From NCBI GenBank assembly GCA_039927835.1, contig JBDSUF010000035.1, positions 83,453-147,452 on the forward strand: a DNA stretch of 64,000 bases, written 5' to 3'. Below are positions 1 to 64,000 of this stretch, piece after piece. How positions within the stretch are numbered: position 1 is the stretch's first letter; every line of letters starts with the position of its first letter. Origin of the DNA: Alteraurantiacibacter sp. Lineage in GTDB: Bacteria > Pseudomonadota > Alphaproteobacteria > Sphingomonadales > Sphingomonadaceae. The notes beneath the pieces were generated by a model that was not told the origin of the DNA, made no database searches, and saw nothing but the letters and a program-made list of their open reading frames with translations. A program made the translations under genes and the position numbers.

Positions 1-108
1 GGCGGCGGGGATGCCCAGGTGGCAATGGATGTCCACCAACAGATGCTTGCCGCGCGCCGAGACGGGGATGGGCTGCTGGTCGGTGCAGGTGAAGACGTGG
101 CCGGTCAT
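1..108 (-). CDS. Amidohydrolase family protein (N-terminal fragment; runs off the left edge)
   Basis: Manual minus-strand translation from the ATG at 108 gives MTGHVFTCTDQQPIPVSARGKHLLVDIHCHLGIPAA, with the amidohydrolase DxHxH metal motif. The ATG overlaps the upstream TGA (ATGA coupling). Confidence 0.7.
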   Translation of the reverse strand, partial: MTGHVFTCTDQQPIPVSARGKHLLVDIHCHLGIPAA

Positions 109-1400
109 GCGGAGATCCTTGCGGGGATGATGGTGCCGCTGCACTCGCCAAAGCCGATGGAGACATAGCCTTGGGTCTGCGCGCGGCCCCTGATGGCCAG
201 CGTGTCGCCGTCCTCCAGCATCACGCGCGTGGTGCCGTCGGGCAGGGTGATGGGCGCTTTGCCCAGTTCGGTCAGTTCGACCAGACAGGCGCGCGCTTCG
301 TCCGCCGCGCCGCTGACGGTGCCGGTGGCGATCAGGTCGGCGTTTTCGAGCGGAGCGCCGCCGCTCGCCTGATGCGTGACCATCTGCGCCAGCGTCCAGA
401 ACAGCTCGGCTACATGGGTGCGGACAATGCGGTGCGGGCCGTTGCCGGTGTCCAGCTCGGCGGTCAGCTCGACGTTGAGGCCGCCGAACTGGCGGTCGAA
501 CGGACGGTCGAAATAGGGCAGCAGCGCTGGCTCGTCCGCCGTTCGGCCACGACCGGGCACGCGGAATGGGGCGAGCGCTTCCATCGTCACGATCCACGGG
601 CTGATCGTGGTCAGGAAGCTCTTGCCGAGGTGCGGGCCGAGGATCATTTCGTAGAACTGGATGCCGCGCGCCGACCAGTCGTTGACCAGGCAGCAGCCGA
701 ACAGCAGGTCCTCAGCCGCGTCGAGTGGCACCGTCTCGCCCAGTACATTTGCGGGTCCGCGCAGCCAGGCGCCGAACTCCACCTCGAAATCGAGCATCGG
801 CTCGGGACCATGGACCGCTGCCGTTTCACCGCGCGGTACCACCTGCCCCATCGGGCGGAGCACCGGCGTGCCCGATACCGCGACCGAGCTGGCGCGGCCA
901 TTATAGGCCACCGGCAGGGTCGCCCAGGCGGGTTGCGGCGGTCGGCCGCCGTTCTTCGCCATGCGCAGGATATGGTCGGCGCTGGTGCAGAAGTCGGTGA
1001 AGGCCGGCGGCCTCGCGGGCATCAGCATGGTGACCGATGCGGCGGGCAGCAGCGCCGCTGCGGCAGCGGCCTGCGCGGTGCTGTCGTGCCGGTAAAGGTC
1101 GGACAAAGCGGCGCGCAGTTGCGAGAGGTGAGCGGTCGGCACCATGAACAGGTCCGCCAGCGAGGGGCGGCTGGCCACGGCGGCGACTTCGGCGGCAGTG
1201 CTGCCGAGCGCGCCGGAAGCGAGCAAAGCCGAAAGGTCGATGATCCGGTCGCCCAGCGCCACCCCGCCGCGCGCGCCTTTCCCGTCATCGAACACGCCGA
1301 ACGGCAGGTTCTGGATCGGAAAATCGTTCGCGCCATCGTTCGCGCTGGCGACGAAGCTGCGGCGCGCCGGATCGTGCGTGGCGTTGAGTTCAATGGACAT
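105..1400 (-). CDS. fahA: Fumarylacetoacetase (FahA/HmgB type)
   Basis: N-terminus ...FPIQNLPFGVF, plus DFEVEFG, NDWSAR, GKSFLTTISPWIVT and GFGEC motifs. Start re-assigned to MSIELNATHD (ATG at 1400), overlapping the upstream stop. Confidence 0.85.
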   Translation of the reverse strand: MSIELNATHDPARRSFVASANDGANDFPIQNLPFGVFDDGKGARGGVALGDRIIDLSALLASGALGSTAAEVAAVASRPSLADLFMVPTAHLSQLRAALSDLYRHDSTAQAAAAAALLPAASVTMLMPARPPAFTDFCTSADHILRMAKNGGRPPQPAWATLPVAYNGRASSVAVSGTPVLRPMGQVVPRGETAAVHGPEPMLDFEVEFGAWLRGPANVLGETVPLDAAEDLLFGCCLVNDWSARGIQFYEMILGPHLGKSFLTTISPWIVTMEALAPFRVPGRGRTADEPALLPYFDRPFDRQFGGLNVELTAELDTGNGPHRIVRTHVAELFWTLAQMVTHQASGGAPLENADLIATGTVSGAADEARACLVELTELGKAPITLPDGTTRVMLEDGDTLAIRGRAQTQGYVSIGFGECSGTIIPARISA

Positions 1401-2370
1401 GGTTGCAGCCCCCGTTTGCGCATTCCTTGCGATAGTGCAGCATCTCGGCGAACAACGCCGGTGGGCTGGCGGGCTCGAGGTCCGGGTCCCATTCCTTGTA
1501 CAGCGAATAGACATTGACCACCACGCGCTCGGGGTCGGTCCAGTGGGCATATTCGGTCAGCGAAATGTCCCGCGCCGCCTCGAGCCACGGCATCCCGGCA
1601 TCGAACCGCCCGCGCGCCTGATCGATCAGGTGCTCGAAATAGCCGCGCAGGTTGCGCACGCCCGCCACGTCGCAAATGGGGCCGTGGCCGGGTACAACGA
1701 TGTCGGGTTGCAAGTCCTCGATATAGCGGCAGGCGGCGATCCAGCGGCTCATCGGCCCGGCCCACAGCACCGGGTGCCCCTCGTTGAACAGCAGGTCGCC
1801 GGTGAACACCACCTTGTCTTGCGGCACCCAGGCGATGGTGTCGGACAGGGTGTGCGCCGGGCCAAGGTCGACCAGCTCCACGGTCTTGTCGCCCACGGTC
1901 AGGGTCAGCTTCTCGTCGAAGGTGCGGGTGGGCAGGGTCAGTTCGTCCACGCCGCTGAAATCGAACTGGCGGCCCATCGTTTCGAACAGGAATTCGCCCG
2001 CCTCGCCCATGTTGCCATAGTTGGCCGACAGGTTGGCGAGCGCCTGCGGATTGAAGTGCGACATCTCTTCGCGCATCGCGTTGGTGCCGACGATCTCGGC
2101 CCCTTCGACCACGCCGTTGCCGAAGAAGTGGTCCGGATTGGCGTGGGTGTTGACCAGCAGGTCCACGTGATCGCCGCCCGGCACCTTGGCGAAATCGGCG
2201 AGCATGTCCCTGGTCAGCGGCACGCTCATCAGCGTGTCGATCAACAGCGTCTGCCGGCGCGACGTGACCAGCCCGGCGTTGGACCAGCCCCATGTTCCGT
2301 CCGGCTGGACATAGCCGAACAGGCCATTGCCCAGATCGTGCACACCGTGGCTGAATGGCCAATTTGCCAA
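1390..2370 (-). CDS. MBL-fold metallo-hydrolase (cyclase-like)
   Basis: LIDTL, NTHANPDH (HxNxDH variant), GPAHT, FTGDLLF and VPGHG motifs. TTG start with GAGGAG upstream. Confidence 0.85.
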   Translation of the reverse strand: MANWPFSHGVHDLGNGLFGYVQPDGTWGWSNAGLVTSRRQTLLIDTLMSVPLTRDMLADFAKVPGGDHVDLLVNTHANPDHFFGNGVVEGAEIVGTNAMREEMSHFNPQALANLSANYGNMGEAGEFLFETMGRQFDFSGVDELTLPTRTFDEKLTLTVGDKTVELVDLGPAHTLSDTIAWVPQDKVVFTGDLLFNEGHPVLWAGPMSRWIAACRYIEDLQPDIVVPGHGPICDVAGVRNLRGYFEHLIDQARGRFDAGMPWLEAARDISLTEYAHWTDPERVVVNVYSLYKEWDPDLEPASPPALFAEMLHYRKECANGGCNHVH

Positions 2371-2407
2371 AGTCTTCTCCTCTTCCCAACGGCGACCTTA
2401 GTGGCCT

Positions 2408-2427
2408 TATTCTTGACCGCAAGAATA
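2408..2427. promoter_or_regulatory. Putative TetR operator TATTCTTG-accg-CAAGAATA
   Basis: Perfect 8-4-8 inverted repeat in the divergent MBL/TetR intergenic region; same TATTC-N10-GAATA frame as the two sites at 8695-8736. Confidence 0.65.
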
Positions 2428-2481
2428 TATTTCCGCCCTGCCCACTTGTGTCGCGCGGCCGCTTGGGCCTAGCACGGCTGA

Positions 2482-3138
2482 ATGGGCACCGGGGGCACGA
2501 GCAACAAGCGCAGCAAGGGCAGGCCGGACGCCGCCAGCGCGGGCGTGGGGCGCGAGGCGCTGATCGCTGCGGCTCGCCAGCTGTTGCAGGAATTGCCGCC
2601 CGCGCAAGTCACCGCCAGCGCCATTGCCCGCCGCGCCGGGGGCGATCCCGCGCTGGTGCGCTATTACTTCGGCAACCGCGAGAAGCTGCTGTTGGCCGTG
2701 GCGCAGCAGATCGGCGAGGAAACCTCCGGCCACTTCCCCAAGTCGGGTGACCCGGTGGACATGCTGACCGCCTTCATCCATTCCACCTTCAGCTTCACCC
2801 GCTCGGCCCGCAACATGCAGCGGCTGATGATCGACGAGCTGGATTCGACCAGTTCACCCGATGTGCGCGACAGCTTGCGTGAGTGGAACCGCTGGCCGGT
2901 GGACTTCTACGCCAAGATCAAGGCGCTCGACGCGGACGACCACGCGCTGGCCGATTTTGACCCCCTGTTCCTGCATCTGGCGGTGGTGGGCATCAGCGAC
3001 TTCTTCGTCAGCGGCGGTCCGCTGATCGAACTGCTGGTCCCCGAAGGCACCGACATGGAAGAGTTGGGCAAACAGTACGAAGCCTTCGTGGAGCGGATGC
3101 TTCTGGACGGATTGCGCAAGCGCCAGTACGCGCCCTAG
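2482..3138 (+). CDS. TetR/AcrR family transcriptional regulator
   Basis: N-terminal HTH REALIAAARQLL...TASAIARRAGGDPALVRYYFGNREKLL. Confidence 0.92.
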   Translation: MGTGGTSNKRSKGRPDAASAGVGREALIAAARQLLQELPPAQVTASAIARRAGGDPALVRYYFGNREKLLLAVAQQIGEETSGHFPKSGDPVDMLTAFIHSTFSFTRSARNMQRLMIDELDSTSSPDVRDSLREWNRWPVDFYAKIKALDADDHALADFDPLFLHLAVVGISDFFVSGGPLIELLVPEGTDMEELGKQYEAFVERMLLDGLRKRQYAP

Positions 3139-4094
3139 CTTTCCGCCACGCACCGATTGCGCTGGGTGCCCAAGGTCACGCCAGCGCCACTGATGGTCCC
3201 TTCCATCACGTCGCCATCGTGCAGAAATACGCCGAAGGCACTGCCGTTGCCATAGGGCGAGCCGGTGCAGATCACGTCGCCCGGTTGCAGCACCACGCGG
3301 TGCGACAGGTATTCGATCTGCCGCTCGATCGAGGCCATCATGTCCCCGGTGCTCTCGTTCTGGTAAACCTTGCCGTTGACCGCCAGCTTGATGGTCAGCG
3401 CATAGGGATCGGGCACCTGATCCCGCGGAACGATCAGCGGACCGAACGGCAGGAAGGTGGGGAAGCATTTGCCCGAGAGCCAGTCGGCACCGATCGCCGA
3501 GCCGTCCTTGCGGAAGATGTGTTCGCGCGCGGTCACGTCGTTGACCACGGCATAGCCCGCCACATAATCCATCGCCTCGGCAGCGGACACGCGGTGCGCG
3601 CGTTTGCCGATGACCACGCCCAGTTCCAGCTCCCAATCGGGCTTCTCGACGTTCACCGGCAGGACCACTTCGCCCAGCGGGCCGATTGCACAACTGGGCA
3701 GCTTGAGAAACACGAACGGCAGCGCCTTGGCGCGCGCGTCCATCATCGCTTCCACCTTGGCGCGGCGTTCTTCGTCGGACAGATTCTCGTGCTCGGTGGT
3801 GCGCATCGACGCATCGCCCATGATCAGGCCGACGACGTGCTTCTTGTAATTGGCCCCGGTGCAGAACACCTGGCCCGGCCGATAAGGCATGTCAGCCGCC
3901 GCCTTGCTGAAAGTGCAGGCATCGGCAAATGCGGCAGCGTCTGCCGCCCAGACCGGCAAGCGCGGCTGCACCATCGCCCAAGCGTCCAGCAGGGCCTGCA
4001 GGCCGCGCGTCTCTCCCCAGTATGCCAGTGGCACGAAGGCATCGTCGCGCACCAGAACCGCTGCGCCATCCACAGTGGCCAGACCAAAGCTCAT
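3135..4094 (-). CDS. Fumarylacetoacetate-hydrolase family protein (HpcE/YcgM-like)
   Basis: GANYKKH, FVFLK, DWELELGVVIG, NDVTAR, GKCFPTF and DVICTGSP motifs. Start MSFGLA (ATG at 4094) coupled TGATG to the upstream gene. Confidence 0.88.
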   Translation of the reverse strand: MSFGLATVDGAAVLVRDDAFVPLAYWGETRGLQALLDAWAMVQPRLPVWAADAAAFADACTFSKAAADMPYRPGQVFCTGANYKKHVVGLIMGDASMRTTEHENLSDEERRAKVEAMMDARAKALPFVFLKLPSCAIGPLGEVVLPVNVEKPDWELELGVVIGKRAHRVSAAEAMDYVAGYAVVNDVTAREHIFRKDGSAIGADWLSGKCFPTFLPFGPLIVPRDQVPDPYALTIKLAVNGKVYQNESTGDMMASIERQIEYLSHRVVLQPGDVICTGSPYGNGSAFGVFLHDGDVMEGTISGAGVTLGTQRNRCVAES

Positions 4095-5218
4095 CAGAAC
4101 GGCTCCTTCAGTTGCTGCATGGTTCCGCCCAGCATCTTGTTGGCATCCATCTGGTTGCCGCCCGCCATCTCGATCTCGCCGATGCGGACCGAGTTCTCGA
4201 CGATCAGCCGCACCCGATCGAACCGGCGCTCGGCAAAGGCGGTCAGCGCGGCATCGACGTCGTCGGTGCGGGCGATTTCCTCGGCGAGGGCCAGCCCGTC
4301 TTCCACCGCCGCGCCTGCGCCAGAGGCCATGTGCGGCGTGGTGGCATGGGCGGCATCGCCGATCAGCACGACCCGCCCCTTGTGCCACGGCTGGGGCAGC
4401 AACTGCCATTCGAGCGGACGGTAATTGACCAGCGAATCCGGCCCGAGGTTCTCGCGGATCGCCGTGATGTCACCGCCAAAGGGCGCCAGCAATTGCGCCA
4501 CGTGCGGCAGCATGTCGTCCTCGGCAAACCACGGATTATCGGGCACATGTTCAAGGATGAAGGCGTAGATCTTGTCCGCCGAGATGGGGTTGAGGCCCAG
4601 CTTGACCGGCCCGCCGATCCAGATTTCCGGACGGTCAAGCCCTGCCGGACGGTCGGCCACGATGCGCCAGCACCCTTGCCCGGTGAAACGGGGGGCGGCG
4701 GCTTGCGGAAACAACAGCTGGCGTGTCTGCGAAAAGATGCCGTCAGCCGCCACCACCAGATCGACCAGTCGTGTTGAGCCATCCGAGAGTGTGACCGTCA
4801 CCCCGTCGTCGCCCTCGGCATAGCCCTTCGGAGAAACGCCCAGCGTGATCGCTACGCCCGCCGCGCGGGTTTCGCCTTGCATGATCGCGTGGAGCGCGGG
4901 GCGCATGATGCCGCCGCTGCAATCAATCGGAGCAGCTGTTTGTCCCGGCGGGGGCGAGGGGCTTTCCATCACCACGCTGCCGTCGGCTGCCCGCAGGCGA
5001 ATGCCCGATCCGATGAAACCTTCGCGCCGCACATCGGCGAGGATGCCGAGTTGGTCGAACGCGCGCAGCGACATGCCGGTGACGCTGATGCCGGCGCCAT
5101 AGGACCGCCATTCCGGATCCAGGTCGATCAGTTCCACAGCCACACCCAGCCGGGCGAGCGCAATTCCTGCGCTCATCCCGCCCACGCCGCCGCCGACGAT
5201 CAATGCCCGCTCAATCAT
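4094..5218 (-). CDS. FAD-dependent aromatic monooxygenase (group A flavoprotein)
   Basis: GGGVGG dinucleotide fold, DLVVAADG (DG motif), VLIGDAAHATTPHMASGAG (GD motif). Confidence 0.9.
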   Translation of the reverse strand: MIERALIVGGGVGGMSAGIALARLGVAVELIDLDPEWRSYGAGISVTGMSLRAFDQLGILADVRREGFIGSGIRLRAADGSVVMESPSPPPGQTAAPIDCSGGIMRPALHAIMQGETRAAGVAITLGVSPKGYAEGDDGVTVTLSDGSTRLVDLVVAADGIFSQTRQLLFPQAAAPRFTGQGCWRIVADRPAGLDRPEIWIGGPVKLGLNPISADKIYAFILEHVPDNPWFAEDDMLPHVAQLLAPFGGDITAIRENLGPDSLVNYRPLEWQLLPQPWHKGRVVLIGDAAHATTPHMASGAGAAVEDGLALAEEIARTDDVDAALTAFAERRFDRVRLIVENSVRIGEIEMAGGNQMDANKMLGGTMQQLKEPF

Positions 5219-5245
5219 GCGCTGTTACTTTCTTCAGGCCAGAGT

Positions 5246-6151
5246 TCAGGCAGGAACCTGCCACAGCCCCTTGTCGGGCTGCATTTCGGCGTGCGGCACA
5301 TTACCGCTGATGATCCGGCCAGTGCCCCACTGGTCGATGGTCTCGGGTCCCGGCTCGTAATGGGTCACCTGCCAGGTATCCTCGTCCACGTGTTCGAGGT
5401 CGGAGGTGAACTCCACCGCGTTGCCGTTGGGGGTGAGGAAATAGCTGAAGGTGTTGTTGCCTGCCGTGTGCCGCCCGGGTCCCCAGCTCAGCGTCACGCC
5501 CGCTGTGTGCAGTCGCCCGAGCGCGCGCATCATCTCGTCGACTGAAATCACGTCGAAGGCGATGTGGTTCAACGCCGGGGGTCCGGGCAGGATGGCAATC
5601 CGGTGGTGCGCCGAGTTGCAGCGCAGGAAGACCATGAACTTGCCGATCCAGTCGGACAGGCGGAAGCCCAGCGCCTGCTCGAAGAACGCGGCCAGCTTGG
5701 CGTGGTCGGGCGAGTGGAACACCACATGGCTGATGCCCTCGGGGATCGCCTCTCCCTTCTGCAGCTGGCGCGCCGTGCGGGTGCTTGCCTCGGCCGCAAC
5801 TTCCATCGCGCGGCCATCGGGATCGAAGAAACGGAAGCCGAAGCCGCCTGCCGGACCCGCAACGGGACCCGGCTGGCTGATGATTTTGCCGCCTGCCACC
5901 TGCACCTGCTCGAAGATCGCCTGCACGTCCTCCCGCGATGCCGCCGAAAAACCGACGAGGTCGGTCTTTCGCTCGGCATCCTCGCGCAGCACCAGCACGT
6001 AAGGGTGCGAACGCCCTTCAGCTGCGAGATAGACCTTGCCGTCCTCCTCGGCCACTTCGATCAGGCCCCAGTTGTGGGTGAAGAACGCGCGCTCGGCGGC
6101 CAGGTCGGGCACGGCCAGGGCCACGTATTGCAGGTCTGTAACGCTTACCAT
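5246..6151 (-). CDS. Two-domain VOC protein, type I extradiol dioxygenase
   Basis: C-domain carries SHVVFH, HHRIA, LNHIAF, GRH and SYFLTPNGNAVEF, the His/His/Glu metal and His/His/Tyr catalytic pattern. Start at 6151 or 6172. Confidence 0.85.
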   Translation of the reverse strand: MVSVTDLQYVALAVPDLAAERAFFTHNWGLIEVAEEDGKVYLAAEGRSHPYVLVLREDAERKTDLVGFSAASREDVQAIFEQVQVAGGKIISQPGPVAGPAGGFGFRFFDPDGRAMEVAAEASTRTARQLQKGEAIPEGISHVVFHSPDHAKLAAFFEQALGFRLSDWIGKFMVFLRCNSAHHRIAILPGPPALNHIAFDVISVDEMMRALGRLHTAGVTLSWGPGRHTAGNNTFSYFLTPNGNAVEFTSDLEHVDEDTWQVTHYEPGPETIDQWGTGRIISGNVPHAEMQPDKGLWQVPA

Positions 6152-6176
6152 GATGGGCTCCGGTCCATTCAAGTTG

Positions 6177-8672
6177 TCAGAAACTGCCGCCTAGGCGCAC
6201 GCCATAGGTGAGCGGTTGTTCGGCATTGGCGACGATCAATCCGGCCGAATTGGTGGTTCCGCCGATCAGCCGCCGGTTATTCTCGATATTGTTCGCATAG
6301 AAACTCAGGAACATTGTCTCGTCGTGATCGGCGAAGGTCAACGAGGCATAGCTGACGAAATTCCCCGGCGCCTTCAAATAAGGGAGATAGTCGGCCGAGG
6401 AGTAGCTCGATCCGCGATACCGGGTGCCGACGTTCAAGACCATGTCGAACGGTCCCACGTTGATCGACTGGCGTGCGTCGAGATTGAACGACCAGCGCGG
6501 CGAATTGAACGCCTGGTTGCCCGAACAATCGATCGCGAACACGTTGATCGTGCTGCCGCCCGGCGTGGTCTGCGTGGTCGGGGTGTAGGGGCACGTGGTG
6601 TTCGGCGGCAGGCCCTGGTTGGGCGCAAAGTACACGAAGCTGTCGTAGCTGGTGTCGAGATACTGTACGTTGGCCGACAACGTCGTGTTCTGCGCCGGCA
6701 GCACCTGCAGGTCCATGTCGAGGCCCTTGATCGTGCTGTCGCCGATGTTGCGGGTAAGGAACACGGTGCTTGGCGGATTGCCCAGGTCATAGCCGAATTG
6801 GCTGAACTGCTGGCCGCGGTAATCCCACCAGAACGCTTCCAGGTTCAACTGCACGCGGTTGTCGAGGAAGCGGTTCTTGGTGCCCAGCGTCCAGGCGCGA
6901 ATGCTCTCCGGATCATAGGTCTCCACTCCGCGAGCAAACGAGAAGCCGCCGGCGTGGTAGCCGGTTTCCATGCTGGCATAGATCATGTTGCGCGGCGTCA
7001 GGTCATACTGTGCTGCGAGGCGATAGGTGAACTTGTTGTTCTTGAGGCCCGAGTTGATCACGATCGGCGCATTGAGCACGAACGGCGCGGTCTGCGAGCC
7101 GCCCGCCTGCGGGGGCAGCGCGAACAGCGGCACCGGCGTGACCGGGATGCCCGCCTGCGCGTAGAATGCGCGCAGGGCCGCCGAACTTGCTACCCGCGGG
7201 ATGAGCGGCAGCGTGGGGCAGAAGTCCTGCGGCGGTGCGGGATTGCCGCAGAACAGGATGTACACATCGGACACGCCGTCGAAGCGCTTGCGATCCGCGG
7301 TGTAACGCCCGGCTGCGGTAAGGCTGAGGTTCTCCACCGGACGGAAGGTCAACATCGAGAACCCCGCCCAGCTGCGCGTGCCGGTGGTGAAGTCCTGGAT
7401 CGGCGTCAGCGTATGCTGGTTGTAGCGGGCTTGGGCGGAAATATCCTCGTCGAAGTACATGCCGCCGACAAGGTAGCTGACGGTCTCGCCCAGATCGCCG
7501 TTCCAGCGCGCTTCCACGCTGGTCTGCTGGTCGGTTTCCTGGGTCGCGGCTTCGCGGAATACGCCGGTGAACACATAATTCAGCTTGGCCTCGCGATAGG
7601 CCGGCTGGACGGTCAGCGTGCCGGCTTCGGTCGAGTAGATGAACTCGGCGGTGACGCCCCAGTAATCGTTGTCGTTGCTTGGAACACCGTCGACCACCGA
7701 GCCGGCGCGGCCGACCTGGCTGATGAAGCGCTGCGCCTGGTAAGCGGCCGAGCGCGGATCGCCCAGACCCTGGTCGGGATCGAAGTTGGACGGGGTATAG
7801 CGATAGCCGGCAAAGCCCGTCTGGCCGAACGTGGGATCGACCGCGCCCAACTGGTAACCCGAAGAACTGGCGCCGCCCTGATGAGCGAAATCGCCCGCCA
7901 GGCGGATGCTCAGGTCGGTCGAGGGCTCGAACAGCACCTGCAGTCGCCCGGCATATTCGCGCTGGGTGCCGGAGCCGTCGGTCATAAAGGCGCTGCGGCG
8001 TGCCAGCGACCCGGACGCGCGCACGGCGACGGTGTCACCCACCGGCACGTTGACCGCCGCCTGGCTGGTGAGCCAGTTGTAGTTGCCATAACCGATCATG
8101 AAGTCGACCGACTGCTCGCCAAGTTCTGGCCGGTTGGGGATCACGTTGATCGCACCCGCCGTGGCGTTGCGCCCGTAGAGGGTGCCTTGCGGACCCTTGA
8201 GCACTTCGACCCGCTGCAGATCGTAGAACACGCCCGAGGTGGACGAGGGGCGTCCGACATAGACGCCATCGTAGTTGAACGAGATGGCCGGATCGGAATA
8301 GGAATTGTTCGACGTGTTGCCCACACCGCGCACGAAGAAGCTGGTCAGCCCGCCCGCACCGCCGACAGCCGAGAGCGACGGCGAAATGCGCGAAAGGTCC
8401 TCGGCACGCAGGACTTGCTGCGCGATCAGTTCCTCGGGCTGGATGACGTCGATCGCCAGCGGAGTACGCTGGCTGACGGTGGCGGTGCGTTGGGCGGTGA
8501 CCATGATGTCGCCGATCCCCGATTCGGTGGCCGTGCGAGCCGCGCTTTCCGCAGCGTCGGAGTTCTGCGCCACAGAATCCTGCCCGGGCGAATCCTGCGC
8601 CATTGCTGGCACTGCCGCCAGCGCGATGCCCAATGCGCCGAGCGACGCCGCCCCCTTCATAATCCCAATCAT
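6177..8672 (-). CDS. TonB-dependent receptor
   Basis: Signal peptide, TonB box IMVTAQR, plug motif [24 protein letters not shown]-terminal Phe (GGSF). GGGAG upstream of the ATG at 8672. Confidence 0.93.
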
Positions 8673-8694
8673 GACCATCTCCCAGTTTCTGTTA

Positions 8695-8736
8695 TATTCC
8701 ACCGCATAGGAATAAATATTCCGATGCTCAAGAATA
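8695..8736. promoter_or_regulatory. Two tandem putative TetR operators
   Basis: TATTCCACCGCATAGGAATA (8695-8714) and TATTCCGATGCTCAAGAATA (8717-8736), both 20-bp TATTC-N10-GAATA, directly upstream of the TonB receptor. Confidence 0.62.
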
Positions 8737-8800
8737 ATCGTACGGGGGGCTGCGCGGATTGCAGGTCAAGGCGCTCGAGGGAATGGGGCAGTGCGAAACA

Positions 8801-8815
8801 TGTTGCGCCGCAACA
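8801..8815. promoter_or_regulatory. Perfect palindrome TGTTGCG-C-CGCAACA (PhaR-like TGC-N3-GCA site)
   Basis: 7-1-7 inverted repeat ending 22 nt before the ATG of the DUF2126 gene. Confidence 0.45.
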
Positions 8816-8837
8816 GGAAACGCGGTTCAGTCTGGCC

Positions 8838-11800
8838 ATGATCAGGGCCGCACTGCACCACCTCACCAGCTACCGTTACGACAAGCCGATCCAGCTGGGT
8901 CCGCAAGTGGTGCGTCTGCGCCCCGCGCCGCACAGCCGCACGGCGATCCCCAACTATTCGCTGACCATCGAGCCGGCCAATCACTTCCTCAACTGGCAGC
9001 AGGATCCGCAGGGCAACTGGCTGGCGCGGATCGTGTTTCCGGAGAAGGTCGATCACTTCTCGATCGAAGTCGACCTGCTTGCCGATCTGGTGGTGATCAA
9101 CCCGTTCGACTTCTTCGTTGAGCCATCGGCCGAGGAAGTCCCGTTCGCCTATGATGCGGCGCTGGCGGTTGATCTGGCACCGTACTTCGCGCTCGAGCCG
9201 CAAGGCCCGCAGTTTGATGCACTGGTGGCTGAGTTCAGCAACTGGCGGGGACGCAGCATCGACTTCCTCGTCGCGCTCAATGCCGCGCTCGAACAGAAGA
9301 TCGGCTATGTCATCCGGCTGGAACCCGGCGTGCAGGCCCCCGAGGATACGCTGCGGCTGGGCACCGGATCGTGCCGGGACAGCGCGTGGCTGCAAGTGCA
9401 ATTGCTGCGGCGGCTGGGTCTCGCGGCGCGGTTCGTCTCGGGTTACCTGATCCAGCTGGTCGCCGATGTTGAGCCGCGCGAAGGCCCCAAGGGTCCGCAG
9501 GCCGATTTCACCGATCTGCACGCCTGGACCGAGGTCTATCTGCCCGGCGCAGGGTGGGTCGGGCTCGATCCCACCAGCGGGTTGTTTGCGGGTGAAGGGC
9601 ACATCCCGCTGGCCGCCACGCCGCACTATCGCAGCGCCGCCCCAATCAGCGGCGTCGCTGAGCCGGCCTCGGTTGATTTCCACTTCGAGATGAGCGTCAC
9701 CCGCATTGCCGAGGCGGTGCGGATCACCAAGCCGTTCACGCCTGCCCGGTGGGAGGCGCTGCTGGCGCTGGGGAACAAGGTCGATGCCGATCTTGTGGCG
9801 CAGGACGTGCGCCTGACCACCGGCGGTGAGCCGACCTTCGTGGCCGAAACCGATGTCGAGGCACCCGAATGGAATGGTGAGGCGGTGGGCCCCACCAAGG
9901 CGCTCTATGCCGACAAGCTGATCCGCCGCCTGCGTCAGAAGTTCGCCCCCGGTGCGCTGCTCCATCACGGGCAGGGCAAGTGGTATCCGGGCGAGAGCCT
10001 GCCGCGCTGGGGCTATTCGCTGTTTTGGCGCAAGGATGGCGTGCCGGTGTGGCACGACGACAGCCTGATCGCGGGCGGCGTGCGGGCGGAGAGTGACCGG
10101 TCGTTCGATCCGGCGGGCACGGTTACCGCTGCCAGCGCGGAAACCTTTATCCACGAGGCGGCTGAAGCTTTCGGTCTGTCGGACGAGTTCATCCACCCGG
10201 TCTACGAGGATGCGGTCAGCTTCATCGTCAAGGAAGCCGAGCTGCCCGACAACACGTCGCCCGACGATCCCAAGCTGGACAACCCGGAGGAGCGTGACCG
10301 GATCATGCGCACCTTCCAGCGCGGGCTGTCGCAGCCGATCGGCTATGTCCTGCCGATCCAGCGGTGGAACAGCAAGGCTTCGGCCATGCCGCGCTGGAAG
10401 AGCGAGCAATGGAAAGTGCGGCGCGGGGCGCTGTTCGCGGTGCCGGGCGATTCCGCCTTGGGCTATCGCCTGCCGCTCGGCTCGCTGCCCTATGTGCCGC
10501 CGTCGGACTATCCGTACATCCACCCACGTGACACCGCCGAACCGCGCGGGGCCTTGGCCGATTTCCGCAGCCAATCGGTCGAGCGTGAGAGCCAGTCGCG
10601 CGAGGCGCTCACGCCTGAACGAGACTTGGCGGACCAGCGCCACGAGACTGTCACCCCCGCCGATGGCGCGCAGCAGGAGCGGGTGGAGCAGCAGATCATC
10701 GAAGGCGCAGTGCGCACGGCCTTGGCGATCGAACCGCGCGGCGATCACCTCAGCGTGTTTATTCCGCCGGTCGAAGCGCTCGACGACTACCTCGAACTGG
10801 TCGCCGAGATCGAGCGCGTGGCCGAACGGCTGCGGCTGCCAGTGCGCATCGAGGGTTATCCGCCACCACCCGATCCGCGGCTGATGGTGATGAAAGTTAC
10901 CCCCGATCCCGGCGTGATCGAGGTCAATGTTCAGCCCGCCGCCAGCTGGGCCGAAGCGGTCGAGATCACCGAGGTATTGTACGACGAGGCGCGCGACATC
11001 GGGCTGACGGCGGACAAGTTCATGGTCGATGGCCGCTCCATCGGCACCGGCGGCGGCAACCACCTGGTGCTGGGCGGGCCAAGCCTGACCGACAGCCCGT
11101 TCATCCGCCGTCCGGACCTGCTCAAGAGCTTCGTCCTCCATTGGCAGCGCCATCCGTCGCTCAGTTACCTGTTTTCGGGCATGTTCATCGGTCCGACCAG
11201 TCAGGCTCCGCGCATCGATGAAGCGCGCCACGATGCCATCTTCGAGCTGGAGATTGCGCTGGCGCAAGTCCCACCGCCAGGCGCGCCGCAGCCCGGACCG
11301 TGGGTGGTTGATCGCCTGTTCCGCAACCTGCTGGTCGATGTCACCGGCAATACCCATCGCACTGAAATCTGCATCGACAAGCTGTTCTCCCCCGATGGCC
11401 CCACAGGCAGGCTTGGGCTGGTCGAGTTCCGCGGGTTCGAGATGCCGCCAGACGCGCAGATGTCGCTCGCCCAACAACTGCTGCTGCGCGCGCTGACCGC
11501 GTGGTTCTGGCGCGAGCCGCAGGACGGCAAGCTGGTCCGCTGGGGCACCGCGCTGCACGACCGGTTCCTGCTGCCACACTTCGTCTGGGCCGATTTCCTC
11601 GACGTGCTCGATGGCCTGCGCGGCGCGGGCTATGACTTCGACCCCTTGTGGTTCGAGGCCCAGCGCCAGTTCCGCTTCCCCGTCCACGGCGAGGTGGAAG
11701 CGGGCGGCGTGACGCTGGAACTGAGCCACGCGCTCGAGCCGTGGAACGTGCTGGGCGAAACCGGCGCGATCGGCGGCACCGTCCGCTATGTCGACAGTTC

Positions 11801-12227
11801 GACCGAGCGCTTGCAAGTGCTGGCCAAGGGGCTGGTCCCCGGACGCCATGTGATCGCCTGCAACGGCCGCCGCGTGCCGATGCATCCCACCGGAACGCAA
11901 GGCGAAGGCGTGGGCGGGGTGCGCTACAAAGCGTGGGCGCCGGCCAATTGCCTGCACCCGATGATGCCCGCCCATGCGCCGCTGACCTTCGACGTGCTCG
12001 ACACCTGGAACAACCGCTCTGTGGGCGGATGCGTCTACCATGTGGCACATCCGGGCGGCCGCTCGTATGACGATGTTCCGGTCAATGGCTATGAGGCCGA
12101 ATCGCGCCGCCGGGCACGGTTCCAGCCGCATGGCCACACGCCGGGCACCCTGGTGATGCCGGGGCACGAAGAGGGGGGCGAATTTCCGATGACACTCGAT
12201 CTGCGTCGCCCGCCGGGCCTTGCCTGA
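8838..12227 (+). CDS. Transglutaminase-like protein fused to DUF2126 putative amidoligase
   Basis: Bacterial transglutaminase N-domain ([10 protein letters not shown]), triad GSCRD / LHAWTEVY / LDPT, then [20 protein letters not shown] and EFRGFEMPP amidoligase-like motifs. True start MIRAAL at 8838; the 2003-aa track ORF is an artefact. Confidence 0.88.
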
Positions 12228-12236
12228 CCGCTCGCG

Positions 12237-14732
12237 ATGACGGGCGAGCAGCGCATGGCCAATATCCCTTCCGCGGCCACCGATCCGCTCAGCAGCTATG
12301 GCGTGCCCGACGCCAGCGCCGATCTCTATGCCTCGGCCCCGGCCAATGTGGCGCAGCAATGGCAGCGCATGGCCGCTGGGCTGGGCGAGTTGTCGTCTGG
12401 TACTGGTGATGGCATTCACCACCGCCTGCAGCGGGAGACCGCCGACCTTGGGATGACTTTCCGGCTGGCGGGCGAGCAGGATGAACGGCCCTGGCCGGTC
12501 AGCCCCATGCCGCTATTGATCGGGACGCAGGAGTGGGCTGGCCTGACGCGCGGGCTGGTCCAGCGGGCTGACTTGCTGGAACGGGTGATCGCCGATCTGT
12601 ACGGCCCGCAGACGCTGGTCAGGGACGGCCACCTGCCGGCTGCCGTGGTCGCGGGCAGCCCCTATTACGCGCGAAAAATGCACGGCGTGACCCCACCCAA
12701 GGGTCGTTACCTGCAATTCTACGCGGTCGATCTGGCGCGCGGTCCTGGCGGCGAATGGCGCGTGCTGGCCGATCGGCTGCGGCTGCCCACCGGGATTGGT
12801 TATGCGCTGGAGAACCGGCTGGCCATGTCGCGCACCACGGGGTCGCTGCTGTCGGAAATCAACGCCCGGCGGCTGGCGGGCTTCTTTGCCGATCTGCGCA
12901 AGGGCATCGCCGCCAGTTGCACCCGCTCCACCCCGCGCATTGCGCTGCTGACGCCAGGGTCGTTCAACCAGAGCTATACCGAACAGGCCCACCTGGCGCG
13001 CTATTTGGGCTTCCCGCTGGTCGAGGGGCGCGACCTGGCGGTGAGCAACGGGCGGCTCTACGTGCGCACCATCGCCGGGTTGAAGCGGATCGACGGCGTG
13101 TGGCGCTGGATCGGCACCGAAATGCTCGATCCGCTGGCTTTCAACGCCCAGTCGCGCATCGGCGTGCCCGACATGTTCGATGCATGGTCTGGCGGTGAGC
13201 TGGCCGTGGCCAACTGGCCGGGCGTGGCGGTGGCGCAGGCGCGGGCCTTCTCCGCCTTCCTGCCGCGACTGGCGACAACGCTGCTCGGGACAAGCCTGAT
13301 TCTGCCCAACATGGCGACCTGGTGGTGCGGGCAGGCGACCGAGCGGGCAATCGTCGAACGGCGGCTCGACGAACTGGTGGTCAGTTCCGCCTTCGGCACG
13401 CCGGTCGCCGGGCTGGAAGGCGGGCGCACCCGCGCCGGGGCCAGCCTTTCGGCCGAGGAAAAGGCCCGGCTGCTGGACGACATGGCGATGCGCCCGTTCG
13501 ACTATGTTGGGCAGGAGATCGTGCACCTGTCGACCACGCCCGCGCTGGTCGGCGGCGCCTTCGTGCCGCGCCCGTTCACCTTGCGCGCTTTCGTGGCGCG
13601 CAACGGGGCTGGCGAGTGGGTGGTCATGCCCGGCGGTTTCGCCCGCCTGTCGGGCGACGGCGACCTGCGCACCTCGCTGATCGGCGAGGGCGATTTTTCG
13701 GCCGACCTGTGCATCGTCGATGACGTGGCAGTCGAACAGGTGGCCTTGCTGGGTCCCGATACCGCGCCAACAATCCGCCGCAGCGGCGGCATCCTGTCCA
13801 GCCAGGCGGCCGACAACCTGTTCTGGTTCAGCCGCTATAGCGAGCGGGCCGAGATTACCGTGCGGATCATCCGCAGCCTGCTGGGCAGTTCGATCGAAGT
13901 CGATGGCTACAGCCGGCTTGGCCACGACAGTCGCCAGCGGCTGGTCGACCTGCTGGTGCGCTGGGGCGTGGTGCCCGCAACCGACGCGCGGTCGCCGTTG
14001 CCGCAGCTGGGCAGCCGCGCCTTTCGCGAACAGACGCTGGGCGGCGGGGTCGCCGCGCTGGTCAATTCGATCCGCAAGATCGGCCGCAGCCTGCGTGACC
14101 GGATGTCGGCCGATTTCTGGCGCGTGGCCAACCAGCCGATCCCGCGCCTCGATGGCGGCTCCGCGCAATCGGTGCTGTGGGCGGCCAATGTGATGATCGA
14201 CCGGTTCAGCATCCTGTCGGGCTTGGCGGCGGAGAACATGGGGCGCGGGCCGGCGTGGCATTTTTACGAGCTGGGCCGGCGGCTGGAGCGGGCTCTGGCG
14301 CTGTGCCGGATCACCCGCCACCTGACCGCACCCGGCTATGGCCCCGACGAACTGGGCCTGCTGCTCGACCTGTTCGACAGCCAGATCACCTATCGCAGCC
14401 GTTATCTGGTCGAGCCATTGCGCGGCCCTGTGGTCGACCTGCTGCTGCTCGATCCGGGCAATCCGCGCGGGCTGGTCTATCAGGTGGAACGCATGGCCGA
14501 ACACCTGGCAACGCTGCCGCGCCTGCACGATGACGGCGTGCCCGAGGAGCCATGGCGCCAGTTCAGCGCCATGCTCGCACGGCTGCGCGGGCTGGATGCG
14601 ACGAGCGCCGATGAACGCCAGATTCTCGAGATCGAGAACCGCCTGCTGCAGCTGTCGGAGGCGATTTCGCAGCGCTTCTTCCTGCAATACGAGCGGTCCG
14701 ATCCGCCGATCAGGGACACGCTGATCGCATGA
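12237..14732 (+). CDS. Circularly permuted ATP-grasp type 2 protein fused to alpha-E domain
   Basis: AVDLARGPGGEWRVLADR...GIGYALENR, PFTLRAF and VMPGGFAR motifs, then two alpha-E ER motifs (SRYSERAE, GRRLERA). Confidence 0.88.
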   Translation: MTGEQRMANIPSAATDPLSSYGVPDASADLYASAPANVAQQWQRMAAGLGELSSGTGDGIHHRLQRETADLGMTFRLAGEQDERPWPVSPMPLLIGTQEWAGLTRGLVQRADLLERVIADLYGPQTLVRDGHLPAAVVAGSPYYARKMHGVTPPKGRYLQFYAVDLARGPGGEWRVLADRLRLPTGIGYALENRLAMSRTTGSLLSEINARRLAGFFADLRKGIAASCTRSTPRIALLTPGSFNQSYTEQAHLARYLGFPLVEGRDLAVSNGRLYVRTIAGLKRIDGVWRWIGTEMLDPLAFNAQSRIGVPDMFDAWSGGELAVANWPGVAVAQARAFSAFLPRLATTLLGTSLILPNMATWWCGQATERAIVERRLDELVVSSAFGTPVAGLEGGRTRAGASLSAEEKARLLDDMAMRPFDYVGQEIVHLSTTPALVGGAFVPRPFTLRAFVARNGAGEWVVMPGGFARLSGDGDLRTSLIGEGDFSADLCIVDDVAVEQVALLGPDTAPTIRRSGGILSSQAADNLFWFSRYSERAEITVRIIRSLLGSSIEVDGYSRLGHDSRQRLVDLLVRWGVVPATDARSPLPQLGSRAFREQTLGGGVAALVNSIRKIGRSLRDRMSADFWRVANQPIPRLDGGSAQSVLWAANVMIDRFSILSGLAAENMGRGPAWHFYELGRRLERALALCRITRHLTAPGYGPDELGLLLDLFDSQITYRSRYLVEPLRGPVVDLLLLDPGNPRGLVYQVERMAEHLATLPRLHDDGVPEEPWRQFSAMLARLRGLDATSADERQILEIENRLLQLSEAISQRFFLQYERSDPPIRDTLIA

Positions 14733-15604
14733 AGTACCATGTGCGGCACGTCACGCAGGTCAAATACGAGGGCACGGTCAATCTGGCGCGCTTCAACCTG
14801 CGGCTGAAGCCGTCGCGCTGGCCGGGGCAGGTGCTGGGCGATTACCGGCTGGCGGTGACACCGCAGCCGCGGGTGATCGTTGAGGAGAGCGGGCCGTTCC
14901 TCGTCAATGTGGAGCGGTTGACGCTCGATCAGCCGACCGCCAGCCTGACCGTGACGAGCGAGTTCACGGTGACGGTGGAAGCGGCGGCGCTGCCGCTCGC
15001 CTATGTCGCGCCTGATCTGGCCGAGGTGAGGCAACAGGCGCTGGCCGATCGCGGGCTGGGTCCGGTCGATCCGGCGAGCTACCTGTTCGCATCGCCGATG
15101 GCGGGAATGGTCCCGGCGATTGACGATTGGGCGCGCGCGCGCCTGCCTGCCGGTGGCACGGTAATCGATGCGGCGGCGGCGCTGATGCACGCGATCCACG
15201 CGGAATTCGCCTATGATGGCAAGGCCACCAAGGCCGATACGCCGCCCGCGCAGGCTTTCGCCGCGCGGCGCGGGGTGTGCCAGGACTTCGCCCACATCAT
15301 GATCATCGCGCTGCGCCAGATCGGTGTGCCCGCGGCCTATGTCAGCGGTTACCTGCGGACCAATCCGCCTCCCGGCAAGGCGCGGCTGGTGGGCGCCGAT
15401 GCGACGCACGCTTGGGTCAACGTGTGGTGCGGGCGGGCGATCGGCTGGGTCGGGTTCGACCCGACCAATGCCATGATGGCGGGGACCGATCACATCTTCA
15501 CCGCCATGGGGCGCGATTTCGCCGATGTCTCGCCGCTCGACGGGGTGTTTATCGGGCCGGCGGGCCAGCGGATGACAGTGTCGGTGCAAGTGACGCCGCT
15601 TTAG
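14729..15604 (+). CDS. Transglutaminase family protein
   Basis: YHVRHVTQVKY N-domain; triad GVCQDFAH / THAWV / FDPTN. ATGA coupling to the ATP-grasp gene. Confidence 0.9.
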   Translation: MKYHVRHVTQVKYEGTVNLARFNLRLKPSRWPGQVLGDYRLAVTPQPRVIVEESGPFLVNVERLTLDQPTASLTVTSEFTVTVEAAALPLAYVAPDLAEVRQQALADRGLGPVDPASYLFASPMAGMVPAIDDWARARLPAGGTVIDAAAALMHAIHAEFAYDGKATKADTPPAQAFAARRGVCQDFAHIMIIALRQIGVPAAYVSGYLRTNPPPGKARLVGADATHAWVNVWCGRAIGWVGFDPTNAMMAGTDHIFTAMGRDFADVSPLDGVFIGPAGQRMTVSVQVTPL

Positions 15605-17286
15605 AGGGCTGTCAGATCCGTCAGTCGTCCGCAGGCCGGGATCGTCGTGCCCTTGACAAGGTAGGCCTCCAGCGCGTCGAGATCGACCCCCGCCTCGCCC
15701 ACCGTGGGCCGCTGCACCAGGCTGGCGAACCCGTCACCACCGTTGGCGAGGAAGTTGTTGAACACGATCGTGTACCGCTCCGCCGGGTCGATCGGCGCAC
15801 CGTCCAGCACGATATCGACGATGCGCTGGCCGCGCGGCCGGTTGCGGTCATAGCTGTAGGCCAGCGTGGATGACGGAGCGAGCAGCGTCGAGCACGGCGT
15901 CGCCGGACCCTCGTTGCAGAACTGCTCCTCCAGCGCCAGCCGCAGCTCGGCGCCGTTCAGTTCGAGCACCTGCAACGTGTTGCCGAACGGCTGCATGGCG
16001 AAAATCTCGCCGTAGGTCATAGCCCCGTCGGCGGCGGCATCGAGGTTGGTGCGCACGCCGCTGGTGTTGATGAAGGCTATGTCCACCTCGTCCCCAAGCG
16101 CGGTGCGCGCTGCGGCGAGCTGCGCATCGGCCACCAGATTGGCGGCGGGTGTTTCCACACAGTCACCCTCGCTGCCCGTCGCCGGAGACAGCGTGCCGAC
16201 CGCGCGAGCGGCCACGGGACCGGCCGCGGCAACGTAGCGCTCGACCAGCGCGGCGACGTCGGCGCGGGTGCCCAGCGTGCCGTTGACGGGCACGTTGATG
16301 GCGGCGATGTCGGTCACGCGGCGGGTGGTCTGGTCCCAGGTCAGGCGGATGTCGGTGACGAAGCTGCCGAACCGCCCGGCGCTCGACAAAAGGCGCGGGC
16401 TGCCGTCGGCGAGGTCCATGCGGCAGATGTACGACATGTGCGTATGACCCGAGACGACCAGGCTGATCGCTGGATCGAGCCGCTCGATGATCGGCAGGAT
16501 CGGGCCGTAAAGTCCCGGGCAGCCCGACAGGTTCTGCGACGGATCGACCCGGCCGCCTTCGTGGATCAGCAGGACCACGGTATCGGCCCCCTGCGCCGTC
16601 ACTTCGCGCGCTAGCCGATTGGCGGCATCGGCCTCGTCGGTGAAGCGATAGCCGCGCGTCATGGCGGGCGAAACGAGCGTCGCCGTGCCCGTCAGAGTGA
16701 GCCCGATGAAGCCGACCTTGAGCGGGCCGACCTGGCGCAGGCTGGCACCGGGAAACAGCGATGCTCCCCCGGCGTCGATCACGTTGCCGGCGAGGTAGGC
16801 AAAGCCGGCTCCGGTAAACGGTTCGAGCGCGCAAGGCTGGCGCAGCGTGTTCTGTTCGCAGCCGCCGTCCTGCAACCGGCGCAGTTCGGCGGTGCCACGG
16901 TCGAACTCGTGATTGCCCACCGAAGCGACCTGCAGCCCGGCTAGGTCGAGCGCGGCGATCGAAGGCTCGTCGAGGAAGTTGGCCGAGGCGAACGGCGAGG
17001 CTCCGATCAGGTCGCCCGCCGCCACCGTAACGGTGGCGTCCTGCCCCCGCCGCAAGGCGTCGAGCGTGGCCGCGAGCCGCGCCGCGCCGCCCAGTGCCTC
17101 GCGGACCACCTCGTCACCCCGGCGATAGCTGGTGGTTGAGCCCGGCGTTTCGAGGTTTCCGTGGAAATCGTTGAGCGCTAGCACCTGGACTTCGACCGGA
17201 CCCGAGGCGGTGGGCGCGGGAACGGTGGCGCAGCCGGCCAGCAAACTGGCGAGCATGGTGGCTATAACGGGGCGCGGGGCAGGCAT
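15601..17286 (-). CDS. Lipoprotein bifunctional metallophosphatase/5'-nucleotidase
   Basis: Lipobox LLAGC; NDFHG, GDLIG, GNHEFD, IHEG and GHTH motifs; 5'-nucleotidase C-domain (NTSGVR, QPFGN). Confidence 0.9.
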   Translation of the reverse strand: MPAPRPVIATMLASLLAGCATVPAPTASGPVEVQVLALNDFHGNLETPGSTTSYRRGDEVVREALGGAARLAATLDALRRGQDATVTVAAGDLIGASPFASANFLDEPSIAALDLAGLQVASVGNHEFDRGTAELRRLQDGGCEQNTLRQPCALEPFTGAGFAYLAGNVIDAGGASLFPGASLRQVGPLKVGFIGLTLTGTATLVSPAMTRGYRFTDEADAANRLAREVTAQGADTVVLLIHEGGRVDPSQNLSGCPGLYGPILPIIERLDPAISLVVSGHTHMSYICRMDLADGSPRLLSSAGRFGSFVTDIRLTWDQTTRRVTDIAAINVPVNGTLGTRADVAALVERYVAAAGPVAARAVGTLSPATGSEGDCVETPAANLVADAQLAAARTALGDEVDIAFINTSGVRTNLDAAADGAMTYGEIFAMQPFGNTLQVLELNGAELRLALEEQFCNEGPATPCSTLLAPSSTLAYSYDRNRPRGQRIVDIVLDGAPIDPAERYTIVFNNFLANGGDGFASLVQRPTVGEAGVDLDALEAYLVKGTTIPACGRLTDLTAL

Positions 17287-17324
17287 CGGGCTTCCTCTCA
17301 GCGGCGTCAGGCTAGTCGATATGG

Positions 17325-17357
17325 AAAGGCCGCGGAAGTCTTGCGACGCCCGCGGCC
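17325..17357 (-). terminator. Probable weak intrinsic terminator after the Oar-type receptor
   Basis: GGCCGCGG/CCGCGGCC stem with inner GTC-GCAA-GAC hairpin, followed by TTT on the minus strand. Confidence 0.45.
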
Positions 17358-17382
17358 CTGCCGTCAGTCATGATGGACCGGA

Positions 17383-20300
17383 TCAGAACTCGTAACGGGC
17401 GCCGATCTGGATCCGCCACGCGGATGCGGACGTGTTGATCCGTTCCTGATCGTCGGGGTTGAAATCGGTGATGACATAGCGGCCTTGAGCATCGAAGTTG
17501 CCATCGACCAGGTCAACAATCTGACCGTCGCCAAAAACCCCGCGTGAGCGCTGCGTATTCCAGCTGCTGTCCAGGATGTTGAGCACATTGTCGACGTCGG
17601 CGAACAGCTCGATCCTGTCCTCCAGACCGAAGAAATGGCCCGGTCCCGGAACTTCCTGGCTGATCCGCAAGTCGAGATCGTAGACCCAGTCCTCGGTACA
17701 GGTGTTGCGGGCAACGGTGCGCCCTTCGTAACCGTCCGCACAACCCAGATCATCGAGGTAGGCGAGCAGGCTGCTGACGGCTGCCGCGTTGCTGTTTGGC
17801 GACAGGTTCGGATCGGTCGGCCCGGTGGGGATGTACAGCCGCGCGTTGTCACTGCCCGACGCGGTGTCCATGAAGATCGCCGTGCTGCTGCCGCCGTCGA
17901 ACGTCAGTGTGTACGGGCGTCCCGACTGGGCGCTGAAGAACAGGCCCAGCTGGGTGGCAAAATCTTCGTAAAAATCTTCGCGGAAGTTGATCGCCGCCGT
18001 GAAGCGATGACGAGTTTCGTAGTTCGAAGTGCCGACGTCGGGGTTGTTGCGATCGAACTCGCCCGATTCGTCAAAGCTGGATGTCGCGGTCGAGCTGTTG
18101 GCATTGCGGAAGTTGTTAGAATCGGTGAATGCGTAGCCGAAACTGACCGATGTGCCGCCCGTCTCGGTGAACAAACCGCTAGCGAAGCTCTTCGACAGGA
18201 TCAGCGAAACGATGTGGCTGTCGTAGCTCGGCCCGTTGGTGAGCTGGATTTCGTCATCGCGGCTGGTGCCGAAGCAGGCGGCGGTGACGTTGGTGTAACG
18301 CGGCGGGGTGCCGCCCGTGTCAACCAGCGTCGCGTCGCAACCCGCGCGGGTCGGATCAATCGCGCGGTAGATCGGACGGCCATCGACGGTGTAACCGCCC
18401 AGGCCGAGCCGTGGATCGACCACCTGTGAGAGGTCGACGAAGTTCAGCGGGTCGACGAAGTGGCTGTAGACATAGTCGAGGTTGAACCGCCAGCTATCGA
18501 AGAAGCCGCCGCCCACATCGAACGTCGTGTCGATGCCGAGGTTGGCGCGCCACACGGTCGGAACCTTGAAGTTCGGGTCGGTTGACTGGGTGTCGGCCAG
18601 TCCGGCTCCTGACTGAGTCCGCGCCGCTGCGATGACGCAGGCAGGCATGCCGGTGAAGGCGCTGCCCGTGACGACATCGAACTGGCCCTGAGCGTTGCGC
18701 AAGCCGTTGCACAGGCTGGCTGTGCTGGTGCCGACACCGGTTGAATAGCCGTTGTTGGAGAACGCATTCGAGAAATAGACAACCGGATCGCCACCCGAGA
18801 ACACGCCCAGGCCGCCCTTGAACACGGTGTTGCGCAGGAAGGCGCCGTCTTCAACCTCATAGGTCAGACCCAGCCGGGGCATGAAAATCGGGTCGAGATC
18901 ACTGAACGATACGGCATTCGAAAAGCCGTAGCGGGCGATGAAGTTGGGATTCTCACGCGGAGCGCTACCCCGGTACCACTGGGCCCGCAGGCCGGCGATC
19001 ACGCTGAGCCGGTCGGTCGCCTGCCATTCGTCCTGCGCGTACAGCGACCAGATGCGTCGCTCAAAGCGTGCCGCAGCGTCGTTGATGTCGCCACTGTCTG
19101 TAGCCGCAATCACCGCGCCGCCGTTGGCACCGCTGGCGAGATCGTCGGCCGTTCCGAACGGGTTCGGCGTGCCGGTCGACGACGCTACCAAGCCTTGCGA
19201 AAAATCACTGAGGTTACGGAAGAACAGTGTGCCGGTCGCGTTCTGGGCGAACAGGTTGTAGACTTCGAGGTCGTTCAACTCGGCTCCGATCTTGACCCGG
19301 TGGTCGCCGTTGTTCCAGTTCGCTTGAAACTTGTATTGGCCCAATTGGGTGTCGAGCTGGTTCGCCGAGCGCGACAGCCCCGGACCTGTCGAAAGCAGGC
19401 CGTTGACGTCGTCGGCATTGCCGGCAACGCCGTCGGCACCGGGGCCGCGCACGCCTACGACCAAGCGAACGGTTGGGCTATCCGACTGCGCTTCGCCGAA
19501 GCCGACCGGATCCTGCCGGTCACCCACTTCCGACCGGCTGACGCGGACTTCGGTTGAGAAATCCTCGGTCCATTCGGAAAACAGGCGACCAGAGTAGTAA
19601 TTGGAGAGAGTACCTTCAAGGCCGAAGCTGTTATAGCCTGTCAGCTCGTTGCTGCCGGTATCCGAGTAGACATTCTCTTCTTCCAAGCGCTGGTATGTCA
19701 ATTCAAGGCGATGGTTGTCGGTGATGTAGGCGTCGATGCGGCCAAAATAGCGGATGCTCGATTCCGGAAGCGAGGCCGGAAAGCCGCCGATATCCTGTCC
19801 GTAGACGTCGTTGGCGACCTGAGCGAACTGGTCGAACTGGGTTTGGCTGACGAAACGTGCTTCGCTTGGGAAGCCAGATCCCGCAGGCCCGAAGTCGTTG
19901 CTGTCGCCGAGGTCGGTTTGCTCATAGCCGAGGAAGAAAAACAGACGATCCTCTACGATCGGTCCGGAGAGCGTGGCGCCCCAGCGCTTCTCCTGGAACG
20001 GGGCCGGGGTGAAATCCTGCCCATCGACGGTGGAGCCCCGCAGGCTCTGATCGCGATATGTGAAGAAAGCGGAACCGTGGAAATCGTTGGCCCCGGATTT
20101 GGTCACGACGTTGACGAGACAGCCGGTGAAGTCGGAATACTCGACATCGAACGGCGCGAACTCGACCGACGTCTCGCGAATGACATCGAACGGCAGCGGC
20201 AGCGCGTTGCGGGCGGCGAACGGGGTGCCGTTGAGGCCGAAGCTGTCCGCCTGGGTGATGCCGTCAACGGTGAAGGTGTTGGTGCGGTCGTTGCCGCCGA

Positions 20301-20835
20301 GGCAGGAGATGCGATCGACATCACCCTCGCGATCAAGGCTTACGCGCGGGTCGATGCGGATGATGTCGCGAACGTCGCGGTTAATCGACGGGAATGCTTC
20401 CATGGTCTCCGTAGAAAACGCCAGGCCGGGGCCGACTGCGACCTGGGTGGCGCGCACGCGCGCACCGGTGACTACGATCACGCCGCCGCCGCTCGAAAGG
20501 GTGAAGGTCAGGCTGGTGTTACCCTGCAGCGAAGTGATGATGTCGTTGATCGTCTGGCCTTCAAAGCCGGGCGCGGTGACTTCGACGGTGTAGGGGCCGC
20601 CGGTGACCAGGCTGTTGGCGCTGAAGCCGCCGCCATCGCCGGTGGTGAAGGTGCGGGTCGCGCCGGTGCGGGTGTCGGTCACGACCACGCTGGCGCCGCT
20701 GACTGGTGCGCCTGTTTCGTCGCTGACGGTGCCCTCGATGCCCGAGGTGATTTGCTGCGCTGCAACCTGCGGGGCAATGGCCGTGGCCGCAGCAATGCTG
20801 GCAAGGCTCGCGGCCAGGTAAAACTTGATCTTCAT
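17383..20835 (-). CDS. Oar-type TonB-dependent receptor with carboxypeptidase-regulatory-like N-domain
   Basis: Signal peptide MKIKFYLAAS..., QQITSGIEGTV N-domain, IVVTG, NVVTKSGANDFHGSAF, C-terminal RYEF. Start re-assigned to 20835. Confidence 0.92.
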   Translation of the reverse strand: MKIKFYLAASLASIAAATAIAPQVAAQQITSGIEGTVSDETGAPVSGASVVVTDTRTGATRTFTTGDGGGFSANSLVTGGPYTVEVTAPGFEGQTINDIITSLQGNTSLTFTLSSGGGVIVVTGARVRATQVAVGPGLAFSTETMEAFPSINRDVRDIIRIDPRVSLDREGDVDRISCLGGNDRTNTFTVDGITQADSFGLNGTPFAARNALPLPFDVIRETSVEFAPFDVEYSDFTGCLVNVVTKSGANDFHGSAFFTYRDQSLRGSTVDGQDFTPAPFQEKRWGATLSGPIVEDRLFFFLGYEQTDLGDSNDFGPAGSGFPSEARFVSQTQFDQFAQVANDVYGQDIGGFPASLPESSIRYFGRIDAYITDNHRLELTYQRLEEENVYSDTGSNELTGYNSFGLEGTLSNYYSGRLFSEWTEDFSTEVRVSRSEVGDRQDPVGFGEAQSDSPTVRLVVGVRGPGADGVAGNADDVNGLLSTGPGLSRSANQLDTQLGQYKFQANWNNGDHRVKIGAELNDLEVYNLFAQNATGTLFFRNLSDFSQGLVASSTGTPNPFGTADDLASGANGGAVIAATDSGDINDAAARFERRIWSLYAQDEWQATDRLSVIAGLRAQWYRGSAPRENPNFIARYGFSNAVSFSDLDPIFMPRLGLTYEVEDGAFLRNTVFKGGLGVFSGGDPVVYFSNAFSNNGYSTGVGTSTASLCNGLRNAQGQFDVVTGSAFTGMPACVIAAARTQSGAGLADTQSTDPNFKVPTVWRANLGIDTTFDVGGGFFDSWRFNLDYVYSHFVDPLNFVDLSQVVDPRLGLGGYTVDGRPIYRAIDPTRAGCDATLVDTGGTPPRYTNVTAACFGTSRDDEIQLTNGPSYDSHIVSLILSKSFASGLFTETGGTSVSFGYAFTDSNNFRNANSSTATSSFDESGEFDRNNPDVGTSNYETRHRFTAAINFREDFYEDFATQLGLFFSAQSGRPYTLTFDGGSSTAIFMDTASGSDNARLYIPTGPTDPNLSPNSNAAAVSSLLAYLDDLGCADGYEGRTVARNTCTEDWVYDLDLRISQEVPGPGHFFGLEDRIELFADVDNVLNILDSSWNTQRSRGVFGDGQIVDLVDGNFDAQGRYVITDFNPDDQERINTSASAWRIQIGARYEF

Positions 20836-20900
20836 GTCGAGTGGGCTCCCCGTCTGGAACTTTTTTCCTGAATGACTGGCATCGCCGCTATGGGTGGCTT

Positions 20901-20918
20901 GTGACAAACGCAAGACAG
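20901..20918 (-). promoter_or_regulatory. Pho-box-like direct repeat CTGTCTT-GCGT-TTGTCAC
   Basis: Two half-sites at 11-bp period, 66 nt upstream of the receptor ATG; an extra CTGTCAC half-site at 20944-20950. Confidence 0.45.
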
Positions 20919-21057
20919 CGACTTGGCGGGATATTCGCCGGTTGTGACAGAATATTTCCGAATTGTTACAAGGGTAATTAATTCGCTGGAAATTCAATGA
21001 TCTTCGTGTGTTGCCGCACTGCAACAGGGTGCAAAATAGTTACGTCGTCCACTATTT

Positions 21058-21993
21058 TCACGTCAGCTTGATCTCGCGCAGGCGTTGCTGGAGGTATTCC
21101 TCGGCCGTGATCGGGGGCAGCGGCGGGTGCTGCGAATCGACGAATTTGGCCATTGGTTCGATCAGGAAATCGGGCCGGAAGTGGAGGAAGAACGGCATCG
21201 AGTAGCGCGGCCGTTGCGCTGCCTCGCCGACCGGGTTCATCACCCGGTGCGAGGTGGAGCGCAGGTGGCCGTTGGTCAGTCGTTGCAGCATGTCGCCGAT
21301 GTTGACCACCAAGGCGCCTTCGGGCGGGGCGACCCAGATCCATTCGTCCTCGGCGGTCTTGAGTTGCAGGCCCGATTCCTCGGCCCCGAGCAGCAGCGTG
21401 ATGGTGTTGATGTCCTCGTGCGCGGCGGCCCGGATAGCGCCTTCGGGCGCGGCCGAGCCATTGGCGGCGGCGAGCGGCGGATAATGCAGCAGGCGCATCA
21501 CCGAATTGCCCTTGTCAACCGATGCAGCGAAGAAGTCGGGAGCCTCGCCCAGGCTCAGCGCGATGGCTTCGAGAATGCGCTGGCCGCTGGCTTCGAAGGC
21601 GGCGTAGATCTCCTCCATCGTCTCGCGGAAGCCCGGAACTTCGCTCGGCCACACGTTGGGCGCCATGAACTGTTCGAGCGGATCGCCCGGCGGCAGCGTG
21701 CGGCCCACGTGCCAGAATTCCTTGAGGTCGATCACCGTCGCGTCCTTGGCCTGCTCGGTGCCGAACGGGGTGTAGCCGCGCGCGCCGCCTTTGCCCGCCA
21801 GGCGGTACTGGCGCTTCACCTCCTCCGGCAGGGCGAAGAAGGCGCGGCACATGGCCCAGGCGCGGGCGATCAGGTCAGCTGGAATGCCGTGATCGCGCAC
21901 CACGCCGAAGCCGGTCTCGGCAAACGAGCGGCCCAGTTCGTCGGCGATCTCCTCCAGCGGGCGGTCGAGCGAGACGGAAGCGATGGTGGGCAT
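21058..21993 (-). CDS. 2OG-Fe(II) dioxygenase (IPNS/DIOX_N family)
   Basis: GFGVVRDHGI, RGYTPFG, RLLHYPP, HED (HxD), HRV and RYS (RxS) motifs. Confidence 0.9.
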   Translation of the reverse strand: MPTIASVSLDRPLEEIADELGRSFAETGFGVVRDHGIPADLIARAWAMCRAFFALPEEVKRQYRLAGKGGARGYTPFGTEQAKDATVIDLKEFWHVGRTLPPGDPLEQFMAPNVWPSEVPGFRETMEEIYAAFEASGQRILEAIALSLGEAPDFFAASVDKGNSVMRLLHYPPLAAANGSAAPEGAIRAAAHEDINTITLLLGAEESGLQLKTAEDEWIWVAPPEGALVVNIGDMLQRLTNGHLRSTSHRVMNPVGEAAQRPRYSMPFFLHFRPDFLIEPMAKFVDSQHPPLPPITAEEYLQQRLREIKLT

Positions 21994-22012
21994 TGTCGTT
22001 GAAGTCCTTCGA

Positions 22013-23338
22013 TCACACGGGCAGGAGCAGGCCGGCCAGCGCGGCGCTCATCAGGTTGGCAAGGGTACCTGCGGCGAGCGCCTTGAGGCCCAGGCGGGCG
22101 ATCACCGGGCGCTGGTTGGGGGCGAGGCCGCCGGTCACCGCCATCTGGATGGCGATCGAGCTCAAGTTGGCAAATCCGCACAGCGCGAAGACCACGATCG
22201 AGCGGCTCCGTTCGCTCAGCGCATCGGCCGGCAGGCCCTGCAGGTCGATAAAGGCGACGAATTCGTTGAGGACCATCTTGGTGCCGAACAGCCCGCCGGC
22301 CACTTGCGCCTCCTGCCAAGGAATGCCCAGCAGCAGCATGACGGGGGCGAGCACGTGGCCGAGCAGGCCCTGGAAGGTGAGGTCCGGAAAGCCGACCAGC
22401 CCGCCCAGCCAGCCGAGCAGGCCGTTCGCCAGAGCCACCAGCGCCACGAAGGCCAGCACCATCGCGCCCACCGACACCGCCAGCTTGAGCCCGGTCTGCG
22501 CGCCTTGTGCGGCCGCCTCGATGATGTTGGCCGCGCCTTCGTCGTGATCGTCGAGCGTTTCGGCCACGGTGACCTCGTGCGGTTTCGAGCCGCCTTCGGT
22601 AATCGCCGCCGGCCCTTCGGCGCTGATCCGCCCATGCGGCAATTCCACTTCGGCTGAGTGCGTATGCAGCGGCGGGCCATCGTCTGGCATCATGATCTTG
22701 GCCATCAGAATGCCGCCAGGGGCGGACATGAAGGCGGCCGCGAGCAGGGCAGGGAGGTAGGCGTTGCCCAGCAGCCCGGCGTAGGCGGCCAGGATCGTGC
22801 CCGCGACCCCCGCCATGCCCACGGTCATCAGCGTGAAGATGCCCGAGGGGGTCATGGCCGCAAGATAGGGCCGCACGACCAAGGGACTTTCCGACTGGCC
22901 GACGAAGATGTTGGCCGCCGCGCCGAGCGCCTCCACCCGGTCGATCCCGGTAATCCACCCGATCGCGCCGCCAAGCCAGCGCACGATGCGTTGCATGATG
23001 CCGAGGTGGTAGAGGATCGAGACCAGCGCAGCGAAGAAGATGATCACCGGCAGCGCGCCCACGGCGAAGGTCCCGGCCAAGGGGTTGTTTTCGGGCGAGC
23101 CGAGCAGGAAGGCGGTGCCCTCGCCGGCATAGGAGAGCAGCGCCGCCACCCCGTTGGCCAGCGTCTGGATCACCGCCGCGCCGCCGGTGGTGCGGAGGAT
23201 CAGCAGCGCCAGCCCCGCCTGCAGCGCAAAGGCCGCGCCGACCACGCGCAGGCGGACGCGCTTGCGGCCACTCGACAGGAGCACGGCGAAAGCCAGGATC
23301 GCGACGATCCCGATCAGGCTGATCACTTGCGGTTGCAC
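22013..23338 (-). CDS. nupC: NupC/NupG (CNT) nucleoside transporter
   Basis: [47 protein letters not shown] start at 23338 with AGGAG upstream. Confidence 0.92.
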
Positions 23339-23439
23339 ACCCACTCCTGCCCCTTATGGAAAGCAGCTTCATCGCCGGGCCTGCCGTAAAGGTCAACGGC
23401 GGGCTTGCTGGAATTGCCAAGCAACCCTAGCAAGGCGGC

Positions 23440-24096
23440 ATGACTGAAGCACCCGTCACGCCTGCCGCTCCCGTGATCCAGCGTCCGCTGCTGATGCTGG
23501 CGCTGCTCTATGGCGGGATGACCTGCATCGCCGGCGTGCTGGGATCGAAGCAGGTGGCGCTGGGCCCGCTGGCGGTGGAGGCGGGGATCTTCCCGTTCCT
23601 GCTGCTGGTGTCGATCTCCAGCACCGTGGCGCAGCTTTACGGGCGCGCGATGGCGAACAGCGTGGTGCGCTTCGGCTTCATTCCGCTGACCACCGCAATC
23701 GTGTTGACCTGGTTGGTGCTGCAGTTGCCGACCGATGAGGGCATGTACGAGCCCGCCAAGGAGGCTTTCCCGATCATCCTGGCGCAAAGCGGCCGCCTGA
23801 TGGTCGCCGGGATCATCGCTTACGGCGTGTCGATGTGGCTCAACGTGCAGCTGTTTTCGAAGCTGGCGGGCGTGATGGGTCAGGGCGCGCAAGTGCGCGG
23901 GGCCATTGCCTCGATGCTGAGCCAGGTGGTCGATACGCTGATCTTCATCACCATTGCCTTTTATGGCGTGCGCCCGATCGGCGAACTGCTGCTGGGCCAG
24001 GCGCTGTCGAAGGTGGTGCTGTCCCTGGTGTTCGTGCCGCTGGTGATCACTGGGCTGCTGGCGCTTGCCCGGCGGATGGAGCGGAACGCGCAGTAG
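23440..24096 (+). CDS. yhhQ: Queuosine precursor transporter (YhhQ/VUT family)
   Basis: Multi-TM protein with KQV, EAGIFPF and SMLSQVVDTLIFITIAFYG, characteristic of the VUT family. Confidence 0.85.
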   Translation: MTEAPVTPAAPVIQRPLLMLALLYGGMTCIAGVLGSKQVALGPLAVEAGIFPFLLLVSISSTVAQLYGRAMANSVVRFGFIPLTTAIVLTWLVLQLPTDEGMYEPAKEAFPIILAQSGRLMVAGIIAYGVSMWLNVQLFSKLAGVMGQGAQVRGAIASMLSQVVDTLIFITIAFYGVRPIGELLLGQALSKVVLSLVFVPLVITGLLALARRMERNAQ

Positions 24097-24195
24097 CCGT
24101 GACGCGGACTGTGACCTTTGCCATAAGGATTTGATTCATAACACGTTTGCCAAAGATTCGTGGCGGATGAGTGTGACCTTCCGTGAACCCTGCCA

Positions 24196-26178
24196 CTATC
24201 GTCGGCGCAGCAGGTCGACCCGCCTAGCCACGGCAGGCTCGGTCAGCAGATCACCAGTCGGCCCGGCCATTCGCCGACGCCAGTTGGGATGTTCCACAGT
24301 GGTGCCGGGCAGGTTGGGTTGCTCATCCAGTCCCAGCAGGTCTTCCAGCGGCACGATCGCGAGTTCGCAAAGCGCTTTGGCGACATGGTCGATGACAGCG
24401 TCGACCACCGGATCGGGTTCGTCCGGTGCGGGGCGGTCGCTCCCGCCGGTCAGCGTGGCCCATAACAGGCCGCGGTCCCAGTCGCGCACGCTCTCTGCCT
24501 CCGCGCGCGTGACCCCTTCCGGCAGACGACCGAGCGCCTCGGCCCAATCGAGATCGCGCCCGCGCCACCAGCCCGCCACCGTCTGCACATCGTGGGTGCC
24601 CGACATGGCGACCGACAGCTGCGGATAATCGTGCGCGCCGATAAAGCCATCGTCCGCCGCCCGCTCGAACCACAGCACGCGCATGCCCAGCATTCGGCTG
24701 CGGGTGATCGCCTCGACAAAGCCATAGGGCGCGGTGCCCAGATCCTCGGCAATCACCACCGCCCCGGCGCGGTGCGCCTCCAGCACGGTCAGCCGCAGCA
24801 GGTCGTCGAACGGATAGGTCAGGTATGCACCATCGGCCGCCGTCCCGCCGTGCGGCACGACCCACAGCCGGGCGAGACCAAAGGCGTGGTCGATGCGGAT
24901 GCCGCCCGCATGCGCCAGCGCCGACCGCAGCAAAGCGATCCACGGGGCATAGGCGTGCGCCTTCAACCCGCGCGGGGAATAGCCGGTGAGGCCCCAGTTC
25001 TGCCCGTGCGGACCCAGCGGATCGGGCGGGGCGCCGATGGTGAGGCCGTGCAGCATGGCCTCGCGCATGGCCCACGCATCGCTGCCGCCGGGGCGCACAC
25101 CGACGGCGAGATCGGCGATCAGGCCCACCGCCATCCCGGCCGCACGGGCATTGGCTTGCACCTTGTCCAGGCTGGTGCGGGCGAGCCATTGGACGAAACG
25201 GTGGAACGCCACCTCGTCCTCGTTCTCGCGGGCGAATGAGAGCGCAGCGGCACCGTGCGGGTGGTGGAATGCGGCGGGCCACTGGTCCCATCCGTCGAGC
25301 CCCTGCGGACGGAAATGCGTGTCGAGCGTATCGAACAACGCATGGTGCGACAGGGGCTCTCCCCGCGCGGCGCAGTCCTGGGCGATGGCGGCATGTTGCG
25401 CAGGATCGAGCCCAGCGAACAGCGCCCGCAGATCAGCCATGCGGTGCGGCAGAACTTCGCCCCATTCGATCAGCCCACCGCCGGGGTGATGCGGCAGGGG
25501 AGGCAGGCCCGCCAGCACCGGATCGCCCAGCGCGCCGTTGAGGAACAATCGGCTCGAGGGCGAGTAGGGGCTGAAATCGGACCCCGTGCCGGGAAAGATC
25601 GCGTGGACCGGGCTGATCGCCGCCGCATCGGCGCCGCGCGCGGCAAAGGCCTGCACCGCGTCGTCAAGCTCGGCGAATGTGCCATAGGCCCCCGCCTGCG
25701 CGCCTCGCAGTGATGGTATCTGCACCGATGGCCCCCACATCCGCGAGCTGCCAAGGTCTGCCGGTGTGGGGCAGGCCGAGGGGGCGACGGCAAGGGTGAA
25801 GGTTACCGGCTGGCCACCATTTGGAACCGTCGCGTAAAGCTCGAAATAACCCGGCATGTCGAGCGGAGGCAGCAATCCTCCGGTCACGTGGAGGACGCTG
25901 GTTGCGCCGTCCTCGCCGGTCAATTCGACCGCTCCGTCGGCCAGCGGCACCGGCGTCGGCAAGCCCGTTTCGGTCACCACCATGCGCGGTGGGGAAGCGT
26001 GTTCCCGGGCGATCTGGTCAAGGCTGCCAGCGATCTGGGCCGCGCTGTCGCAGGCATAGCCCAAGGCCGCCAGCACGGCTGCCAGCCGCGTGTCTTCGAC
26101 CAGCGTTTCGTGCCCGTCGACGTCGCGCCATTGGCGCACCACGCCGGCCGCTTCGGCGAGCCTGTGCAACTGATCGAT
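24196..26178 (-). CDS. malQ: 4-alpha-glucanotransferase (GH77); start codon uncertain
   Basis: SPYSPSSRLF, DLAVG, RIDH, AEDLG and THD catalytic motifs. The best SD (GGGAGG) precedes an ATC at 26178; alternatives are TTG at 26169 or ATG at 26274. Confidence 0.88.
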   Translation of the reverse strand: MDQLHRLAEAAGVVRQWRDVDGHETLVEDTRLAAVLAALGYACDSAAQIAGSLDQIAREHASPPRMVVTETGLPTPVPLADGAVELTGEDGATSVLHVTGGLLPPLDMPGYFELYATVPNGGQPVTFTLAVAPSACPTPADLGSSRMWGPSVQIPSLRGAQAGAYGTFAELDDAVQAFAARGADAAAISPVHAIFPGTGSDFSPYSPSSRLFLNGALGDPVLAGLPPLPHHPGGGLIEWGEVLPHRMADLRALFAGLDPAQHAAIAQDCAARGEPLSHHALFDTLDTHFRPQGLDGWDQWPAAFHHPHGAAALSFARENEDEVAFHRFVQWLARTSLDKVQANARAAGMAVGLIADLAVGVRPGGSDAWAMREAMLHGLTIGAPPDPLGPHGQNWGLTGYSPRGLKAHAYAPWIALLRSALAHAGGIRIDHAFGLARLWVVPHGGTAADGAYLTYPFDDLLRLTVLEAHRAGAVVIAEDLGTAPYGFVEAITRSRMLGMRVLWFERAADDGFIGAHDYPQLSVAMSGTHDVQTVAGWWRGRDLDWAEALGRLPEGVTRAEAESVRDWDRGLLWATLTGGSDRPAPDEPDPVVDAVIDHVAKALCELAIVPLEDLLGLDEQPNLPGTTVEHPNWRRRMAGPTGDLLTEPAVARRVDLLRRR

Positions 26179-26248
26179 GCGAGCCTCCCATGATCGGATG
26201 CGATTGGTCGTGGCCGTCCAATCGCAACAAAACGCTTCTGCCGCGATA

Positions 26249-26263
26249 TTGTGCATTGCAGCA
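26249..26263. promoter_or_regulatory. PhaR-like site TTGTGCATTGCAGCA in the malQ/glgP divergent region
   Basis: Matches TGCRNYGCASMA on both strands. Confidence 0.5.
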
Positions 26264-26350
26264 AGTGGTTTCATCAGCTTAGGCTCTGCGCGGGAGAATG
26301 GCCTGAACAGATCCCCGGTTCCCAGCCGGGCTTATTGGAGTGACTGCCTC

Positions 26351-28765
26351 GTGCCAGCCCAGCTTGATCCCAAAACCAGCCAGATCGATGACCTGATCGT
26401 CGATATCCTGCGCCACCGCGTCGGCAAGGACGAACGCGCCGCCAAGCCGCATGACTGGTTCACGGCCACGGTGCTGGCGCTGCGCGATGCGGTGATCGAC
26501 CGGTGGATGGAAAGCACGCGGCGCACTTATGACCAGCGCGGCAAGCGGGTCTATTACCTCAGCCTCGAATTCCTCATCGGCCGGCTGCTGCGCGATGCGC
26601 TGTCGAACATGGGCATGACGCGCGAGATGGAAGTGGCGCTGCGCAGCCACGGGTTCGACCTGCTCGAACTGGAGAAGCTGGAGCCCGATGCGGCGCTCGG
26701 CAACGGCGGCCTCGGGCGGCTCGCGGCGTGTTTCATGGAGAGCTTGGCCAGCCTCGATATCCCCGCTTACGGCTATGGCATCCGCTATGTGAACGGCATG
26801 TTCCGCCAGGCGATCGACGACGGCTGGCAGCGCGAACTGCCCGAAACCTGGCTGGCGCACGGCAACCCGTGGGAGTTCGAGCGGCGCGAAAGCTCGTACC
26901 TGATCGGCTTCGGCGGCGAGGTGCGGCCCAATGGCGACAACGTGGAATGGCAACCGGCCGAGCGGGTCGAGGCGACTGCGGTCGATACCCCGGTGGTCGG
27001 CTGGCGCGGCAAGCGCGTCAACACGCTGCGATTGTGGACCGCCGTGGCGCTCGATCCGATCCGCCTCGATGCCTTCAACGCCGGCGATTACCAGACCGCG
27101 CTGGCCGAGGAAGTGCGCGCCGACACGCTGGTGCGCGTGCTCTATCCGGCCGATTCCAGCCCAGCCGGGCAGGAGCTGCGGCTGCGGCAGGAGTACTTCT
27201 TCACTTCCGCGTCGATCCAGGACATCGTCCGCCGCCATGTGCAGTACGAAGGCGACGTGCGGACCTTGCCCGATCATGCGGCAATCCAGATGAACGATAC
27301 GCATCCGGCCGTGGCCGTGGCCGAGTTGATGCGGCTGCTGGTCGATGTCCACGGGCTGGAGTTCGACGAAGCGCTTGACGTAACCCGCCGCACGCTCGGC
27401 TATACCAACCATACTCTGCTGCCCGAGGCGCTGGAGAGCTGGCCGCTGCCGCTGTTCGAGCGGCTGCTGCCGCGCCACATGCAAATCGTCTATGCGATCA
27501 ACAGCCGCGTGTTGCGAGAGGCGCACAAGGCCGGGCTGGATAACGCATCCGTTTCGGCCATCAGCCTGATCGACGAGGCGGGTGAGCGCCGCGTGCGCAT
27601 GGCCAACCTGGCCTTCACCGGCTCGCACAGCGTCAACGGCGTGGCCGCGCTGCACACCGAACTGATGAAGCAGACGGTGTTTGCCGACCTGCACAAGCTC
27701 TATCCGGACCGGATCAACAACAAGACCAACGGCGTCACCCCGCGCCGCTGGCTGCAGCAGTGCAATCCGGGTTTGGTGGCGACGCTGAAGGACGCCATCG
27801 GCGATGCCTTCCTCGACGATGCCGAGAAGCTGTCCGAGCTCAACCCGCTGGCCGACGACGCCATGCTGGGCGAACGGATCGCCGAGGTGAAGCGCGCCAA
27901 CAAGGTGGCGCTCGCCAGCCACCTGAAGGAGCTGACCGGCATTCGCCTTAACCCCGATGCGCTGTTCGACGTGCAGATCAAGCGCATCCATGAATACAAG
28001 CGGCAGCTGCTCAACCTGATCGAGACGGTGGCGCTGTACGACCAGATCCGCAGCCACCCGGAGCGTGACTGGGTGCCGCGCGTGAAGATCTTCGGCGGCA
28101 AGGCGGCGAGTAGCTATCACAACGCCAAGCTGATCATCAAATTGGCCAACGACATCGCCCGGCGGGTCAACTCCGATCCCTCGGTCGGCGGGCTGCTCAA
28201 GGTGGTGTTCGTGCCCAATTACAACGTCAGCCTGGCCGAGCGGATCATTCCGGCGGCGGACCTGTCCGAGCAGATTTCGACTGCCGGGCTGGAGGCATCG
28301 GGCACCGGCAACATGAAGTTTGCTCTCAATGGGGCGCTGACCATCGGCACGCTCGATGGCGCCAATATCGAGATCAAGGACCATGTCGGCGATGAGAACA
28401 TCATCATCTTCGGCCTGACCGCGGATGAGGTCGCCGCCAAGCGCGCCGAGGGCTACAACCCGCGCGCCGTCATCGAAGGCAGCCGCGAGTTGAAGCAGGC
28501 GATCGAGGCGATTGCCTCGGGTGTGTTCTCGCCCGACGATCCGCAGCGCTATGCCGGACTGATGGGCGGGCTGTACGACAGCGACTGGTTCATGGTCGCG
28601 GCTGATTTCGATGGCTATGCCGCCGCCCAGCGCGAGGTTGACCGCCGGTGGCAGGATCAGGCAGGGTGGCGCGCGTCGGCCATCAGGAACATTGCCAATG
28701 TTGGCTGGTTCTCGTCCGACCGCACGATCGGCGAATATGCGCGCGACATCTGGGGAGTTTTGTGA
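26351..28765 (+). CDS. glgP: Glycogen/starch phosphorylase
   Basis: YYLSLEFLIGR, GNGGLGRLAACF, NDTHP, KRIHEYKRQ, EASGTGNMK. GTG start at 26351 after GGAG. Confidence 0.96.
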   Translation: MPAQLDPKTSQIDDLIVDILRHRVGKDERAAKPHDWFTATVLALRDAVIDRWMESTRRTYDQRGKRVYYLSLEFLIGRLLRDALSNMGMTREMEVALRSHGFDLLELEKLEPDAALGNGGLGRLAACFMESLASLDIPAYGYGIRYVNGMFRQAIDDGWQRELPETWLAHGNPWEFERRESSYLIGFGGEVRPNGDNVEWQPAERVEATAVDTPVVGWRGKRVNTLRLWTAVALDPIRLDAFNAGDYQTALAEEVRADTLVRVLYPADSSPAGQELRLRQEYFFTSASIQDIVRRHVQYEGDVRTLPDHAAIQMNDTHPAVAVAELMRLLVDVHGLEFDEALDVTRRTLGYTNHTLLPEALESWPLPLFERLLPRHMQIVYAINSRVLREAHKAGLDNASVSAISLIDEAGERRVRMANLAFTGSHSVNGVAALHTELMKQTVFADLHKLYPDRINNKTNGVTPRRWLQQCNPGLVATLKDAIGDAFLDDAEKLSELNPLADDAMLGERIAEVKRANKVALASHLKELTGIRLNPDALFDVQIKRIHEYKRQLLNLIETVALYDQIRSHPERDWVPRVKIFGGKAASSYHNAKLIIKLANDIARRVNSDPSVGGLLKVVFVPNYNVSLAERIIPAADLSEQISTAGLEASGTGNMKFALNGALTIGTLDGANIEIKDHVGDENIIIFGLTADEVAAKRAEGYNPRAVIEGSRELKQAIEAIASGVFSPDDPQRYAGLMGGLYDSDWFMVAADFDGYAAAQREVDRRWQDQAGWRASAIRNIANVGWFSSDRTIGEYARDIWGVL

Positions 28766-30936
28766 CGCCTGACACTGCGGTCCTTGATGCGCTTTTGTCC
28801 GGAACACATGGCGATCCGTTTTCGCTGCTTGGCTTGCACGAAGGACCGGAAGGCACCTTTGCCCGGGCGATCTTGCCGGGTGCTCTAGAGGCGAGCGCCT
28901 ACTCGCTGGCCGGTGCCAATCTGGGCAAGCTGGCGCGCACCGACGATCGCGGGCTGTTCGAAGGCAAGGTGCGCGGCAAGCCGAAGCCGGTCAAATACCG
29001 CTGCCGCGCCGACGGCCACGAATGGTGGGTGACCGATCCCTACAGCTTCGGCCCGGTGCTTGGGCCGCTCGACGACCTGCTGTTTGCGCAAGGCACGCAT
29101 TATCGCCTGTTCGACAAGTTCGGCGCGCACCTGATCGAGCATGAGGGCGTCGCCGGGTGCCACTTCGCCGTGTGGGCGCCAAATGCGCGGACAGTCAGCC
29201 TGGTGGGCGCCTTCAACGGCTGGAACGCGGCGAGCCACGTCATGCGCCACAGGCGCGATATCGGCGTGTGGGAGATATTCCTGCCCGATCTGGGCGCGGG
29301 GGTGGCCTACAAGTACCGCATCGTCGGCGCTGATGGCACCGTACAGCCCCTCAAGGCCGATCCCTTCGCTTTCGCCAGCGAACTTCGGCCCGCCACCGCC
29401 TCGCTCACTGCGCGCCCTGCCAAGCCAGACTGGGGTGACACGGACCATCGCGCGCACTGGGTCAGCGTCGATCCGCGCCGCCAGCCGATCTCCATTTATG
29501 AGGTCCACCCCGGATCGTGGCAGCGCGATGACAACGGCTGGTTCCTGACTTGGGACGAGATGGCCGCCCGGTTGATCCCCTATGCGGCGCAGATGGGCTT
29601 CACGCATATCGAATTCATGCCGGTGTCCGAGCACCCCTATGATCCCAGCTGGGGTTACCAGACGACCGGGCTCTATGCCCCGTCGTCGCGCTTTGGCGGG
29701 CCTGACGGGTTCGCCCGCTTCGTCGACGGCGCACACCGGGCGGGCATTTCGGTGTTGATCGACTGGGTGCCCGCGCACTTCCCGGTGGACGAGCACGGCC
29801 TCGCCCGCTTCGACGGCACCGCGCTGTACGAACACGACGACCCGCGCCTTGGCTTCCATCCGGATTGGAACACCGCGATCTACAACTTCGGGCGCCGCGA
29901 GGTGGCCAGTTTCCTGATCAACAACGCGTTGTTCTGGGCCGAGCACTATCACGTCGACGGCCTGCGTGTGGATGCGGTCGCCTCGATGCTCTACCGCGAT
30001 TACTCGCGCGAGGCAGGCGAGTGGCTGCCCAATGCCGAGGGCGGGCGCGAGAACTGGGAGGCGGCGGAATTCCTGCGGGCGATGAACCGTGCGGTCTATG
30101 GCAGCCACGCGGGCTTCCTGACGATGGCCGAGGAATCGACCTCGTGGCCCGGCGTCACCACGCCTGCGTTCGACGATGGCCCGCGCAGCAACCTGGGCTT
30201 CGGCTTCAAGTGGAACATGGGCTTCATGGCCGACACCCTGAAGTACATGGCGCGCGATCCGGTGCACCGGCAGTTCCACCATGACGATATCACCTTCGGA
30301 CTGGTCTATGCCTTCTCCGAGAATTTCGTGCTGCCGCTGAGCCATGACGAAGTCGTCCACGGCAAGGGCAGCCTGCTCGCCAAGATGAGCGGGGACGACT
30401 GGCAGCAGTTCGCGTCCTTACGCGCCTATTATGGCTTCATGTGGGGCTATCCGGGCAAGAAGCTGCTGTTCATGGGGCAAGAATTCGCCCAGCGGCGCGA
30501 ATGGTCCGAGGACCGCGCGCTCGACTGGGACGTGACGCTGGCGCCCGCCCATGCCGGTGTCCAGGCACTGGTGCGCGATCTCAACCGCCTCTATCGTGAG
30601 AAGCCGGCGCTGCACGCGCGCGATTGCGAGGGCGAGGGGTTCGAATGGCTGGTGGTGGACGATGCGGCAAATTCGGTCTTCGCCTGGCTCCGCAAGGCTC
30701 CGGGAGAGCGGCCGGTTGCGGTGATCACGAACATGACGCCGACGGTCCATCACGACTATTGGCTGCGCCTGCCGCACGATGGCGAATGGTGCGAAGTGCT
30801 CAACTCCGATGCGCAAGCCTACGGTGGCAGCGGGCAAGGCAACATGGGGCGGGTCCAGGCGCAGCACGGCGGCGCGCATGTGGTACTGCCGCCGCTGGCC
30901 ACGATCATGCTGGAATATACCGGTGGGGAAGGATGA
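28762..30936 (+). CDS. glgB: 1,4-alpha-glucan branching enzyme
   Basis: [16 protein letters not shown] and LSHDEV catalytic motifs. GTGA overlap with glgP. Confidence 0.96.
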
Positions 30937-30943
30937 CGGGGAA

Positions 30944-32209
30944 ATGACGTTGAGGGCTACCTATTCGCAGCCACTGGCGCGCGATGCCATGGCCTATGTG
31001 CTGGCCGGAGGGCGCGGCAGTCGGCTGGTGGAACTGACCGACAACCGCTCCAAACCGGCGGTCTATTTCGGCGGTGTCTCGCGGATCATCGATTTCGCGC
31101 TGTCCAACGCGATCAATTCGGGCATCCGCCGCATCGGCGTGGCCACACAATACAAGGCGCACAGCCTGATCCGCCACATGCAGCGCGCGTGGAATTTCAT
31201 GCGGCCCGAGCGCAACGAGAGCTTCGATATCCTGCCCGCCAGCCAGCGCGTATCGGAAAGCCAGTGGTACCTGGGCACGGCGGACGCGGTGTACCAGAAC
31301 ATCGACATCATCGCCTCGCACGCGCCCAAGTACATGGTCATCCTGGCGGGCGATCACGTGTACAAGATGGATTACGAGCTGATGCTGCAACAGCACGTAT
31401 CCAGCGGGGCGGACGTGACCGTCGGCTGCCTGGTGGTGCCGCGGGCTGAGGCAAGCGGCTTCGGCGTAATGCACGTCGACGAGAGCGATGGCATCACCGC
31501 CTTTGTGGAAAAGCCCAAGGACCCGCCCGGCATTCCCGGCCAGCCGCATATGGCGCTGGCGAGCATGGGCATCTATGTGTTCGACACCGCGTTCCTGTTC
31601 GACCAGTTGCGGCGCGACGCGGCCGACCCCGCGAGCAGCCGCGATTTCGGTGGCGACATCATCCCGTACATCGTCAAGCACGGCAAGGCGCAGGCGCACC
31701 GCTTTACGCAAAGCTGCGTGCGCGCTGCCGAGGAGATCGAGGAATACTGGCGCGATGTCGGCACGCTCGACGCCTATTTCGAGGCCAACCTCGACCTGAC
31801 CGACGTGGTCCCCAAGCTGAACCTCTACGACCGCGAATGGCCGATCTGGACCGACCAGATCGTCGCCGCCCCGGCCAAGTTCGTCCACGACGAGGATGGG
31901 CGGCGCGGCCATGCCATATCCTCGCTGATCAGCCAGGATTGCATCGTCTCAGGCGCCTTGGCGAAGAGCAGCCTGCTGTTTACCGGCGTGAAGATGGGCA
32001 GTTTCTCCAGTGTCGAGCGCGGGGTGATCCTGCCCTATTGCAATATCGGGCGCGGTGCCCGGCTGACCAATGTGATCCTCGATTCTGGCGTGCGCATCCC
32101 CGAAGGGCTGGTGGTGGGCGAAGACCCCGAACTCGATGCCAGCCGCTTCCGCCGCAGCGAGAAGGGCGTGTGCCTGATCACCAAGGCGATGATCGAACGG
32201 CTTGGGTAG
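30944..32209 (+). CDS. glgC: Glucose-1-phosphate adenylyltransferase
   Basis: [35 protein letters not shown]. Confidence 0.96.
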
Positions 32210-32216
32210 ACCTGCG

Positions 32217-37122
<4,906 letters not shown>

Positions 37123-37169
37123 ACGATGGTCATTCGGTGATCGACATTCATCCCCTCGCGAAAATGTCA

Positions 37170-37195
37170 GGAACGGCATCGCGGCTTCGGGTGTT
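37170..37195 (+). promoter_or_regulatory. Candidate EcfG/sigmaT promoter GGAAC-N17-TGTT
   Basis: Resembles the general-stress-response promoter consensus; 25 nt upstream of the response regulator ATG. Confidence 0.35.
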
Positions 37196-37220
37196 GTGCG
37201 GTGAAGGGGTTACAAAACTC

Positions 37221-37628
37221 ATGCCAAATATTCTGCCAAATATTCTGATTGTCGAAGATGAAATCCTGATCGCCTGCGACATGCAGGACACGCTGGAGGA
37301 CCACGGCTATCACTGTGTCGGGATCGCCCCGGACCTCAAGACGGCCGAGCAGTATTTCGATACCGAGCTCGAACTCGCGCTGGTTGATCTCAACTTGCGC
37401 GACGGCCTGACTGGGCCTGAAATCGGCCTGAAACTGTCCACCGTCGGCGTGCCGGTGATCTTCATTACCGCCAACCCCTCACAGATCGGCGATGGGGTTG
37501 CCGGCACCGTCGGCGTGCTCACCAAGCCAACCGATCAGGCGACATTGCTGGCCGCCGTGCGCTTTGCTCTGGGCCGCAAGATGGGTCAGTCGCTAGCTCC
37601 TCCCGCGACGATGAAGCTGTTCGGATGA
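37221..37628 (+). CDS. Single-domain response regulator
   Basis: ILIVEDE, LVDLNL (phospho-Asp), FITAN and TKP; no output domain. Confidence 0.88.
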   Translation: MPNILPNILIVEDEILIACDMQDTLEDHGYHCVGIAPDLKTAEQYFDTELELALVDLNLRDGLTGPEIGLKLSTVGVPVIFITANPSQIGDGVAGTVGVLTKPTDQATLLAAVRFALGRKMGQSLAPPATMKLFG

Positions 37629-37637
37629 TCCGCGCGC

Positions 37638-39254
37638 TCAATCTTCCAGCGCGGTGAAGGTGAAATTGCGGAACTGCGCCTCGCCGGGTCCGGCGGCATA
37701 AAGGCCGGGCCGCAGCATCAGGAAACCGCCACGCACATTGTGGTGATAGCCTGAAACCTCCATCCCGCGATCGAAGCGGTGCCACGTCTGGCCGCCATCG
37801 CCGCTGGTATCGTAGGTGACGATGTGCGCCTGGTTGGTCACCCGCATGCGCATGGTGCGGCCATGCGGGTTGGCCGGGCGGGCGCGTTCTATGCCGTACT
37901 GGTGCGTCACGAAACGCGCCTCATCAAATCCGAGGCCGCAATAGAGCCGCTCATCATAGAACAGGACCAGGCCAGCCCGTCCACCGGGCGCGCAGGTTAT
38001 GTCGCATTCGAACTGATAGCTGGTATCGCCCGCAATCAGCAGCAACGGCGACCCGCTCGACGGCGCCTCACCGCGCCCGGCGAGGTGCAGTACGCCGTCG
38101 CCTGACCGGATGCGCGCGCGTTCGTCCGCCGTTGGGCGGAAGAAGTTCCACTTGCTGCCCAGCACGAGCGGGCCGCTGAAGTCGTCGCTCAGTGCCATCC
38201 CGTGGGGCATGGCTTCCCCGCCACCCGGAATGGCCATTGGCTGCGACAGGTCGCCGCCGGTCATTGCAAACCAGCCGTCTGCCGTGAACTGCACAGGATC
38301 GAGCAGGCATTGCCGACCCAGTGTCCAGAAGCCGCTTTCGAACCCGTGGTAGAGTGACCACCAGTTCCCGTCGGGCGCGTCGATCAACGAGGCATGGCCG
38401 CGTGACCACCATTGCTCGGCCACACTGGTTGTCCGCACCAGCGGATTGCCCGGATGGTCTTCCCACGGTCCGTGGATCGAGCGCGAGCGGGCAGCGATGA
38501 CCATATGCCCGGTGGGCGGCCCCGCCGTGCCGCCCACGGCGGTGATCATGTAGAACCACTCGCCGATCCGGTGGATCTTGGGGCCTTCGGGCGAAAACCC
38601 TTCCACCACCCAATCCGCCGGATAACGCCAGGGATCATAGACATGCTCGACTTCCCCCGCGAGCGACAGCCCATCGGGGGCCAACCGCACCCGGTCGCCG
38701 CCTGAGAGGAACAGCCACCGGCTGCCATCCTCGCCCACCGCCAGGCACGGGTCGATGTGCCGCGGCAGGCCCAGCGGCACCGGATCGCTCCACGGGCCAT
38801 CGATGTCGCTGGCGTGGATCACGAAGGTGTCGTTGTCCGCGTCGGCCTTGACCGGGATGTAGATCAGGAAGCGGCCAGAATCGTAATGCAGACTGGGTGC
38901 CCACACCGATCCGATGTTCCGCTCGAGCACTGCCCGGCGCGGCTGCCAGTTGACCAGATCCCGCGAGTGCCAGATCGTCAGCCCCGGATAGGCGTCGAAG
39001 GTGGAAAAAGTGGCATAATAGTCGCGGCCTAACCGGAGCACGCTGGGATCGGGATGGTCGCCCGACAGCACCGGATTGAGAAATGTCCCGTCGCCGCGAT
39101 CGGCCTTGCGCTGGTTGTCGAACCCGCGCCCCCAGCGCCGTTCGTCCGGGCTCGTTGTCGTCTGCGCCTGCGCGAGCGGGGCCCAGGCTGGTGCCGCAAT
39201 TCCCAACCCTGTTGCCGCGGCACCGCGCAGCAGGTCGCGCCGGTCGGTCAGCAT
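37638..39254 (-). CDS. GH43 glycoside hydrolase, Tat-exported
   Basis: DRRDLL Tat motif; NPVLSGDHPDPS, WAPSL, HIDP and PEGPK five-bladed propeller motifs; C-terminal beta-sandwich. Confidence 0.9.
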   Translation of the reverse strand: MLTDRRDLLRGAAATGLGIAAPAWAPLAQAQTTTSPDERRWGRGFDNQRKADRGDGTFLNPVLSGDHPDPSVLRLGRDYYATFSTFDAYPGLTIWHSRDLVNWQPRRAVLERNIGSVWAPSLHYDSGRFLIYIPVKADADNDTFVIHASDIDGPWSDPVPLGLPRHIDPCLAVGEDGSRWLFLSGGDRVRLAPDGLSLAGEVEHVYDPWRYPADWVVEGFSPEGPKIHRIGEWFYMITAVGGTAGPPTGHMVIAARSRSIHGPWEDHPGNPLVRTTSVAEQWWSRGHASLIDAPDGNWWSLYHGFESGFWTLGRQCLLDPVQFTADGWFAMTGGDLSQPMAIPGGGEAMPHGMALSDDFSGPLVLGSKWNFFRPTADERARIRSGDGVLHLAGRGEAPSSGSPLLLIAGDTSYQFECDITCAPGGRAGLVLFYDERLYCGLGFDEARFVTHQYGIERARPANPHGRTMRMRVTNQAHIVTYDTSGDGGQTWHRFDRGMEVSGYHHNVRGGFLMLRPGLYAAGPGEAQFRNFTFTALED

Positions 39255-40273
39255 CAGCCGAGCCCCGTTGTTTGCGCCCACGCCCGCCAAAGCTCGGGCC
39301 AGACCTCGACCGGCTTGCCGATCGCCTTGCGCAGGCCGAAGCCGTGCCCACCGTGTTCGAACAGGTGCGTTTCGACCGCGATCCCGCGCGCCTTCAGTGC
39401 GGCCCGCAGTGCAAGAGTGTTGCCGACCGGGACCACGTCATCGTCCTCCGCGTGGAGCAGGAAGAACGGCGGGGCATCGTCCGGCACGTTGCGATCGGGC
39501 GAATGCGCTGCCTCAAGCGCGGCGGTGGGAGCTGCCCCCAGCAGCAGGCTGCGCGAGCCGGGATGGGCGAGTTCCGGCGCCATCGACACCACCGGATAAA
39601 TGGGTGCCGCGCACAGCGGTCGTGCCGACAGCGCATCGGCTGGGTCGACCGGCGCATAGGTTGCGGCGGCAAAGCGCGTGGCGAGATCGGCGCACAAGTG
39701 GCCGCCTGCCGAAAACCCCATTGCCGCCACGCGTTCGGGCTCGATCCCGAAATCGCCAGAGCGCTGGCGGATCAGCCGCATGGCGCGCTGGGCATCGCCG
39801 AAGCATACATCAGGGCCGGCAGCCCAGCCATCGCCCGGCAGGCGATAGAACAGCACGAAGGCGGTAAACCCGCGCGCCGCCAGCCAGCGGCCCATTTCAT
39901 AGCCTTCCTTGTCGACCACCACGTGGCGATAGCCACCGCCCGGCATCAGCAGCACCGCCGCGCCGTTGGGCCGGTCGGGCCGGAATACGACCATGCGCGG
40001 GGCGCTTATGCCCAGCACGGCGCGGTCGGTCACGAGGGGGTCACTCGACCTTTCGGTGGTCACCTCGACCGGCGGCGTGGCCGGCATCCCGGGTGCGCCG
40101 AGCGGCCACAGGTCGATGGTTTCGTGCGGCTGCGGCAGGCCTGGGGGCAGGCTGCTGCCCGCCGAGGGTGGTGGCGTTTGCGCGCTGGCACGGGTCGCGC
40201 CGAACGCCGACAAGGCCCATCCTGTTAACAGAACAGGGCCCGCCGCAAGAATTGATCGCCGATCACCTCTCAC
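39254..40273 (-). CDS. Alpha/beta hydrolase (pectin/xylan acetylesterase-like)
   Basis: PGGGY, GFSAGGH nucleophile elbow, DDDVVP, GGHGFG; DRRSIL Tat-like motif. GTG at 40273 after GGAGG. Confidence 0.85.
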   Translation of the reverse strand: MRGDRRSILAAGPVLLTGWALSAFGATRASAQTPPPSAGSSLPPGLPQPHETIDLWPLGAPGMPATPPVEVTTERSSDPLVTDRAVLGISAPRMVVFRPDRPNGAAVLLMPGGGYRHVVVDKEGYEMGRWLAARGFTAFVLFYRLPGDGWAAGPDVCFGDAQRAMRLIRQRSGDFGIEPERVAAMGFSAGGHLCADLATRFAAATYAPVDPADALSARPLCAAPIYPVVSMAPELAHPGSRSLLLGAAPTAALEAAHSPDRNVPDDAPPFFLLHAEDDDVVPVGNTLALRAALKARGIAVETHLFEHGGHGFGLRKAIGKPVEVWPELWRAWAQTTGLG

Positions 40274-40315
40274 GCCGGGCCTCCATTCTGACCGCGATAC
40301 CACCCGCGGGCTGCG

Positions 40316-43085
40316 TTACATTGCCACCCGCACGCCGGCCATGATGACCCGGCCAAAGCGGTTGTTCTCATAGCTACGCTGCGCCGTCTCATCAACGAAG
40401 CGTTCGCGGTATTCGTCGGTCAGGTTGGTGCCTTCCAGCGTCAGTTCGACCTCGTCGGTCAGTTGGTAACGGATTGAGGCATCGACATTCATCATGCTCT
40501 TGTAGCCTTCGAACACGTTGAGATTGCCGCTGACCGTATCGTTGTAGCCATCCCGGTATGCGATAGAGGCGCGGGCCGAGAAGCGGTCGTCCTCAGGTGG
40601 CATTGGCCCCGGTTTTCACCAGATCGAACAGCGGACGGCTGAACACGGTCGAGGGCCCGGCAACCGGGTTTCCACCATTGCTGGAAAGTGAGGTTGCTGC
40701 GGTGGTCAGCGTGAAATCTACATTGCTGTCCACAATCGTCACATTGCCCAGAACGCCGAACCGGCCAAAGAACCCATCCGAAAACGTCGAGAACGGCAGG
40801 TTCAGCGAAAATTCCGCGCCTTTCAGACTGGCACCTGGACCGTTGACGCTTGCGCGCAGTTCCAACTGCCGATCCACATCGGTGCCGCCAACGATCGCGA
40901 TGTAAAGTGGCGTCCCCGGCGTCAGCAGAGAAGTCGGCAGTCCGCTTTGCGCCCAGGTAATCTGGGTGGAACCGGCGATGGGGAAGCTGGCAATATCCTT
41001 CTTGAACACCGCCACCGACGCCATGGCACCCGGCGCGAAATACCATTCCAGCGCCGCATCGAAATTTGTTGCGCGGGTGGGATCGAGGCCGGGATTGCCC
41101 GATGTGATGCGATAGTTGAACTGATCCACAGAGCCACCCGGCGTCAGACTGCCTAGCGTTGGCCGGGTAATGGCTTCTGCAATCGCGCCACGCAGGATCA
41201 GGTCATCGGTCAGGAACAGGTTGAGGTTGGCCGATGGCAGCCAGTCGTGATAGCTGCGTTCGACCGTCGCTTCGGTGGTGCCGACGAACCCGCTGCTGCT
41301 CTGATCGGTCTGCACATAGCGCATCCCGATATTGCCCGTTACCCGAATGCCGAGATCGAAATCGGCATTGAGCTGGCCGTATCCGCCGGTGGTTTCTTCG
41401 ATCACCGATCGGTCTTGCCCGGCCTGCAGCACCGCCGTGCGCCCGAACAGGCCGACCGCATCGGCAGACGGTCCGAGCAAGGGCACCAGCCAGGAGTTGG
41501 AATTGCCCGTTGGCTGTCCTGCGCTGCCGAGATTGAACACTTCTGAAATGGCCGAAGTCACTGGCAGGCCAGTCTGGCCTGATGCGCAGGTGAACGCAGC
41601 GCAATAGGTGGCGTCGCGGCTGAAGCCGACCGTGTCGAAGCTGAAACGGCGGTAGATGCCGCCAGCCGTCACTGTCAGTTCGTCGGTGAAATCCCAGTTT
41701 GCATCCAGCCCAAGCGTTTCGAATTCATTGTTCAGGAATGACGGCCGGTCGCGGAATTCTGCCAGTTCGAACTGCCCCGGCGTGGTCGCCCCGGTCGGAC
41801 CGAAATTCAGCTTGGGGAACGCCTGATCGGTGTAATCGAAAGTATAGCCGTTGATCCGGTCATCGAACGCAATCGTAGCCTCGACGGGAATGTCGGCGCT
41901 CGAACTCGACTTGCCGCCGCGCAGCACGACACCGAGCGTGTCGGTCAATTCCTGCTCAAGCCGCGCGGAAATCTGGTAGAATTCCGTCTCGCTCTGACGC
42001 GAATAGCGTTCGGTTCGCAGGTATGCGTTGTTGAGCGTGCCGGAGATCATGTTGTTATCAGAATCGACGGTGAAATTGGTCACGTCGATGGTGCGTTCCT
42101 GACTGCGGACCAGGATCTCGCCCCAGTATTCGTCGCGCACTTCCTTGAAGTTGGAATAGAGGCCGTCGATCGACAACGAAGTGCGATCACTCGGTTCCCA
42201 CTGGATCGAGCCGGTCGCGCCCAGGCGGTCGCGGTCATGCGAGACGAGGCCGTAACGCGGAATACGCGGATGGAAGGCGAGGCCCGCCTGATTGCAAACG
42301 GCGCTGGGAACATAGGTCGATCCCGTGAAGCATGCCGTACCATTGGCTGAACGGAATGCCCCCTGCGTCCAGCGCACGGTGTTGTTGCCCAGTTCTTCGG
42401 TGAGGTAGCTGGAGTAGGCGACGGAGGCGGAAACGCCGAAGGTCTGGTCCGGGTTGGTCCACGAGATCAGGCCGGCAAGGCGCGGTCCTGTATCCTTCGA
42501 GAGGTCGTTGTAACGCACCTGTGCCGATGCGGCGAAATGCAGACCTTCGTCGTAAGACAGCGGATTGCCTGTATTGAGATCGACCACCGCGCCCAACGAC
42601 CCTTCATCGAGCGAGGCTTCGGCGGTCTTGTGCACCACGATGGAGCTGAACAGCTCCGATGCGAACACGTTGAAATCGAAGCCTCGGTCGCGGTTGGCCG
42701 ATGCGCCGTCGGTGGAAGTGGCGATGGCTTCCATGCCATTGACCCGCACGCGCGTATATTGTGCCCCCAGACCGCGCACCACGATCGCGCGGCCCTCGCC
42801 CGCATCGCGCTGGATGGCGACGCCAGGAATGCGCTGCAGCGATTCGGCCAAGTTGGTATCGGGGAACTTGCCGATATCCTCAGCCACGATCATGTCGATC
42901 TGGGTGGCGGAATCGCGTTTCGCAGCCACGGCAGCGTCGAGCGATGCCCGGAAACCGGTGACAATGATCGTGTCGGCCGGTGCGGCTTCGGTCTCGTCCT
43001 GCGCAAATGCAACCTGCGGCAGAATCAGTGCAGAACTGACCAGCAAGGCTGCACGGACGCGACCCATGTTATTGATATTCCTCAT
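40316..43085 (-). pseudogene. TonB-dependent receptor, frameshifted near the C-terminus
   Basis: The 830-aa frame (TonB box IIVTGFRASL, plug PDTNLAESLQRIPGV) stops at ...NAT-TGA (40593). The barrel continues in another frame as EDDRFSARASIAYRD...GVRVAM. Junction reads ACC T GAG GAC GAC. Confidence 0.8.
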
Positions 43086-43180
43086 GCAATCCTCCCATTA
43101 TTGCCCGATTCGGCTGGCCGCTTACCGCGCGCCGTTTCTTCCGGCTCCCCGGGCAGACATCGCTTGTGCCTGACTCGCCG

Positions 43181-43196
43181 TGGTAACCGGTGTCAT
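43181..43196. promoter_or_regulatory. LacI-type operator TGGTAACCGGTGTCAT
   Basis: In the divergent receptor/pectate lyase region; identical 16-mer at 49009-49024. Confidence 0.75.
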
Positions 43197-43263
43197 TGGG
43201 TATTGCCGTGATCGATCAGGTCTGTCAAGATTCTTGCGAACTAAACGCTGGGGAGCGGTCGCG

Positions 43264-44601
43264 ATGCGCAATTCTGGATTGATTGGTAGCCTGTTGGCGA
43301 TCCTGCTGTTCGTCGCACCGATGGGGGCGGCGGCGCATCCTGACGATCCTACGCAGGGCGGCCAGGGCGGGCGGATCGTGCGCGTTACTACGCTCGAGGC
43401 CCAAGGTCCGGGAAGCCTGGCAGCGGCGCTGGCCGAGGATGGACCGCGCATCATCGTGTTCGAGGTTGGGGGCGCGATCGACCTCCATCGCAGCACGCTG
43501 AACATCGATCAGCCGTTCGTCACCATTGCCGGGCAGACTGCTCCGTCGCCCGGCATCACCATCCTGCGCGGCGGGATCGACGTCCGCACGCACGACGTGC
43601 GGATCGAACACATCCGGGTGATGACCGGGGCCGACGGCCAGCCGCACTTCAGCGGCTGGGAGGCCGACGCCCTCTCCACCGTCGCGGCATGGAACGTGGT
43701 GATTGAGAACAACTCCTTCCTGTGGGGGATCGATGAGAACATGTCAGCGAGCGGCCCGCGCTTCACCGGCGATACAGTGGCGGAATGGCGTGCGGGGACG
43801 AGCCACAACATCGTTTTCCGGAACAACCTGGCCGCCGAAGGGCTCGCCAATTCGAGCCATCCCAAAGGCGAGCACTCCAAGGGCTCGCTGATCCACGACA
43901 ATGCCACCGGCATCGTCTTTGAACGCAATATCTGGGCGCATAATGTCGAGCGCAGCCCGCTGGTGAAAGGCGGGGCGCAGGTCCTGATGATCAACAACCT
44001 GATCTACAACCCGCAGTACCGTGCCGTGCACTACAACCTGATGGACCTCGAATGGGCCGGCCACGCACCGGTCACCGGTGAAATCACCGCCATCGGCAAC
44101 GTCCTGCGCGGAGGGAACGACACCAGTCCCCGCTTGCCGTTCCTGATGTTGGGCGGCGTAGGCGATCTGGCCTTCTACGGGCGCGACAACCTGGCGGTCG
44201 ACCTGCACGGGGAGCCTCTGCCGATGTTCGGCCATTATGGCGAAACGGCGGCCCGACTGATCGAAGCCGAGACCCCGCTCGCCAGTATCGCCGGCTATGA
44301 CATCCTGCCGAGTAGCGATGTCGAGACGACGCTGCTCGCCACCGCCGGTGCCCGTCCGTGGGACCGGGCTGCGGACGAAATCCGGGTGATGTTCTTCATC
44401 GCCGAAGGGCGCGGCGAGATCATCGACGACGAAAGCGAAGTTGGCGGCTATCCGCAGATCGCGCCCACTGCGCAGCCGTTTGTCGAGAGCGAATGGGACA
44501 TGGTCACGGTGACCCCCCTTTCCGGGCGCTATCCCGGCCAGCGTGAGGGCGCGCAGGAACACCTCTCCCCGCGCGACAGGCTCATGCGGAGCGCGCTATG
44601 A
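43264..44601 (+). CDS. Pectate lyase (PL1-like beta-helix), secreted
   Basis: Signal peptide; GGQGGRIVRVTTL, GPGSL, FVTIAGQTAPSPGI, WGIDEN and ERSP motifs. Confidence 0.85.
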   Translation: MRNSGLIGSLLAILLFVAPMGAAAHPDDPTQGGQGGRIVRVTTLEAQGPGSLAAALAEDGPRIIVFEVGGAIDLHRSTLNIDQPFVTIAGQTAPSPGITILRGGIDVRTHDVRIEHIRVMTGADGQPHFSGWEADALSTVAAWNVVIENNSFLWGIDENMSASGPRFTGDTVAEWRAGTSHNIVFRNNLAAEGLANSSHPKGEHSKGSLIHDNATGIVFERNIWAHNVERSPLVKGGAQVLMINNLIYNPQYRAVHYNLMDLEWAGHAPVTGEITAIGNVLRGGNDTSPRLPFLMLGGVGDLAFYGRDNLAVDLHGEPLPMFGHYGETAARLIEAETPLASIAGYDILPSSDVETTLLATAGARPWDRAADEIRVMFFIAEGRGEIIDDESEVGGYPQIAPTAQPFVESEWDMVTVTPLSGRYPGQREGAQEHLSPRDRLMRSAL

Positions 44602-44996
44602 TGCTCGCCGCACTGCTGCTGACCACTGCGGCGCCGGCTATGGTTGTGATCGACGAGATCGAGGTCATGGTGCGTGAGGCTGTGCCACATGGGGCCATCG
44701 GCATGTCCACCGCCTTTCGCATCAGTGATGCCGTGCCGCAGCCGCGCACCATGGAATTCCGCCGCCGCGTGTTGGACGTGGGCGCGGCCATCGGGGAACA
44801 CCCGATCAACCACGACGAGGTCTACTACGTGACCGGCGGGGACGGGGTCGTGATCTCGGACGGCGTCGAGGCGGCGTTGCGCCCCCGCATGGCTGCCTAC
44901 CTCTATGCCGGCGCGGTGGTCGGCATTCGGCAGACGGGCGCCGAGCCGCTCTCGATCATCGTTGCCTACCCGGTGACACCTCAGGATCCTGGCTGA
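44598..44996 (+). CDS. Cupin-domain protein with signal peptide
   Basis: Hydrophobic N-terminus; IGEHPINHDEVYYVTGG cupin motif 1. ATGA-coupled to the lyase. Confidence 0.75.
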   Translation: MMLAALLLTTAAPAMVVIDEIEVMVREAVPHGAIGMSTAFRISDAVPQPRTMEFRRRVLDVGAAIGEHPINHDEVYYVTGGDGVVISDGVEAALRPRMAAYLYAGAVVGIRQTGAEPLSIIVAYPVTPQDPG

Positions 44997-46519
44997 ATAT
45001 AGGGCACGCGGGCGAACAGCTCACGCTCCCAGCCGCGCGGGTTGTCGACAGTGCCGCTGGCGGTGTCGAATACCATAGTAGTCCGCCTGGCCAGGTCGTA
45101 CGGTGCCCATCCCGGCTCGCCGGTCCGGACGAACCGCACAAAAGCGTCCATCACCGTATCGCTCATCCGGGCTTGCGCCGATGTGGGTTCCGGTGCGGGT
45201 TCCGGTGTGGGTTCGGGCACCGTGCCGAAGGCGAGGCCGATATCGTCGGTGTGCTTCGCCGCCTCGAAATCGAGCTGATAGACGAAGGTGTTCGCGTATC
45301 CCGATCGCGCCCGGGCCTCCGCCTCCTCCACCTGCCCGCGCCAGCTCCTCGCGGCGGTGACGATACGGTGGAATAGCTCCAGCGGCGCGGCGTCAGGATA
45401 ACGGGCGCGGAATTGCTCCACCACCCAGCCGGGGTGAATGTCGATGCGCACTTCCGGTCCGATACGCTCTGCCAGATTGGCGAAGTTGAGGCCCGCCAAT
45501 TGCCTGCTGCCGGGCGCGTAGAAGGCGCGCGTTTCCATCGCGGTATTGCCCAGCAGCATCGGGATATGCGCCGATTGTGGTGGTGCATCGGGCCAGAAGG
45601 GGTGGCGGTGCAAATGCCGCATGTCGAGCACCGGGCCCATGTAGATTCCGCCGCCCAGGATCGGATCGATCGCCTGCAGTGCCTCAATCAGCTGTTCGAC
45701 CGGCGCGGTGGCCGGGTCCAACCCGTCGCCTAGTTCGGCAAGGAAAGCCCGCGTCCGCCGCGCCGCATTGACCGGGCCACTGGCCGTAACCTGCTGCCCG
45801 CTCATGGTGATGGCCTTGTGGAACAGCCCGGCGGCAGCAGGCATCGCCATCAAGGTGGCAATCTTCGCGCCGCCGCCCGATTGGCCGAACAGCGTGACAT
45901 TGGCCGGATCGCCGCCGAACGAAGCGATATTACGCCGCACCCATTGCAGCGCGCAAATCAGATCGAGCTGGCCGTTGTTGCCGCTGCTGGGGAAACGCTC
46001 TGGCAGGTAGAGGTAACCGAGTGCGTTGAGCCGGTGGTTGACCGTTACCACCACCACATCGCCGCGCGCGGCCAAGGCAGCGCCATCGTTGAGCGGGTCG
46101 GTGACCGAGCCGTTGGAGTATGCCCCGCCGTGGAAATAGACCATCACCGGGCGCGGGATTTCGGCGCGCGGCAAGGGCGTCCATACGTTCAGGAACAGGC
46201 AGTCTTCGGACTGCGGCTGGTACGCCGTGCCGCGTTGCGGGCAGGCGGGACCGAAGGCTGTGAAGGAGGTGCGAAACTGCACCGCCTCTCTCACGGGTAC
46301 AGGAGGCTGAAACCGTTCTGCCGTGGCATAACGGATGCCGACGAACGACCGCGCCGCGCCCGCTGCTGTCGTTCTTTCGCGGCTTTCGTAGAACCCGTCC
46401 GGGGTGGCCACGCCATCGGTGGTATCGCGCCAGTAGCTGGTGCCGGTCAGCGCGATCCATGCCCCGGCTGCGCCTGACGCGATCGCCGTGCGGCGGCTGA
46501 ACCCGTCACCGCCGGACAT
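44981..46519 (-). CDS. Type-B carboxylesterase, Tat-like signal
   Basis: SRRTAI; SEDCLFLNVWTP, FHGGAY, GQSGGG (Ser), AKHTDD (His). Confidence 0.88.
   Translation of the reverse strand: MSGGDGFSRRTAIASGAAGAWIALTGTSYWRDTTDGVATPDGFYESRERTTAAGAARSFVGIRYATAERFQPPVPVREAVQFRTSFTAFGPACPQRGTAYQPQSEDCLFLNVWTPLPRAEIPRPVMVYFHGGAYSNGSVTDPLNDGAALAARGDVVVVTVNHRLNALGYLYLPERFPSSGNNGQLDLICALQWVRRNIASFGGDPANVTLFGQSGGGAKIATLMAMPAAAGLFHKAITMSGQQVTASGPVNAARRTRAFLAELGDGLDPATAPVEQLIEALQAIDPILGGGIYMGPVLDMRHLHRHPFWPDAPPQSAHIPMLLGNTAMETRAFYAPGSRQLAGLNFANLAERIGPEVRIDIHPGWVVEQFRARYPDAAPLELFHRIVTAARSWRGQVEEAEARARSGYANTFVYQLDFEAAKHTDDIGLAFGTVPEPTPEPAPEPTSAQARMSDTVMDAFVRFVRTGEPGWAPYDLARRTTMVFDTASGTVDNPRGWERELFARVPYIQPGS
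45182..45217. repeat. 3 x 12-bp tandem repeat encoding PEPT-PEPA-PEPT
   Basis: TGTGGGTTCCGG / TGCGGGTTCCGG / TGTGGGTTCGGG. Confidence 0.85.
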
Positions 46520-47510
46520 CGCCGCCTTGCGCCGAGAAGCCTTCCAGCAGTGCCCGGCTGGCAAGGCACATATCGCCCTGCAGCGAGTGCTTGAGCGCCG
46601 CCAGCGCAAGGCCGTCCGCCGCCATCTGCGCTTCGTTGCCGCCTTCGAGCCAGGCGTGCAATACGCCCGCCGCGAAAGCATCGCCGGTACCAATCCGCTC
46701 GACAATCCCGGTTACCTCGATCTCGTCGGTCTGGTGTGCCCGGGCGCGACTGTCGACGCGGGCGGCAATCCGGTGATGGTCTGCGCTGACCAGATGGCGC
46801 GCGGTTGAGGCAATCAATTCGAGCCGGGGAAACGCGGCGAAAGCAGCCTCTGCCGCCTCGCGCCGCCGGTCGGGCCCGTCGCCCGAAAAATTGCGCCCGA
46901 GCAGCAGGGAAATATCGCGGTGATTGCCGATCATGATCGTCGCGTCCTTGACCAGCTCGGTCAGGATCGCGCGGGCATCGCCGTCCCAAGCATCCCACAA
47001 TTGCGCGCGGTAATTGCCGTCAAAACAGATCGGAACCCCCGCTGCCAGCGCCGCGTCCTGCGCTGCCCGCGCCAGCGACACGCCGTTGGCGCCAAGAGCG
47101 GGAGTAATGCCACCGGTGTGAAGCAGTCGCGCACCCGCCAGCGCGCCAGCAAAATCAATCGCTTCCGCAGCCGCCTTGGCAAAGGCACTGCCCGCGCGGT
47201 CGTAAGTGATGGCTGAGGGGCGCAGACCGGCACCATTCTCCATGAAGTAGAGGCCCATTCGGCCGCTGCCCCGCGCCAGAAAGGCCGTATCGACGCCCGC
47301 CGCGCGCAAGCTGCTGACCGCGCGATCACCCAGCGGATTATCCGCCACCAACCCGGCAAAGCGGACCGTGTGCCCCAGTGATGACAGCCCGGCAGCGACA
47401 TTCGCTTCCGCCCCGCCGACCACCAAGTCCAGCGCGTCCGTTTGCACCATCAGGCGCGCACCGGGCGGTGTGAGCCGGAGCAGCAGTTCGCCAAAGCAGG
47501 TTACCGTCAT
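46506..47510 (-). CDS. kdgK: 2-keto-3-deoxygluconate kinase (PfkB family)
   Basis: FGELLLRL, GGAEANVA, FDGNYR, RIGTGDAFAAG; hexuronate context. Confidence 0.88.
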   Translation of the reverse strand: MTVTCFGELLLRLTPPGARLMVQTDALDLVVGGAEANVAAGLSSLGHTVRFAGLVADNPLGDRAVSSLRAAGVDTAFLARGSGRMGLYFMENGAGLRPSAITYDRAGSAFAKAAAEAIDFAGALAGARLLHTGGITPALGANGVSLARAAQDAALAAGVPICFDGNYRAQLWDAWDGDARAILTELVKDATIMIGNHRDISLLLGRNFSGDGPDRRREAAEAAFAAFPRLELIASTARHLVSADHHRIAARVDSRARAHQTDEIEVTGIVERIGTGDAFAAGVLHAWLEGGNEAQMAADGLALAALKHSLQGDMCLASRALLEGFSAQGGDVRR

Positions 47511-47519
47511 CCCGCCAGC

Positions 47520-48275
47520 CTAGCGCGCCAGCCAGCCGCCGTCGACTGCCAGCACCTGCCCGGTTACATAGTCGGCCGCAGGTGAGGCGAGGAACACTGC
47601 GGCGCCGGCGATATCCTCGGGCCGGCCCCAGCGCCCGGTGGGAATGCGTTCAAGGATTTGCCGGTTGCGCACTTCGTCGCCCTGAAGTGCGGCGGTGTTA
47701 TTGGTGGCGATATAGCCCGGCGCAATCGCGTTGACCTGGACGTTGGCGGGCGCCAGTTCGTTGGCCATCGCCCTGGTCACCCCGGCGACGCCCGACTTGG
47801 CAGCGGCATAGCTGGGGACGCGGATGCCGCCCTGGAAGCTGAGCAGCGAGGCGATGTTGACGATCTTGCCCGAACCCTGCGCCACCATGTGCCGCGCTGC
47901 GGCCTGGCTGAGAAAGAACAGCGACTTCAAGTTGGTATCGACCACCGCGTCCCAATCCTCCTCGGTAAACTGGGCAAGGTCGTTGCGGCGGATGATGCCT
48001 GCATTGTTTACCAGGATGTCGATGCCGCCCATCGCTGAGACCGCCTCGGTCATCACGCGATCCACCGGTGCGATGCTCGATAGGTCGGCGGTGATGTTCA
48101 CGCCCTTGCGACCGGCCGCCGCGATCAACTGCAGGGTTTCGCCCGGTTCGCTGCGCCCGGCGAGCGCGACATCGGACCCGGCCTGCGCCAGCGCGACGGC
48201 GATGGCCTGGCCGATCCCGGTATTGGCGCCGGTGACCAAGGCGCGCTTGCCGGTCAGGTCGAAGGATATCGCCAC
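47520..48275 (-). CDS. kduD: 2-dehydro-3-deoxy-D-gluconate 5-dehydrogenase (SDR)
   Basis: TGANTGIG, NNAGIIRR, SLLSFQGGIRVPSYAAAKSG, VDGGWLAR. GTG start at 48275. Confidence 0.92.
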   Translation of the reverse strand: MAISFDLTGKRALVTGANTGIGQAIAVALAQAGSDVALAGRSEPGETLQLIAAAGRKGVNITADLSSIAPVDRVMTEAVSAMGGIDILVNNAGIIRRNDLAQFTEEDWDAVVDTNLKSLFFLSQAAARHMVAQGSGKIVNIASLLSFQGGIRVPSYAAAKSGVAGVTRAMANELAPANVQVNAIAPGYIATNNTAALQGDEVRNRQILERIPTGRWGRPEDIAGAAVFLASPAADYVTGQVLAVDGGWLAR

Positions 48276-48291
48276 GTTTCGCTCCTGCGGG

Positions 48292-48924
48292 TCAGAGGCT
48301 GCGCAGGTAGGCGGCGATGTCCTGATCCTTGGCGTTGGCATAGAAATGCTCGCCAAACTTCGCGCCAGCAATCGCCGCCTTCAGCAGGTCTTGATCGACC
48401 GCCTTGAGCACGTCGAGCATGTCGCGGCAGCTGGCCCGCTTCAGGTCTTTCAGGATGCCGCGATTGGTGCGCATGATCTCGGCGCGTTCGCGCGGGTAGC
48501 CTTGGCCGCCCTCGCTGGCGAACAGCTTGGCATAGACGTCGCGCAGGTTCAGTTCCGCCGCCCACCCGAAGCCCTTGGCATAGGGCATGGAAATCGCGTT
48601 GCCGTCGTTGATCTGGCTGAACAGGAAGGCGTCGGTCGGATCGATTACCAGACCGCAGAACACGCCGGGCATGGCGTTGCAGGCCAGCATCGAACCCATC
48701 CCGGTGCCGCAGCCCGTGACCACGAAATCGGCCGCTCCGGAATTGAGCAGGATGCCCGTGAGCAGCCCGTTCATCACATAGGTGAGCGAGGCTTCGTCCT
48801 CGGCCGAATACATCCCGTAATTGAACACCTGGTGGCCCAGCGGTTCGGCAACCGAAGTCAGCGCTTCATGGATGATGCCGTTCTTGGCCGCCTGGCTGTT
48901 CTCGGTGATGAGTGCAATTTTCAT
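48292..48924 (-). CDS. RpiB/LacAB-fold isomerase, DhuI-like (4-deoxy-L-threo-5-hexosulose-uronate ketol-isomerase)
   Basis: MKIALITENSQAAKN, TGCGTGMG, GFGWAAELNL; immediately upstream of kduD. Confidence 0.8.
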   Translation of the reverse strand: MKIALITENSQAAKNGIIHEALTSVAEPLGHQVFNYGMYSAEDEASLTYVMNGLLTGILLNSGAADFVVTGCGTGMGSMLACNAMPGVFCGLVIDPTDAFLFSQINDGNAISMPYAKGFGWAAELNLRDVYAKLFASEGGQGYPRERAEIMRTNRGILKDLKRASCRDMLDVLKAVDQDLLKAAIAGAKFGEHFYANAKDQDIAAYLRSL

Positions 48925-49008
48925 AGAACCTCTCTCGCTCGGGGCACCTGCGGGCCGGTCAGGTTGTTGGATCCGCCCGGAATCACCCCGAAGCTAATCG
49001 CCCCGAAT

Positions 49009-49024
49009 TGGTAACCGGTGTCAT
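49009..49024. promoter_or_regulatory. LacI-type operator TGGTAACCGGTGTCAT
   Basis: 85 nt upstream of the isomerase-kduD-kdgK operon. Confidence 0.75.
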
Positions 49025-49075
49025 GACCCATTTAGACGCCCCTCCGGTTGCTTAGCAAGCCCCTATGTCAGCTGC

Positions 49076-50104
49076 CTATGTCAGCGGAGGGGCTACCGAT
49101 GCGCGGCGTACCAGATCTGACAGGAAGCGCGACGGCTGGTCGCCCGCTTCCGCCGGGTTGATCAGCTTGAGCGCCGCTGCCCGCGCCATTGACACGATCG
49201 GCCAGCGCACCGTGGTGAGCGGCGGCCAGATGTGCGCGGCAATCGCGGTATCGTCGAAGCCGATCAGCGACAGGTCGCGCGGAACCTCCATTTCACGCTG
49301 GCGGGCAGCATGCAGCGCGCCGGCGGCCATTTCATCGTTGCTGGCGAAGATTGCGGTCGGGCGAGGTGCTGCCTCGAGCAGGCGACCCGCCGCCGCGACC
49401 CCGGTGTCGAAGGTATAGTTGCCCTGTGCGACCAGTTCAGGCCCGAACGGCAACTTGTGCCTTGCCACGGCTTCGAGGAAGCCCTCGCGTCGTTCCTGCG
49501 CCGAGCGGAAGCCGTTCGGCCCGACGATCAGTCCGATCCGCCGGTGTCCTTGCGAGACCAGATAGTCCACGGCCTTGCCCACCGCCTCGCGGTCGTTCGA
49601 TTCGACCAGATGCGCCGGTTCGTCGAGCTTTGCCGATCCCATCAGCACATAGCCGCACCCCAGATCACGACATACCTGCGCCAGCGCCGGATTCTCCGAT
49701 ATCGGCGGAAGGATCAGCACACCCCACAAGCGTTGCTGCTCAAGGAAACTGCGGACGTTGTCGAGCATGTCGGGCGAGTGCCGGTCGACCGGGCGGACCA
49801 CCAGCGCAAACTCGGTCTCGCGGATCGCCTCAAGCACGCCTTCCTGGAAGTTGAGCACCATCTGGGCGTTGGGATTGTCATGCAGCAGGCCGATCAGAAA
49901 ATTGCGCCCCATGGCCAGCCCGCGCGCCTGCGGGTTGGGCACATAGCCAAGCTGTGCAATCACGCTTTCAACACGCTTGCGCGTTTCGGCGCTCAGCAGG
50001 GGCGAGCGGTTGATGACCCGGCTGACGGTTTTCTTGGATACGCCCGACAGCCGCGCGACATCGTTGATTGTCGGTTGCTGTTCGCGTTTGCGTTCGTCAG
50101 CCAC
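49076..50104 (-). CDS. LacI family transcriptional regulator (HumR-like)
   Basis: PTINDVARLSGVSKKTVSRVIN HTH, YVPNPQARGL hinge, IFASNDEMA. GTG start at 50104. Confidence 0.93.
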   Translation of the reverse strand: MADERKREQQPTINDVARLSGVSKKTVSRVINRSPLLSAETRKRVESVIAQLGYVPNPQARGLAMGRNFLIGLLHDNPNAQMVLNFQEGVLEAIRETEFALVVRPVDRHSPDMLDNVRSFLEQQRLWGVLILPPISENPALAQVCRDLGCGYVLMGSAKLDEPAHLVESNDREAVGKAVDYLVSQGHRRIGLIVGPNGFRSAQERREGFLEAVARHKLPFGPELVAQGNYTFDTGVAAAGRLLEAAPRPTAIFASNDEMAAGALHAARQREMEVPRDLSLIGFDDTAIAAHIWPPLTTVRWPIVSMARAAALKLINPAEAGDQPSRFLSDLVRRASVAPPLT

Positions 50105-50179
50105 GAATGGGCCACTCCCCCTGGAATTTGCCAATGCCGGTGCTTGCAGTTTTGCCCGACACAAGGCAACAGTGAAACC

Positions 50180-50195
50180 ATGACACCGGTTTCCA
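50180..50195. promoter_or_regulatory. LacI-type operator ATGACACCGGTTTCCA overlapping the uxaA start
   Basis: One mismatch to the reverse complement of the 43181/49009 sites. Confidence 0.7.
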
Positions 50196-51703
50196 ATTCG
50201 CACACGCTACTCCGTTGTCACCCGCAGGACAACGTCGCTATCGCCTTGGCCGACCTGCCTGCAGCAGCCGACGCTTCGGACGGAGCGGTGATGGTGCGAC
50301 TGCGCGATCCGGTGGGGCGCGGGCACAAGGTCGCCGTGGCAGCTATCGCCGCTGGCGAGGCGGTCGTGCGTTATGGTGCGATGATCGGACGGGCATGTTG
50401 CGCGATTGCGCCGGGCAGCCATGTCCACACGCACAATCTGGCTACCGCGCTGACAGGCGAAGTCGATTATCGCAGGGTGCCGGCCGGAAAGTCCGACCGG
50501 GGCGGGACAGACCCCCATGCGCCCGCGAGCAGGATGAGCGGCACTTGGCGCGGCTATCGCCGAAAGGACGGTCGGGCGGCGACCCGCAACGAAGTGTGGA
50601 TCCTGCCGACCGTGGGCTGCGTTGCTCCGCTGGCCGAGGAAGCCGGCCGCCTGGCGCACGCGCGCCACGCCGGACGGATTGATGGCGTGTTCGGCTTCGG
50701 CCACCCGCATGGTTGCTCGCAACTGGGGGACGATCTGTCGGGCACGCGCGCGTTGCTCGCTGGCCTCGCTGACAACCCCAATGCCGGCGGGGTGCTGCTG
50801 CTGGGGCTGGGGTGCGAAAGCAACCAGGTCGACGCACTGCTCGCCGCCATCCCCGAGCGCAGCCGGACCAAGGTTCGCGTGCTGCGCGCGCAGGAGCCGG
50901 GCGATGAGATGGTGCGCACGCAGGTCTTGCTCGACGAACTGGTGGACCAATGCGCCGGTGCCACCCGCACCGAAATGCCTCCCGCCGACCTGGTCGTCGG
51001 GCTGAAGTGCGGCGGATCGGACAGCTGGTCGGGCCTAACCGCCAATCCGCTGCTTGGCCTGTTCAGCGATGCGCTTGCCGCTGCCGGAGGCAAGCTGCTG
51101 CTCACCGAGATTCCCGAGATATTCGGGGCCGAGGCAGACCTGCTCGACCGGGCCAGTTCAACCGACGTGCGGCAGCAGGCGGAAGCCATGCTCAACCGCT
51201 TCAAACGCTATTTCCTCGATCAGGGCCAGCCGGTGTCGGATAACCCGTCGCCCGGCAACATCGCCGGGGGTATAACGACGCTCGAGGAAAAATCGCTCGG
51301 TGCGGTGCAGAAGGCCGGGCGGGTGCCACTGGTTGATGTGCTCGGCTATGGCGCGGCTGCGAGCAAGGCCGGGCTGACACTGCTCGAAGCGCCGGGGAAT
51401 GACGCCGTTTCGGCAACCGCGCTGGTCGCGGCCGGGGCGACTGTCGTGCTGTTCACCACCGGTCGCGGAACTCCGCTCGGGTTTCCCGCGCCGACCATCA
51501 AGGTGGCCTCAACCAGTGACCTGGCCGACCGGAAGGCGCACTGGATCGACTTTGATGCAGGCGCGATGCTGGGCCCTGACCGGTCTGGCGTCTGCGCGAG
51601 GTTCAGCGCCTACGTCGCGGCGGTGGCCAGCGGCGAAGCGACCGCATCGGAACGGGCTGCCCAGCGCTCCATCGCCATCTGGAAACGCGGCGTGACGCTG
51701 TGA
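50180..51703 (+). CDS. uxaA: UxaA-family (altronate) dehydratase with SAF domain
   Basis: HPQDNVAIAL, GHKVA, HVHTHN, HPHGCSQLG, GLKCGGSD, GNIAGGITTLEEKSLG, FTTGRGTP. Confidence 0.9.
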   Translation: MTPVSNSHTLLRCHPQDNVAIALADLPAAADASDGAVMVRLRDPVGRGHKVAVAAIAAGEAVVRYGAMIGRACCAIAPGSHVHTHNLATALTGEVDYRRVPAGKSDRGGTDPHAPASRMSGTWRGYRRKDGRAATRNEVWILPTVGCVAPLAEEAGRLAHARHAGRIDGVFGFGHPHGCSQLGDDLSGTRALLAGLADNPNAGGVLLLGLGCESNQVDALLAAIPERSRTKVRVLRAQEPGDEMVRTQVLLDELVDQCAGATRTEMPPADLVVGLKCGGSDSWSGLTANPLLGLFSDALAAAGGKLLLTEIPEIFGAEADLLDRASSTDVRQQAEAMLNRFKRYFLDQGQPVSDNPSPGNIAGGITTLEEKSLGAVQKAGRVPLVDVLGYGAAASKAGLTLLEAPGNDAVSATALVAAGATVVLFTTGRGTPLGFPAPTIKVASTSDLADRKAHWIDFDAGAMLGPDRSGVCARFSAYVAAVASGEATASERAAQRSIAIWKRGVTL

Positions 51704-51735
51704 CGGGAAAGGTGACGGGAAAAACACAATTGCCA

Positions 51736-51751
51736 ATGACACCGGTTTCCT
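51736..51751. promoter_or_regulatory. LacI-type operator ATGACACCGGTTTCCT
   Basis: Upstream of the hydratase-like/exuT genes. Confidence 0.7.
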
Positions 51752-51765
51752 TTAGCTGCTCGAGC

Positions 51766-52572
51766 ATGGGGAGCGATATTCCAGACGACACCAGAATCGG
51801 CACGGCAGCGATTGCCGCAGCATTGGTAGATGCGCGGCGCAACCGGGTTGCGCTCACCGCCTTTCCCGGTGAGCCGCCGCAGGACCTTACTTCCGCCTAT
51901 GCCGTTCAGGACAGTGCGCTCGGTATCTGGAACAAGCGCATCGGCGGCTGGAAGGTCGGTCGGATCAATGCGCCGGACGATGCCAGGCTGGGCGCCAACC
52001 GTCTCGCTGGCCCGATATTCGCGGACAGCATCGTCGACGCGGAATCAGCGGAGCCACCGATGCCGGTCTTCACCGGCGGGTTTGCCGCCGGGGAGGCGGA
52101 ATTCATGCTGCGCCTCGCGCCGCCTGCGGGGGCGACCGCAATGCCAGCCGACGATGCCGAAACGCTCGCGTGGATCGACGCGGTGCGAATCGGGATCGAG
52201 ATCGCCTCATCGCCCTATGCCGCCATCAACGACGACGGCCCTTGCGTGACGATTTCGGACCAGGGCAACAATGCCGGCCTCGTGCTCGGCCTGCCGGTTG
52301 CACGCGAGCTTTGGCCCCGCATCGCGGAGATTGAGGTCGAGACGCTTGTCGATGGCCAGTCGGTCGGAACAGCGACGACGGCCACCATTCTCGATGGCCC
52401 TTTGGGTGCGGTCCGGTTTCTGCTGGGCAATCTGGCCTCACGCGGCATCGTGCCCGAGGCGGGTTGGTGGATTTCGAGCGGCGCGGTCACCGGGGTCCAT
52501 CCGGTGGCCGTCGGGCAGCAAGTCGCCGCCCGCTTTGCTGGAATCGGCGAGGTCCGCTGCCGGATAACGTGA
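51766..52572 (+). CDS. 2-keto-4-pentenoate hydratase (MhpD)-like FAH-superfamily protein
   Basis: AYAVQ, GWKVG, EAEF, IEIASS and SSGAVTG motifs. Start uncertain (51700, 51736 or 51766). Confidence 0.75.
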   Translation: MGSDIPDDTRIGTAAIAAALVDARRNRVALTAFPGEPPQDLTSAYAVQDSALGIWNKRIGGWKVGRINAPDDARLGANRLAGPIFADSIVDAESAEPPMPVFTGGFAAGEAEFMLRLAPPAGATAMPADDAETLAWIDAVRIGIEIASSPYAAINDDGPCVTISDQGNNAGLVLGLPVARELWPRIAEIEVETLVDGQSVGTATTATILDGPLGAVRFLLGNLASRGIVPEAGWWISSGAVTGVHPVAVGQQVAARFAGIGEVRCRIT

Positions 52573-52628
52573 CTATACGACAACGACGTTGATCGAACGA
52601 CCCGCAAAAGTCGGGCGCCACACTGGAG

Positions 52629-53933
52629 ATGGAAATGGCTGAGGCAGGACTGGCGCGGGAGGTAGTGGGCGAAGCCGGCAAGAACGTCGGTCGTCACCGC
52701 TGGGTGGTCGTTGCACTGCTGTTTGCCGCCACCGCCATCAACTACATCGACCGGCAGATGATCGGCGTGCTCAAACCGACCCTGAGTGAGGAGTTCGGGT
52801 GGACCGAGAGCGACTATGCGACCATCGTGTTCTGGTTCCAGGTCGCCTACGCGTTCGGCTACATCAGCTTCGGGCGCGTGGTTGACCGGATCGGCGTGCG
52901 CTCCGGCTATGCCATCGCCATTGTCATCTGGACCGTCAGCCACATGGCTCACGGCTTGGCCAGCGGTGTCATCAGCTTTGCGGCAGCGCGCTTTGGCCTG
53001 GGAGTGGGCGAATCGGGCAATTTCCCTGCCGGTATCCGCGCGGTGACCGACTGGTTCCCGCAGCGCGAGCGGGCCTTTGCCATCGGCCTGTTCAACGCCG
53101 GGGCCAATATCGGCGCTATCGTCACACCCTTGCTGGTGCCGGCGCTGGTGCTCGCTTACGGCTGGCAGGCGGCGTTTTACGTTACCGGTCTGTTCGGCGT
53201 GGCCTGGCTGGTGTGCTGGTGGGCGCTGTATCGCCATCCGACCGAGCACAAGACCGTGACGCCGCGCGAACTGGCGTGGATCCAGCAGGATCCGGTCGAT
53301 CCGGTAAAGCCGATCGCCTGGTCGCGGCTGATCACCATGCGCGAAACATGGGCCTACGCGCTGGGCAAGTTCCTGATCGACCCGATCTGGTGGTTCTTCC
53401 TGTTCTGGCTGCCGGGGTACTTGTTCGATCGCTACGATCTTGACCTCAAGACCTTCGGCCTGCCGCTGGCCGCGATCTACCTGATTTCCGATTTCGGCAG
53501 CGTGGCCGGCGGCTGGATGTCCTCGCGCCTGATCAAGGCCGGTCGCACGCCCAACTTCGCTCGCAAGGCGACGATGGCCTTCTGGGCCTTGTGCGTGACG
53601 CCGATCTGGTTTGCGCAAAGCATCGACAGCGTGTGGGGGGCGGTGCTGGTGATCGGGCTGGCAACGGCGGCACACCAGGCGTTTTCGGCGAATCTCTATA
53701 CCCTGCCGTCAGACGTATTCCCGCGCAACGCGGTCGGATCGGTGATCGGCATTGGCGGCACTGTGGGCGCGCTTGGCGGCATGGGCATGGCCCTGTTCAC
53801 CGGCTGGCTGCTGGACAATACCGGCGGCAATTACTCGGTCCTGTTTGCCATCTGTGCCAGCGCCTACATCGTGGCCCTGATCGTCGTCCACATCCTGACG
53901 CCGAGCCTCGCGCCCGTTGACGTGAAAGACTAA
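52629..53933 (+). CDS. exuT: Hexuronate MFS transporter
   Basis: INYIDRQ, GESGNFP, WFPQRERA, FLIDPIWWFFLFWLP, AHQAFSANL. Confidence 0.9.
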   Translation: MEMAEAGLAREVVGEAGKNVGRHRWVVVALLFAATAINYIDRQMIGVLKPTLSEEFGWTESDYATIVFWFQVAYAFGYISFGRVVDRIGVRSGYAIAIVIWTVSHMAHGLASGVISFAAARFGLGVGESGNFPAGIRAVTDWFPQRERAFAIGLFNAGANIGAIVTPLLVPALVLAYGWQAAFYVTGLFGVAWLVCWWALYRHPTEHKTVTPRELAWIQQDPVDPVKPIAWSRLITMRETWAYALGKFLIDPIWWFFLFWLPGYLFDRYDLDLKTFGLPLAAIYLISDFGSVAGGWMSSRLIKAGRTPNFARKATMAFWALCVTPIWFAQSIDSVWGAVLVIGLATAAHQAFSANLYTLPSDVFPRNAVGSVIGIGGTVGALGGMGMALFTGWLLDNTGGNYSVLFAICASAYIVALIVVHILTPSLAPVDVKD

Positions 53934-54060
53934 AGCTCAAGCAGTACATCGACGAACGGAAGTTAGCCGCAGCCGGCGTGCATCGCCCCAGGCAGGCGCG
54001 GCTGCACCCGATTGCGTTATCCGTCTGTCGCAAGGCTGCGGTATCACCCGCCAAGGTAAA

Positions 54061-54147
54061 TGGTGCCCAGAAGAGGACTCGAACCTCCACGCCCTTGCGA
54101 GCGCCAGCACCTGAAGCTGGTGCGTCTACCAATTCCGCCATCTGGGC
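54061..54147 (-). tRNA. tRNA-Leu(CAG)
   Basis: GCCCAGA...TCTGGGC-ACCA acceptor stem with encoded CCA; anticodon arm CCAGC-TTCAGGT-GCTGG; long variable arm; GTTCGAGTC T-loop. Confidence 0.97.
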
Positions 54148-54374
54148 ACCGGAGCGGCGAGGTCATCGAAGGCCTTGCCGCTAGGTAGGAGCGGGCCACT
54201 AGCTGGGGGCGGGGCGGCTTGTCAACGCGCGAATTGGTGGCAGGTTCGAAAGGCTTGCGCGGAACCTGGGCGACGGACCACGCATTGCCCCATTGCAGCG
54301 CCATGGCCCCTTGTGCAAAGGGCAGGGGAGCAAGCGGGGCGGCGGCCCGGCGCAACGGAAAGCGTGACAAGGCA

Positions 54375-55304
54375 ATGGCGAAAAGTCTGGAAGACCGGCT
54401 GGTGGTGCTGATCGGCGGCAGCGGCTTCGTTGGCCGTCATCTGGCGCAGGAGCTGCTGGCGCAAGGCGCGCGGTTGCGCATTGCCGCGCGCCATCCGGAA
54501 AAGGCGCAAGGCATCAGGCCGCTCGCCAACCTTGGCCAAATGCAGCTGGTCCGCTGCGACGTGACGCGGGCGGCCAGCCTGCGCGCGGCAGTGGCTGGGG
54601 CCGATGCGGTGGTCTATCTGGCGGGCACGTTCGGCGCGGGCCAACAGCAGATTCAGGCCGACGGTGCCGGGCTGGCGGCGCAAGCGGCGGCGGACACCGG
54701 GGCGGAAGCTTTCGTGCTCGTGTCGAGCCTGGCGGCGGATGCTTCGGCCGATGGTGGCTATGCCGCCAGCAAGGGACAGGGCGAGCAGCTGGTGCGCGCG
54801 GCCTTTCCCACCGCCACGATCGTGCGCCCGTCGGTGATCTTCGGTCAGGACGACGAGTTCGTGACCATGTTCGCCGGCCTGATCGGCTCGCTGCCAGTGC
54901 TGCCGGTGTTCGGGCCTGACGCGAAGTTGCAGCCGGTGTTCGTCGACGATGTGGCCTGCGCGATCACCGCCGCACTGGCCGATCCTGCTGTGCATGGCGG
55001 CAAGACTTATGAGCTCGCCGGGCCGCAGGTACTGACAATGCTGGAACTGCACCATGCGATTGCCGCCGCGCAAGGCCGCAGCCGCACGTTCATTCCGATG
55101 CCCGATGCGCTGAGCAGGCTGTTCGCCGCGCTGCCCGGTACGCCGATGACCAGCGACCAATGGGCCATGCTCAAGGCTGGCACGGTGGCCACTGGCATGC
55201 TGCCCGGTATCGCCAAGCTGGGTGTGCAACCGCGCCCGCTGGTGCTGTTCCTCGACAAGTGGATGGTGCGCTTCCGCAAGCATGGAAGATTCTCTATCGC
55301 GTGA
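54375..55304 (+). CDS. NDUFA9-like NAD(P)-binding SDR protein
   Basis: GGSGFVG, YAASK, RPSVIFG, QPVFVDDVA, YELAGP. Confidence 0.85.
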   Translation: MAKSLEDRLVVLIGGSGFVGRHLAQELLAQGARLRIAARHPEKAQGIRPLANLGQMQLVRCDVTRAASLRAAVAGADAVVYLAGTFGAGQQQIQADGAGLAAQAAADTGAEAFVLVSSLAADASADGGYAASKGQGEQLVRAAFPTATIVRPSVIFGQDDEFVTMFAGLIGSLPVLPVFGPDAKLQPVFVDDVACAITAALADPAVHGGKTYELAGPQVLTMLELHHAIAAAQGRSRTFIPMPDALSRLFAALPGTPMTSDQWAMLKAGTVATGMLPGIAKLGVQPRPLVLFLDKWMVRFRKHGRFSIA

Positions 55305-55406
55305 TCGCCCATCCGGGCGATCATCCTCGGTGCTGTTCGCTTCGCCTGCGGCTACGCGGCACCTGCGGGCGGCCGGTCGGCCTTGCGGTCCGCTGGGCGC
55401 GGACCG
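55303..55406. repeat. Nested-hairpin intergenic element (REP-like) between convergent genes
   Basis: Stems GATCGCCC/GGGCGATC, GGTGC/GCACC, GGCCG/CGGCC and CGGTCCGC/GCGGACCG. A 13-mer GGCACCTGCGGGC recurs at 48943-48955. Confidence 0.45.
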
Positions 55407-55430
55407 TTGGTGGCTAAAAGCGTTGGTGCT

Positions 55431-55880
55431 TTAGTTAACTGCTTCGACCAATAACACCGCGCCGTCGCTGCCGGTCACGCGCACCTTGGCTCCGACTGGC
55501 GCGTCGGCGCCGCGCGCGAGCCATTCGCTGTCGCCAAGGTGGACCTTGCCCTGGCCGTCGACGATGGGCTGGGTGACGCGCACCACCTCACCCACCAGCC
55601 GCGCGCCGCGCCGGTTCATCATCGGGTCGGCCTCGGTCACCGGGTGGCGGCGGATGTAATTGCGACCGGTGAACACGGCGGCGATGGCGGCCACGGCGAA
55701 GACCACGATCTGCAGCGGCATGCCGATCGGCAGGACAAAGGCAAGCACGCCGGTGAGCACGGCAGCGCCTGCCAGCCAGATCAGGAACACGCCGGGAACC
55801 AGCATCTCGGCCACGGCCAGCAATAGCCCCAGCCCCAGCCACAGCCAATGCGGCGCCAGGGTGTCGAACCAGTCCATCAC
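55431..55880 (-). CDS. NfeD-like membrane protein (YbbJ type)
   Basis: WLWLGLGLLLAVAEMLVPG N-terminal TM segments; OB-fold GKVHLGDSEW. Confidence 0.88.
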   Translation of the reverse strand: MMDWFDTLAPHWLWLGLGLLLAVAEMLVPGVFLIWLAGAAVLTGVLAFVLPIGMPLQIVVFAVAAIAAVFTGRNYIRRHPVTEADPMMNRRGARLVGEVVRVTQPIVDGQGKVHLGDSEWLARGADAPVGAKVRVTGSDGAVLLVEAVN

Positions 55881-56863
55881 TGGCCCCCGCCAGCAGGCGG
55901 CACGGAAACCGGCGCCGCAGGACGACGCGGCGCGGGTGGCGGCGGCGCGGACGGCCTGTCATCGCCCAGCGCGCCCCGCACCAGCTCGCCGATCCCGCCG
56001 AGCGTGCCGATCAGCTGCGTCGCCTCGACCGGGAACAGGATAGTCTTGGCATTGGGACTGGTGGCGAAGGCGGCGACGGCTTCGGTATATTTCTGGGCGA
56101 TGAAGTAGTTGAGTGCCTGCGAGCCCGAGGCGGCGATTACTTCGGAGACCATTTGCGTTGCCTTGGCTTCGGCTTCGGCCTCACGCTCACGCGCTTCGGC
56201 ATCGCGGAAGGCGGCTTCCCGGCGCCCTTCTGCCTGCAAGATGGCACCCTGCTTTTCACCCTCGGCGCGGAGGATCTCGGCGGCGCGGAAGCCCTCGGCC
56301 TCGAGGATGTTGGCGCGCTTCTCACGCTCGGCCTTCATCTGCCGGGCCATGGCGTTCGAGATGTCGGCGGGCGGGCGGATATCCTTGATCTCGATACGGG
56401 TTATCTTGATGCCCCAGGGGCTGGTGGCATGGTCGATCACGGTCAGCAGCTTGGCATTGATCTCGTCGCGCTTCGACAGCGTCTCGTCGAGGTCCATCGA
56501 GCCCATCACGGTGCGCAGGTTGGTGGTGGTCAGCTGCATAATCGCGACGAACAGGTTGGAGACCTCGTAAGCCGCCTTGCCGGCATCGAGCACCTGGAAG
56601 AACACCACCGCGTCCACGCCGACCATGGCGTTGTCCTTGGTGATGATTTCCTGGCCGGGAATATCCAGCACCTGTTCCATCATGTTGATCTTGTGGCCCA
56701 CCTTGTCCACGAACGGGATGATCAGGTGCAGGCCCGGTTCGGCCGCGAGGGTGAACTTGCCCAGCCGCTCGATGGTATAGACGAACCCCTGGCGCACCAC
56801 GCGCACGCCCATCATCAGGAATACGACCACCAGCAAGACAAGTGCGAGAAGAACGGGTCCCAT
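55877..56863 (-). CDS. SPFH/band-7 protein (QmcA type)
   Basis: ERLGKF, PGQEIITKDNA, MARQMKAERE. Confidence 0.92.
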   Translation of the reverse strand: MGPVLLALVLLVVVFLMMGVRVVRQGFVYTIERLGKFTLAAEPGLHLIIPFVDKVGHKINMMEQVLDIPGQEIITKDNAMVGVDAVVFFQVLDAGKAAYEVSNLFVAIMQLTTTNLRTVMGSMDLDETLSKRDEINAKLLTVIDHATSPWGIKITRIEIKDIRPPADISNAMARQMKAEREKRANILEAEGFRAAEILRAEGEKQGAILQAEGRREAAFRDAEAREREAEAEAKATQMVSEVIAASGSQALNYFIAQKYTEAVAAFATSPNAKTILFPVEATQLIGTLGGIGELVRGALGDDRPSAPPPPAPRRPAAPVSVPPAGGGQ

Positions 56864-56931
56864 AATCAACTACTCCCCCAGGAAGTCGCGCATGGTAACG
56901 CCGGGGCGGGCGGGGGCAAGCGAATCCGGAC

Positions 56932-58245
56932 TTAGTCGACGGCGGCGATGATCCCCGCCAGCTTGCCGACGATCTCGTCGATATGCGCCTTCTCCAGGAT
57001 TAGCGGCGGCGACAGCGCGATGATGTCGCCGGTGGTGCGGATCAACAGCCCTTCGTCGAAAGCGCGGCGGAACACGTCCACCGCGCGCATGGTGGGGGCA
57101 TCGGGGCGCGGTTCCAGCTCGATCCCGCCGATCAGGCCGATTGTGCGGCAATCGATGACATGGCGTGTGCCGCGCAACGAGTGGATCGCATCGGCCCAAT
57201 AGTCCTCGAGCTCGATGGCCTTCTCGAACAGGTTCTCGGCGACATAGAGGTCGAGCGTGGCGATGGCGGCGGCAGAAGCCAGCGGATGGCCCGAATAGGT
57301 GTAACCGTGGAACAGGTGGATGCCGTCGGGACCACTCGCCTCGATAGTATCGTGCACGTGGCGGCTGACGGCGACAGCGCCCATCGGCACGGCGGCGTTG
57401 GTCAGGCCCTTGGCCATGGTGATGATATCGGGGATGACGCCGAACCGTTCGGCGGCGGTGGCCTTGCCCACGCGGCCGAAAGCGGTGATCACCTCGTCGA
57501 AAATCAGCAGCAGGTCGTGCTTGTCGCAGATATCGCGCAGCCGCTGCAGATAGCCCTGCGGCGGAATCAGCACTCCGGTGGAGCCCGCGACCGGTTCGAC
57601 GATCACCGCGGCGATGGTCTCGGCACCGTGCAGTGTGACGATCCGCTCCAGATCATCCGCCAGCTCCGCGCCGTGGAGCGGCAGGCCCCGGCTCCACGCA
57701 TTGCGCGCCAGATCGTGCGTGTGGCGCAGGTGGTCCACGCCGGGCAGCAGCGCGCCGTACTGGCGGCGGTTGCCGACGATGCCGCCGACCGAGATGCCGC
57801 CGAAGCCGACCCCGTGATAGGCCCGCTCGCGCCCGATCAGCCGCGTGCGCCCCGCCTGTCCGCGCGCCTTTTGGTAGGCGAGCGCGATCTTGAGCGCGGT
57901 GTCGACGCTCTCGCTGCCAGAGTTGGTGAAGAACACCTTGTCCAGCCACTGCGGCATCAGCATGGCGAGGCGCGACGCCGCCTCGAACGCCAGCGGGTGG
58001 CCGAGCTGGAATGTCGGCGCGAAATCGAGCGTGCCGGCGGTGTGGCGGATCGCTTCAACAATCGGCGCGCGCGCATGGCCGGCGTTGACGCACCACAGCC
58101 CGCCGGTGGCATCGAGCACCTTGTGCCCATCGGCGGCGGTGTAATGCATCCCCTCCGCCGCCACCAACATGCGCGGCTGCGCCTTGAAGAATCGATTGTC
58201 GGTGAAGGGCATCCAGAATGCCGCGAGATCATTGGGTTCGGTCAC
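56932..58245 (-). CDS. Class III aminotransferase, omega-amino acid:pyruvate type
   Basis: FWMPFT, GLWCVNAGH, FFTNSGSE, FDEVIT, TMAKG (PLP Lys), HGYTYSGHP. Confidence 0.9.
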   Translation of the reverse strand: MTEPNDLAAFWMPFTDNRFFKAQPRMLVAAEGMHYTAADGHKVLDATGGLWCVNAGHARAPIVEAIRHTAGTLDFAPTFQLGHPLAFEAASRLAMLMPQWLDKVFFTNSGSESVDTALKIALAYQKARGQAGRTRLIGRERAYHGVGFGGISVGGIVGNRRQYGALLPGVDHLRHTHDLARNAWSRGLPLHGAELADDLERIVTLHGAETIAAVIVEPVAGSTGVLIPPQGYLQRLRDICDKHDLLLIFDEVITAFGRVGKATAAERFGVIPDIITMAKGLTNAAVPMGAVAVSRHVHDTIEASGPDGIHLFHGYTYSGHPLASAAAIATLDLYVAENLFEKAIELEDYWADAIHSLRGTRHVIDCRTIGLIGGIELEPRPDAPTMRAVDVFRRAFDEGLLIRTTGDIIALSPPLILEKAHIDEIVGKLAGIIAAVD

Positions 58246-58392
58246 GCACAAGCTCCTGCAGCGCCAAGCTCGCAGCCTAGTGCGCTGCGCCCGCCATCGC
58301 CACAAGGTTCGCGCCATGCCCGCCTATCGGAAAAGACGATGACCCTGCTTCGCGTAAATACCATTGGCCTTGCGCGACGCGGCCACGCATAA

Positions 58393-58404
58393 TGCACTGC
58401 ACAA
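58393..58404 (+). promoter_or_regulatory. PhaR-like site TGCACTGCACAA
   Basis: Exact TGCRNYGCASMA match 23 nt upstream of the TorF-family gene. Confidence 0.4.
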
Positions 58405-58427
58405 AACCGAACATGGGGGTTTTCGCG

Positions 58428-59135
58428 ATGACATTGATCCGATTTGCGGCTGTGGCCGCAGGCTTGGCTCTGCTGTTGCCGATGGCGGCGCAGGCGCAGG
58501 ACGCGGCGGAGGAAGAATCCACCGGCGCATGGGAAATCGACGGCGAGCTGGGCGTGTTTTCCGACTATCGCTTCCGCGGCGTATCGCTCAGCGGCAAGGA
58601 CCCCGAAGTCACCGCCGAACTGGCGGTAGCGCATGAATCAGGCTTCTACGTCGGCACCTGGCTGTCAAACGTCGACTTGGGCAGCGGCGCGGACGACCTT
58701 GAGGTTGATCTCTACGCTGGTTTCGCGACCGATTTGGGCGGTTTGTCGGTCGATGTCGGTGGAATCTATTACCTTTATCCCAGCGACGGCTCGCTCGATT
58801 ATATCGAGCTGACCGGCAGCCTCGGCACCACGGTCGGCCCGGCGGACCTGAGCGTGGGCGTGGCCTATGCCCCCAGCCAGGGCGCGCTGGGCAATACGGA
58901 CAACACCTATGTCTACGTTTCAGGCGAAGTGCCGCTGGGCGAGCGCGCTTCGCTCCACGGTACCTTCGGGCTGGAGGACGGCGCCTTTGCCACCAACAAG
59001 AAGGATTGGGCGATCGGCGTCAGCATCGATGTAGGCAGCGGCTTCACCATCAGCGGCGACTATGTTGATACCGCGCACGGCTTCAGCCCGATGGCCGACG
59101 CCACCGCCGTGTTCAGCATCACCAAGTCGTTCTAG
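58428..59135 (+). CDS. TorF-family putative outer-membrane porin
   Basis: Signal peptide (AQA), SDYRFRGVS motif, EVDLYAG, alternating beta-strands, C-terminal Phe. Confidence 0.82.
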   Translation: MTLIRFAAVAAGLALLLPMAAQAQDAAEEESTGAWEIDGELGVFSDYRFRGVSLSGKDPEVTAELAVAHESGFYVGTWLSNVDLGSGADDLEVDLYAGFATDLGGLSVDVGGIYYLYPSDGSLDYIELTGSLGTTVGPADLSVGVAYAPSQGALGNTDNTYVYVSGEVPLGERASLHGTFGLEDGAFATNKKDWAIGVSIDVGSGFTISGDYVDTAHGFSPMADATAVFSITKSF

Positions 59136-59143
59136 GCTGGTCA

Positions 59144-59166
59144 GGGGCGGCCACCCCGGTCGCCCC
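59144..59166 (+). other. GC-rich stem-loop between the porin and glutamine-synthetase-like genes
   Basis: GGGGCGGCC-ACCCC-GGTCGCCCC with no U-tract; possibly an mRNA-stabilising or attenuating hairpin. Confidence 0.4.
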
Positions 59167-59197
59167 CCGCCTGCTCCGCACAGCAACGAGACCCGCA

Positions 59198-60547
59198 ATG
59201 GCCACCGATATTGCAGCCTGGATCAAGGATCGCGGCATTGCCGAGGTGGAGTGCATTATCCCCGACATGAACGGGATCCAGCGCGGCAAGGTGCTGCCCG
59301 CGGCCAAGTTCCTGAAAAGCATTGCTGACCGCACGCTGCGCATCCCCGGCAGCGTGTTTACGGTCACGGTGACCGGCGACTATCCCGAGGATGTCGGCCA
59401 CGTGGTCCCGGCCACCGACCCGGACGTGGTGCTGGTGCCCGATGCCGCCACCTTGCGTGAAGCGCCGGGGTTCAGCACGCCGACCGCCTATGTCATCGCC
59501 GATGCCTTTACCTCTACCGGATTGCCGGTGGCGATCGCCCCGCGCCATATCCTCAAGAAAGTGCTCGACCTCTACGCCAAGCGCGGCTGGCGCCCGGTGA
59601 TCGCGCCGGAGCTGGAATTCTACCTCGTCTCGAAGAACCTCGACGCCGATTTCCCGCTGGTCCCGCCGACCGGCCGATCGGGGCGCGCCGAGACCGGCAG
59701 CCAGCCTTACGGCCTCGAGGCTTTGAGCGAGTTCGAGGACATCATCGAGCAGGTCTATGACTGGTGCGAGAAGGCCGGGCTCAACATCGATACGATGATC
59801 CACGAAAGTGGCGCGGCGCAGCTTGAGGTCAACTTCGTCCACGGCGACCCGCTGGCGCTGGCCGACGAGTCGATGCTGTTTAAGCGGATCGTGCGGCAAG
59901 TGGCGCTGGAACACGGCGTCTATGCCACCTTCATGGCCAAGCCGATGAGCGACCAGCCGGGCAGCGCCATGCACATTCACCAGTCGGTGTTGGATGCTGA
60001 GACCGGGCGTAACGTGTTCTCGACCACCAGCGGCAAGGATAGCGCGCTGTTCCGCAGCTATATCGCGGGCCTCGTCCGGCTGTTGCCGCAAACCTGTCCG
60101 CTGTTCGCGCCCAATGTGAACTCGTTCCGGCGGATGCGGCCCGATACCGATGCGCCGATCAACGTCCAGTGGGGCAGCGACAACCGCAGCTGCGGGCTGC
60201 GCATTCCCATTTCGGATTCGAAGAACCGGCGCATCGAGAACCGCCTGCCGGGAGCCGATTCCAACCCTTACCTGGCCATCGCCGCCTCGCTGATCTGCGG
60301 GTACATCGGCATGGTCGAGCGGATGCAGCCGCCCAAGCCGATCACCGGCAACGCCTACAACCGCGCGCGCACCTTGCCGCGCAGCCTTGAAGGCGCGCTC
60401 GACCGGTTCAGCCATTGCAAGATCGTGCGCGAATACCTGGGGGCCGATTTCTTCGAGGTGTTCTACGCGATCAAGGACACCGAACTCTATGCCTACCAGT
60501 CGGTGATCAGCTCGTGGGAGCGCGAGCACCTGCTGCTGAAGGTGTGA
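59198..60547 (+). CDS. Glutamine-synthetase-like gamma-glutamylamine ligase (PuuA/PauA type)
   Basis: ELEFYL, HESGAAQLE, KPMSDQPGSAMHIH, NSFRR, DNRS, IENRLPGADSNPYL. Confidence 0.88.
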   Translation: MATDIAAWIKDRGIAEVECIIPDMNGIQRGKVLPAAKFLKSIADRTLRIPGSVFTVTVTGDYPEDVGHVVPATDPDVVLVPDAATLREAPGFSTPTAYVIADAFTSTGLPVAIAPRHILKKVLDLYAKRGWRPVIAPELEFYLVSKNLDADFPLVPPTGRSGRAETGSQPYGLEALSEFEDIIEQVYDWCEKAGLNIDTMIHESGAAQLEVNFVHGDPLALADESMLFKRIVRQVALEHGVYATFMAKPMSDQPGSAMHIHQSVLDAETGRNVFSTTSGKDSALFRSYIAGLVRLLPQTCPLFAPNVNSFRRMRPDTDAPINVQWGSDNRSCGLRIPISDSKNRRIENRLPGADSNPYLAIAASLICGYIGMVERMQPPKPITGNAYNRARTLPRSLEGALDRFSHCKIVREYLGADFFEVFYAIKDTELYAYQSVISSWEREHLLLKV

Positions 60548-61821
60548 CCGTGGCGCTCTATCCGCCGACTTACTACGCGGCGAGCGCCAATGCCTTCGCC
60601 TGCCAGCCGGTGCTGGAAGGCGAGGTGACGGCCGATGTGGTGGTGGTCGGCGGTGGCTACACCGGGCTGTCGGCAGCGCTGCATGCGGCAGAAGCGGGGC
60701 TGGAAGTTGTCCTGCTCGAAGCGCGGCGGATCGGCTGGGGTGCCTCGGGGCGCAACGGCGGGCAGATGATCCCCGGCCTGCGCTGGGGTGCCAAGGATCT
60801 GGTGGCCACGTTCGGCGAGGCGCGAGCGCGCGACCTGCTGCTGCTGGCGAACTCTGCCGGGGACGCGGTGCGCGGACGGATCGCGCGGCATGGCATAGCC
60901 TGCGATTTGCGTGGCGGCCATTTCCTCGCTGCGGTGAAGCCATCGCACCTTGCAGACATGAAGCGCGAGCTCGACCTGCTGCAGCGGCTGGTCGGCTATG
61001 ACAGCGCGCGCATCGTCGAGCGGGGCGAGCTGGGCGATTACGTGGCCAGCGCCAGCTATCATGGCGGGGTTTACGATGCGGCGGGCGGGCACCTGCACCC
61101 GCTCAATTATGCGCTGGGGCTGGCCGAGGCGGCGCTGGCGGCGGGGGTGCGGATCTTCGAAGACAGCGCGGTGACATCGATCTTGCACGGCGATCCGGTC
61201 GTTGCCTTGACCGGGAATGGCAGGGTGACCGCGCGCTTCGCCGTGCTGGCGACCGATACCGAGATCGGTGAGCTTGACGACAAGCTGGGCCGGATGGCGA
61301 TGCCGGTGGCCAACTACAATGTCGCCACCGCGAAGCTTGATGCCGATCTGGCGCACTCGCTGATCCCCGGCGGTGCAGCGGTGGCGGACAGCCGCTTCGT
61401 GCTCAACTACTACCGCCTCAGCGCCGATAACCGGCTGATTTTCGGCGGCGGCGAGCGCTATTCGTCGCACCCGCCGCAGGACGTGGCGGGCTTCGTGCGG
61501 CCCTATCTCGAGAAGGTTTTTCCGCAGCTCGCCGGAGTGCAGATCGACTATGCCTGGGGCGGCATGGTCGGCGTATCGCGCAACCGCCTGCCGCGCATCG
61601 GGCGGGAGGGCAACGTGTTCCACGCGCACGGCTGGTCTGGCCACGGCGTGCTGCTGACCACCTTGGCGGGCGAGTTGATCGCCGAGGCCATGGCGGACGA
61701 GGGCAAGCGGTTCGACCTGCTGGCTGGCCTGCCCGGCAAGCCGTTCCCCGGTGGGCCGCTGTTGCGCCATCCACTCTATGTGCTGGGCATGCTGTGGTTT
61801 GCCCTGAAGGACCGAATGTGA
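60544..61821 (+). CDS. FAD-dependent oxidoreductase (PuuB-like gamma-glutamylamine oxidase)
   Basis: TYYAAS, VGGGYTG, GASGRNGGQ, HPLNYALG, YYRLSAD, GWSGHG. Confidence 0.88.
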   Translation: MTVALYPPTYYAASANAFACQPVLEGEVTADVVVVGGGYTGLSAALHAAEAGLEVVLLEARRIGWGASGRNGGQMIPGLRWGAKDLVATFGEARARDLLLLANSAGDAVRGRIARHGIACDLRGGHFLAAVKPSHLADMKRELDLLQRLVGYDSARIVERGELGDYVASASYHGGVYDAAGGHLHPLNYALGLAEAALAAGVRIFEDSAVTSILHGDPVVALTGNGRVTARFAVLATDTEIGELDDKLGRMAMPVANYNVATAKLDADLAHSLIPGGAAVADSRFVLNYYRLSADNRLIFGGGERYSSHPPQDVAGFVRPYLEKVFPQLAGVQIDYAWGGMVGVSRNRLPRIGREGNVFHAHGWSGHGVLLTTLAGELIAEAMADEGKRFDLLAGLPGKPFPGGPLLRHPLYVLGMLWFALKDRM

Positions 61822-63188
61822 CTGGACCGAATATGATCACAGATGCCGCCATTACCGCGATGATCGCCGCCGAACGCGAGCGATTTGCCGCCGCCAACCC
61901 GCGCTCGGCCGAACTGGCGCACGCCGCCGCGCGTCACTGGCATCGCGGGGTGCCGTTCCACTGGATGCTCGACTGGGGCACGCCGTTCCCGCTGTTCGTC
62001 GATCGCGCGCAGGGCGCCGAGCTGTGGGACGTCGACGGCCATCGGTATGACGATTTCTGCCTCGGCGACACCGGCGCGATGTTCGGCCATTCGCCCGCCC
62101 CCGTGGCCGAGGCGGTGGCGCGGCAGGCGGGACGCGGCCTCACCTTCATGTTGCCGACCGAGGATGCTGCCGTGGTGGCGGATGAGCTGGCAGCGCGCTT
62201 CGGCCTGCCGTTCTGGCAAGTCACCTCCAGCGCCAGCGAGGCCAACCGCGCGGTGATCCGCTGGTGCCGGGGGATCACCGGACGCGCGAAGATTCTGGTG
62301 TTCAACGGCTGCTATCACGGCGCGGTGGACGATGTTTTCGTCGACCTTGATGCCGGTCAGCCCCGTCTGCGGGCCTCTCTGGTCGGCCAGGTCTACGATG
62401 TGCGGCAGCATACCACGGTCATAGAATTCAACGATATCAATGCGCTGGAAGTCGAACTTGCCAAAGGCGACGTGGCTTGCGTGCTGACCGAACCGGCGCT
62501 GACCAATGTCGGCATGGTGCTGCCCGATCCCGGTTATCTCGAGGCCATGCGCGATCTGTGCACCCGCCACGGCACGCTGCTGGTGTTTGACGAAACCCAC
62601 ACGATTTCCACGGGTTACGGCGGCCACTCCATGACCCACGGCCCCATGCCGGACCTGTTCGTGCTCGGCAAACCCGTCGCGGGCGGCGTGCCCTGCGCGG
62701 TGTTCGGCTTCACGACCGAAGTGGCCGATCAGATGGAACGACAAAGAGCCAAAGGAGAGACCGGCCACTCGGGCATCGGCACCACGTTGTCGGCCAATGC
62801 CCTCGCGCTGGCGGCGATGCGGGCCTGCCTCACGCAAGTGATGACCGCCGAGGCCTATGCCCACATGCTCCCTCTGGCCGCGACGCTGGCGGACGGCTTG
62901 CGCGCGGTGATCGCCAGCCACGGCCTCCGCTGGCACGTCACCCACGTCGGCGCGCGCGGAGAGTTCATCTGCGCCGACACGCCCCCGCGCAATGGCACCG
63001 AGGCCCGCGCCGCGATGCACGGGGCGCTGGAGCATGCGCTGCACTTGTACCTGATCAATCGCGGGGTGCTTATTGCCCCGTTCCACAACATGACGCTGGT
63101 CAGCCCGGCCACCACCCAAACGCAGGTGGAGCGGCTCGCCAGCGTGCTCGATCTCTGCCTCAAGACCCTGATTGGACCTGCCCGATGA
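61818..63188 (+). CDS. Class III aminotransferase, glutamate-1-semialdehyde aminomutase-like
   Basis: GVPFHWM, DDFCLG, SSASEAN, FDETHT, VLGKP (PLP Lys), GTTLSAN. Confidence 0.85.
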   Translation: MTGPNMITDAAITAMIAAERERFAAANPRSAELAHAAARHWHRGVPFHWMLDWGTPFPLFVDRAQGAELWDVDGHRYDDFCLGDTGAMFGHSPAPVAEAVARQAGRGLTFMLPTEDAAVVADELAARFGLPFWQVTSSASEANRAVIRWCRGITGRAKILVFNGCYHGAVDDVFVDLDAGQPRLRASLVGQVYDVRQHTTVIEFNDINALEVELAKGDVACVLTEPALTNVGMVLPDPGYLEAMRDLCTRHGTLLVFDETHTISTGYGGHSMTHGPMPDLFVLGKPVAGGVPCAVFGFTTEVADQMERQRAKGETGHSGIGTTLSANALALAAMRACLTQVMTAEAYAHMLPLAATLADGLRAVIASHGLRWHVTHVGARGEFICADTPPRNGTEARAAMHGALEHALHLYLINRGVLIAPFHNMTLVSPATTQTQVERLASVLDLCLKTLIGPAR

Positions 63189-64000
63189 TCATGCCGCCCT
63201 ACAGCTCGAACAAGATCGCCACGCCCGACGAGGCGCGCGATTTCTTTGCAGCCAATCCCGATATCGACGCAATCGACATCATTTTCACCAACATGTGCGG
63301 CGTGCCGCGCGGCAAGCGGCTGCGTCAGCACGAGGTGATCGCGGTGTATGAAAGTGGGCGCTTCCTGCCCGGATCGGTGCTGGTGGTCGATATCACCGGG
63401 CGCGATACCGAGGAGACGGGCCTCGTGTGGGAGGATGGCGACGCCGACCGCTATGTGCGCCCGGTCCCCGGCACGCTGGTACGCGCGCCGTGGCTGGGGG
63501 AGAACGCGGCGCAATTCCTGACCAGCTTTTACGAGCTCGACGGCACGCCCAACGATCTCGACCCGCGCCACGTGCTGGGCAGCGTGATCGACGAGTTTGC
63601 CAAGGATGGCCTGACCCCAGTGGTGGCGGTCGAGCTGGAATTCTACCTGGTGGATATCTCGCAAGGCAAGCCGCGCCCCGCTGCGGGACAGGTGACCGGT
63701 GACCGGAACGCGGATATTCAGGTCTATGGCCTCAGGGAAATGCAGGAATTCAAGCCGTTTTTCGACGATCTTTACGCTGCGTGCGATCTTCAGGGCCTGC
63801 CGCTGGAATCGGGCATTTCGGAATATGCGCCGGGCCAGTTTGAATTCACCCTGCGCCACAAGGCCGATGCCCTGCGCGCCACAGACGATGCGGTGATGTA
63901 CAAGCGGCTGGTGAAGGGCGTGGCGATGACCCACGGGTTCGAGGCGACCTTCATGGCCAAGCCGTTTGCCGAGAGTGCGGGCAACGGCATGCACCTGCAC
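63185..64000 (+). CDS. Second glutamine-synthetase-like ligase (runs off the right edge; absent from the ORF track)
   Basis: Manual translation from the ATG at 63185 gives MIMPPYSSNKIATPDEA...GVPRGKRL...VELEFYL...EYAPGQFE...ATFMAKPF...GNGMHLH, open to the window end. ATGA-coupled. Confidence 0.88.
   Translation, partial: MIMPPYSSNKIATPDEARDFFAANPDIDAIDIIFTNMCGVPRGKRLRQHEVIAVYESGRFLPGSVLVVDITGRDTEETGLVWEDGDADRYVRPVPGTLVRAPWLGENAAQFLTSFYELDGTPNDLDPRHVLGSVIDEFAKDGLTPVVAVELEFYLVDISQGKPRPAAGQVTGDRNADIQVYGLREMQEFKPFFDDLYAACDLQGLPLESGISEYAPGQFEFTLRHKADALRATDDAVMYKRLVKGVAMTHGFEATFMAKPFAESAGNGMHLH

What the first reader, a model, noticed from the sequence alone, without database searches (positions are those of the whole stretch)
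15601..24096. Putative complete nucleotide-to-nucleoside-to-queuosine scavenging locus
Seen: five contiguous genes forming a logical chain. An Oar-type TonB receptor (outer membrane), a lipoprotein 5'-nucleotidase (periplasm), NupC (inner membrane) 19 nt from a 2OG-Fe(II) dioxygenase, and a divergent YhhQ queuosine-precursor transporter. Inference: nucleotides or nucleic-acid fragments are imported, dephosphorylated for P, and the nucleosides, including modified ones, are salvaged. I know of no described system combining these parts.
Basis: partly seen in the sequence, partly recalled or inferred. Interest (0 to 1): 0.72.

Follow-up and report, generated by a model that had tools for sequence, protein, structure and literature searches.

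The report
Nucleotide and nucleoside scavenging gene cluster
The five genes are real and recur together in the Sphingomonas family as a likely phosphate-starvation-linked system for harvesting outside nucleotides and nucleosides, but the supposed queuosine link rests on a divergent transporter paralog and is not supported.

Summary
All five genes are present at the stated coordinates. On the minus strand: nupC, 19 nt, a 2OG/Fe(II) oxygenase, an Oar-type TonB receptor (true start 20835) and a lipoprotein 5'-nucleotidase. A Vut_1/YhhQ-like gene is divergent.

Comparative genomics splits the locus into modules. The conserved core is the divergent pair yhhQ-like<>nupC. In 107 Sphingomonadaceae genomes, 94 have both, 12 neither and 1 only one; 87 of 94 pairs are adjacent and all 87 divergent. 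The oxygenase is a family-wide core gene (104/107). It is the closest relative of PDB 3OOX, whose function is unknown, and lies beside nupC in only 44/94 genomes. TonB receptors of three types, the 5'-nucleotidase, uridine kinase, LOG and AMP nucleosidase join the locus in different lineages. The receptor promoters carry Pho-box-like repeats like those upstream of pstS.

The queuosine reading fails several tests:
- The window's "YhhQ" is a fast-evolving, family-restricted paralog.
- The canonical transporter lies elsewhere in the genome, and its orthologs sit beside queA-tgt-queG in other Alphaproteobacteria.
- The genome makes Q de novo (six of seven genes found; queD not detected), and its TGT is preQ1-type.
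- No riboswitch or QueK-type hydrolase was found.

Verdict: a new variant of known nucleotide scavenging. The functions of the oxygenase and the paralog remain open.

The parts
15601..17286 (-). Lipoprotein 5'-nucleotidase of the UshA/YfkN C-half type (561 aa). Signal peptide with lipobox LLAG|C and Ala at +2.
   Evidence: Pfam Metallophos + 5_nucleotid_C. Best NCBIfam hits are 5'-nucleotidase models, not CpdB models. The motifs NDFHG, GD, GNHE and GHTH can be read in the translation. Found in 16 of 80 related loci, in three different positions.
17287..17382 (-). Receptor-to-nucleotidase spacer: a 10-bp GC hairpin followed by UUU, then a GAGAGGAAG ribosome-binding site.
   Evidence: Sequence and fold. 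The fold is no more stable than shuffles (z = -0.58), so a terminator or attenuator role is only inferred.
17383..20835 (-). Oar-type TonB-dependent outer-membrane receptor (1150 aa from MKIKFYLAAS; C-terminal ...ARYEF).
   Evidence: Pfam CarboxypepD_reg, OMP_b-brl_4 and TonB_dep_Rec_b-barrel. A receptor lies directly after the oxygenase in 30 of 80 loci and after a uridine kinase gene in 13 more; it is of Oar-like (about 30% or 53-85% identical) or classic Plug type. GC is 0.61 against 0.68 in the flanks.
20901..20918 (-). Pho-box-like direct repeat CTGTCTT-gcgt-TTGTCAC, 66-83 nt upstream of the receptor start. A further CTGTCAC lies at 20944-20950.
   Evidence: The same 11-bp-period repeats occur upstream of locus receptors in relatives: at least 11/14 matches in 23/28 Oar-type and 9/23 classic receptors, against 2.5% of shuffles and 0-3% upstream of nupC, yhhQ, LOG, udk, amn and PanE (2 of 16 upstream of nt5; 12 of 80 upstream of the oxygenase gene). 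The motif type matches that upstream of pstS in this genome and in most of 29 family genomes read.
21009..21026 (.). Perfect palindrome TGTTGC-N6-GCAACA just after the oxygenase stop codon. Candidate protein-binding site; binder unknown.
   Evidence: The core GTTGC-N6-GCAAC is invariant in the arms and free in the spacer. It holds this position in 27 related loci (24 flanked by a receptor gene, 3 at contig ends). The genome has 4 perfect 18-mers against about 0.09 expected.
21058..21993 (-). 2OG/Fe(II) oxygenase (311 aa) of the 3OOX subfamily. Substrate unknown.
   Evidence: DIOX_N + 2OG-FeII_Oxy. Hit to PDB 3OOX at E = 4e-90; that entry is a 'putative' oxygenase, listed as undefined function in PMC10467617. 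The H-x-D...H and R-x-S motifs are present. Present in 104/107 family genomes and beside nupC in 44/94.
22013..23344 (-). NupC/CNT nucleoside:cation symporter (443 aa), probably co-transcribed with the oxygenase.
   Evidence: Pfam Nucleos_tra2_N, Gate and Nucleos_tra2_C; TIGR00804 at 406 bits. Two aligned blocks to vcCNT (3TIJ), E = 6e-100, with the aligned stretches GQSE, NEF and FANLSS kept; I recall these as vcCNT's nucleoside contacts. The only copy in the genome.
23345..23439 (.). Shared 95-nt control region with back-to-back sigma-70-like promoters. nupC: TTGACC (23391-23396, minus strand), 17 nt, GATGAA (23368-23373). yhhQ-like: CTTGCT (23404-23409), 17 nt, CTAGCA (23427-23432). The yhhQ-like leader is only about 8 nt, so there is no room for a riboswitch.
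   Evidence: Sequence. Both hexamer pairs are conserved in relatives. Rfam is negative even at E = 10. Promoter assignment is inferred.
23440..24096 (+). Divergent Vut_1/COG1738 paralog (218 aa), annotated in databases as 'queuosine precursor transporter'. Co-inherited with nupC; substrate unknown.

Best explanation
The stretch is a modular locus for scavenging nucleotides and nucleosides from outside the cell. It is typical of Sphingomonadaceae (GTDB sense, Erythrobacteraceae included).

Module B (inferred to be phosphate-starvation inducible). A promoter with a Pho-box-like site drives an Oar-type TonB-dependent receptor followed by an outer-membrane-directed lipoprotein 5'-nucleotidase. Together they would capture nucleotides or other nucleoside phosphates at the envelope, release phosphate for Pst uptake, and leave free nucleosides.

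Module A (the conserved core). NupC has an intact nucleoside-binding pocket of the Vibrio cholerae CNT type and imports the nucleosides. A divergently transcribed, lineage-specific Vut_1 paralog is always gained and lost together with nupC. It most likely carries a related small molecule, and a nucleobase is the simplest guess.

In the Erythrobacter-type lineage nupC is co-transcribed with a 3OOX-family 2OG/Fe(II) oxygenase. Its substrate is unknown but probably derives from a nucleoside or base. Inside the cell, other lineages add uridine kinase, LOG, AMP nucleosidase and cytidine deaminase to the same locus. That points to processing by phosphorylation followed by cleavage of the nucleotide N-glycosidic bond.

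Shown: gene identities, motifs, synteny, co-occurrence, paralogy and cis-motifs. Inferred: all substrates, Pho control, and coupling between the modules.
For: - Gene identities.
- Recurrent, rearranged clustering of the same functional set in 80 loci: own/L002/L003 have the full set; L014 has nt5 on the other side plus amn; Croceibacterium-type loci have a classic receptor plus nt5; Parasphingorhabdus has LOG-nupC-diox-udk-receptor; Sphingomonas-type loci have receptor<-yhhQ<>LOG-nupC-diox-nt5 with amn.
- nupC and the Vut_1 paralog: 94 genomes have both, 12 neither, 1 only one; 87/94 pairs are adjacent and all divergent; losses fall in at least 9 genera, 3 of which also hold members that keep the pair.
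- NupC binding motifs intact.
- Pho-box-like repeats specific to the receptor promoters and matching the family's pstS sites.
- Lipobox on the nucleotidase.
- The known Vibrio cholerae pathway uses UshA-type phosphatases plus NupC for nucleotide and eDNA phosphorus (PMC4714964).
Against: - No experiment or transcript data exist. The genome is a rhizosphere MAG and no RNA runs were found.
- The receptor's ligand is unknown, and receptor genes are abundant in this family, so some adjacency could be inherited chance.
- The receptor type changes between lineages.
- The window's Pho-like site matches the E. coli consensus at only 12/14 positions, a score no more frequent in the window than in shuffles. 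The best genome-wide consensus match lies upstream of a lytic transglycosylase.
- nt5 is in only 16 of 80 loci.
- The oxygenase persists without nupC, and outside the family it has no conserved neighbours.
- The genome shows no udk, udp, upp, deoABCD or nucleoside hydrolase, so the fate of imported ribonucleosides is unclear.
Confidence: 0.6

Rival explanations
1. First reader's full reading. The locus ends in queuosine salvage: NupC imports queuosine, the YhhQ-like protein imports queuine or preQ bases, and the oxygenase converts queuine to preQ1 by oxidative N-dealkylation, as an aerobic analogue of the radical-SAM lyase QueL.
For: - The Vut_1 protein passes the TIGR00697 cut-off, and characterised family members carry 7-deazaguanines (PMC5372724, PMC11570991).
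- It is tightly linked to a nucleoside transporter.
- 2OG oxygenases do catalyse N-dealkylation (general knowledge).
- Because TGT is preQ1-type, a queuine-to-preQ1 step would indeed be needed.
Against: - The gene is a divergent paralog, and the canonical copy on C31 belongs to the clade that sits beside queA-tgt-queG elsewhere.
- An Asp shared by the two canonical sequences compared is Ser in all nine linked copies aligned.
- De novo Q genes are present.
- No preQ1 riboswitch, and the leader is too short to hold one.
- No QueK-family hydrolase.
- The oxygenase occurs in 10 genomes lacking both transporters and widely outside the family.
- The locus partners (udk, cdd-like, amn, LOG) are general nucleotide enzymes.
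Confidence: 0.07
2. There is no functional unit. The stretch holds independent units kept side by side by descent: a Pho-regulated receptor plus phosphatase for some other organophosphate, a housekeeping nucleoside transporter, an unrelated oxygenase, and an unrelated membrane protein.
For: - The modules have separate promoters.
- Only the receptor promoter carries Pho-like repeats.
- The oxygenase is independent of nupC in half of the family.
- The receptor type is exchangeable.
- The receptor has a lower GC content than its flanks.
Against: - Nucleotide-metabolism genes (nt5, udk, LOG, amn, cdd-like) are recruited to this one locus in different orders and lineages.
- nt5 appears in three different positions relative to the core (L002, L014, L044).
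- nupC and the Vut_1 paralog are lost together in at least 9 genera.
Confidence: 0.2
3. The locus serves nucleoside catabolism, with the oxygenase as the key enzyme. The oxygenase hydroxylates an imported nucleoside, for example at C1' or on an N-alkyl group. That would release base plus sugar lactone or aldehyde and replace the missing hydrolases and phosphorylases. The Vut_1 paralog would move the released base.
For: - The genome lacks an IU-nucleoside hydrolase, deoA, deoD, udp, udk and upp.
- nupC and the oxygenase form an operon with a 19-nt gap.
- The oxygenase lies directly beside LOG without nupC in G389 and G497, and beside udk or a cdd-like gene elsewhere.
- Fungal thymine 7-hydroxylase has the same domain architecture and keeps R190, E122 and F292 equivalents.
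Against: - Three of the six thymine-contact positions of T7H differ (Tyr217 to Ile, Asn294 to His, Asn87 to Arg).
- Orthologs outside the family have no nucleoside-related neighbours.
- tdk is present, so a fungal-type deoxynucleoside rescue is not needed.
- No biochemical data exist for any member.
Confidence: 0.1

Closest known systems
Vibrio cholerae extracellular nucleotide/eDNA phosphorus pathway (UshA, CpdB and PhoX phosphatases plus NupC transporters; PMC4714964)
   Same: A periplasm-side 5'-nucleotidase of the same superfamily removes phosphate, and CNT/NupC carriers take up the nucleosides. Both are linked to phosphate limitation.
   Different: In Vibrio the genes are scattered and nucleotides are thought to cross the outer membrane passively. 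Here the genes are clustered with a TonB-dependent receptor, a Vut_1 paralog and a 2OG oxygenase. Pho control here is only inferred from sequence.
TonB-receptor-centred nutrient utilisation loci (Xanthomonas/Caulobacter 'CUT' loci; the Bacteroides ribose/nucleoside 'rus' PUL). Recalled from general knowledge.
   Same: Same architecture: an outer-membrane TonB transporter, an envelope hydrolase, an inner-membrane carrier and cytoplasmic enzymes in one locus.
   Different: The presumed substrate class is nucleotides rather than glycans. No regulator gene lies in the locus. The receptor is Oar-type with a carboxypeptidase-regulatory-like N-terminal domain.
QPTR/YhhQ (COG1738) queuosine-precursor transporters (PMC5372724, PMC11570991, PMC11130926)
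   Same: Same Pfam family (Vut_1). The window protein passes the NCBIfam TIGR00697 cut-off.
   Different: It is a separate, long-branch clade found only in Sphingomonadaceae. It is about 20% identical to E. coli YhhQ and 24% to the genome's own canonical copy. It is never beside Q genes and has no riboswitch. It is always paired with nupC.
PDB 3OOX (a 'putative 2OG-Fe(II) oxygenase family protein'; I recall it as Caulobacter CC_0200 from a structural-genomics centre) and fungal thymine 7-hydroxylase (5C3P)
   Same: The match to 3OOX covers nearly the full length (E = 4e-90). The architecture is DIOX_N + 2OG-FeII_Oxy, with metal and 2OG ligands conserved. T7H shows that this fold can act on a nucleobase.
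   Different: 3OOX has no assigned function. Half of the T7H thymine-contact residues are replaced, so membership in T7H is not supported.

Membership tests
QPTR/YhhQ queuosine-precursor transporter | Sequence membership in Vut_1 / TIGR00697 | tested here: met
   PF02592 at 110 bits. TIGR00697 at 74.3 bits against a cut-off of 50.95; the genome's C31 copy scores 124.6.
QPTR/YhhQ queuosine-precursor transporter | Orthology with the clade that is characterised or linked to Q genes | tested here: not met
   Separate 100/100 clade on a 2.78 subs/site stem. Class-wide hits outside the family are at most 30% identical. Of 19 loci from other families, 16 hold orthologs of the C31 copy (39-55% identical; the other three match either copy at only 28-29%), and 7 of the 19 lie beside queA-tgt-queG.
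QPTR/YhhQ queuosine-precursor transporter | Genomic or regulatory link to Q metabolism (Q genes nearby, preQ1 riboswitch) | tested here: not met
   No Q gene in the window or in 80 related loci. Rfam is negative at gathering score and at E = 10.
QPTR/YhhQ queuosine-precursor transporter | Transport of preQ0, preQ1 or queuine | not testable with these tools
   Needs the E. coli complementation and APB-gel assay of PMC5372724.
Bacterial queuosine/queuine salvage (QueK, QueL, Qng1, q-type TGT) | Presence of a Q-nucleoside hydrolase or Q-5'-monophosphate glycosylase, and a TGT able to use queuine | tested here: not met
   PF01156 is absent and the control rang in 6 of 14 genomes. PF10343 is absent but the control was silent, so that part is inconclusive. 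TGT has GGLAVGE, the preQ1 type by the criterion of PMC11570991. QueL was not searched.
CNT/NupC nucleoside transporter | Three CNT domains and the nucleoside-contact motifs of vcCNT | tested here: met
   GQSE, NEF and FANLSS are aligned with 3TIJ. That these are the contact residues is recalled from the vcCNT structure paper, not checked here.
UshA-type 5'-nucleotidase | Metallophosphatase motifs plus the 5_nucleotid_C specificity domain; export signal | tested here: met
   The full length aligns to 5'-nucleotidase models, while CpdB models match only the N-terminal domain. Lipobox LLAGC. All NCBIfam scores are below the equivalog cut-offs, so the exact substrate is open.
TonB-dependent receptor (Oar-like) | Signal peptide, N-terminal CarboxypepD_reg domain, 22-strand-type barrel, C-terminal aromatic residue; plug and TonB box | tested here: inconclusive
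   Domains, signal peptide and terminal Phe are present. No Pfam Plug hit at E <= 0.001, and the TonB box was not examined.
Pho regulon member | PhoB-type tandem 7-nt repeats with 11-bp period at the promoter; induction by phosphate limitation | tested here: inconclusive
   The motif is present, conserved in orthologous promoters and of the same type as the pstS sites. The window site is an imperfect match and expression could not be tested.
Thymine 7-hydroxylase (T7H) | Thymine-contact residues Phe292, Tyr217, Arg190, Asn87, Glu122 and Asn294 (PMC4787775) | tested here: not met
   Arg, Glu and Phe equivalents are kept. Tyr217 is Ile, Asn294 is His and Asn87 is Arg in the phmmer alignment.

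The most novel reading that the evidence does not exclude
The nupC-linked Vut_1 clade is a new-function branch of the 'queuosine precursor transporter' family, carrying a nucleobase or nucleoside-derived compound. The co-transcribed 3OOX-family enzyme is an O2/2OG-dependent nucleoside- or base-processing oxygenase, for example one that oxidatively cleaves an N-glycosidic or N-alkyl bond of ordinary or modified nucleosides. It would stand in for the nucleoside hydrolases and phosphorylases this genome lacks. Upstream, a Pho-controlled TonB receptor would take up nucleotides, a substrate class I know of no TonB-dependent transporter being shown to carry.
Probability: 0.12. Interest if true: 0.8.

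Novelty: new variant of a known kind. Interest (0 to 1): 0.5.

Why it matters
- **Annotation.** A whole clade labelled 'queuosine precursor transporter' in public records is a paralog whose only consistent partner is a nucleoside transporter. Metabolic reconstructions of Q salvage in Sphingomonadaceae should use the other copy.
- **An orphan enzyme family.** The 3OOX family has had a crystal structure for years and is listed as function-undefined in a 2023 review. It is common in Alphaproteobacteria, including genomes of 1.4 Mb. Its neighbours here (nupC, LOG, udk, cdd-like) offer a concrete panel of substrates to test.
- **Outer-membrane uptake.** If the Pho-box-preceded receptor really takes up nucleotides, it would extend TonB-dependent uptake to nucleotides. 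That bears on how abundant soil, rhizosphere and marine Sphingomonadaceae compete for organic phosphorus.

Tried and rejected
- **Riboswitch upstream of the yhhQ-like gene.** Rejected. Rfam is negative. The conserved CTTTTCTTTTG...GCTAGC pattern reads as a -35/-10 promoter lying 8-20 nt before the start codon.
- **Conserved neighbours of the oxygenase outside Sphingomonadaceae.** None found in 12 loci.
- **Fungal-type deoxynucleoside 2'-hydroxylase rescue because thymidine kinase is missing.** Rejected: tdk is present.
- **Membership in T7H.** Not supported.
- **Pho box by E. coli consensus alone.** This was not discriminating. The window count equals the shuffle count, and the best genome hit lies upstream of a lytic transglycosylase. 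The argument therefore rests on conservation in orthologous promoters and on similarity to pstS sites of the family.
- **Palindrome TGTTGC-N6-GCAACA as marker of a nucleoside regulon.** Not supported. Its other copies lie at clpB and beside a histidine kinase.
- **RNA evidence.** Only DNA metagenome runs hold the sequence.
- **Literature and earlier notes.** No paper links NupC, a 2OG oxygenase and YhhQ, or a TonB receptor with a 5'-nucleotidase and NupC. No related earlier notes exist in this scan.
- **Qng1 search.** Uninformative, because the control did not ring.

Full report
**What is there.** The window stretch 15601-24096 holds five genes, as described.

- nupC, 23344-22013 on the minus strand. 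It has all three CNT domains and scores 406 bits to TIGR00804.
- A 2OG/Fe(II) oxygenase, 21993-21058, follows after 19 nt that contain a GAAGGA ribosome-binding site. Its domains are DIOX_N + 2OG-FeII_Oxy.
- An Oar-type TonB-dependent receptor follows after 222 nt of AT-richer DNA. The listed ORF runs to 21024, but the signal peptide MKIKFYLAAS...AQQ places the start at 20835. Its domains are CarboxypepD_reg, OMP_b-brl_4 and the TonB barrel.
- A 5'-nucleotidase, 17286-15601, follows after 96 nt that hold a GC hairpin plus UUU. It has the lipobox LLAG|C and intact metallophosphatase motifs.
- A Vut_1/COG1738 gene, 23440-24096 on the plus strand, is divergent from nupC across 95 nt.

The flanks belong to other systems: a transglutaminase/ATP-grasp operon on the left and malQ/glgP on the right. 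The genome is a 2.9-Mb, 99.99%-complete MAG assembled from rhizosphere metagenomes. Its closest named relative is Alteraurantiacibacter buctensis.

**Is the clustering conserved?** I collected 80 loci carrying the oxygenase ortholog and mapped the other genes on them.

- The two nearest species (L002, L003) keep all five genes in the same order.
- Erythrobacter/Porphyrobacter-type loci have yhhQ-like<>nupC-oxygenase-receptor.
- Croceibacterium-like loci have nupC-oxygenase-classic Plug receptor-nt5.
- Altericroceibacterium xinjiangense (L014) has nt5 on the other side of the yhhQ-like gene and an AMP nucleosidase after the receptor.
- Parasphingorhabdus has yhhQ-like<>LOG-nupC-oxygenase-uridine kinase-receptor.
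- Sphingomonas/Allosphingosinicella-type loci have receptor<-yhhQ-like<>LOG-nupC-oxygenase-nt5, with a convergent AMP nucleosidase.
- L041 also has a cytidine-deaminase-like ORF, judged by eye from its CAE...PCGxCRQ motif.

The same functional set is thus assembled in different orders, which argues for function rather than frozen synteny.

**The core is the pair yhhQ-like<>nupC.** I searched an even sample of 201 genomes of the order, 107 of them in the window's GTDB family.

- The oxygenase is in 104 of the 107 family genomes and in no other family of the order.
- The nupC ortholog and the yhhQ-like gene are both present in 94 genomes, both absent in 12, and only one genome has one without the other. 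Fisher p = 5e-15, not corrected for shared ancestry.
- The 12 genomes that lack both fall in at least 9 genera. Three of those genera have other members that keep the pair.
- In 87 of the 94 genomes the two genes lie within 3.5 kb, and all 87 pairs are divergent.
- The oxygenase lies beside nupC in only 44 of 94 genomes, and ten genomes keep it after losing both transporters.
- In the 'oxygenase alone' loci the downstream PanE neighbour is retained, so the pair appears to have been deleted as a unit.
- Outside the family, oxygenase orthologs (41-58% identity, 12 loci, two of them in 1.4-Mb genomes) have no conserved neighbours.

**The 'YhhQ' is not the queuosine-precursor transporter ortholog.**

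- A class-wide search found close relatives only inside the family; every other hit was at most 30% identical.
- The same search turned up a second COG1738 gene in the window's own genome, at contig C31 40455-41234. That copy scores 124.6 bits to TIGR00697 against 74.3 for the window copy, and the two are 24% identical.
- In 19 loci from other alphaproteobacterial families, the COG1738 gene is an ortholog of the C31 copy in 16 (39-55% identical); the other three match either copy at only 28-29%. In 7 of the 19 it is divergently adjacent to queA-tgt-queG. None lies near nupC.
- A maximum-likelihood tree puts the nupC-linked proteins in a 100/100 clade on a stem of 2.78 substitutions per site, apart from the canonical clade.
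- An Asp present in E. coli YhhQ and in the C31 copy (..TD/GD..) is Ser in the window copy and all eight relatives aligned with it.
- The genome holds tgt, queA (split over two contig ends), queC, queE, a short queF-like hit and queG. queD was not detected with the E. coli query.
- Its TGT reads GGLAVGE, the preQ1 type by the criterion of PMC11570991.
- No known riboswitch matches. The conserved sequence upstream of the gene reads as a -35/-10 pair lying 8-20 nt before the start codon.
- No IU-nucleoside hydrolase (the QueK family) is present, with a working control. The Qng1 search was uninformative.
- The papers on Q-precursor transporters that I read mention neither NupC nor an oxygenase.

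It cannot be excluded outright, because the paralog's substrate is unknown.

**NupC.** It aligns to the Vibrio cholerae CNT (3TIJ) in two blocks (E = 6e-100). The stretches GQSE, NEF and FANLSS are kept, and I recall these as the nucleoside contacts of that structure. A loop of about 37 residues is inserted. It is the only CNT in the genome. This points to an ordinary nucleoside:cation symporter.

**The oxygenase.**

- Its nearest solved structure is 3OOX (E = 4e-90). The depositors call it a putative oxygenase, and a 2023 review lists it among structures with undefined function (PMC10467617).
- Metal and 2OG ligands are intact.
- Against thymine 7-hydroxylase (contact residues from PMC4787775), the Arg190, Glu122 and Phe292 equivalents are kept. 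Tyr217 is Ile, Asn294 is His and Asn87 is Arg. It should not be filed as a T7H.
- Its recurrent neighbours are nupC, uridine kinase, a cdd-like gene and LOG. In two genomes without nupC it lies directly beside LOG. LOG itself is a near-universal single-copy gene in the order (195 of 201 genomes).
- These associations make a nucleoside- or base-derived substrate the best guess, at roughly even odds. Nothing here identifies it.

**Regulation.** The receptor's upstream region holds CTGTCTT-gcgt-TTGTCAC at 20901-20918, with a further CTGTCAC at 20944-20950.

- By the E. coli consensus alone this is unremarkable. The window has 10 such matches against 12 expected, and the best genome-wide match lies upstream of a lytic transglycosylase.
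- The orthologous receptor promoters, however, carry the same 11-bp-period repeats, up to three perfect units. L037 reads CTGTCAC-aaag-CTGTCAT-caat-CAGTCAC.
- Scores of at least 11/14 occur upstream of 23 of 28 Oar-type and 9 of 23 classic receptors in these loci. The rate is 2.5% in shuffles and 0-3% upstream of nupC, yhhQ-like, LOG, udk, amn and PanE. It was 2 of 16 upstream of nt5 and 12 of 80 upstream of the oxygenase gene, where the window scanned is nupC coding sequence.
- The same motif type lies upstream of pstS in this genome (ATGTCCG-gcat-CTGTCTT-tgaa-CCGTAAC) and in most of 29 family genomes read.

I therefore infer, without expression data, that the receptor (and nt5 by read-through or its own start) is phosphate-starvation inducible. 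nupC-oxygenase and the yhhQ-like gene appear to have their own back-to-back sigma-70-type promoters.

A second element is unexplained. A perfect palindrome, TGTTGC-N6-GCAACA (window 21009-21026), sits just after the oxygenase stop. Its arms are invariant and its spacer free in 27 related loci. The genome has four perfect copies against about 0.09 expected. Two of the others lie in the clpB promoter and beside a histidine kinase.

**How it most likely works.** The receptor and the outer-membrane-directed 5'-nucleotidase harvest phosphate from nucleotides at the envelope under phosphate stress. This is inferred, at about 0.6. NupC takes up the nucleosides, and the paired Vut_1 paralog carries a related base-like compound. 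Cytoplasmic processing uses kinases and NMP N-glycosidases: Amn and LOG are present elsewhere in this genome, and udk, LOG, amn and cdd are recruited into the locus in other genera. The genome shows no deoABCD, udp, upp, udk or nucleoside hydrolase. This leaves room for the oxygenase in nucleoside processing, but that step is speculative.

**Comparison with known systems.** Functionally the closest is the Vibrio cholerae nucleotide/eDNA phosphorus pathway, which uses UshA-type phosphatases plus NupC (PMC4714964). In architecture it resembles TonB-receptor-centred utilisation loci. I found no paper describing a receptor + 5'-nucleotidase + NupC locus, nor the nupC<>Vut_1 pairing. I rate it a new variant of a known kind, of moderate interest. 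The concrete, testable leads are the misannotated transporter clade, the orphan 3OOX family, and possible TonB-dependent nucleotide uptake.

Noticed in passing
own genome contig C31:40455-41234 (-), outside the window: A second, canonical COG1738/QPTR gene (TIGR00697 at 124.6 bits). It is the likely true queuosine-precursor transporter of this organism and is 82% identical to the second copy in G130.
   Followed up: yes
window 21009-21026; own genome C35:76496, C30:32968, C25:3177: An 18-bp palindrome, TGTTGC-N6-GCAACA, has 4 perfect copies in the genome against about 0.09 expected. One lies inside the sigma-32-like clpB promoter spacer and one between a cytochrome c gene and a hybrid histidine kinase. 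The binding factor is unknown.
   Followed up: partly
L007 (contig CALRJK020000002.1): A MAG labelled 'Synechococcus sp. UW140' carries a typical Erythrobacteraceae locus (yhhQ-like, nupC, oxygenase, Oar-type receptor; 70% identity for the oxygenase). The contig or bin is probably misassigned.
   Followed up: no
L005:3777-4173 (yhhQ-like/nupC spacer): The spacer is expanded to 331 nt by short tandem repeats: CCTGTCAACGGA three times plus a fourth variant unit, and units of GTGACTTGCCAA and GGCCGAGTTAAT. Relatives with 226-265-nt spacers share a CTGTCACCGGTG element and a conserved ...GCAAACTGCCACGCC block.
   Followed up: no
window 17500-21000: GC content drops to 0.61-0.63 over the receptor gene, against 0.68 in the flanks. 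In relatives this position is filled by at least three receptor types (Oar-like at 53-85% identity, Oar-like at about 30%, and classic Plug type). This suggests repeated replacement of the receptor.
   Followed up: partly
own genome contigs C17 (1-759) and C19 (3-254): queA is split across two contig ends, with tgt 3.8 kb further along C19. This is an assembly break rather than a broken gene.
   Followed up: no
own genome, whole: tblastn with E. coli queries finds tdk and a cdd-like gene but no deoA, deoB, deoC, deoD, udp, upp or uraA. No udk is found with the Parasphingorhabdus query. No PF01156 nucleoside hydrolase is present. This is an unusual nucleoside-salvage gene set for an organism that keeps a uridine-type NupC.
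   Followed up: partly
own genome C25:40255-49077 (-): A Pho cluster reads phoR-like, an OprP-like porin candidate, pstS, pstC, pstA, pstB, phoU and phoB in one direction. Pho-box-like repeats lie upstream of both the porin-like gene and pstS. The phoR-like and porin assignments are by eye only.
   Followed up: partly
G389:C1:1022318-1023836 and G497:C2:292085-293602: In two genomes that lack nupC and the yhhQ-like gene, LOG and the oxygenase lie directly adjacent on the same strand, with gaps of 44 and 52 nt. This hints at a link between LOG and the oxygenase that does not depend on nupC.
   Followed up: partly

Follow-up and report, generated by a model that had tools for sequence, protein, structure and literature searches.

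The 64,000-nucleotide stretch of Alteraurantiacibacter DNA analysed here (the window) carries, on its minus strand at positions 21058–21993, a gene for an Fe(II)/2-oxoglutarate (2OG) oxygenase lying immediately behind a gene for a nucleoside transporter. This arrangement raises the question of what the oxygenase acts upon, and whether its substrate is delivered by the neighboring transporter. The initial annotation had proposed a dealkylase of modified nucleosides, possibly converting queuine or queuosine to preQ1.

The oxygenase and its locus

The open reading frame starts with ATG and encodes 311 amino acids. Two Pfam domains were recognized well above their gathering scores, DIOX_N (89.4 bits compared to 27.3) and 2OG-FeII_Oxy (72.9 bits compared to 23). 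The HxD...H and RxS motifs, initially described as intact, are so: the five residues of H192-x-D194...H249 and R263-x-S265 were invariant in 11 orthologs, and in the alignment with thymine-7-hydroxylase (T7H) of Neurospora crassa they corresponded to the iron ligands His214, Asp216 and His271 and to the 2OG ligands Arg286 and Ser288. The AF2 model (pLDDT 88.2, pTM 0.88) showed in Foldseek a double-stranded beta-helix fold, with TM scores of 0.78–0.84 to T7H, IPNS and the plant DOXC enzymes. The protein is a member of the Fe(II)/2-oxoglutarate superfamily, in the IPNS/DOXC-like branch (DIOX_N plus 2OG-FeII_Oxy). A signal peptide was not evident in the N-terminus, as judged by eye, so the enzyme is probably cytoplasmic.

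Within this branch the oxygenase belongs to the CC_0200 subfamily, named after a Caulobacter crescentus protein present in the PDB as the structural-genomics entry 3OOX. This entry was the best PDB match (E 3.9e-90, residues 13–310, full-length) and also the top match by fold, with a TM score of 0.90, the next being T7H with 0.84. The structure-based alignment gave 49% identity, and the motifs KEFWH, RLLHYPP, HxDIN, GDML, HRV, RYSxPFFLH and QRLREI were common to the two proteins. The examined Caulobacteraceae orthologs differed in context, with no nupC, yhhQ or queF alongside. The family, found in the majority of sphingomonads as well as in streamlined marine Gammaproteobacteria, amounted at E ≤ 1e-30 to 696 representative clusters (50% identity). 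Of 47 signature residues, nearly all were identical between the alphaproteobacterial and the high-GC gammaproteobacterial orthologs. 3OOX was entered as of undefined function in a 2023 review, and this entry was the one relevant result of literature searches on 3OOX/CC_0200, on 2OG oxygenases associated with nupC, on alternatives to queuine lyase and on bacterial deoxynucleoside hydroxylases; neither an assay nor a mutant was found for any family member.

The preceding gene (22013–23344, minus strand) encodes a 443 amino acid transporter of the NupC (CNT) family with the Pfam domains Nucleos_tra2_N, Gate and Nucleos_tra2_C, the last at 247 bits; TIGR00804 reached 406 bits, below the 442-bit cut-off of this model. 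The oxygenase ATG lies 19 nt past the end of nupC on the same strand, which confirms the arrangement behind the operon first suggested, itself still a prediction. The spacer (21994–22012, minus strand) contains the Shine-Dalgarno-like sequence GAAGGA, read as a ribosome-binding site, and no terminator-like site; the scan of the putative operon for promoters and terminators was without matches. The reported back-to-back position of yhhQ was also found, the two genes diverging over 95 bp (23345–23439), a segment that, as read from its sequence, would hold both promoters. In this spacer the word GTCAAC corresponds to a word GTCAAA that proved conserved in a comparison of 27 orthologous spacers; on the nupC strand the conserved word is TTTGAC, resembling a -35 element. 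The conserved words look like ordinary -35/-10 elements, and no riboswitch or other RNA element was detected 5' of nupC or yhhQ, either at the gathering score or at E ≤ 1.

The divergent gene, called yhhQ-A in the following (23440–24096, plus strand), encodes 218 amino acids with a Vut_1 domain (110 bits) and a TIGR00697 score of 74.3 bits for a cut-off of 50.95. Judging from these scores it belongs, as a divergent paralog, to the queuosine-precursor transporter family (YhhQ/QPTR, COG1738), a second and more canonical paralog (124.6 bits) being present elsewhere in the genome. On the other side, 222 bp downstream of the oxygenase and on the same strand, an Oar-type TonB-dependent outer-membrane receptor with CarboxypepD_reg and OMP_b-brl_4 domains occupies positions 17383–20835 (minus strand), its real start being the ATG at 20835. 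It was found at this place in 12 of 20 close relatives. A lipoprotein 5'-nucleotidase (15601–17286, minus strand) with an LLAGC lipobox and the domains Metallophos and 5_nucleotid_C lies further along. The remaining flanking genes, malQ and glgP, were not conserved among close relatives.

Linkage to nucleoside transport in two classes

In the Alphaproteobacteria, nupC adjoined the oxygenase gene in 29 of the 30 closest orthologs, and this adjacency was kept across many sphingomonad genera. Among the 97 genomes of the GTDB family possessing both genes, the distance was at most 5 kb in 49; yhhQ-A was as close to nupC in 70 of the 97 genomes having both of these. Over 151 genomes the odds ratio of co-occurrence was 18 for the oxygenase with nupC and 35 for the oxygenase with yhhQ-A, in statistics that ignore phylogeny. 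Only four of 101 genomes had nupC without the oxygenase, and 29 genomes had the oxygenase without a nupC ortholog. The Sphingomicrobiaceae showed a version of their own, in which a LOG-type nucleotide nucleosidase gene, accompanied in some loci by a PfkB kinase gene, lies 5' of nupC and the oxygenase on the same strand. Genes for cytidine deaminase, S1/P1 nuclease, 5'-nucleotidase and AMP nucleosidase, not all of them co-directional, were found near loci of this type. The thymidine phosphorylase gene deoA was rare (7 of 151 genomes) and adjoined nupC in six of its seven occurrences. The anticorrelation expected between the oxygenase and thymidine phosphorylase was not borne out, six of the seven deoA genomes carrying the oxygenase.

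A second, independent arrangement is found in the Gammaproteobacteria, where the order oxygenase, nupC, thymidine kinase (tdk) was observed in eight of ten orthologs from genomes of 36% to 68% GC. In two high-GC loci the thymidine kinase gene is followed by a gene for an Oar-type receptor, 32–33% identical to that of the window, which ends the operon. The genes overlap by 4 nt in one gammaproteobacterial locus (L119), and the linkage was retained in streamlined genomes of 1.4–1.5 Mb. The transporters linked to the oxygenase in the two classes are only 33% identical; the gammaproteobacterial ones form a CNT subclade that, in nine of ten cases, occurred only where the oxygenase was present. No yhhQ or queF was seen within about 9 kb of these orthologs.

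Could this neighborhood simply be inherited gene order, around an enzyme of some unrelated small metabolite? The superfamily has highly diverse substrates, and many orthologs and more distant homologs lie beside genes for c-di-GMP enzymes, OmpA, Tad pilus components, MFS transporters or housekeeping functions. Orthologs in Brevundimonas and other Caulobacteraceae, in Sphingopyxis and in other alphaproteobacterial families were in unrelated contexts. For these other-family orthologs, as for homologs with 40–47% identity, the contexts were mixed, and occasional transporters or TonB receptors were the only theme. Inheritance alone would nevertheless hardly explain two gene orders, with two CNT proteins so distant from one another, in two classes. 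The translational coupling and the retention in streamlined genomes speak against it as well, as does the dependence, in both classes, of the presence of the transporter on that of the oxygenase. We therefore consider a functionally unlinked substrate distinctly unlikely.

The association with nucleoside genes, as first noted, is strongly supported by the sphingomonad adjacency together with the different gammaproteobacterial order. Because the oxygenase stands beside a nucleoside importer in two classes, it probably oxidizes an imported nucleoside or base, and a role as a salvage oxygenase acting on such a compound is the explanation that we favor with fair confidence. About half of the orthologs in the GTDB family are not beside nupC, an observation that counts against a salvage function. 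The neighboring genes for thymidine kinase, cytidine deaminase, DeoA, LOG and nuclease point to general nucleoside salvage, especially of deoxynucleosides or pyrimidines. We propose that the oxygenase would be the cytoplasmic enzymatic partner of the CNT importer, in a module scavenging nucleic acids: the Oar-type receptor, the periplasmic 5'-nucleotidase, NupC and the YhhQ-family base transporter would act in succession, and the oxygenase would then use O2 and 2OG to oxidize a C–H bond of the imported nucleoside or base, the product joining ordinary salvage.

A comparable design exists in Escherichia coli, in the pseudouridine operon psuK-psuG-psuT (yeiC-yeiN-yeiM). There a CNT-family transporter is clustered with enzymes for one special nucleoside, a precedent for the role proposed here, and the PfkB kinase and nucleotide-cleaving enzyme resemble the PfkB-LOG-nupC-oxygenase cluster of the Sphingomicrobiaceae. 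The psu operon differs in having no oxygenase, and PsuG where that cluster has LOG. Coupling to a transporter of the NupC type narrows the candidate substrates of the oxygenase to a short list.

Candidate reactions on pyrimidines and deoxynucleosides

The closest characterized relative is T7H of N. crassa (PDB 5C3P–5C3S; E 5.6e-33, about 29% identity, TM 0.84), an enzyme of the fungal thymidine salvage pathway, and the proposed role of the oxygenase in nucleoside salvage would be a likeness between the two. They have in common the Fe triad, the Arg/Ser pair binding 2OG, Arg190 (R167 in the oxygenase), Phe292 (F269) and a C-terminal lid helix with a Y..QRL motif. The oxygenase differs in being encoded by a bacterial gene linked to a transporter. 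Of the six substrate contacts of T7H only Phe292 and Arg190 remain, two residues widespread in the IPNS/DOXC-like branch; at the positions of Tyr217, Asn87, Glu122 and Asn294 the oxygenase has Ile195, Ala71, His95 and His271, respectively, all of them invariant. With four of six contact residues differing, orthology with T7H was ruled out.

This comparison bears on the possibility that the enzyme removes modifications from other nucleosides or bases derived from RNA and DNA. Such an enzyme might, for example, oxidize the 5-methyl group in thymidine or in 5-methyl(deoxy)cytidine, as a T7H working at the nucleoside level, or N-demethylate methylated purine nucleosides, the product in each case being a salvageable parent compound. 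The rank of T7H as nearest characterized relative by both sequence and fold favors such an activity, as do the shared lid helix, R167 and F269. With Ile in place of Tyr217 and Ala in place of Asn87 the pocket would be wider, in keeping with a nucleoside as substrate and not a free base, and the neighbors tdk and cdd encode pyrimidine enzymes. The loss of most T7H substrate contacts argues against it, and an iso-orotate-decarboxylase-like partner was not noticed among the annotated oxygenase neighborhoods. The benefit of oxidizing thymidine next to a thymidine kinase is also not obvious, and we judge demodification of this kind quite improbable.

Salvage by hydroxylation of the sugar of 2'-deoxynucleosides is a candidate that we put forward tentatively, by analogy with the fungi, and rate slightly above the queuine reaction discussed below. 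Fungal pyrimidine deoxynucleoside 2'-dioxygenase (EC 1.14.11.3) and 1'-dioxygenase (EC 1.14.11.10) belong to the pathway of T7H; they depend on 2OG and Fe, and their substrates are free deoxynucleosides. To our knowledge no sequence has been attached to either activity, and the likeness to the oxygenase is one of functional analogy only. PMC4787775 cites a hydroxylase converting thymidine to the thymine ribonucleoside. As among the fungal enzymes of thymidine salvage, a 2'-hydroxylase would yield ribonucleosides, and a 1'-hydroxylase would release the base. Homologs of DeoA, DeoB, DeoC, DeoD and Udp, and likewise any IU-nucleoside hydrolase (IUNH), were absent from the host genome, which carries tdk, cdd, amn, LOG and PfkB genes. 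Deoxynucleoside hydroxylation would provide a route for DNA-derived nucleosides in an organism lacking the Deo enzymes, and an activity of the 2'- or 1'-dioxygenase type would account for neighbors such as tdk, nupC and cdd as well as for the Deo-less genome. Neighboring deoA genes and the lack of IUNH enzymes are further context in its favor.

Queuine as a possible substrate

The reaction suggested at the outset was an O2-dependent dealkylation of queuine (or queuosine) to preQ1, which can be extended to a related reaction on a 7-deazaguanine. The base would enter through YhhQ-A and the nucleoside through NupC; the oxygenase would hydroxylate the carbon beside the secondary amine, and the resulting carbinolamine would break down to preQ1 and a cyclopentenone diol. 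Part of the evidence fits. YhhQ-A, a COG1738/QPTR member divergent from its near-universal canonical paralog, tracks both the oxygenase and nupC, and the QPTR family includes preQ0-, preQ1- and queuine-specific subgroups (PMC5372724). In 16 of 126 genomes queF and the oxygenase gene are separated by no more than about 3 kb, and in three genomes (G087, G060 and G147) queF also lies beside nupC/yhhQ-A. The host TGT bears the motif GGLAVGE and is of the preQ1 type, which should not accept queuine directly (PMC11570991); queuine would therefore need conversion to preQ1. The oxygenase is commoner than the transporters, which would fit a role in recovering queuine from endogenous tRNA. In the Sphingomicrobiaceae the PfkB kinase and LOG nucleosidase by nupC could convert queuosine to queuine. 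An enzyme of this sort was not described in the literature searched.

Other observations argue in the opposite direction. All four queF arrangements have the module on the 3' side of queF, and a rhodanese gene accompanies queF in both annotated loci (G087 and G147), so one ancestral juxtaposition followed by inversions suffices. The queF juxtapositions may accordingly go back to a single ancestral event, the tree forcing no more than one origin. The gammaproteobacterial orthologs, which look isofunctional, possess the signature residues and yet lie with tdk, away from yhhQ and queF over the interval already given. The two most specific neighbors, queF in the Alphaproteobacteria and tdk in the Gammaproteobacteria, indicate different substrates. 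More generally, nupC pairs with deoA, cdd, tdk, LOG and PfkB, of which the first three suggest ordinary pyrimidine nucleosides. A preQ1 riboswitch was not found in the regions upstream of nupC and yhhQ, and the route from the nucleoside would call for a further enzyme, one not conserved alongside the nupC-oxygenase pair. The genome holds tgt, queA, queC, queE, queF and queG of the de novo queuosine pathway (queD was undetected with the E. coli query), so salvage of queuine would be dispensable.

The queuine proposal thus gained from the co-occurrence with yhhQ-A, from queF and from the preQ1-type TGT, and lost by the gammaproteobacterial tdk context, the possibly single origin of the queF linkage and the de novo pathway; we regard the reaction as possible but doubtful. 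Of the gene-content comparison suggested with it, the part concerning QueK held, as a search of the genome found no IU-nucleoside hydrolase (IUNH/QueK-type), which favors dealkylation. Its tgt part was uninformative: tgt was present in 13 of 13, and queC in 10 of 13, oxygenase-carrying gammaproteobacterial and streamlined alphaproteobacterial genomes. The presence of the Q pathway, being nearly general, was dropped as a discriminator.

The known precedent comes from Clostridioides difficile, where the radical-SAM queuine lyase QueL works with QueK and QrtT (PMC11130926). If the oxygenase were a dealkylase, both systems would have the net effect of supplying a preQ1-type TGT with preQ1 made from queuine, and both would cluster with transporters of Q precursors. 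QueL is a radical-SAM enzyme sensitive to O2, whereas the oxygenase belongs to another superfamily, uses 2OG and Fe, and needs O2. With DIOX_N and 2OG-FeII_Oxy as its only domains, it is not a radical-SAM protein and could be at most a functional analogue of QueL. That the oxygenase, a dedicated QPTR paralog and the CNT transporter together form an aerobic, indirect salvage system for queuine or queuosine, with an O2-dependent non-orthologous replacement of QueL, appears to us rather unlikely.

If such a system did exist, a queuine dealkylase would be new for bacteria and would constitute an aerobic branch of queuosine salvage. It would revise the view of who uses environmental queuine, as many free-living Alphaproteobacteria now predicted as non-salvagers could salvage it. 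In either case the question concerns an oxygenase family whose crystal structure dates from 2010 and which has stayed without an assigned function. A deoxynucleoside sugar hydroxylase, if this is the activity, would likewise be new for bacteria; it would provide long-orphaned fungal activities with a gene and would explain the use of DNA-derived nucleosides by aquatic bacteria lacking the Deo enzymes.

The oxygenase and its closest relatives

The oxygenase gene (21058–21993, minus strand) was intact, starting with an ATG and encoding 311 aa. The DIOX_N and 2OG-FeII_Oxy domains were both far above the Pfam cut-offs, and none of the NCBIfam models gave the protein a name. The HxD...H and RxS motifs noticed in the initial annotation were borne out by the alignment, in which H192, D194, H249, R263 and S265 were invariant in 11/11 orthologs and lined up with the iron and 2-oxoglutarate (2OG) ligands of the thymine-7-hydroxylase (T7H) of N. 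crassa. The best solved relative was CC_0200 of Caulobacter (PDB 3OOX, E 3.9e-90), a structural-genomics entry whose function a 2023 review still lists as undefined. The protein clearly belongs to the 2OG oxygenase superfamily and to the CC_0200/3OOX subfamily; the family comprised 696 representative clusters at 50% identity (threshold E ≤ 1e-30). QueL, the queuine lyase, is a radical-SAM enzyme, and this identity was ruled out.

The AF2 model (pLDDT 88) matched 3OOX with a TM of 0.90, followed in the fold ranking by T7H (TM 0.84) and then by an ancestral ethylene-forming enzyme, a P. aeruginosa orphan and IPNS. As the next match after the function-less 3OOX, T7H is the closest enzyme with a known substrate, a nucleobase. 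However, only two of its six thymine contacts were kept, Phe292 (F269) and Arg190 (R167), whereas Tyr217, Asn87, Glu122 and Asn294 corresponded to the invariant Ile195, Ala71, His95 and His271. With four of the six contact residues swapped, orthology to T7H was rejected.

Coupling to a nucleoside importer

The gene nupC, coding for a CNT-family nucleoside importer (22013–23344, minus strand), ended 19 nt ahead of the oxygenase ATG, and no terminator-like site was found in this spacer (tcGAAGGActtcaacgaca). The COG1738/YhhQ gene, yhhQ-A (23440–24096, plus strand), was divergent from nupC at a distance of 95 bp, so that the arrangement initially described, with nupC beside the oxygenase and back-to-back with yhhQ, was confirmed. 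A comparison of the nupC/yhhQ spacer (23345–23439) with 27 orthologous spacers showed a conserved word GTCAAA, matched by GTCAAC in the window; the conserved word reads as a −35-like TTTGAC on the nupC strand. Many Erythrobacteraceae spacers also kept CTTCCCTTTT-N11-13-CCATAG upstream of yhhQ, in place of which the window carried GCTTGC...CCCTAG. An Oar-type TonB receptor gene (true start 20835) and a lipoprotein 5'-nucleotidase gene were located downstream of the oxygenase on the same strand. The 222 bp gap between oxygenase and receptor (20836–21057) was AT-richer and an inverted repeat, AAATAGT-N10-ACTATTT, directly followed the oxygenase stop codon, which makes a separate promoter for the receptor probable.

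The window corresponded to an Erythrobacteraceae-type genome, with the closest named homologs coming from Alteraurantiacibacter. Of 151 genomes from the GTDB family, 126 had a single-copy oxygenase ortholog. Immediate proximity of nupC on the upstream side was seen for 29 of the 30 closest orthologs, and the remaining locus ended short on the nupC side. In the 10-kb flanks from 20 genomes, yhhQ divergent from nupC–oxygenase(–TonB receptor) was kept in 16–18, and malQ, glgP and the 5'-nucleotidase gene showed no conservation. The window-like arrangement was found in named genomes of Erythrobacter, Porphyrobacter, Tsuneonella and Qipengyuania. An extended version existed in Sphingomicrobium, Allosphingosinicella and Sphingomonas arvum, where yhhQ was divergent from LOG-type nucleotide nucleosidase–nupC–oxygenase; in some of these loci a PfkB kinase gene preceded LOG. 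The surroundings contained, on mixed strands, genes for cytidine deaminase, S1/P1 nuclease, 5'-nucleotidase and AMP nucleosidase. Judged by coordinates over the whole family sample, a distance of at most 5 kb separated oxygenase and nupC in 49/97 genomes with both, oxygenase and yhhQ in 42/104, and nupC and yhhQ in 70/97. The odds ratios of co-occurrence, uncorrected for phylogeny, were 18 (oxygenase–nupC), 35 (oxygenase–yhhQ-A) and 97 (nupC–yhhQ-A). The transporters were almost never seen without the oxygenase (nupC in 4/101 genomes, yhhQ-A in 3/107); the oxygenase occurred without nupC or yhhQ-A in 22–29 genomes.

Away from nupC, the oxygenase was often adjoined by an MFS transporter gene (eight Sphingomonas loci, six Novosphingobium loci and locus L189, where it lay 5 bp after the oxygenase). 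Two alphaproteobacterial genomes of 1.4 Mb and 34–35% GC (loci L170 and L172) had a 40% identical homolog flanked by a DUF3108 gene on one side and a TonB-dependent receptor gene on the other, the latter followed by a second large gene. This is another oxygenase–receptor pairing, here without a CNT gene.

In a gammaproteobacterial Steroidobacteraceae MAG and one related genome, the order was oxygenase–nupC–thymidine kinase (tdk)–TonB receptor, with a 4-nt overlap between the first two genes and unrelated genes upstream. The ortholog was present in 10/101 sampled genomes of this order, and the CNT gene followed 8/10 primary orthologs. The tdk gene was adjacent in the gamma loci, also in genomes of 1.4–1.5 Mb and 36–38% GC; in one genome the oxygenase abutted tdk without nupC. 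The linked-CNT subclade (at least 50% identity) covered 10 genomes, 9 of them with the oxygenase. With only ~33% identity between the gamma CNT and NupC of the window, and with the genes in reversed order, this represents a second, independent coupling. All but two of 47 signature positions were identical between alpha and high-GC gamma orthologs, which were therefore treated as presumably isofunctional; about six of the 47 differed in the low-GC gamma genomes.

The linkage of homologs to nucleoside genes recurs in both classes. Two gene orders, two classes, translational coupling and transporters whose presence depends on the oxygenase together give good support to its coupling to the CNT importer. 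It is rather likely that the oxygenase acts on something brought in by this importer, and improbable that it has no functional link to nucleosides.

Queuosine-related signals

A queuine-to-preQ1 conversion had been suggested initially, and a 7-deazaguanine reaction of this kind is one of the two leading readings, each less likely than not. With 74.3 bits, the window YhhQ passed the 'queuosine precursor transporter' model, though as a divergent paralog. A second copy outside the window (contig C31, 40635–41093) scored 124.6 bits (TIGR00697), with queF ~19 kb away (C31, 21564–21998). This second type was near-universal in the family, oxygenase-negative genomes included, and the window type tracked nupC and the oxygenase. 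Subgroups for preQ0, preQ1 or queuine are reported within COG1738 (PMC5372724; PMC11130926). In 16 genomes the distance between queF (TIGR03139, ~136 bits) and the oxygenase ranged from 20 bp to 2.8 kb, mostly in convergent loci without nupC/yhhQ nearby; two loci had oxygenase–nupC, with or without divergent yhhQ, adjoining queF. A congener of the window organism had queF beside nupC and divergent yhhQ, the oxygenase being 200 kb off. The TGT of the own genome carried GGLAVGE, the motif of preQ1-type enzymes (PMC11570991), and an IU-nucleoside hydrolase (IUNH, the QueK family) was not found in this genome.

Against this, the module lay on the 3' side of queF in all four arrangements and the oxygenase tree was compatible with a single origin of queF adjacency, so one ancestral juxtaposition followed by inversions is enough. 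A rhodanese-domain gene was paired divergently with queF in two annotated loci. The gamma operons had tdk instead, with neither yhhQ nor queF within ~9 kb, and no riboswitch was found at the window locus. The own genome possessed tgt, queA, queC, queE, queF and queG, making de novo Q synthesis possible; queD was undetected with the E. coli query. The queA gene was split over the ends of contigs C17 (1–759) and C19 (3–254) by an assembly break, not a disruption. The proposed co-occurrence with tgt proved non-discriminating, tgt being present in 13/13 and queC in 10/13 other oxygenase-carrying genomes tested. Demodification of another base by the oxygenase is quite unlikely.

Possible deoxynucleoside salvage

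The nupC gene of the GTDB family also partners with pyrimidine-nucleoside enzymes. A true deoA was present in only 7/151 genomes, directly beside nupC in six. In these six deoA–nupC operons, yhhQ-A was not next to nupC. Around nupC, cdd, LOG, PfkB and amn genes were found in Sphingomicrobiaceae, and tdk in the gamma clade. The own genome (99.99% complete) encoded NupC, tdk, cdd, amn, LOG and PfkB kinases, and no homologs of DeoA, DeoB, DeoC, DeoD, Udp or IUNH were found in it. From its gene content, the organism appears to lack canonical nucleoside cleavage. As these enzymes are absent while NupC and tdk are present, the cell is predicted to import deoxynucleosides without a known use for them except dT/dU via tdk.

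We propose that a 2OG-dependent 2'-hydroxylase, converting deoxynucleosides into ribonucleosides, would close this gap with one enzyme; a 1'-hydroxylase, releasing the base from the deoxynucleoside, would do the same. Both activities are known in fungi, from the thymidine salvage pathway that also includes T7H. The fungal 2OG hydroxylation of thymidine to the ribonucleoside is among the work cited in a passage of PMC4787775. One enzyme plus one transporter would fit the minimal oxygenase–CNT pair conserved in both classes. Hydroxylation of the deoxynucleoside sugar by the oxygenase is a tentative reading, close to a tie with the 7-deazaguanine one. The two strongest pointers to a concrete substrate conflict, since the alpha loci have yhhQ-A and queF where the gamma loci have tdk.

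The literature search returned no paper giving the CC_0200/3OOX subfamily a function or noting its CNT coupling. The list of candidate substrates is now short; the proposed nucleoside-salvage module would include an oxygenase step undescribed in bacteria.
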